Assembly: GCA_002256025.1 (NCBI GenBank)
Contig: NKIB01000089.1
Coordinates: 1 to 35,362 of the forward strand
Source: Asterionella formosa
Lineage: Eukaryota
Reading direction: 5' to 3'
Length of the DNA: 35,362 nucleotides
Shown: positions 1 to 35,362 of the stretch, one piece after another
Layout of the letters: each line of letters begins with the position of its first letter
Position numbering within the stretch: the first letter of the stretch is position 1
Position numbers and translations under genes: made by a program
The notes under the pieces: generated by a model
Databases searched by the model: none
What the model was told of the DNA's origin: nothing
The model's input: only the letters and a program-made list of their open reading frames with translations

Positions 1-1600
1 TCACATCGGCCGGCCAGTCAAATATTTGTCGGAAACCAAATACAGCAAGCCATTATCATAATTATAACATCAATAGAATAATTGTCTTTCGGTATACTTT
101 CTACGGTTGTTGCACCTACATGGACCAAGCCAGCGGATGTTTGACGGTTACAATCCTCAAAACGAGCATACCGCGTCGTTTTCTTCCTTCCAATCATCGC
201 CACTTTCGGGTTGCACATTCCATAATGGAACGCAAGTTGCAGTTGTTCTACTGTTATATCGTACTTTGTACGTATGTTGAGAATAGATGGTTCGAAGAAA
301 AATGGGTCATTTTAATCTTTCTATATATACCGGTAATGTATACATGATTATGTAGCTTAGAGCAAGTCGCACAATAGGGCAATTGATCCGGAGAAAATCG
401 TAGTAGTGAAAATGGCCTCGGAAAAATTTGAATGATCGATGCAATTGTAACTAGACAGAGGGAGTACCTGGTACTATTAGTTGGGTGTGATGAGTTGCAT
501 TTCAGTTTTACCGGACACTTTGACATTTACTTAGGTCAGCTATGAAAAGGCTACAATAAATTCTACACATGAGTCGACGACAGGACGGAATCCAGAATCC
601 GTTCGAATGCCATACTGCCCTTGATGTCGAAATCGGCAGAACGACTTGGTCATAAATAATAATTTTTGTTTCTACATATACCAGTATATTAACCGGTATA
701 AATTATTATTATGTTCAAGGAGCATGGTGGTATGGTAGGTACCAATTAAAAACTGTAAGCCACTGTTATTTTACTCCATCTTACAACTAAAAAATATTCA
801 AGTAATATTACAATCGAAACCTGATGCAAGTACGAAGTGAATGTTACATGATGCAGTCTATGCGGATTATTATCATTTGTTCTATGCCCGATGAGTGGCA
901 ACAAGAGTTTGAGTTGAATCATGCTAAAACTTCAGACCGATCAATTCGCTCGGTTCTCACTTACTTCGAGAGTCAACAGTCGTTTAAGGACCGAAACAAG
1001 CACCTTTCCAAGAAACAGTTTTCAAACAATCACGCAAAAACTTCTTCGTAGAGTAATCGTGTGATGCATCAAGAAAACGAGCGTGTTTGTAATCAATTTT
1101 ACAACGAATATTTTATTCCAAGTGGTCATGGAAGAGCGTGTGCTATTGTCAATGCAGCCGGTTGAACATGGGATTATCAAGTGACTGTTTGTCATCAAGC
1201 TCTACAAACCAGTCGTACGTACCATGATTATCGTGGTCCTTGCCCAGTAAATCCTGAAGGTACACATACTTGGGGCAATTGTTTTCAGAATCCTCGTATG
1301 CTGGAACTATATTGGTTAAATATCAAACATTATTTGATGAAAAATTTAAAGTTTATCCTCATAAACAGGTATGTTTGGAATTATTATCAAATGACATTCC
1401 TCATAATCAACGAGCATATCCAGTCGCTCATATTCATTTAGAAGTTTTCAAAACCGAATTACAACGGTTGTGTGATGTTGAAGTCCTACAAAAATGTGGT
1501 GCTTCTAATGGGCCGCTTCCAATTTTATTATTCCTGAAAAGGATGGAATTTTCCAATGGGTGTCAGATTTTCTTGAACTCAATAAAGTCATCAATCGCAA

Positions 1601-2617
1601 GAAAGAATACAATTTTCGCGTAAAAGTGCAGAAACTGTCAGTCAGGGGAGTTCGTGATCATTTCCACGATGCGGAAATTTTATTCGTGTAAAGAACAAGC
1701 AGTGTATTGTTGAATGGCTGAAAGTATGTCTATAGTAAAATGTCAAGTGACCTTATCAAGATTCCATAGAAATACGGACCACGACAATTAGTGCTTACAT
1801 GAAACTCACTACAAAATTGACGTAGAGGTATTTCTTGCATCTTGAAATGTTGTGCCCCCTCCGAGAATACTGTCGCTCAAGTTTTCTCATCTATTTCTAC
1901 CAACATATAAAACCCTATCTAGTCAAAGTTATCAAGCTAATCACCGCAGACTCAACAACGTCTCGTTTTGGTCATATCTTCAAAACTGAGCAATTGACGA
2001 CCAAAAACAACTTCCAGCGCCGATTTCAACTTTTGCTGTCAATACTAGTGCAAAAAAAATTTATTATTGAACGATATTCTCGTATATATTAGTTTACATA
2101 CAAAATCGAAATGGGAATTGTTCAATGTCAGTTTTCGTGAAGATATATTCAAATCCATTATTTCGTCATCATCAATCAAGATTGAGTTGCTGTCTCATCG
2201 ACCCCATACCAGAGGCAGCTGTACAAAAATACATGCAAATACTACTGGTAGTACCCAGTAGTATGTATGCCAAGCATATCTAATATGAAACGCTATATAC
2301 ACGGAATTTACAAATTATATACAAGGTTTGTTGTACCAATGTATGATGTGTTCCATGTCGAAAACGAAAGTACATCTGATACATTTTACATCCGATTTCT
2401 TGTCAAAATGTACAGTAGTACAAATTTCTTTTTATTTTTCGATTTTCAATATACTAAGTAAAAAGAGTCATCGAAGATTTAGTTAGGAAACGTTTCTTTC
2501 ATTGATAGAGATTAATATTGATTTGCTACAAATTTAGTCAAAATAAGTAATCCCAAGTTCCCCTGACTAACTCATTATGCGATTTCGGACACTTTTATGC
2601 AAAAAGTGTAATGGACC
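1601..2617. mobile_element. Non-autonomous TIR DNA transposon (Mutator/MULE-like) inserted in the Gypsy RT
   Basis: Direct repeat TCAATCGCAA at 1591-1600 and 2618-2627; removing the insert restores NKVINRNIYPLPRIQ. Imperfect TIRs: left TACAATTTTCGCGTAAAAGTG..GAAA..AGTCAGGGGA versus reverse complement of right TACACTTTTTGCATAAAAGTG..GAAA..AGTCAGGGGA. The MULE label is inferred from TSD length. Confidence 0.85.
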
Positions 2618-3321
2618 TCAATCGCAATATATACCCTTTACCTCGAATACAAACTATTCTCATTAAACGTTCTGGACATGTATTTTTCACCAAATTGGAT
2701 GTTTCTATGCAATACTATACTTTCGCATTAGATGTGGAGAGTCAAAATTTGTGCGATATTTCAAATCCATTTAGTTTTTATAAATATTGACGTCTCCCTA
2801 ATGGGGGTGAAACAATCATCCGACATTGCACAAGAAAATATGGAACCGTTTCTTAGTGATTTAGATAATGTGGAAATTTATATGATGTGGGTCATTTATT
2901 GGACACTATTTTACATCGTTTACAGGCAAATGGTTTTACAATTAATCTAATTAAGTGTGAATGGACAGTCCAAGAAACAGATTGGTTAGGCTATTGGTCA
3001 ACTCCTAATGGACTGAAAAGTTGGACTAAAAAATTCCGAGCATTGATTAATATGTCTTCACCCACCAATCTTAAACAAGTCAGATCATTTCTTGGTGCTG
3101 TTGCGTACTATCGAGACATGTTTCCTTGACGATCTCATGTTCTTGGACCACTTACAGATTTAATTGGAACTAGTCCATTTGTCTGGTTACCTATACATCA
3201 ACAAGCCGTTGAAGAAATGAAAGCATTGTAAGTTGCAGATACACTCATGCGTTATCCTGATCATAATCTTCCTTTTCATATATTTACTGATGCCTTTGAT
3301 TAACAATTAGAGTCGGTCATT

Positions 3322-4179
3322 ATGCAAAATGATCTCCCAGTTGCTTATTATTCTCGCAAATTATCTGCTGCTCAAAAGAATTATACTACTATTGAAAAAG
3401 AATTACTTGCTGTGGTAGAAACTTTCAAAGAATTTCGCTCTATGTTATTGGGTGCAGTTCTACATGTTCATCCTGATCATCGAAATCCAATTTATAATAC
3501 TTTACATACTCAACGTGTTCTAAGATGGAGACTTTATATTGAAGAATATCATCCTACTTTTCACTATGTGAAAGGGACTGACAATGCTATTGCAGATTCC
3601 ATCTCTCGTCTCCCGAGGCTTGAGTCTTTGGTGGGGGATGATATTGGACCGAAATCTCCAGCATCAACATCCACTTGTACTTTTTCAATTGAATTAGATG
3701 ATGAACCTTTGCTTACCTGTTTCCTCAATCATCCTATCTTGACAGACAATATTCAATATCCTCTGGATTATAATTTAATACTTAATGGACAATTGCTGGA
3801 TATACAATTGATTCTCAATCAACAAACACATCCGTTAAAATTTCCCTCTATCAATTTTCATGATTTATATTTAATAAGTTTTGTGAAGAATCCAGGAGAT
3901 ACTTGGCGTTTTGCTATTCCTACATCACTATTGGATCCTATTATTAATTGGTATCATCAGATGTTAGCTCATGTGGGTATGACAAGATTAAATGCTGCAA
4001 TTGCTACACATTTTTATCACCCTACATTAAAAGCAAGAGTGGAACATATTGTAAGAGTATGTGAAGCATGTCAACGTGCAAAATTACCTGGTACTGGTTT
4101 TGGTGAACTTCCACCCAGGAATGCATTGTTATTACCATGGTCAGAAGTCGCAGTAGAATTAATTGTCCATGAAAGATAA
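3322..4179 (+). pseudogene. Gypsy pol fragment: RNase H plus integrase zinc-binding domain
   Basis: Longest surviving ORF (285 aa) with RNase H motifs, DHRN..Y, RVLRWRLYIEEY, KGTDNAIADSISR and the H2C2 integrase motif. Confidence 0.9.
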
Positions 4180-4850
4180 CATTGGCTGCTCAGCAAGCGA
4201 TTGAATTTCGTGCTCTAACTTTTACTGACACCACAGTCACCAATTTAGCAGAATTTTCATGTATCTATGAATAATAAAACATCAGAATATATTGCAATGA
4301 AATTTGAAAATGATCATTTGCCATGGTGCCTTTTCGGACAGAGAATTATGAAGCAAAACATAGACTACCTACGAAAGACTGGCTCCTATGTCTACAAGAA
4401 CATTTTCACATATAAAAATTCCGAGTCCAATATTTTGGCGACTGTTCTTGAAAAAGCCGTTTGGGTTGACTTTTTGGAGGAGGATTGCTCTAAATTTTCT
4501 TCTGGGGAGAAACTGCAGTTAGGTATCCTACATATTTTTAAGCTTCGTAGCCCCTTTTTGACTATTTCTTGGATAGTCACGATTCCTAGAGGGATAACAG
4601 CCACTTCTCTCCAGAAATGAGGTCCTTACCATATCTGAATATAAAATTACCCCTAAGTCAAGCAATGACTGAATCTAAGCATACTGTAAAATTCAGTGTC
4701 CTGGACCCCCCTTTACATTTTTCTCGAGGTGGAACCAAACACAAAATAATTTTCGTCATAGATCGTAAAAGAAGTAAAGTAAATAGCCCATTCTTACTCT
4801 CCTTTTTCAAGGCAAATATTTCATTGTGCTACCTGCTGACAAGACCTGTG

Positions 4851-5129
4851 CGTCCCTAGTTTTGTTAGAGTAGGTGAGTCCCCACCCACCTTTCGCGAAA
4901 GGTGATCATCTTAGCCTCAGCGTTAGGGGAAACTCCTACCGCCTAGGAAGGCGACACAGGCTGCTTGTAGGGGGGCAACCCACTATTTCTTGCACATCAG
5001 GCAAGACCGTGCGGGACGGTAAGGAGTGTGGGAGTCGAACCCAACAATTGCTTCTCAAAAAAATTGCGGGAATCGAACCTCACAACCTCAGATCAAAGGC
5101 AACGTGCTTAAACACTAAGCCATTCCCTC
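4851..5129 (-). mobile_element. tRNA-derived SINE-like element or tRNA pseudogene with a structured GC-rich body
   Basis: Minus strand: A-box-like TGGCTTAGTGT, CTTTGAT loop (Gln-like TTG), B-box GGTTCGATTCC, T7 run, a second B-box GGTTCGACTCC near 5031-5041, then about 170 nt of hairpins. Confidence 0.6.
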
Positions 5130-6041
5130 TGAACACATTTTACAACATGTTTTTAATTGAAAAAATTCTGAAGCATCCCAGATAGGCTATGTACTAGCTA
5201 AGCATGTGGGGCTGTATGAGAGGAGGTATCGTCATTCAAACTTGAAATTTTTAAATGTGCTTCTTGCTCGCTTTATAAAATGTAATGTTGATAGTATTTT
5301 CCTTAGCAAGTTAAAGAGCTTCTAGATAAATAATGCTTCTACATAAAATATGCGTGCTAACATGTCATGTGACTTTTTTTGAACTCGATACCGGATAAAA
5401 TTTATGTTTCAAATTTTTCTTTCAAAGTGCAACTAGCTTCATTTTTAGTGGATACATCATTTGCGACCACGCGCACCCTCTCTGACGAAAAAGTAACAAC
5501 ATATGTAAAATCTACTTTCATACATGGACAATCAAACTAGTAAAGTTGTGCACATCACGTAAACGATAGGAACTTTTCCGGTAGACATCAAGATTTCTCT
5601 TCCCTGTTTTTATGTGAAAATTCAAATTCATACATTGTATTCAAGACAGAATATTAGATGTTTCAAATAATTCCTTAATAAGTTCATTAATGCTTGTTTA
5701 TATGAAAGAATCATTCATAGCGACATGCAATTATAGTTCACAAAAAGTAACAATATTTAAGCACATGTTACAAGTGTTTCTTCAATGTCGTCTACAACAT
5801 ATACCAATGAGCGAATATATAAATTACCCAGGAGATGACAAAGTTAGATATAAGATTTCGCCACCATGATGCGGCACCAGGATGAACATTGTACATGGCC
5901 TATGAGCTTATAAAAGTATTCAATGTCAATTTGAAATTTAAAAAATTTTCATTGCATTTATCGTTTATAGAATATGTTTATGGATCCTTCTGGTTGGAAC
6001 TAATTCAAATGAGAAGCTGGAAGTTACAATGTTTCAAGGTG

Positions 6042-6114
6042 GGGGAATGGCTTAGTGGTTAGCACACCCACTGTTGTGGCGGGTTCGATTCCTGCATTCT
6101 CCACCTGTCTTTTT
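6042..6114 (+). pseudogene. tRNA-like Pol III unit (Gln-like D-arm, shortened anticodon arm)
   Basis: Acceptor stem GGGGAAT/ATTCTCC, A-box TGGCTTAGTGG, T-arm GCGGG-TTCGATT-CCTGC, TTTTT at 6110-6114. The anticodon arm is reduced to CCAC-TGTT-GTGG, so this is not a canonical tRNA. Confidence 0.7.
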
Positions 6115-7149
6115 CATGTAGTCCCTTGGGTTTTGGGAGGTGTGGCAGACGAGAATGCAGGTCCAGTTTTACGTACAGACGATTAAAACCGGTACTAATT
6201 GTGTCCATCTAGTATTTGGTGGGCCCGAGTGCAATTATTGGATAGCTTTTATGTGCTGTAGAATTTCATTGACATTTGCAATGTGTCAATGTGGTGTTGG
6301 TTCTCCCTCAGACAATGTCAGGAGTTTTAGCACACCTATCAATCCTCTAGTACCAAAACCAAGAGCACTGCACTGATGCATTCCAGGATGAAATCTGCAA
6401 TATTGGAGGTTTTATGGAGGGGCACTTTCTTCAAGAAGATGGTGGGCCACACACAAAACATCCTCACTTTCGTCGTTACTATTTTGATCGTTTGTCTTTT
6501 TCAATACCCAATTTTGGGCGCACTGGGGATGCATCGCATGGTGCACTCAATACAATGGGGATGCAACAAAGCAAAAGAGGTTGAGGCCCCTATATTTTGA
6601 AGTCCCAGGATCTCAGAATAACCTGGCACATATCTTTACCCAATCCTGGGCATTAGTATGATGAAAATTTCAATGAAAAAATTCATTGCCTACTTCTTGC
6701 TTGGTGGAAATGGTTATAAACAGAAGTGCATCCTGCTAGTAGCTAGCTAACAGATATCCCAATAAAAACTCTGTCAACATGGCCTGGCTGATTCTAGCCA
6801 CCAGTAGCTGGTACTGGGGGAGCATCCTCCAGGAAGGTTTGACTTCCATCAATTTGTGGTATGGCAGGAAGCAGGGCGCGTAGCGATCCCCTACACTAAT
6901 ATTATGTACTATGATTGAGAACATTTGATTGCGCAAACAATAGCGCGTTCTTTCCGGCTCGACAGGCTGACATCAGTCTCCCTTTGCGGCCCGAAAAGAA
7001 AACCTTAAACATTTCTTTAACGTCGTTGGACAGTACTTTTTCTCCTGAATAAAAGAACTATATTTGTACAAGGAGAATAATTGAAATTTGAACTAGTAAT
7101 GTTTAATCATGTGCCAGTCACAATATGAAAAATTCCACCTACAAATATC

Positions 7150-9275
7150 ACCAGTCTGGACTGGAAGTACTCAATACTGCTTCCAGCCATGGAATGATGT
7201 AAACAGCAATCAACACAATGATAGACATCCATGGAGCATACTATACAACATGTCCGAGTCTTTGTTTTTTAGTCTACACATGCACTTTGGGGGTGGGAAC
7301 TGTCAGCATCCACAAGAACCTCTGTCCCGAAAAATTTCTTGCCTGTGGGTACTACTAGCTAGCCGGAAAACTCTGTGCTCGGCATTTTTGTCAATCTCGA
7401 CAACCTTCTAGGCGATTCTCCTTCATCTTCTTCTTTCTAATAAGGATTACATACCAATGCCTCTGAAAAAAGCTTGCGAAAACCGATCATGCCATCAATC
7501 TCCTCCTTGCAGAAGTGTTTATATGCCAGAATGGCATTTACTTCCACGACTGTCAGGAGGAATGCAAGCACTCTAGCTATTTGTCCACCATTTTGTCGCC
7601 CATACCACCTCTAAACTGATTGGGGAATGCCTCTTTGCATTATGATCGTCAGCAGCATGCTAAAACTTGTAGTGGTTGTGGAAACCTCAATATATGTAAC
7701 CTGCTATTTTTGGCGCCTTGTTCCTTGGTTATAAGGTCCGCCCCATAGATAGACATTAGAGACATCACGTCGTCTGGTTCCTTCGTGCAATAGTTCTATG
7801 TATGGAGCGAAGGGGATGTTGTCTAGTTTTCCTGGACAGGCATCGTCTGCAAAGCCACATTTAAAGCTTTCAAATTGTGACTTGATTTCTTCACCTCGGA
7901 TGTATTTCGGCCAGAAGCGGCGTTTCCTTATCAGTGGGATGCATACAACCCCTTCTTCCTTAATTCGATGATTCCCTTCAGTAAAAAAATCCGCTGTCAA
8001 GAATGCTTATCCTTGCTGATCCTCAAATCGATTTTGAGAGTCGAAGCAATAGCCCAACAGTATTCCCACCAAAATCATCAAACTCTTGATGTTGTTGTGA
8101 TTGGCACCAGGCAGCATCCACTATTTCCATTGAAAACATGATTCCTGTATTGCCGCAGCAAACTGTGTGGTATTCATTTCCGAATGCCCAAGGCTTTTGG
8201 AGAATGAACATGAATCTGGGACAGGTATGCATGTTTGTCCATGTAGACATTGATTTGTCTAAACATACAATGTGTCCTGGCTTTAAATTATTTTGCATGT
8301 TTCAATCATTTCCCTTACTTCATGAAAATGGTTCAGATAGTCAGGTGCTGGCCAAATTATGTAGTCTATAATCTTAAGAATTGAATCAAATCGAATCGAA
8401 TCGATCACAAGACATGAGGTTATTTAGCCGAAATGAGGTATTGTCGAAAATATAGGTAGGTGCAACTGACCAAAAATCATACCGTTTTCTTCCCTGCGTT
8501 GTTGCCATTAAAAACCATATTCGAATCCATCTTAGTTGCTCGCCACCCATATGTAACAGATTAGCCCTGACAACTCTATCTTGAGATTAATTATAAACAA
8601 AAAATTATATTTCAAGAACTCATGAGAAAAATAACTCTGTCAATTGGAAGACAGTCGATTTCAACTGAGTTGAAAATGATGAAAGTCTTGGATTGTTGCA
8701 ATTTGATGCACCCATCAGTCTCCTGTAGCAAATTCCTGAGTGTTCCCACTCATCCACAAACAAATGGTTTATTACTTCATTGGAATGAACAACATTTTCA
8801 GGTGCTGGGGCATGGTCATCATCAATAGCAACAAATCCAGCTGCAAGTGCAACATCATCAGCATCATAAATTGTGCCAGTATGTTCGAAAAGTTTGAAGA
8901 GCTTGGAAGAAGGCATCTCTTCATCTTATACTGCTGCTTCCTCAGGTACATAATTGCCTTCACCATACTAGTAAAAGTAGCCTGAATCACACTCAGAAAT
9001 GATCTTGAAGTGCTTTTCAAGAGCATACAGCCCAGTCGTATCAGTATCATCCACAGTCCTGGGAGCTGTGACTTCCCATCACAATGGTGGCTAGCCATCA
9101 CCTCTTTGCTACCTCTAATTTTCTTGAGCTCTCTCTGCAGAATTGTCATTCTTTCAAGTCGAAGACCTTTTTGAATTTTCAGATGATGATTTCGGACCCA
9201 CAGTGAGGGTTGAATGTACTTGGAAAGGCATGAAGCAGCACCTTTGCCCATGGTCAATTTTCGTTTTCGCCCCAT
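7150..9275 (-). pseudogene. piggyBac-like (DDE_Tnp_1_7-type) transposase pseudogene
   Basis: Frameshifted fragments CLDKSMSTWTNMHTCP..KPWAFGNEYHTVCCG (first catalytic D), ILDSGF..LKGIIELRKKG (second D), RKRRFWPKYIRGEEI, and C-terminal Cys-rich TRTCCIVCS..YHCVDCCLHH near 7190-7265. ATG at 9275 (MGRKRKLT). TTAA termini not located. Confidence 0.85.
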
Positions 9276-9661
9276 CCTGCACAGGAGACGTCTGCAAATA
9301 GAAAACATCTAATTCATGTGATGCATCTTACAATGGCGATCATATGATCATATACATTCGATTTATCATCTAATATGAATTATTTATATCGTCATGGAGA
9401 ATATTGTATGTATATATATGTATTGATACATGAATTTTTGAATGTATACCATCACTGGCTGCAAACATCAACAACCGGTCAATCTGAATTTGAATCATTA
9501 GTGTTGCATGAGTAGGACAGTCGTACATGGGTATATATACATATCTACTACTGTACCAATCTATAGTTTAGAAGACATAATAGATATGCATGTTCGAGTC
9601 TACCATTGTGTGAGTACGGGTACCAGGTACTACTGTCTATTGTATCATCTGTTGTACTAGT

Positions 9662-9931
9662 ACCAATATGTTGCACAGATATTTTTGTATGTAAACGTAT
9701 GTACACAATTGATTTGAATTTAAATCATGCCCATCATAGGGATATCTCTATATGAACCGGTAGCACACATATTTTTGCATTCAAACGTACGTACCAGTAT
9801 ACGATTGATTTGAATTTAAATCATGTCCATCAATGTGATACCTTTATACCGGTATGTTGCACAGATATTTGTATGTAAACGTACTACGTGTACGATTGAT
9901 TTGAATTTGAATCATGCCCATGATAGGGATA
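9662..9931. repeat. Tandem repeat, about 92-95 bp x3
   Basis: Repeated GCACAGATATTT..TAAACGTA..ATTGATTTGAATTT(A/G)AATCATG(C/T)CCAT starting near 9667, 9759 and 9851. Confidence 0.9.
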
Positions 9932-9974
9932 GGATTAGGTAGTGACTTTGGTATACCGGTATCTAAAAAGGTGA

Positions 9975-10231
9975 TTGAGGGTACGCAATATCACGTAGTC
10001 ATACAACAATGTGGCATTGGTATCTGTTGGTGATGAAGGGGACGCAATAACACTTTCTTGTACAAACAAGGTGACATTGGTATCTATTGTCACCTCGTAC
10101 TCAGGCTACAACACGTTCTTGTACAGACAAGGTGATGACATTGGTATCTATTGGTGACGGAGGGGACGCAATAACACGTTGTTCTCGTACAAACAAGGTG
10201 ACATCGATGTCTATTGTCACCTCGTACTGAG
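9975..10231. repeat. Tandem repeat, about 60 bp x4 in A-B-A-B order
   Basis: Core ACAAGGTGACATTGGTATCTATTG followed alternately by GTGA..GGGGACGCAATAACAC or TCACCTCGTACT.AGG. Confidence 0.9.
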
Positions 10232-10632
10232 GTTAAAAGTAAGATCAAACGAGCTAAAAGTTGTTATCTGTGATCTTATTTATTGGCAATAATATCTAAC
10301 CAGAAAGTATGATCTGTAATATTTTAGTAGTAAGATATATTCATGTTAAAAGTAAGATCAAAAAAGCGAAAGATTGTTATCTGTGATCTTATTTATTGGC
10401 AATCGTTTCTAACCAAAGTATGATCTGTAATTTTTTAGTAGTAAGATCAATAAAGCTAAAAATTGTTATCTGTGATCTTATTTATTGGCAATCGATTCTA
10501 ACCAAAGTAAGATGTGTAATTTTTTATTAGTAAGATATATTCATGTTAAAAGTAAGATCAAAAAAGCGAAAGATTGTTATCTGTGATCTTATTTATTGGC
10601 AATCATTTCTAACCTGGAGGTATGATCAGTAA
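10232..10632. repeat. Tandem repeat, about 95-113 bp x4
   Basis: AGTAAGATCAA..TTGTTATCTGTGATCTTATTTATTGGCAAT..TCTAACC units starting near 10232, 10345, 10440 and 10545. Confidence 0.95.
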
Positions 10633-11584
10633 TTCATAAAGATTGATTCGAGCAATTCATCTACTGGTAAATATTTTATGATTTGTACCATATGAAACAT
10701 TTCGTATGACTCCCGCTTATTGAGGGGCTTCATTAAATTACTTACTTGTAGTTACAAGAATTGATGTGGAAAAATTCAAAAACAGTACATCAGGTTGTGT
10801 AAAACAATGATATCCTCATGCATTGTATATATTTGAATTATGTATAAGCTTAACTGATGATAGTATACACATTATATGCATATATTTATATGTTTTCAAA
10901 ATTTTATATATAAACATAGCCTATATATACATTTGAAATCTTGTTTAGAGGTTCCTTGTTATGCATACCGGTAACACATGATCCTGAAATGAATGATAAT
11001 CTCTGCCCTGTGACAAGGAAAACTGAAAGAACGACGCTTAAACGCACCCAATGATGATAAACCTTGCGGCTTAGAAGGATTGAAAATGGAAAAGTGAACT
11101 GAATCTAGCTATGGTATGTCAAGAGTACATGCCAAGGTGATCAATTGTTGGGTTCACAAAGACTAAATGATTGCCTTTTTCCCTAGCAATTCAAAAGCAC
11201 ATTTCGCATTCAGCAGGATACCACCAATGTCGACCAAAAACTTGTAAATGCTCTTGTTGGATCAATGAGCCATTGTTAGAACATCACTGACACATGTTTG
11301 TTTTTCAATCTTTCAGGATAATTTTAATCAAAGAGTTTTGTTGTAAGTTATAAATGACATTGGAGGAACGGTTTATTGATTTGTACTTGTGTGATCATTG
11401 ACTGACACATTATTTTACTGAATTATGCGAAAAGTTCATCGATTCCTGGTAAGTGGAGCATGCTAAGAAAATGGGACTGCAGTGTTGAGACATAAAACAT
11501 GGCCAACGAGCAAGTAATTCAGAATCGGATCAAAAGGAAATGGGATTTGCAGCATGAGGTCAGATGAGTTTCATAATCAGAGTG

Positions 11585-11780
11585 GAAGGGAGGCGGGAGG
11601 TATGCATCAAGAGATTTGAAGGCAGGAGGCAATGCATCCTCAAGAGCATTGAAGGGAAGCAGGGGAGAGGCAGGCATCCTCACGAGCATTGAAGGGAAGC
11701 AGGAGGCATGTATCAAGAGCATTGAAGGGAGGCGGGAGGCGGGAGGCGGGAGGCGGGAGGCATGAATCAAGAGCATTGAG
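11585..11780. repeat. Purine-rich minisatellite (about 33-42 bp) containing (GGGAGGC)x5
   Basis: Repeated GAAGGGA(A)GC.GGAGGCATG.ATC..CAAGAGCATT; heptamer run at 11727-11761. Confidence 0.9.
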
Positions 11781-12554
11781 ACAAAAGAAAAGAGGAACAT
11801 TGGCTGTTTCAGCAACTGCACAAAATGTAGAAACATAAAATTGATTTCGTGATATAACAGTAAAATTACAATCCATTTCAACCTATTTTTAACAGCTATT
11901 TCGATTAGAGTTACCATCATATAAGGCAGGATAGGTACATGATAAAAGAATATACATCATAGGATATTATTTTGATAATTTTGTGGTGGTTTGATTATTA
12001 CGAGTAAGCTTAGCCTGTTCACTTTCATAGTATGCATTTGTCATACATATAACGAAATATATATCATGCACAGGAAAATTCTGTGCCAGTTATTGTATGA
12101 TACCCCTGATCTTATAAGTATGATATTTCTTATTTGCAGACGGATATTTTTGAGATTTTTTCGGCTGGAAGGCTTCTCATGTATCTGAAATTTTTTGAAA
12201 TCTATAAGCTTATGGTAATGCATGCCTCCAGAAACATGCAGTACTAAAGATTTAGAGTAACTTTTCAGAAATGAAATATCTGTTGAATTGATCTTTGGGC
12301 AGGGGATTGAAAACCCAGACTGAATCCAGTCTGCTAGACTGAAATCATCCTATCCGGAAAGAATCCGATACCGTAGGGAAAACAAAAGAATACACTTGAT
12401 GGATGGGAGTAGGCTATACTCAACTGATTGTTAATTCTAGCGCTGAATATGTATTAGAAAACTCACAGCAACAACAACAATCACCACACCCGAATCCTCA
12501 ACTAGTGTTGCCCGTCGTCCATTCGCATCAAGGGGGCCGCCTTTACAGTTCGCA

Positions 12555-14387
12555 ATGGACTTTATCGCGTTGGCAAACTCGCATCATCAACTCCTGCGTC
12601 ATCTAAATGGAGACGACGACTTCGGTCGCATTGACAATGACGGAAGTAGGAGCAACAGCATTACGAAGCCTCCGCTGTCGCTGACCTCGGAAGATTCCTA
12701 CGAACAGTTGGTAGTAGCAGGGAAAGAGAAGCTTCTATCTCCATCAGCTGAGGCTGAGCTTTTCTTGTTGGCTACCAATTTTCTGTTATGTAAGTTTCAT
12801 ATCGATAGATTCTACCGGGAGTGAGTGCTGTGCATGTGCTGCATCGTATGCTCGCGCTAGTTCTGCTTTTCCAAGCTGACAATCGTCTTTCAGACGTTGC
12901 CTTGGTGATCATCATTACCTTGGTCGCCAAAATTTATTTTCCGGAGAGTCTGGAAAGGAGAAACGATTACCAGCCGAGCTCCCGTTCCTACTCGTATCGC
13001 AGGGTCGGTGAAACGAATAGCAATGATCAGCAGGAAACCACAGGCTCGGACAGCCTCTCGGACGATGAGGTAGATAGCGAAGAAAATTTAGATAGTGGAG
13101 ACGAGCAAGATGATATGAAGCCTCCTCCTGCAGTTGATTATCACAAACAGTTTCTGGAATTTGATCAAGAGGCAATGCCCAAAAACGAAGTCATCAAACG
13201 ACTAGCCTTTTGTTGTCTCATGCTAAATGTGACGTTCATTACCTGGGGTATCTTGCAGGTGTGTACTTTACTACCCAAAAGACTGCCTATTGACCAACAG
13301 CTTGCAAATCACTTCTAGCTTATCTGACCATTTTCCTTCTACAGGAACGAATGTTGACACGGCGCTACCCAAGAGGGACTGGAGAATATTTTACTTACAG
13401 TTACGCATTGGTCTTCACCAATCGGTTTTGGACTCTGATCATGTCTGGTTTACTTCTTTTGTATCTCAAGCCCAGGCGATCACGATCGACTGTCATTTAT
13501 GAATATTCATTTCCATCCATTTCGAATATGTTGAGTTCGTGGTGTCAATACGAAGCCCTGCGATACGTATCATTTCCAGCAACCGCGCTTTTCAAGTGCT
13601 TCAAATTGGCCCCAGTCATGCTAATGGGGAAGATGCTTGGAAATAAAACATGTAAGTGGTAGTATTTACCAGAAGGAATAAAATCAAGAGACACGCACTA
13701 TCGCTTGTTCTCACCCTGTCCATTTGGCCCCTTTCAGACCCCCAATATGATTACATGGTCTCACTTGCCATTGGAATTGGAATTACCATGTTCATGTCAT
13801 CAAGTGATGAGCTATCATTCGGAACTGATATTTATGGGAAACACGGCAACCAGGCGTGGACTGGTGTATTGCTGCTCTTTTTATATCTTTTCTTCGACTC
13901 GTTTACTGGGCAGTGGCAATCACGGATGTTTCAGCGTCATAAGGACTTGTCCATGGTGGAGCTCATGTTTGCAACATCAGCATTTTCCACTGTCCTTTCG
14001 TTGGTTACCCTGGTTCACACAAATGAACTTGGGCCGGCCCTTAACTTTGTATATCGGCACTCGGAGATCCATTTGCACTTCTTTATGTTTTCGATCTGCT
14101 CGACGATTGGACAGATTTTTATTTTTTACACCATCAAGAACTTTGGAGCAGTGGTCTTCACACTTATCATGACGGCTCGAATTCTTTTGAGCATTGCTGT
14201 ATCCTGCGTTTTGTATGGACACAAGGTATCGGCTATGGGCTTTTTGGGCCTGATGTTCGTCTCGGGAGCAGTTCTATACCGTATCAAACGTAAGACTGAA
14301 GGCACTCAACTACTGAAATGGCAAGGACTGGAGGATACTAAGGCCCAAGAATTGGTTCAGGAATGGCATGAACATCTAGATATGTAA
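12555..14387 (+). CDS. PAPS / nucleotide-sugar transporter of the UAA family (PAPST1/SLC35B2-like), 4 exons
   Basis: join(12555..12789,12894..13258,13345..13651,13738..14387). GT-AG introns keep the frame (LL-Y-VALV, WGILQ-ERMLT, KT-Y-PQYDY). Motifs SSWCQYEALRYVSFP, FKCFKLAPVMLMG, FDSFTGQWQ and GQIFIFYTIKNFGAVVFTLIMT are typical of SLC35B2. Confidence 0.92.
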
Positions 14388-14415
14388 CTTGTGTAGTTGC
14401 GAAAATTGCGTACTT

Positions 14416-15570
14416 CTATTGGGACTTCCTACCTCGTGACATATACTTATCTGGTAGTTCGATCCCAACCTTTTTAAGCGCTGCCCTACAAATGTTTTGT
14501 AACCGAGGAACAACCAACTTCGACTCTTCGATGGTAAGCAGATTAAATCGCAGATCGTCCTCGTCGTCGGACTTTTTCCCAACAAGGGTATAGGGCTTGA
14601 ATGGTTTCACCAATGAGTACACGTTGCCATTCTTGAAATTGAAGCCAACGAGCTTGAGTGCAGTTCCTTCGTGATCAATATCAGTCGATATACTCTTGAA
14701 TGGCGCCTCGAGCGACTCTTCGTCTATATTCCCTAAATTCGAAAAAATGTCCTTGATACCCTCAACATCGTCACTTGCCGTACCCAAGCCAGGAATGTCA
14801 AAGAGCGCGCGTAGTGCAGGATTAATGTCATCTAGGTCGTTCAGACCAAAGTCTTCTTCCAAAGTCTTTTGGAACTCCTCCTCGCCAAGCTCGGCCTTCA
14901 TAAAATCAAAAAAGGATTCCGTGGAATCGTCTGAATCATCCAAGAGGGTTTCTGCATCAATCGGCTGGCCAAAAATGTCCGTTTTCCAGTCCTTGATGTA
15001 TTGATCCAGATCACCTTCAATGGTCAATACTTGCGGCGTTCGCTTAAGTTTCAAGTCTTCGCCCAGATACTTCGCAAGGGCACCGGCCATAATCTCTAAA
15101 AGCTCAGTGTTTTCGTCATCGTCTGGATCCATGGCAAGAATAGTTCCATCGGTTTGTTCAACAGTCACAATGACTGCGTGATCAAAGGGCACACCAATAC
15201 CATAAACGACTCCATCCAACTCGGTCGTAATGGCAAGTCTACAGTTTACAAAGTGTTGTTCAGCGTCGCAAAAGGGGACATTGACCTGGCTCGACTCCGG
15301 GTCGGCTTCAAGTACCAAGTCCAACAAAGTCTTTTCTGACTCAGGTATGGCTTCATCGGTGCTTATTGCCTCTGACTTGCTAGCCATCTGCTGAACGCGT
15401 TCAAACTCCACATCCAGAACAGAATCCTCACTGCCAGCCGATTGATGTCGATGCCAAGGCATTGTTCTGTCTAGTGATGGCTTCAACATCAACCCCCATG
15501 CGCTTGGAGAAAAGGCTTCCGAACTTTGTACAAGGGCCAGGAAGGCGATAATGCTAGTTCTGATCGTCAT
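14416..15570 (-). CDS. Plastid-targeted acidic protein, DUF3727-like
   Basis: Intact 384-aa ORF; signal peptide then SEA-FSP (ASAFAP-like). ELDGVVYGIGVPFD, LKLKRTPQVLTIEGDL and YSLVKPFKP resemble cyanobacterial/plastid DUF3727 proteins (from memory). Confidence 0.8.
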   Translation of the reverse strand: MTIRTSIIAFLALVQSSEAFSPSAWGLMLKPSLDRTMPWHRHQSAGSEDSVLDVEFERVQQMASKSEAISTDEAIPESEKTLLDLVLEADPESSQVNVPFCDAEQHFVNCRLAITTELDGVVYGIGVPFDHAVIVTVEQTDGTILAMDPDDDENTELLEIMAGALAKYLGEDLKLKRTPQVLTIEGDLDQYIKDWKTDIFGQPIDAETLLDDSDDSTESFFDFMKAELGEEEFQKTLEEDFGLNDLDDINPALRALFDIPGLGTASDDVEGIKDIFSNLGNIDEESLEAPFKSISTDIDHEGTALKLVGFNFKNGNVYSLVKPFKPYTLVGKKSDDEDDLRFNLLTIEESKLVVPRLQNICRAALKKVGIELPDKYMSRGRKSQ

Positions 15571-16039
15571 TTGAGCTTTACTAGTGAGAGGGATTGTGAT
15601 GGCTTATAGATTATATAAGAATTAGTCCAGACAATGATTACACAACAATATTACTAAGGACATAAATAGTATGTAGGGCTAAGAATTGGTCGCTTGATGA
15701 TAAATATTTTTGGCACATTTATATGCCGGTATTTCTATGAAGATGCCGGAATAGGACATACAAAAATACAGGCATATACCGGTAATTACAACCAGGTACC
15801 TGGTACCTTGTACCAGCAACCATCCCATTATCTTGAAAAAATTCCATTAGCTATGCATGATGCTGTGATAAGATGAATGGATAAAGCTTCAACGCGTCTG
15901 TATGCCACCCACCAGTCAGCTCCCAGGCCGACGAATAGTGAAAAAGCTTTATGAGTCCCAGTTTTACCTCTTACTTGAACTTGAAATTCCAAGCTTCTAA
16001 CAAATCACCCATCGTGAAACAGCATTTCCACAGCTCAAG

Positions 16040-16379
16040 GTGTGTTTAGACCATGGTGTTTTCTGGGCTCGGTGGAACAGACGAATTTGCTTGATTTCAT
16101 CGTAGATTCCTCTCCGAATATTGAATCAGTCTAGATGAGAAGAGAAATAGATCGAGGAAGCAGTCAGTGGAAGGAACGAAACCGAAATATGCGCCTCCTT
16201 GAAAATCCATCATCTCATAACCCAACCCTCCAGTCATCGCCCTTTTGCGCTCGGCTGTGATCGTTCGTCGTTGATGAAACAGTTGCAGCGGGTTCAGAGT
16301 GGCGTTCTTGCTTTACTAACACACCAGCGTTTCTCTCATTGTCCAAACAGCAGTCGGTTCTCTTTTCGTTCTCAACTAG
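16040..16379 (+). other. Probable 5'-UTR intron of RPS23
   Basis: AAG|GTGTGT donor at 16040, perfect TACTAAC at 16314-16320, candidate acceptors ending at 16350, 16353 or 16379. Confidence 0.55.
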
Positions 16380-16385
16380 CTGAAA

Positions 16386-16817
16386 ATGGGAAAGCCAAAC
16401 GGTCTCAACACTGGGCGAAAGCTCCGAACTCATAGACGTGACCAACGTTGGCATGACAACCAATTTAGCAAGGCGCATTCTATCACAGCCATGAAGGCCA
16501 ATCCAATGGGAGGCTCCACAATGGCCAAAGGCATTGTCCTGGAAAAGATTGGAATCGAGGCCAAGCAGCCCAACTCCGCTATCCGCAAGTGTGTTCGTGT
16601 TCAACTTATCAAGAACGGAAAGAAGATTGCCGCTTTCGTTCCTCGGGATGGATGTTTGAACTTTGTTGATGAAAACGACGAAGTTCTTATCGCTGGTTTC
16701 GGACGTTCCGGTCATGCCGTCGGAGATATTCCTGGAGTCAGATTCAAGGTTGTTAAAGTTGCGGGTGTATCTTTGTGGGCTCTTTACAAGGAAAAGAAGG
16801 AAAAACCTCGTTCGTAA
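16386..16817 (+). CDS. RPS23: 40S ribosomal protein S23 (uS12)
   Basis: 143 aa with [34 protein letters not shown] and [24 protein letters not shown]. Confidence 0.99.
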
Positions 16818-16940
16818 ACAACAACAGCATGAATAATAACGATAAAAAGAGAAGGGTACTATCCCTGAGACCCAAGTAGACATGCAATGATTGATTATAA
16901 ATACAGACGAGCAACACTAGACCATGCATCGTTTCCAACA

Positions 16941-18365
16941 TCATGCCCACATATCGTCATCCTCTTCGTCAAGTGGCATGATTCCGTCCATCTTGAAATT
17001 GTCGCTTACCAGCATTGAATCCGCCGTTAACATTGCTTGGTCATCGCGCTCACCGTCGTCTTCGGTAAAGAAAAACACTTCTTCAAGTATGGATCGTTGC
17101 CTTACTTGATCTGACTGCTCGTAGCCGTCCTTCCAACGCACCTGCTTCTCGTGAAGGATCTTTTGGGGGGGTCCGTCTGCTTGTCGCTTCTTGGACTGCT
17201 CTCGCAACTTGACACGAAGTTCATCCATTTTCGCTTTCACCTTGGTCTGTGCCTCTTGCTTTTCTCGTTGCATATTCTGCAAGAGGAGCTCGCGATCGCG
17301 CTTACGTTCCCTCTCTTCCAACTCATGCGTAGAAAGTTTTGCGACTGCCTTTCGTTCCTTTGCAATTAGCTCGGCTTCTTCAAACGCCAGCAGAAAGGCG
17401 GGCTTTTCGGATTTGCCCGCCTCAAACGCCTCAAGTAGTTCCAATCGCTCTTGCATCTTTTCTTTCAATGAGGCGAAGGGGTCCTTGGCCGAAAAAGTTG
17501 AAGATTTGATGGATTCTTTCCATTGAGCCATCAAGTCTTCTACAGCCACCTGTACATGCGACACGACTAAACCTCCAGCAATGGGATCTTTAAAGGTTTG
17601 GTCGGTTTTCTTCTTGCCCGCCATGGTATCATCCAAGGACTTTTTCAGGTTTCGAATCTGCTTATTAATTTTTGTTTCCGTGACAAGCGCCTTGTCGAAA
17701 GGAATGTTCTTGAGGATTGCGAGCAATGGTAGTAGCAGCGGTCCCGTCGGAGAAGCACTCAGGCAGTGGTAGCTTTTCCGTCTCTTGCTTTCGTTGCTAG
17801 AATAGACCGACTTGATCTCTTTCTGAACTGGAGTCATGGCATCAATCAGCCACTGATTGAGAATCTTGAGACCTCCCGCTGAGATAAACCGACTCGTCCG
17901 ACTTGCCTCCTTCTTCATCACTTTTCCCCGCTGCTCCTGATCACTTTTTTCCCAGTCATCTTGCTCCATTGTTCGTTCTAGAATGGCGAGTCCTAGTGCC
18001 CGTAGTGGAGGTTTATGACAGGATCGAGCAAGCACCGTGACAAAAGGAGCTTCTTTGCCTCTCATAAGCGCTCCATCGATGACAGTGTCTTCCAGCGTTT
18101 CGTCTGATCGTTTCGGGTTTATCTCGCAGCATTCAATCATGGCTCGTTCCGCATAGTTAACAGCCGACCAAACGTCTTCTTGCGGCTCATTACTTGAATC
18201 ATGATTAGTATTGTTACTATCTGAGTGCAATACTTGATAGCGACGAGCGAAGTAATCTTTCTGAATTGAAGGGTGTTTCAAAAGCTCTCGCTGAGGTTGA
18301 CAAGACGACATCAATACATGAAAGGGTGCCGCAAATTCGTTACTTCTTGACGCATCATCCGACAT
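16941..18365 (-). CDS. TFIIS N-terminal-like domain protein with PP1-docking motif (PNUTS/PPP1R10-like)
   Basis: Intact ORF, first in-frame ATG at 18365. RFISAGGLKILNQWL..LLAILKNIPFDKALVTETKINKQIRNLKK..LMAQWK is TFIIS-N-like, followed by a charged helical region, KQVRW and LEEVFFFTEDDGER. Confidence 0.75.
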   Translation of the reverse strand: MSDDASRSNEFAAPFHVLMSSCQPQRELLKHPSIQKDYFARRYQVLHSDSNNTNHDSSNEPQEDVWSAVNYAERAMIECCEINPKRSDETLEDTVIDGALMRGKEAPFVTVLARSCHKPPLRALGLAILERTMEQDDWEKSDQEQRGKVMKKEASRTSRFISAGGLKILNQWLIDAMTPVQKEIKSVYSSNESKRRKSYHCLSASPTGPLLLPLLAILKNIPFDKALVTETKINKQIRNLKKSLDDTMAGKKKTDQTFKDPIAGGLVVSHVQVAVEDLMAQWKESIKSSTFSAKDPFASLKEKMQERLELLEAFEAGKSEKPAFLLAFEEAELIAKERKAVAKLSTHELEERERKRDRELLLQNMQREKQEAQTKVKAKMDELRVKLREQSKKRQADGPPQKILHEKQVRWKDGYEQSDQVRQRSILEEVFFFTEDDGERDDQAMLTADSMLVSDNFKMDGIMPLDEEDDDMWA

Positions 18366-20591
18366 TATCCATACAAAGTCCCTTAGTGCGAGACAGTCTA
18401 TAAACAACACTCAATTTTTCAATTGATGAATGCGAGTGGGGGAGCAGAGAAGTTCAATGCTCTATAGCGGAAGGACCTGGTTGAGTGGCTGTAGTTTGGC
18501 GTCGTCGCAAGCCGCGATCGTCTCTTGATTATAAACTATAAATGGAAGCTCTTCGGTGGTTCCATTCTCTGCCTTGCTTATTATACTAGTCTATAGTGAG
18601 GGTGTTTGCTTTCATACTCTAAAAAAGTGTGTAATAATTGTGATCTTTACAGTGTGGGCAGATTATATTAGAACATCATCGTGTGGAAATGCAGCACATA
18701 TTCATTATACATACATGATTTTATAATATACTGTATGGCTGGGTGCACCAGCAAAGGACATCGGGTTGCCGCCCATAGCTTGTAGTATCTTGGAAATTTA
18801 GCATCACCAAATTTTTGTTTTGCTTTCATGTACGTTTTTCGTGTCGACAATAGAATGCCTTTATTGATTAAGGATGCATGGATGAAAGTTCTGATGCATG
18901 TTATGGGAGATGCGTGATCTTTGTTATTGTGTCTTGGAACAGGAATGTATATCCATTCAAATTTTTATTCTGCACTTGAATGTTCTGAAGACACATATCT
19001 ACAACTATACTTCTGTCCATGAATGTCTTTGGAGGAAAGAAAAAGAAGCTGGGTGACTGTATCTCAAACACAATGTATTTTGGTCATCACACTTTGATAT
19101 ACTTGTAACAAAGTGCAAGAAGGTCGACTCAGGCATTGTACTGCTCCACCACACATGTTTTGGAATGGAGCTATATCATCGAACTTAGCTAGTACTCTTC
19201 CACTTACTACTGTATGTTATTGATTATATTCTAGTAGCATGTATTATCTTCCCTAGTTTTGAGTTTCATCATACTTCTCATGGTCCATTCCTCCACCTTA
19301 GACCAAAGTCCTGCGCATTTCGTTTAGTAATAGCAAGTCAATTGCTAGTGCTTATGGTCACACCAATGCAAAAAAAGGCAAATACTCAAAGGAAATAAGT
19401 GCCCTCGTGGATCCATCAACTCATTCCATTAGTACAAATGTTTACAATGCTCGAACCAGTGATGGATCCGCAAGATCACAGCAAGGCACAAAGAAAAGCG
19501 ACGGTCGGTTAAGGCCATTGTCAAGGCAAAACAACAAGTATTCTTGTGCGATAATTATTTCAGTAGAAGGGTTAGAGTTATTGTTTGTACTAGGTCTACA
19601 TGAGCCTACCCGATGTTCTCAAACTTTGCACCCAGCCATAGTCTCTGAAAAAAAAAATCTAATCTGAATTGAATTATGTATATAGTGTACAACAGCAAAC
19701 TTATGGCACACAACATTTCAATGCGTTGAAGATTTGTATGCAGCAGCACTCGCTTCTGTGTGACCACAAACAAGTCCCTTGCAGAAGTATGATGAAACCA
19801 AGGCAAAGGATTGGTAGAGTCTGATAAACTTGTAACCAGCATACTAGATACAAGCACTTAACATGTAACAGCACAACCATATGCTTTCTATCACATAGAA
19901 ATACAGTTACCAATTGTTTACTTCTTCAAATGTGTGCGCTGTAAATTTATTACATACCCTGTTGGATAGCTATCATACTAGCTTTAGCAGTAAGCTGTCT
20001 GCCATAAATCCATCTATTCAATTTGCTCCAGAACATCCATTTGAATTGGTCATATTTGCCTTCACCATAACACTGTGCATGTTTACCATTGAATGACTAT
20101 ACCAGAGGCATGATTCATTTTTTTCTGCTGTGAAGCACAAAAAACAATATGAGGAAAGTTTTAGTTTGGTACAAATAACCTACCAGGAGGTAAGAAAGCT
20201 AACTGGTAGGGTATGATTGATGATAGGAAAATGATATGTGGAGCAATAAAATACCAGTCAATACTTCTATATTTTTTGCTACAGGGAGTACTCAAAATGG
20301 AACAAATTTAGTATGGAGCTGAATACATTTGAGGATTAATGATGGATGTAAGAATTTACGTTCTTTCCCTGGGCATGAATCAATTTGGAACATCCTACGA
20401 GAGTACAGGTACAAATGTATGATTCTACGGGAATCCTCAACCTGAAACCATATCCAGAGATATAGTGTGTCAGCATATTGAGTCTTCCAAACAGTCCTGG
20501 TATATTTACTCCATGTGTAACAAAATGCTCTCCATCACCTATATACTTATCTAGATGAAACATGCATCCAGAATTCAATAGCCATTACATC

Positions 20592-21898
20592 CTAGTAATC
20601 ACCTCCGAAGTCTCCTCCACCATAATCATCTCCCCCACCATAATCTCCTGTATCGTCTTGTTGATAGGTGGCACTGTCGTCGTAGGCGTCATTATTTGAA
20701 TGTTGAAAGACTGACAGTAAGCCAGCCCCCAAAGCGGCACCTCCCAACAGTGGCAAAATTGCCGAGCCCATCCCGCCATTATTTCCATTTTGTCTATTGT
20801 TGTATCCATTGCTGGAATTCGTTTGGAATTGACTATTCGAAAGTTCTCTGTTATTGCTTGCCATTTGCCCACTTTGGGGGGTGTAGCTCACATGAAACTG
20901 TGATACACCTGGAGGCACAGTCGCCGCCACAACTCGACCAGGCTCACCAGGGATGCTAACGTGAAGAGTAGATCCCGGAGCTGTCCCGGGAGGAACTCGA
21001 ACCAAAAGGAGCTTTTCAACGGGTGAATTGTATGTTTGTGCAGGCATCAATGGGACAGTTGCTTGTGCAGCTCCCCAAGGGTTCGGTTGGAAAGCAGCAG
21101 TTTTCATCAAAGCAACAGGTTCGTATGATACATGAAATTCAGTTGCCCCGTTTGGAACTTGTGCAGCAATAGTTCGATTCTCTCCTGGAATTTCTACATG
21201 GACTGTCGTTCCCCCTGGTGTTCCCGGTGGGACTTGAACCTTCAAAAGCCGTGTGGAAGGAGGAGATAATGGGGGTGGCAAAGGTGCAGAAGGGGCTGGA
21301 TCACGTGCAACAGGGAAAGCTTGAATAGTCACATCATTTGCGTTGGATCCTACTGGATAAGCAGTGGCAAACGGTTCATCAGGGACTACGTTCGAAGCCT
21401 GATGATGTGGCTGGACACCATGCAATTCGGAACGATACTGATTGGGATTCGAAACAACAACAGCAGTCGATGTGACAGGAGAAGTAACTGTGACTGGGGG
21501 GAGTTCTACCATAAAGCTAGATCCTGGTGACATGCCTTGTGGTACATTTGCTTGCACTATTCTGCCGTCTGGAGCAGATACTTGAATCGGTTGTCCTGCA
21601 AAGGCACCAGGAGGAACAACCACTGATCGCGGAGCACAAGATGGCTAATGAGAGATGAATGCCACATTTTTCGAATCGATCAAAAACCAACATGAGGCTT
21701 ACCTTCAAGGAAAGTGCCCTGGGGAGAGGATTGCTGTGAGTGTCCAAAGTTCTGAACAGGAGCAGCCGTCAGTGCATTTCCACCTGTCTTGTTCATTCTA
21801 CGGGCACCAGGATAGCTCCCACCTAGTCCATCAGACGTCTGACGGTGATAGGCGTCTCCAGCGTTGGAGTAAGGATCGTTGAAGCAACAGAACACCAT
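20592..21898 (-). CDS. Pro-rich protein with three VxVPPG beta-type repeats and a Gly-rich hydrophobic C-terminus, 2 exons
   Basis: complement(join(20592..21622,21703..21898)); the GTAAGC...CAG intron at 21623-21702 joins TFLE-V-VVPPG in frame; N-terminus MVFCC. Confidence 0.85.
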
Positions 21899-22316
21899 GA
21901 TCAGTTCTTGTCACGCCGCTTTATGATTTAACTGAAGCTGATGAATTTCGGTATGCATGCACTATTCCTACTTATAGTGGTTTTGTTCTGGGACTCCTTT
22001 TTGTTATGATCCTCACCGGCATGCACTCTACGATGTCGTGTATTTTCGTGTATTATCAGTCGAGGTACATCTAGGACGAGCGGAGGTTGCAAATAATTTT
22101 TTATAATATTCAAGCCTGAATACCTTTATCACGCTTGCCGACTATGAAAAGGATTCAGTGATTGATATATATATATTCGCCACATCCGATCCTCCGAAAC
22201 AGCAACCTCATATTTACCGTACGACCGGTGAGCAAATTGGCTGGCTGACCGGTGGGACAGCACGCATTCGTTTCATTCCTGCCAGCTAGCTTACCGGTAT
22301 ATTCGCTCCTTGTTGT

Positions 22317-22494
22317 GCCTTGGATGGCTGACGATTCCTAGTTGACTTCTCCATCCTTCTGACATACTGGTAGTCGGTCTATGTGGGCTAGTTTTCCAAG
22401 ACAAGCCTTGGATGGCTGACGATTTCTAGTCGACTTCTCCATCCTTCTGACATACTGGTTGTCGGTCTATGTGGGCTATTTTTCCAAGACAAGC
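22317..22494. repeat. 88-bp tandem duplication
   Basis: GCCTTGGATGGCTGACGA...TTCCAAGACAA at 22317 and 22405 with about 4 substitutions. Confidence 0.95.
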
Positions 22495-23812
22495 AGAATG
22501 AGGGGACCAAATGAACCTTTTGAGCATCTCCACTGCATGGTCCAAATACCAAAGCAAATTGAAGTTGAAATTATTAAGCAAGGCACTTGGTTGACGAAAT
22601 TTTTATCGATAGTCAAATCTTAAATATTCCCCTGGCAAAATTCTTTAGAAACTTTAGTCATGTTCAGAAATTAAATTTCACACCCAAACCACTAGATAGA
22701 ATGACAGCGCGATAACAGAATTCTACTGGATAGAGTGTCTCGTCATGACAAAAAAATTATGCACATAGCAAAATGTTGAGCTGTCACAACCAGTATTTAT
22801 GTATATATACCTCCCAATTGAAATCATTAATTGATCACTTTTTCCACTGGTGATTCTTGACAAGATACAGATGAAATGGACAGCACACTGCACTCAAAAA
22901 TGATCCAAAGGAGGTGAAAGGCTTAATGAATTTCTTTTCTCTGTCATCGAGGAGCATATTGCATGCTTTGATGGGACCTGCAAGCCTTGCTTCAGTAGCA
23001 AGGATATTCTTTGCTTCCTGGAAAGGCTGTTGATGATATTATGGGAGTAAATTATAAAAATGTAATGACAGCAGCAAATGAATGGATAATATTGATGTGC
23101 CAATAATACAGACCTGTGTTGATGCTGTCAGCTGTAGAACCACAGCTGTCAGTATCCATGAGCATGACCAAATGTAAATCAATCAGGAATAAAAAGAAAT
23201 ATGGATCCAAATGGTTGGTTGTTGATGATGCAAGATCATCATCATCATCAACTGAATCATCAATGGAAATTTGAGGCAATACCAAAAGAAAAAATAAGCA
23301 TCGTTCATCTTTGTCAGTCTTCCCATCTGATGGAATCCTGGTATGGCAAAGAACAGCATGGTCCAATGATGTACTCTGCACAAAACCCACAAATGAATTC
23401 TAGTGCAGTAAGAAATGGCATATTGTGGCATGGGAAATTTGTTACTGGTTATAAATCGAAAATTTAGAAAAGTTCCCAAACACGAATTTCCGAGCAGTGA
23501 GCATGGGGCCTAAGGAGCAAGGGCCTAATGATTGTTTTTGTCTATTTACATAAATACAAAAATTATTGTGCTGCTCTACGCTTCTTTTCTTGTAACGTGT
23601 GTACAAGCGTGACGATTGACCAGACCAATGCATGATGTGAATCCCAAAGTTCAGCCGTTTCGGTTCCACCATCATACCCGTTTTTTTTGTTTTTCAGAAC
23701 GTGGTCACTATCAGGTACAACATGTTGTTCTCGCGTCTATCACATTAAGCATTTCACCATCGTATCTAGAATTGCACTTTCTCTTTACCGATCTCAACGG
23801 ATCATTGCAACC

Positions 23813-24439
23813 ATGGCTGGTGTTTCCCAGAATGCACAAAGAAAAGCTTGGAACGAAGCCATGCGATCGGCAGCAGGTGCTTCCGCTTTGCCTGCAGCGC
23901 TTCAGACTAAACTTTCAGCGAGGCGATCGGATCGACGCAAGCAAGCCAGGCGCGAAAAGGCTCGCAAGGTAGCAGTCATGGGTGACGAAGAATTCAGATC
24001 AGCAGTCTGGATGGATGCTCTTGAAGAAGTCGATACCGCGGCTGCCGCGGTTGACGAGGAAGAAGAATATGACGAACTGGATGAACTTGACAACAAGCGG
24101 AAACGTCGCAAGACGACGCATAAAACAAAGGCAGGCATTTTACCAAAAAGATTTAAGACGCGATCATTTGCCTCAATATTGCTGGAAGAATCTGCACGAG
24201 ATGATGGCATATCAACAGATTTTCTAAATGCTGAAGCGAGATTATCGGAGCCATTACCGAGACGAAGATTTTGTCCAGTAACTGGTCAGCTGGGTATATA
24301 TGTTGATCCGAAGAGTGGTGTCCCATTTGCAAACTTGAAGGCTCTGGAGCAGATCCGGGAGCGAGCGCCACCATGGATGACACTTGGAGGAACAGCTGCC
24401 TTTCATGAAGCCATCAAGTCGTTGAGGCAAGAAGAGTAA
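23813..24439 (+). CDS. SWR1/INO80 chromatin remodeller subunit (Swc6/Ies6-like) with YL1_C-type domain
   Basis: ATG at 23813 (MAGVSQ); RRFCPVTGQLGIYVDPKSGVPFAN matches YL1_C; upstream DALEE, acidic and basic tracts, RSFASILLEE. Confidence 0.85.
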   Translation: MAGVSQNAQRKAWNEAMRSAAGASALPAALQTKLSARRSDRRKQARREKARKVAVMGDEEFRSAVWMDALEEVDTAAAAVDEEEEYDELDELDNKRKRRKTTHKTKAGILPKRFKTRSFASILLEESARDDGISTDFLNAEARLSEPLPRRRFCPVTGQLGIYVDPKSGVPFANLKALEQIRERAPPWMTLGGTAAFHEAIKSLRQEE

Positions 24440-26699
24440 GAATGTCATATTCTTGTTAAGGCGACGATTTTTGAAAAACGCATGGATCCAGAAGGCACTC
24501 TTAGATCAGGATAGTCTTCGTTAAATGTGCATCATTTGGGAACTGTGCACCAAGGTGGTTGGTCCATTATTTTAAAATTAATATATTGTTATTCTACCAT
24601 ATCAGCACATAGTAAGTATTAGGCTGTCTATGCGCGAACTTTGTGCTCAAATTTAGCATTAAATCAGGCAAAGGTTTGATTAATGAAACTTTTTATAATG
24701 AGCGAATCCTTGGATGATCCTTGTATCAGCTGCCGTAAAACGGTGATAATCTATTAAGTGCAGAAGGCAATTCCATTTTCACCATCATCCTAAATGCCCA
24801 GGCGGATGTTAACTGTGTTCATTGAAGACTCGAATACCGATTCATCGTCAAATTGATGTGGCTGGTTGGTTGTTAAATCACTCGACTCCTGATGATATTT
24901 GTAGCATTGCATCATGCTTGCTTTGTTGTGGTGGCATTCGGTTCCTTTCACTACTGATTCCTGAATGCACTTCCGATCAACAATTTGCTAGCTTTGATTG
25001 ATACTGATGAATCAGTTGATGATTCTTGAATATTGATTTTGATTGGTCATTTCAGATCATAATTTAAAGGCTACAGTAAGTCCAATTTAGTTTTCCGTCG
25101 TCTTGGTTTAGTTTTTAGAATGTTTCTATACATTTATCGGAATCGGATATCAGATCTCAGATGGAAGTTTAAGTGCTGTTCTGTTGGCACAACAGTATTG
25201 CGTCATGTCTTCTTATTACAATATTACTTTTGATACTTTTCTGTTATCATTTACTATGACTGCAAACTGGAAGAAAATAAATCCCAACTGTCAATCTCCA
25301 AGTCTGGCAATGTCCCCTTGGACTAGCGCCTAGAGTCACCATGTATGTTGAACTGACACCGGGTGAGTTTTCCTTTTCTTAAGCTCAGGTTTCGTTTGCC
25401 AGGAAGCGCCACGAGGCTTCTCTATCAAATATAGAGTAACATTAAGCGTGTAATAAATTCACTTACTAAAATTCTCCAAGTCTGACAAGCAGCAAAAGGA
25501 GCATGACGTGAACTGGTATCCTGATTTAAATCGCACTTCAAAAGAAATAAAAGAAAGTTAATGATTGTTGATGAGCATTGCATCTTCAGCTTTTGGTCCC
25601 TATGTTATTGCTTGTCCATGGCCAATGCCTTGTCATTTGAATATCATAATGATCGACACAAAGAGATACATTTCAAATCAAGCTGACTGCACTAAATTCA
25701 GGTACAGTTATCATGGTTCAAGGCATTTCTGTTTAATTATGTGCATCAATATATTCCATGGGCCAATGATTCAGGCTGCTCTCAAAAATTTGCACCACCA
25801 TCAAGACATCACCGCACTAGAACCACCAAACATCTGCAATCATGCTGTTGCCCCTCGCTCGATGAACACCACAACTGCTTGCTTCATCACATGCTCCCTC
25901 CAAGAAAATTCATTGATCTGTTACTGCTCTACCCGGTCCGATTTGTCTATTTCATTAATTTATGTTGACAAGGACCAAAAATTATAAGTTGACAATTGTT
26001 AGTTCACATGCATAGACAATCATTCACAAAAATTGTATAGTAACCCATTTTTGATGTCAGTGTTTTTCTATTACCCCCTGATCTTGTTCGTTATTGCTAC
26101 TTACCTTTCATTTTCAATTTCATTCTTTGGTTAAATTATAAAAAATTCGTAATTGTTTGACATATGTTACAATCATTATTTGTGAGATTATGCAGTATAT
26201 TTAATCGTGAGTCTTGCATTCTTAAATTTTCCAATTGCAAAGATGTATTTGTTCAACGTCATTTTGCGATGTCTGATATGTATCAGATGAGGCATCATGT
26301 GACTGCATCACATTAAGTACACTACTATATTCATTAGTATGCAACAATTTAACACATATTCGCTTTTCGGGAATCGTTATTCCATTATTTAGGCATTAAG
26401 AATCAATATCAGGTCTAGCTAGCAGTATCAAGATCAAGAAATGTGGTATTGTAGAATTGTTCAGAATTTTTAAGATCTACTCATGGCCATTCATGGTCAA
26501 GGAATGTCGAGGCTTGTTATCATCTAGTCAGAAGTTTCTAAAGCATCTATCACTACTACAGAATCCAGGCTTGCTTTGTACATATATAGACAGGAAGAAT
26601 GGTTTTAGTCATTTGCGGAGTTTTGGCTTCGTGGAGTTCTATTGGAGTGACCCCTCCTCTAGTCTTGGTTAATTACCTGATGGGCATTTAATTTGATCA

Positions 26700-27832
26700 C
26701 AATTTATTGAAAGATACTTTTAGATTGGCTTGCTTTTTGTTTGTTTATTTGTTGTTGTCATGAGCAAATCCCTTCGATCTTTGGAAAGTGTACATTCCAA
26801 AACCTACATTCTTGAATATGGAGAAGGGCGGAATCAACCGACTGTGTATGGTACCACATCAAGAGCAAATACCAGGATGATCAATTGTTGGGATTAAAAA
26901 TACGGAATGACTCGTCCCCTTTCAATGATTCAATAGCTCCTTTTGGATTTGGTGGCCAACCATCAATGTGGACAAAAGAAATCGGTAAGTGCTATCATCT
27001 TTGGATCAATCCACGACTGTTTGAAAAACTGACACATGTGTGTAGCTTCTTTCAGGATAATGGTAGACAAACAGTATTTGAAGGTTACAAACAACAGTGT
27101 TGCTTGGAGCCCATTTATTGATCGATACTTTCTCATTCAATCTTCAACTGACACATTCTTTTACAGAAATATGCATCAGTTACTTCCTCAATTTGTGGTA
27201 AGTGAAGATAGAAGCGAAATGCATGTTGTTGTGGAAGCAAAACATGAACAGCTAACAATGAACTGCTTCTCTTTGCTAGTATGATTGGGAAAACGAAACG
27301 GATTAGATAGTAATGGGAAAATGAATGCGAATTCAGAACCGTCAGGAGTAAAAGGAAAGCATGGGAACAAGGGCAAGGCAACCAGTGCAACAACATTCAG
27401 AATTGGATTGGGGTGAAGGTGGAAGTGAAAGCACCAATCATTGCAATGAGAGAATTGTTTAACATTCTGTAGCCACTCAAGATATAGAAACATAAAACCA
27501 TTTTTAAACATAATTCTAAACTTCGATCAAATTCATCTTATTTTAGACAGTGATTTCGATGTGAATTACGATCATGTTAAGATAGACGATGTATGACAAA
27601 AGTATACACATCATAGGCCCATGTTTAACTAATTATATGATACAATGGTATTATAACTATGATCATATCATCAGACTTCAAGCTTGGTTAAAGTTTACTG
27701 CATGATCATAATTATGTGATACATTGATCATATTTTTGATCCAAAAACTATCATATACTAAGTAAAAATCCTGTGCCACTTAGCGTACGATGCCCTTGAT
27801 CCTATATGCATGATTGTTTTTATTTGCAGACG
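26700..27832. mobile_element. Diverged second copy of the 9289-12142 TIR element (right part; left boundary not found)
   Basis: Shared blocks in the same order: GATCAATTGTTGGG, CTGACACATGT, CTTTCAGGATAAT, AACTGACACATT, TAGAAACATAAAA, TGA.AAAAG.ATA.ACATCATAGG, AAAAT.CTGTGCCA and terminal TATTTGCAGACG. Confidence 0.8.
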
Positions 27833-28301
27833 ATGTTAACCCTACAATATTGTCCCTCCAAGTGGTAAAGTGGTTGACTTCTACAGAGGAGTGAACTGTC
27901 AATTCAAAAGTGCCTGATGCAACCTTGACCCAACCTCTTCTTCATTGCCAAGAATGTTTCCCCTGCATCTTTGTCTCCCAATTACTGTTATGTCGCTAAT
28001 TTTCTTGACAACACTGTCAAAAAGTGCACTTTAGGGGTGCAAGGATGCATTGACTTGGAGTAGGCAATGATGTGATGGAAAAGTGTCACGACTAGCTAAT
28101 TGATTCAATTTGATCAGGAGAAAAAGGTGATACAAGGCGCCCAGACGGACATTTTAACAGTTACTAGAATATTCAATTGGATTGTTGATGAATGATCTAT
28201 GTATTAAGTCTAACATCGGCCTGATCCTGGTGTTGCCTCTTTCATGGTTCAAACCGACATGATCATCAATTGGACTATTCACCGCAGCCAGGTTCCCATT
28301 C

Positions 28302-28337
28302 CATGATGCCCATCATGCCCATCATGCCCATCATGCC
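28302..28337. repeat. 9-bp tandem repeat (CATCATGCC) x4
   Basis: CATGATGCC CATCATGCC CATCATGCC CATCATGCC; reads GMM repeats on the minus strand. Confidence 0.9.
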
Positions 28338-29184
28338 AATAGTAATATTTAGAGGTGAAGTCCATAACACCAAGGGAATCCGAAAAACAAAAGCTCATGA
28401 TTTGAGCATACTTCGAGATGCCCATTAAGTCCTGACAGCCGGTATATCACATACACCACTCACTGAGATGCCATTTTAGCGTCCAAAGTTTTTCATTAAT
28501 TTTCCTCAGCATCGAACAATTCTTCTGTAGTTACCTGTCATCTTCAGGCATGTAGTTGACATAGCTCTATTTACCTGGCCTTCCTTGTCCTAGAACCTCC
28601 AGGGGGCAGCTTTGCAACTGTGTGCCTCTCCGATTGTTGTGTTCTTGAATTTCGGTCCATACCACATCACGTTCTCAATTCCATCCGCTTATCCTCAACC
28701 ACCTCTTCCTTTGCATGGCAGTCGAGAAGCGTGGTGGTAACATTCGTTTTAGACTCTTACGGTACCTTTCTCGACAATTCGCAACATTTCCGTTCACAAA
28801 TATTCTTCACTCTAACTACCATTAATTCTGTTTGTTCGCTCCCATTTTATCTTTACTTTGATCACATTAATACCTCAAGGTTAAACAAATATATATGCTA
28901 GTCAAACAAATAATTATGTGTAGCCAATTCATTTTTTCAATTTCATTCTACAATCGCAAAATCAATCAAATTAATCGCTTCGCTATATAGTTTATATAAA
29001 TACTTTCTATAAAAAGCGATTCTCAAACCAATAAGACAAGCAATGGATGTTCATTCTTGCAGCTGGATGCTCTAACTAATAGCAAGATTGTTTGGCTAGT
29101 ACTCATAGTACTTGTAGGAATCCCTGTTACTACTACCAATAGATCAATTCATAGCAAATGAGCTGGCTGCTCATTCTCATTGCT

Positions 29185-29860
29185 TGGATTGATTGTCTTT
29201 TGTAGAAAGAGACGAGAAAAATTTACAGAGTGAGTTGATGAGAAAAACAAAAGTTGCGAAGCCATGATTTCGGTTCTGCTGTGCTCCTTACCATGTTCCC
29301 CAATGGCCAACCCAGCCCTCATCAAATTGATTGTCTGCGATCAGTGAACAACAATCGCAGAGTGAGTTCATCATGAACAAACAATCGTTACAAAGGCATC
29401 ATTTTCGTTGTGCTTACCATGCCGCCTGATTCCCAACAAATCTCTCGCTCAACAGATTGAATGTCTGTAGACAAAGAACAGCGTTTGCAGAGTAAGTTCG
29501 TGATCAACAAGCAAGTAAAAAGCACACAATCAAGCCCTTTTTATAATTCATTACAAATAGCAATTCATGCGCTAACAATTCCGAACAAAGACGAAGGATA
29601 ATAGGAGAGGAGATCCGCCCACAACAAGCAACCGCAAACAATATCGGCAGAAGCCAAGAAAACATTGCACTTGCTTGCCATGTATATAATTGTCCCCTTT
29701 GCACCAGAGGAATCGTTTCGACAATGCGAAAAACAAATGATTGATAGCCTGCCTGACACAGAGCACAACACATTTCATTCTTCCCAAGGTTCAACCCTGC
29801 CCTGCCAAAAACAGTTTGATTTACTGTAGGAAAAGAACAAGGTTCAGAGTAAGTTCATGA
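29185..29860 (+). repeat. Degenerate repeat of about 130 bp (three adjacent copies plus one) with splice-site-like cores
   Basis: TTGA.TGTC..AG..CAGAGT(G/A)AGTT cores near 29226, 29358, 29488 and 29845; CTTACCATG in two units. Confidence 0.7.
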
Positions 29861-31367
29861 CTGACCACTGTTCCAAATACAAACGGAACAAGCAAGGGGA
29901 AGAACGAAATGGAGGTAGAGGAAGTAAAACAACAATCAAACATAGTTCCGAACACAGTCAAAGAACACGATGGTGCAGAGCAACAAGAGGAGCGAAGAAC
30001 AACAACAATGTAACACATGACCTGTCTCCATTTTCCAACAAAATATTAACTGCTTACCAAATATTTCTCGAACTTTCAGATGCATCCTTTCTGTACTACT
30101 GACGAGGAATAACAAAACAATTGCCTGTCTGCTTCTTCCAGAACTGGCCCGCAACAGAGTCCTCGTTGCTTTTCTGGAAGCGAAGAACATGATTCACACA
30201 GTAAGATCATAGATGTTTAAACTCACACAAGACCTTTTTCCATTTCTTAACAAACAATGCATATTCAGTTCAAACGGAGGGCAAAGAACAAGCAAGAGAA
30301 TGGTATACAGCCAGAGTAACCACAATGCACCACCAGCCAGCTCCTTGTTTCCAACAATAAGATCCAAAGGGATAACAGCAGAAAAAACAGCGATAGCGAC
30401 AACGTCAACAACAACCACAATGCATAATGCATTTTACCGTCAAAGTGATATTTTGTTCCTTTACCACGTTCTAGCCAGCAGCTGCTTTCCATTAAAAGAA
30501 ACCTGGCGCGGACAGTCCCCCTCCTATACCTTCGCTTTGTACTAGCCATGTGTACATTCTACATAAGAAAAAGCTAGCGCGCAGTCTATGCTTTGTCAGT
30601 ATACTTTTTGGCAAGCAATGCAGACCTCACGAAAATCTGACAAACATGGTGAATCGTCAGGATTTTCAACGTTGTGATTTGCAAAGGGTTAGTACCAGTA
30701 ATGCCGCTAGATTGCACTACATAGGATGTCTGAATTAATTCAACTATTTATCTCACCTTTTCGGAGCGTCTACAAGCAAAACTACCGCTACAATGAAGAC
30801 TCTAACAAGGAAAATAGCTAGCTGTAGCAAATCTATCGAATATGCGAATTTCGTTACACAGAAATAGCTGTTGCATGTATTCGCGTTCATCTGATGATCA
30901 TGTCATTGTAGTCGGGCTCAGTAGAAAATAAGAGCTGCAACCAAAGCTATTTCTTTTCGGAAAGGCTACAATTGGTCTACAATGATTATTTTGTCAAATA
31001 AAATTCGGTTGACAAATCAAAGGATCAGAAACGTTGGTAGATATGTTTTATATACTGATACCCGTAGTTCTATAGAAAAAGGAGTCGCATACCGGTACTA
31101 TATTAGTGTTCATCGAATATTATTGTAGTCAGTCGAAAATGAGAGGTATTTCCGAGATAATTCAAATAGTCAACAGTGATATCTCTAGCAATTGGCTGGC
31201 ATTAGGGAAAGTAGCAATGGATGTATAGCTGTGTTAAATCGAACTGAATGAGATAATTTATTTTGTGGTTTTACAAATGATGGATCAAATATCTATATCG
31301 GCCGTTGTCTCTTTCTATTAAACAAATATCGGTACATAATCGCTATTTAATCGTGTTTTATCACCAG

Positions 31368-32935
31368 GAACGACGACAATTGCTGTTTGATATGTGGTAA
31401 GGGTCCATTTGTTTCCCTTAACCGTCATTACGCACATAGCCCCAAATGCGAAACAGCTGCTGAGTTGTTTTGTAAACCAGCAACTGGTCCAGACGACGGT
31501 CAGGAAGAATAATATGATGGATTTCATCAATCTCCACCATCACTTGCTGATGACTTTTCGTCGTCATTAAAGAAAAGGGCCAAAATGTGCGTGTCATGTT
31601 CAAACACTACACTTTGGCGATCATACCAATATATATGACATTGATCAAAAGAAGATGAAGAATATACAAGCGAAATAGTGGTACAGGATGAAACCAATAC
31701 TATTCCAGTTCTGAGCACCACAGGGATAAGGTTTTCCTCTGCCGATCCTGGTGGTATACCATTCTCACTTGGCGATGTCATGAAGTCTCGACTGCTTAGT
31801 CTTTTGCTCGGCACTTGTTCTCCTCTTTACATGTATGATCAAATCATGAATTTCTGCAGCACAGCTCAGGAAGCTGGATTCATTTTTGAATCTTGTCCTC
31901 CCAGGACGACCACTGTTCTGAAAGAATTTCAAAACCGATTTAATATGAGTTACTTAAATGCTCCAGGTGAAACAGGCCATATTGCATGATGGAAGACTGA
32001 TTTATGTTGTATGTTTTGATTTCATGGCTCAGGTTAAGAATCTCTTGACTAATGACACACTAATGTCACCAAAAAGTGTGTCATTTGATTTCGTCAATCC
32101 GTGTAAAGCACCACGACCCACCAGTGTCAGATCCGAATTTCACACTGGTACCTTGTGGATAGATGCCCATGAATAATTATGTTCTCAGCCAAATGACTTC
32201 CTTGTTCCACTCATGTTCTTTATTGACAAGCAAGACACACACGGTCGAAAAAGGAAAGTACACAATGGAGCCTGTCCTAATGTCACTTGGTATATTTACT
32301 ACCGATGTGAGAAATAAGGTCAATGCATCATGGCGGCCCATTGGATTGATCCCAAAGCTGACCTCATCATGTCTATCTGAAATCCAATCCCTAACCCCTG
32401 ATCAAAAGGAATCCGATTATCACTGTCTTTGGTGTGATTCTTGAGGGGGTCAAGAATGTCCAACAAGCTGGTGGATTCAAACACATTTTCAATTTTGGAG
32501 GCAATCAATTTACACTTAATGTGAAAGTTCCGGTTGTTCTAATTCTCGGTGATGCTGAAGGTTTAGATGGACAATGCGGGCGAAAGAAAAAATATCTGAA
32601 GACTGCCAGAATGTGTCATGAATGTGATTGTCCGTTTGATCAAATGGACAATCCATCTCATGAATGCAGTCCTGTAGGTCAGATTGATTACGGGGAACTA
32701 TTAATCCGGGGCATAAAAGATTTATTGGATAATGTGAGCCAAAGATTCATCTATCCCTTTTGGTATCAGTTGTGTTTTGGTGGCGATCCTCTTGGATTTT
32801 AATGGGCACGTTCCTCCTGAAAAACTCCATTCCATTCAAGAAGGAATAATGGATTACCTCATGGAGCTATATTCTTATATCATCGGGCGCCCCAAAACAG
32901 TGAAGGGTAATTCCAATCGAAAACTGTTTGAATTC
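31368..32935 (+). pseudogene. Plavaka/CACTA(CMC)-like transposase pseudogene, 3' truncated
   Basis: N-terminal C2HC finger CLICGKGPFVSLNRHYAHSPKC; then CFDFMAQVKNLL, EFHTGTLW, FID..KTHT..GKYTMEPVLMSLGIF..WRPIGLIP, VKVPVVLILGDAEGLDGQCGR..RMCHECDC and PPEKLHSIQEG. Frameshifted; ends abruptly near 32935. Confidence 0.8.
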
Positions 32936-33026
32936 AGCTTGTTGGTGTGCTTTGTTGGACACAGGTCTGGGTACCGGTTCGACATGATCCTTCTGGAGAA
33001 TAAGAAGTCCACCCTTCGTGACCTCA

Positions 33027-35362
33027 TTATCCTTCTTGTCGACCGCAGGCACCTCCTTCAGACTTGAGAAATTCCAAAGAAGGAACATCCTCTGAGAGAA
33101 TGGAACTATCTTCGTCGTCTTTGCCTTGCGGAATCACTCTGGTGATATGCTTGGTTGGAGGCACAGATTTCAGACCAGGTTGGACATGATCCTGCTGGAG
33201 GGAGATAGAATGTGGGAGCTTGATGATAGACCAGGTTTCACCTAAAGTTTCATCTGGGTTCCTATCTCGCTGGAGGGTCAGATGTGGACCCTTCTCGACC
33301 TGCTTATGATCCTTGCAGTTGACCCCAAGCAACTTCATATTCGATTTTTCAACAGACTTGAGAAATTCCAAAGAAGGACCAGCATCTGAGGCATCCTCTG
33401 AGGCGATGGAAATATCTTCTTCGTCTTTGCTTTGTCGATTAGCCTTGGTGGTGTGCTTTGTTAAGGCCACAGGTTTGAGGGCAGGGTCTAATACTGGAGG
33501 TGGTCGATGAACAAAAACCACAGTGGCATTGCCACTGTTTTCCTTACGCGCATTTTTCTCTGATTGAGCTGCTGATTCAAGAACTGAATCATGAGTATTT
33601 GAATCATAATTCTTGGTGCTCCGGTAAAATCTCAAGTGGACAGGATTTTTGACCGGACTAGAAATATTGTTAAGCAAAACTGGTGGAGTTTGGACCACAG
33701 CTTCTTTGGCCTTTACAATGTTCTTTTCCTTTGAAGAAATCAAGGTTTCTTGCTCGATGTTTTTACGCCCCTCATTGTTAATGTTGGTCAAAGGTGGTGA
33801 AGGTAGGACCTGAACATCAACAATTCTCTTGGAGTCAAACCTGTTGGAAACGCCAAAAGTAGGGTCTTGAAAACTGTGCATCCACTTTGCACTCTCTTCC
33901 ACACCCTTGTTCCCAGTGAGAGGCGACTTGCTATAATTTTTCGTCAAATCTTCATTTGACGATGGGGACAACACTCGTTCCGCATACTGCAAGCACTCCT
34001 GACGAAATTGGTGGTAGGCTGCATCAGCCTGATAGAGCAAGCTTGAAATATTTGCTGTGTTAGTGACACCCTTGAAACTACCTTGAGAGCTGAACCTTTG
34101 AGTGGTGATTACTCGGCGTGAAGCAAGAGTTCCTGCTAGGTCAAATTGTTTCGACCTTATCCCATGGTGGGACAGGATGAGTTCCAGCTTGATCGCATTC
34201 TGGTTACTTTTGTCGAAATTGACAACAGAAGGCAGTTCAGGATTGACACAATGGAGGAGGTCATTCTTTGAGGCAGCTGCCTTTGACTCACTACTATCAT
34301 CATCTGTTAGACTAATCACATCATTGTCCTTGGAAGAAATTCGTGATTTCTTGGAAATAGAACTAGAAGGGGGCCAGGTAGCCTTCGATCGTTTCTTGAT
34401 TATTGGCACAGCAACTTGTTGGGACTCCGGTTTGGAGACCAATTTGCTGGAGGTGGCAGCTGATTTGGAATCCGGTTTGGATACTTTTTTCCTGTTTATG
34501 GCAGCTGGTTTAGAGTCTGGTTTCGATACTTTTTTGCTGGGAATCGCGGCTGGTTTGCAGTCCGATTCAGATTCTTCGTAAGGATTAGTTACAGGCATTG
34601 ATGCAACATCTCGGCTCCTGGCTGTTGACTTCGCAGCGTTGTAAGCACCTGCCTTGGATGTGATGGCTTTGGTAGCATCATGCTTGGGAGTAGCCTTGGC
34701 AGAAGGCTTGAGTGCAACAGCTTTTGCAGCAACAGCTCTTGGAAGAGTCTTCATCCTCGTCTTTGCAGCTTTCTTTGGAACACTCTTCTGCAACACTCGG
34801 GATTGGGCCTGTGTTGATCCTGCTGTAACTATAGAAGCAGCCTTTTGCAAAGTGCCTCTCCTCGCACGCTTTCCGAGCGCATAAGAAGGCGCTTCCAAGC
34901 GGGCATACTCTGATCTGATAGCTGCCTTCGCATTCATCACCTCTGTCAGGCGATGAATGCAAAAATAGAAATGTGTGAATGAATAAATGAATATGAATAC
35001 AGCATATAAAGTAAACGAACATACCTTTTGGTTGCTTGTAGATGAAACCCCCAATGGGAAGAAACATCGAGTACACATAGGCTTGCTCTTCCAATTGATG
35101 ATCAAGAAGATCATAATGAGTGGCTGAAAGAAGACTCCCAGTTATATTTGTTCGCAAACGCACGATAGGAAAGGTCTCGAAATTTGCTGGTTCTGGCATA
35201 TCAGGTCCATAATTGTATGAATCAACATCGCCATCGTTCTTGTTCCTCTCATCATGAAGAAGGTTTTCAAGAGGATGATTGATCCTGTCCATCCAAGGAA
35301 TAGGATTGCAGTGTACAAATCCCAAGGATTTATACCACTCAACCGCATTGCCCAGCACCTGC
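33027..35362 (-). CDS. Large transposon-associated ORF (5' end outside window): GNAT-like motif, Lys/Ala-rich region, internal repeats
   Basis: complement(join(33027..34942,35025..>35362)); the GTATGT...ACAG intron at 34943-35024 joins KQPK-E-VMNAK in frame. Contains GNAVEWYKSLGF, KPDSKPAA repeats and two SLEFLKS repeats, with a frameshifted third repeat running to about 32936. Confidence 0.7.

Follow-up and report, generated by a model that had tools for sequence, protein, structure and literature searches.

A decayed copy of a probable Plavaka-lineage transposon with a putative chromatin-type accessory gene on a contig of Asterionella formosa

To our knowledge, eukaryotic DNA transposons seldom carry accessory genes, and the known ones target DNA or histone methylation (TET/JBP, SET, N6-methylase, 2OG oxygenases, VANC). 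En/Spm (CACTA) is a two-protein system of TnpD and TnpA, in which alternative splicing of a single transcript yields TnpA, a protein not known to contain a GNAT motif. Giant Plavaka elements of 17–19 kb with accessory genes PAG1–3 have been described in red algae (bioRxiv 10.1101/2025.02.11.637652); in fungi, TET/JBP genes are carried by PlavakaB and further DNA transposons (PMC12730594); VANC anti-silencing proteins are described for VANDAL elements (PMC10398659), and the Harbinger-derived HDP1 and HDP2 are reported to belong to the complex of the histone acetyltransferase IDM1 (PMC5339849).

The DNA analysed here (the window) is a stretch of 35,362 nucleotides of Asterionella formosa (assembly GCA_002256025.1, contig NKIB01000089.1). 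Its positions 28758–35362, running on past the window end, are read as one decayed, internally deleted copy of a high-copy Plavaka-lineage (EnSpm/CACTA-related) transposon, intact copies of which hold three genes, including gene A for an orphan accessory protein with a divergent GNAT-like core and a basic region; a probability of roughly 0.7 is given to this reading. The element is regarded as a Plavaka transposon with a chromatin-type accessory gene, a variant of known elements, and with it multi-gene Plavaka elements would now extend past fungi and red algae.

With the giant red algal elements it shares the transposase lineage, a large size (17–19 kb there, more than 12.5 kb here), massive copy numbers in which most copies are degenerate, several chromatin- or DNA-modifier-type accessory genes, and repeat arrays beside the accessory gene, proposed there as its binding sites. 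The red algal accessory genes are reported to encode proteins that combine an N6-adenine methylase with SET and ParB with a 2OG-oxygenase, whereas a GNAT-like core and a basic tail are found here; for the methylase, SET, ParB and 2OG-oxygenase kinds the proteins of the element gave no Pfam match. The fungal TET/JBP elements are alike in transposase family, in C(2)C and H(3–4)H motifs and in carrying an enzyme proposed to act against epigenetic silencing; they differ in their passenger, a dioxygenase on 5mC. En/Spm likewise combines a transposase with a second element-encoded protein and has inverted subterminal repeat arrays at both ends, but the genes here are convergent and separate. VANC and HDP1/HDP2 are transposon-encoded or transposon-derived proteins directed against silencing, with acetylation as effector in HDP/IDM1; the acetyltransferase there is a recruited host enzyme, whereas here the element itself would encode an acetyltransferase-like domain.

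Extent, termini and copy number

The preliminary description had the element begin at 31368; its left extent in fact reaches 28758. The window and the related metagenome contig L002 show gene A and the transposase in collinear arrangement from window position 35362 to 28758, where the common sequence stops; beyond it the flanks of the two copies are unrelated, and one contig of run X3 shows a loose end at the same position. The terminus reads TACGGTACC..., i.e. (TA)CGGTACC, with the boundary precise to about 2 nt. Plavaka termini are reported as CA.., TGT.. or CATCA.., the fungal ones as CATCA..TGATG (PlavakaB) or TGT..ACA (PlavakaA) with target site duplications of 2–3 bp; the single terminus visible here, TACGGTAC..., matches none of them, a comparison that rests on one element end, the other lying outside the DNA covered. 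The terminal 15-mer, sought across the window, gave its own site and two three-mismatch matches, within chance expectation.

The stretch from 28758 to 31350 is a non-coding terminal arm, delimited by the end of the L002 match, the X3 loose end and a step in X1 depth. It contains short direct repeats at a spacing of about 130 nt (29226–29860), and units homologous to a subterminal repeat of about 194 bp lie at about 30754–31364. The repeat array at 1–580 of L002 recurs inverted at about 9910–10520, on the far side of three genes; inverted arrays of the roughly 194-bp repeat flank, in intact copies, a 955-aa transposase of presumed DDE type, the convergent gene A and, divergently oriented to it, a third ORF, for which Pfam searches of its three pieces and an ESM Atlas search returned nothing useful.

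In run X1, the likely source run, the depth was about 760–1150 over 24016–26888 and 27803–28641 (contigs without differences). Summed contig depth jumped from about 1.1 × 10^3 (bin 28169–28547) to about 5.6 × 10^5 (bin 28548–28926) and stayed at 4.1 × 10^5 to 9.7 × 10^5 across all bins of 28548–35362, similar over gene A and the transposase; this is an excess of several hundred-fold, to be read as summed contig depth and not as calibrated copy number. In all, 70193 contigs aligned to the window, in three bands of likeness (16006, 27150 and 27037). The element is repeated, as one and the same terminus is adjoined by two different flanks and the depth is in excess.

That gene A could be a single-copy host gene merely lying beside a transposon relic is scarcely credible: its depth equals that of the transposase, the summed X1 depth over its part 33096–35362 is 5.9 × 10^5 to 6.8 × 10^5 against about 10^3 in flanking unique sequence, and a copy with another flank has this gene beside this transposase as well. 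The proposal that this ORF travels with the transposon was borne out, gene A being part of the same repeated unit, collinear with the transposase in a differently flanked copy, at the same depth excess, and placed between inverted subterminal repeat arrays. At 90% identity both proteins, of gene A and of the transposase, belong to large clusters, with 90 and 179 members, and related sequences are present in freshwater, estuary and marine samples, the naming of habitats leaving out runs X20–X24 (small word shares).

A second high-copy repeat is seen in the window at about 26.9–27.8 kb. It gave no blastn match to any of the six loci compared, so that nothing ties it to the element.

Transposase and damage in the window copy

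A Plavaka-type transposase pseudogene lies at 31351–32931 on the forward strand, traced by tblastn of the intact protein P0021 in five pieces. The remnant corresponds to residues 1–522 of 955, in frames 1, 2, 3, 1 and 2; the frame changes at least four times and is interrupted by in-frame stops, and the C-terminal part of about 434 residues is gone. The intact protein (955 aa, L002:7040–9907) matches the Pfam Plavaka family (PF18759) over residues 214–500 with 51.1 bits (cut-off 26.3; E 1.5e-13), and the window fragment with 14.3 bits only. P0021 contains CRECDC and HQQMH, which fit the C(2)C and H(3–4)H motifs described for transposases of the Plavaka clade (PMC12730594); the window copy retains the first (MCHECDC), and its H(3)H region is deleted. 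These motifs were read directly from the P0021 sequence. Assignment of the transposase to the Plavaka lineage is supported by its protein sequence, and the Plavaka/CACTA-like relic previously noticed on this strand proved to be the frameshifted remnant of a gene whose intact copy passes PF18759.

Comparison by blastn of L001, L002 and L004 with the window placed the junction of a 1.9-kb deletion at 32929–32931. Positions 6410–8342 of L002 are missing from the window, a loss that took away the 3' end of each of the two convergent genes. The deletion is specific to the window copy; contigs of X1, X3, X19 and X20 cease fitting at 32931. The relic had been described as facing an ORF on the reverse strand; the two genes are indeed convergent, and it is this deletion that has fused their 3' ends. 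In gene A, a further deletion of 17 nt near 33061 (from indels against intact L001) shifts the frame and leads to the stop at 33027–33029. To judge from the frames, the window copy is dead, with both genes pseudogenes, so no activity is to be expected at this copy, and the segment would be annotated as a dead repeat copy rather than as host genes.

Structure of gene A and its likeness to GNAT proteins

Intact gene A, whole in L001, encodes about 1240 aa. Its exon 1 enters the window with the last 112 codons (35025–35362, reverse strand, from translation), starting with the GNAT motif-B-like AQVLGNAVEWYKSLGF; the full exon has 412 codons (L001, L002, L003), of which 300 lie past the window end and include the motif-A-like YKERGMGQLL. 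Over these 112 residues protein P0003 shows 100% identity, and it continues upstream. A predicted phase 1 intron of 82 nt (34943–35024, reverse strand) is bounded by GTATGT...CCTGACAG signals. Exon 2 (33027–34942, reverse strand, from translation) is damaged, with a frame of 638 codons in the window and 893 in L001. It encodes a basic region rich in Lys, Ala, Ser and Pro that contains 15-aa repeats, then a middle region and finally repeats at the C-terminus; at the DNA level the repeats are units of 45 nt in the basic part and of about 300 nt near the 3' end. The tract KKAAKTRMKTLPRAVAAKAVALKPSAKATPK...AKSTAR belongs to the basic part, and residues 31–110 of the exon have 25% Ala, 16% Lys and 11% Thr, a pI of 11.7 and a net charge of +16. 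The Lys/Ala-rich tract and repeats reported earlier on the reverse strand are thus both present in the sequence.

Gene A probably has two exons. The GTATGT...CAG interval 35024–34943 connects the frame of exon 1 exactly to the frame 34942–33027 and is nearly invariant in four of four aligned copies. The signals of the intron first described are canonical, and its splicing was not seen in RNA contigs: a contig from the RNA library of run X19 (record 16) spans 34915–35362 without a gap, i.e. with the predicted intron unspliced, and no 35024–34943 joint occurs among the joints listed (15 of 36; RNA contigs). These data come from two metatranscriptome runs seen as contigs only and covering parts of both genes; RNA libraries may contain DNA, and contigs drop rare forms. 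Two separate genes, one for a GNAT-like protein of about 530 aa reading into the "intron" and one for a basic protein starting from the ATG of MNAKAAIR, would account for the gapless contig and the unseen joint, and this ATG does sit two codons into exon 2. We consider such an arrangement unlikely, as splicing from the GTATGT donor to the CAG acceptor would restore the frame exactly, the diverged P0005, P0024 and P0004 vary in the length of the interval with both flanking frames open, and the RNA contigs are subject to the two effects just given.

GNAT acetyltransferases have a motif A (Q/R-x-x-G-x-G/A) and a C-terminal motif (A-x-x-x-Y-x-x-x-G-F), about 30–40 residues apart. The C-terminal GNAT-type motif claimed for the ORF was found as GNAVEWYKSLGF, encoded on the reverse strand at about 35352–35317. 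Extension past 35362, as the preliminary description had proposed, recovered exon 1 from metagenomes and added the motif-A-like YKERGMGQLLIQAA about 36 residues before AVEWYKSLGF. Motifs A and B (KERGMG, then AVEWYKSLGF) stand in order and at a spacing that fits GNAT proteins; motif A opens with Lys in place of Gln or Arg, and P0004 and P0020, both diverged copies, have His for the Arg of RGMG.

The whole gene A protein had no Pfam match at E<=1. Among 24736 Pfam models, the sole two matches of the gene A sub-region were Acetyltransf_7 (PF13508; 17.5–18.6 bits, cut-off 27; E 0.0056–0.0026) and Acetyltransf_10 (PF13673; 13.1–13.3 bits, cut-off 23.6; E about 0.09), at profile positions 38–83 of 84; no GNAT-clan model exceeded its curated cut-off. 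In the ESM Atlas, the first neighbours of residues 195–335 were GNAT-clan proteins at 0.92–0.94, and the ten best family-bearing matches were 10/10 of the same family or clan, a concordance that a third of shuffled proteins also yield; shared features numbered 131–145 of 256, under the 170 typical for true family members. AlphaFold2 models were unusable (mean pLDDT 28.8 for 412 aa and 39.5 for 141 aa, mostly helical). The likeness of gene A to the GNAT superfamily would consist of K-E-R-G-M-G followed by LLxxA, of A-x-x-x-Y-x-x-L-G-F about 36 residues on, and of a weak profile match spanning the beta4-alpha3-beta5-alpha4 half; it differs in its sub-cut-off scores, in the unrecognisable N-terminal half of the fold, and in the position of the domain inside a 1240-aa orphan protein. 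The evidence for a GNAT fold falls below threshold, though it is specific. Of the acetyltransferase first suggested there remain the upstream motif A, the sub-threshold Pfam matches and the language-model neighbours, set against the want of any score above cut-off and of a usable AlphaFold model.

The further suggestion of a histone H1-like protein would hold, at most, in composition: no Linker_histone domain was matched in Pfam (P0002 at E<=1; L002 continuation at E<=0.1), and H1 tails are much more Lys-rich than the basic tract of gene A. A phmmer search of P0003 against 1.84 billion representatives gave 11 matches, all fragments, at 62–90% identity. The element of P0034 represents a sister family at 55% identity, which may carry a gene A homologue such as P0028. 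PDB (phmmer/hmmsearch) and NCBIfam searches with proteins from the element gave nothing. From its N-terminus, the protein is proposed to comprise a domain without known family, a divergent GNAT-like core for acetyl-CoA binding, a long, basic stretch of low complexity and, at the C-terminus, acidic repeats; this order is proposed jointly with, and as firmly as, the reading of the element as a whole.

Possible role of the accessory protein

Through its basic region the gene A protein would be anchored on DNA or chromatin, possibly on the subterminal repeats of the element itself in the manner of TnpA in En/Spm; the substrate of the GNAT-like core would be a chromatin protein or the transposition machinery; and acetylation would keep the element accessible or counter silencing. 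We infer this as the most likely mechanism. In its full form the proposal is less likely than not: a Plavaka transposon of a microbial eukaryote other than fungi and red algae would encode its own active acetyltransferase with a basic chromatin-binding tail, which would bind the subterminal arrays, acetylate local chromatin and keep hundreds of copies transcribable, amounting to a self-encoded, acetylation-based anti-silencing system. Neither a GNAT gene in an EnSpm/CACTA/Plavaka element nor an acetylation-based transposon accessory enzyme of this type was found in the literature searched. Should a transposon indeed carry an acetyltransferase-like protein with a basic tail, histone or protein acetylation would join the means by which mobile elements manipulate host chromatin, and the case would be testable, with intact copies of both genes, an apparently very high copy family, and arrays as possible binding sites.

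Alternatively, gene A may be element-borne but no enzyme, with GNAT motifs that are chance or degenerate; its basic, repeat-rich region would let the protein serve as a structural or DNA-binding accessory factor like TnpA. All scores for GNAT are sub-threshold, the structure models are unusable, and the replacement of the motif-A Arg by His in diverged copies points the same way, as do the pI of 11.7 of the basic tract, the subterminal arrays as candidate binding sites, and the precedent of En/Spm, a two-protein system with a repeat-binding TnpA. This is nonetheless judged quite unlikely: the only two Pfam matches are both GNAT and fall on the acetyl-CoA-binding half, an independent language-model search gives GNAT-clan families only, and the motifs have the order and spacing of GNAT proteins.

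A host gene fragment, captured or transduplicated and carried as a passenger without service as in Pack-MULE or CACTA capture, is an improbable origin for gene A. Between the window and L001, dN/dS in exon 2 is 0.90 (7 synonymous, 21 non-synonymous), with no constraint visible and too few changes to decide; many database fragments are frameshifted (P0022, P0026, P0028, P0031); and in L001 gene A stands beside other sequence and a telomere-like end, all of which would suit a passenger. Against capture, no host-like parent or distant homologue occurs among the 1.84 billion representatives, the frame of about 1240 codons is still open in L001, and gene A has its own upstream region and a fixed place between repeat arrays.

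Contig L001, in which gene A is followed by unrelated sequence in place of the transposase, a point against the preferred reading of the element, ends in telomere-like G4T4 sequence. A ciliate with a variant genetic code, considered from this end, was rejected for the element because the frames of the 955-codon transposase and of gene A (about 1240 codons) run without in-frame TAA or TAG in the standard code.

Gene A in the window and beyond its end

The 3' part of gene A exon 1 is an open frame on the - strand (35361-35025) that begins QVLGNAVEWYKSLGF and runs off the window end. It is followed by a predicted intron of 82 nt (35024-34943, - strand; GTATGT donor at 35024, closing with CCTGACAG at 34943) and by exon 2, a 638-codon frame (34942-33027, - strand) in phase with exon 1 after the predicted splice. 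The intron is present unspliced in one RNA-library contig, a result that weighs against function. At the start of exon 2 lies a basic tract rich in Ala and Lys (25% Ala and 16% Lys over residues 31-110, pI 11.7 by composition), followed by 45-nt (15-aa) repeats and by longer repeats near the frame end.

With the 112 exon-1 residues as query, a word-indexed protein search gave 190 candidates and, from these, three proteins; one of them (P0003, the gene A exon-1 protein) is 100% identical to the query, reaches 361 residues further upstream and belongs to a 90%-identity cluster whose 90 members come from several public sources. Scanning metagenomes with P0003 gave 52 pattern matches and six loci, three of which (L001, L002, L003) hold a 412-codon exon 1 starting MCDGFCPFE. 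The upstream sequence of gene A, which the preliminary description had proposed to look for past the window end, was recovered through P0003 and these three loci. In L001 the exon-2 frame is uninterrupted and ends ...DSDYESAL; given the predicted splicing, an intact product would be ~1240 aa long.

A multi-gene Plavaka-lineage element

The element is a multi-gene, high-copy one of the Plavaka lineage, with an orphan accessory gene (weak GNAT signature, basic tail) and subterminal arrays. Its transposase is intact in L002 (12.9 kb) as a 955-codon frame convergent to gene A; this copy upholds the earlier assignment as Plavaka-like by clearing Pfam Plavaka PF18759 (51.1 bits, cut-off 26.3), and carries both the C(2)C motif (CRECDC) and the H(3-4)H motif (HQQMH) given for the EnSpm/Plavaka/Transib clade [PMC12730594]. 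Window positions 31351-32932 (+ strand) match residues 1-522 of the intact protein in five pieces (frames 1, 2, 3, 1, 2), and the window transposase is a pseudogene. As the gene A frames and this pseudogene are found in the window sequence, all that had been observed there (motif frame, intron signals, basic tract, repeats, transposase relic) is confirmed. An extra in-frame TAA lies at 31508-31510, between ...GQEE and YDGF of the relic; it is missing from L002, and 3 nt are left out there in contigs of all four runs compared. A sister transposase family, P0034 (Plavaka Pfam tag, 118 cluster members), is 55% identical to the L002 protein across 96% of length; the accessory gene as carried by that family may be represented by P0028, a fragment resembling gene A at 62% identity.

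Upstream of gene A and divergent from it, L002 holds a third ORF (580-2542, - strand) in three pieces of 216, 182 and 217 aa, which are probably exons. Pfam gave no match to the pieces (E<=0.1), and the ESM Atlas no neighbour that could be used; of the middle piece, the Atlas contains all from residue 25 onward.

Gene A is probably part of the transposon, on four observations: collinearity, depth, repeat arrays and decaying copies. The window is collinear with L002 from 35362 down to 28758, where both have the terminus TACGGTAC(C/T)TTTCTC... and outside which their sequences are unrelated; at 28758 a contig of run X3 leaves the window sequence in a loose end identical to the L002 flank, so that two insertion sites are seen. 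A point on the other side is that this terminus, the only one within the contigs covered (the left one falls outside them), differs from the Plavaka termini published in PMC12730594.

The window possibly comes from the sample of run X1, in which 0.81 of the words of the stretch occur. Its zero-difference contigs have a depth of ~760-1150 over 24016-26888 and 27803-28641, and its summed contig depth is 4.1e5-9.7e5 in every bin of 28548-35362, with the same level over gene A (33096-35362, 5.9e5-6.8e5) as over the transposase (31201-32716, 4.9e5-6.9e5); 70193 contigs were matched to the window, across the 99+, 95-99 and 90-95% bands. Being summed contig depth and not copy number, these values are read only as a several-hundred-fold excess from the terminus on, gene A included. 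The proposed tie between the ORF and transposase copies is borne out by this matching depth and by the collinearity with L002 under a different flank.

L002 1-580 is part of a ~194-bp tandem array that continues past the contig start, and homologous units occur inverted at ~9910-10520, past all three genes (third ORF, gene A, transposase; several collinear matches, best 31 nt, 87%, E 2.7e-4; multiple alignment with shared blocks). Inverted subterminal repeat arrays are the hallmark of CACTA-type elements. Protein databases hold many diverged gene A fragments (62-90% identity, several frameshifted), as expected for decaying repeat copies. Also on the other side, in L001 (6796-7303), past the point matching L002 7006, gene A gives way to 488 bp that resemble neither L002 nor the window, with no transposase there and with an ORF ending ...SDLSDSDDDSEQDLQALLKTKGGQNKA. 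L001 ends, exactly at the contig end, in GGGGTTTT x2.5, reading GGGGTTTTGGGGTTTTGGGG, which looks like a telomere repeat of G4T4 type; neither the window nor any of the other five loci has this motif.

Weak GNAT signature and basic tract of gene A

A GNAT-like fold in gene A is given odds of about two in three. In P0003 the motif AVEWYKSLGF, on which the GNAT claim was based, is preceded by a G-x-G (YKERGMGQLLIQAA, ~36 residues upstream); G-x-G is a motif A-like GNAT feature. The whole of P0003 gave no Pfam match, and limiting the scan to residues 195-335 or 225-325 gave two matches only: Acetyltransf_7, at E 0.0056 and 0.0026 (17.5 and 18.6 bits where the cut-off is 27, over positions 38-83 of the 84 in the profile), and Acetyltransf_10, at an E value near 0.09. 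An ESM Atlas feature search with residues 195-335 returned GNAT-clan clusters at 0.92-0.94, concordant in 10 of the 10 best family-bearing matches, at low shared-feature counts (131-145 of 256) and with tool false-positive rates that are not negligible. No PDB relative was found for gene A, and PDB profile and NCBIfam searches were empty; against 1.84 billion representatives P0003 had no distant homologue, its 11 matches all being close fragments. AlphaFold2 models were unusable (pLDDT 28.8 and 39.5). The GNAT claim is backed by the motif pair, by Pfam matches under their curated cut-offs and by the Atlas neighbours. The description as histone-H1-like stands for the basic, Ala-rich tract but not for a linker-histone domain, none being found by Pfam in gene A or the L002 continuation; the resemblance is compositional only.

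In the inferred mechanism, the basic region would hold the protein on DNA or chromatin, with the repeat arrays as a possible site, and the GNAT-like core would acetylate a chromatin or transposition protein, favouring expression or mobility. The earlier interpretation as a whole is partly supported, namely in the Plavaka element, the linkage of gene A and a weak GNAT signature. Precedents for element-borne chromatin enzymes are TET/JBP, borne by Plavaka of fungi and by ten further lineages [PMC12730594], and PAG1-3 in red-algal Plavaka elements of 17-19 kb, where repeat arrays beside an accessory gene are noted too [bioRxiv 10.1101/2025.02.11.637652]. Literature searches turned up no paper that describes a GNAT gene carried by Plavaka/EnSpm/CACTA-type elements.

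Decay of the window copy and neighbouring mobile sequence

The window element is a dead copy, and the intact family in metagenome contigs is the object of interest. L002 6410-8342 is missing in the window: matches of L001, L002 and L004 all stop at 32929, L002 picks up at 32931, and contigs of all four runs compared (X1, X3, X19, X20) likewise cease fitting at 32931. This 1.9-kb deletion cost the transposase ~434 C-terminal residues and gene A its end. Compared with L001, window gene A has a 17-nt deletion near 33061, which accounts for the stop at 33027, and further deletions of 3, 21, 3, 3 and 2 nt.

The gene A side of the junction (32929-32931) is 1.4% off L001 (28 mismatches in 2014 aligned bases), and the transposase side and arm are ~5% off L002 (arm, 131 mismatches in 2571; transposase dS 0.067). 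Given this shift at the deletion junction, either the window copy is a mosaic or the junction connects sequences of different history; the shift suggests that copies underwent recombination or gene conversion, or that two of them were joined. dN/dS was 0.90 for gene A exon 2 against L001 (7 synonymous, 21 non-synonymous changes) and 0.41 for the transposase against L002 (21 and 32, respectively), values that weigh against function but decide little because the copies are dead and the changes few.

Parted from the Plavaka element by the single-copy sequence at 27803-28641, a segment of ~0.9 kb (26889-27830) has many loose ends and an X1 summed depth of up to 1.4e6 (unique flanks, ~1e3); it had no blastn match in the six loci. 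A 291-codon open frame at 3304-4179 (+ strand; YYSRKLSAAQKNYTTIEKELLAVV...) resembles, judged by eye, a retrotransposon RNase H/integrase; the window contains other mobile elements besides the Plavaka copy.
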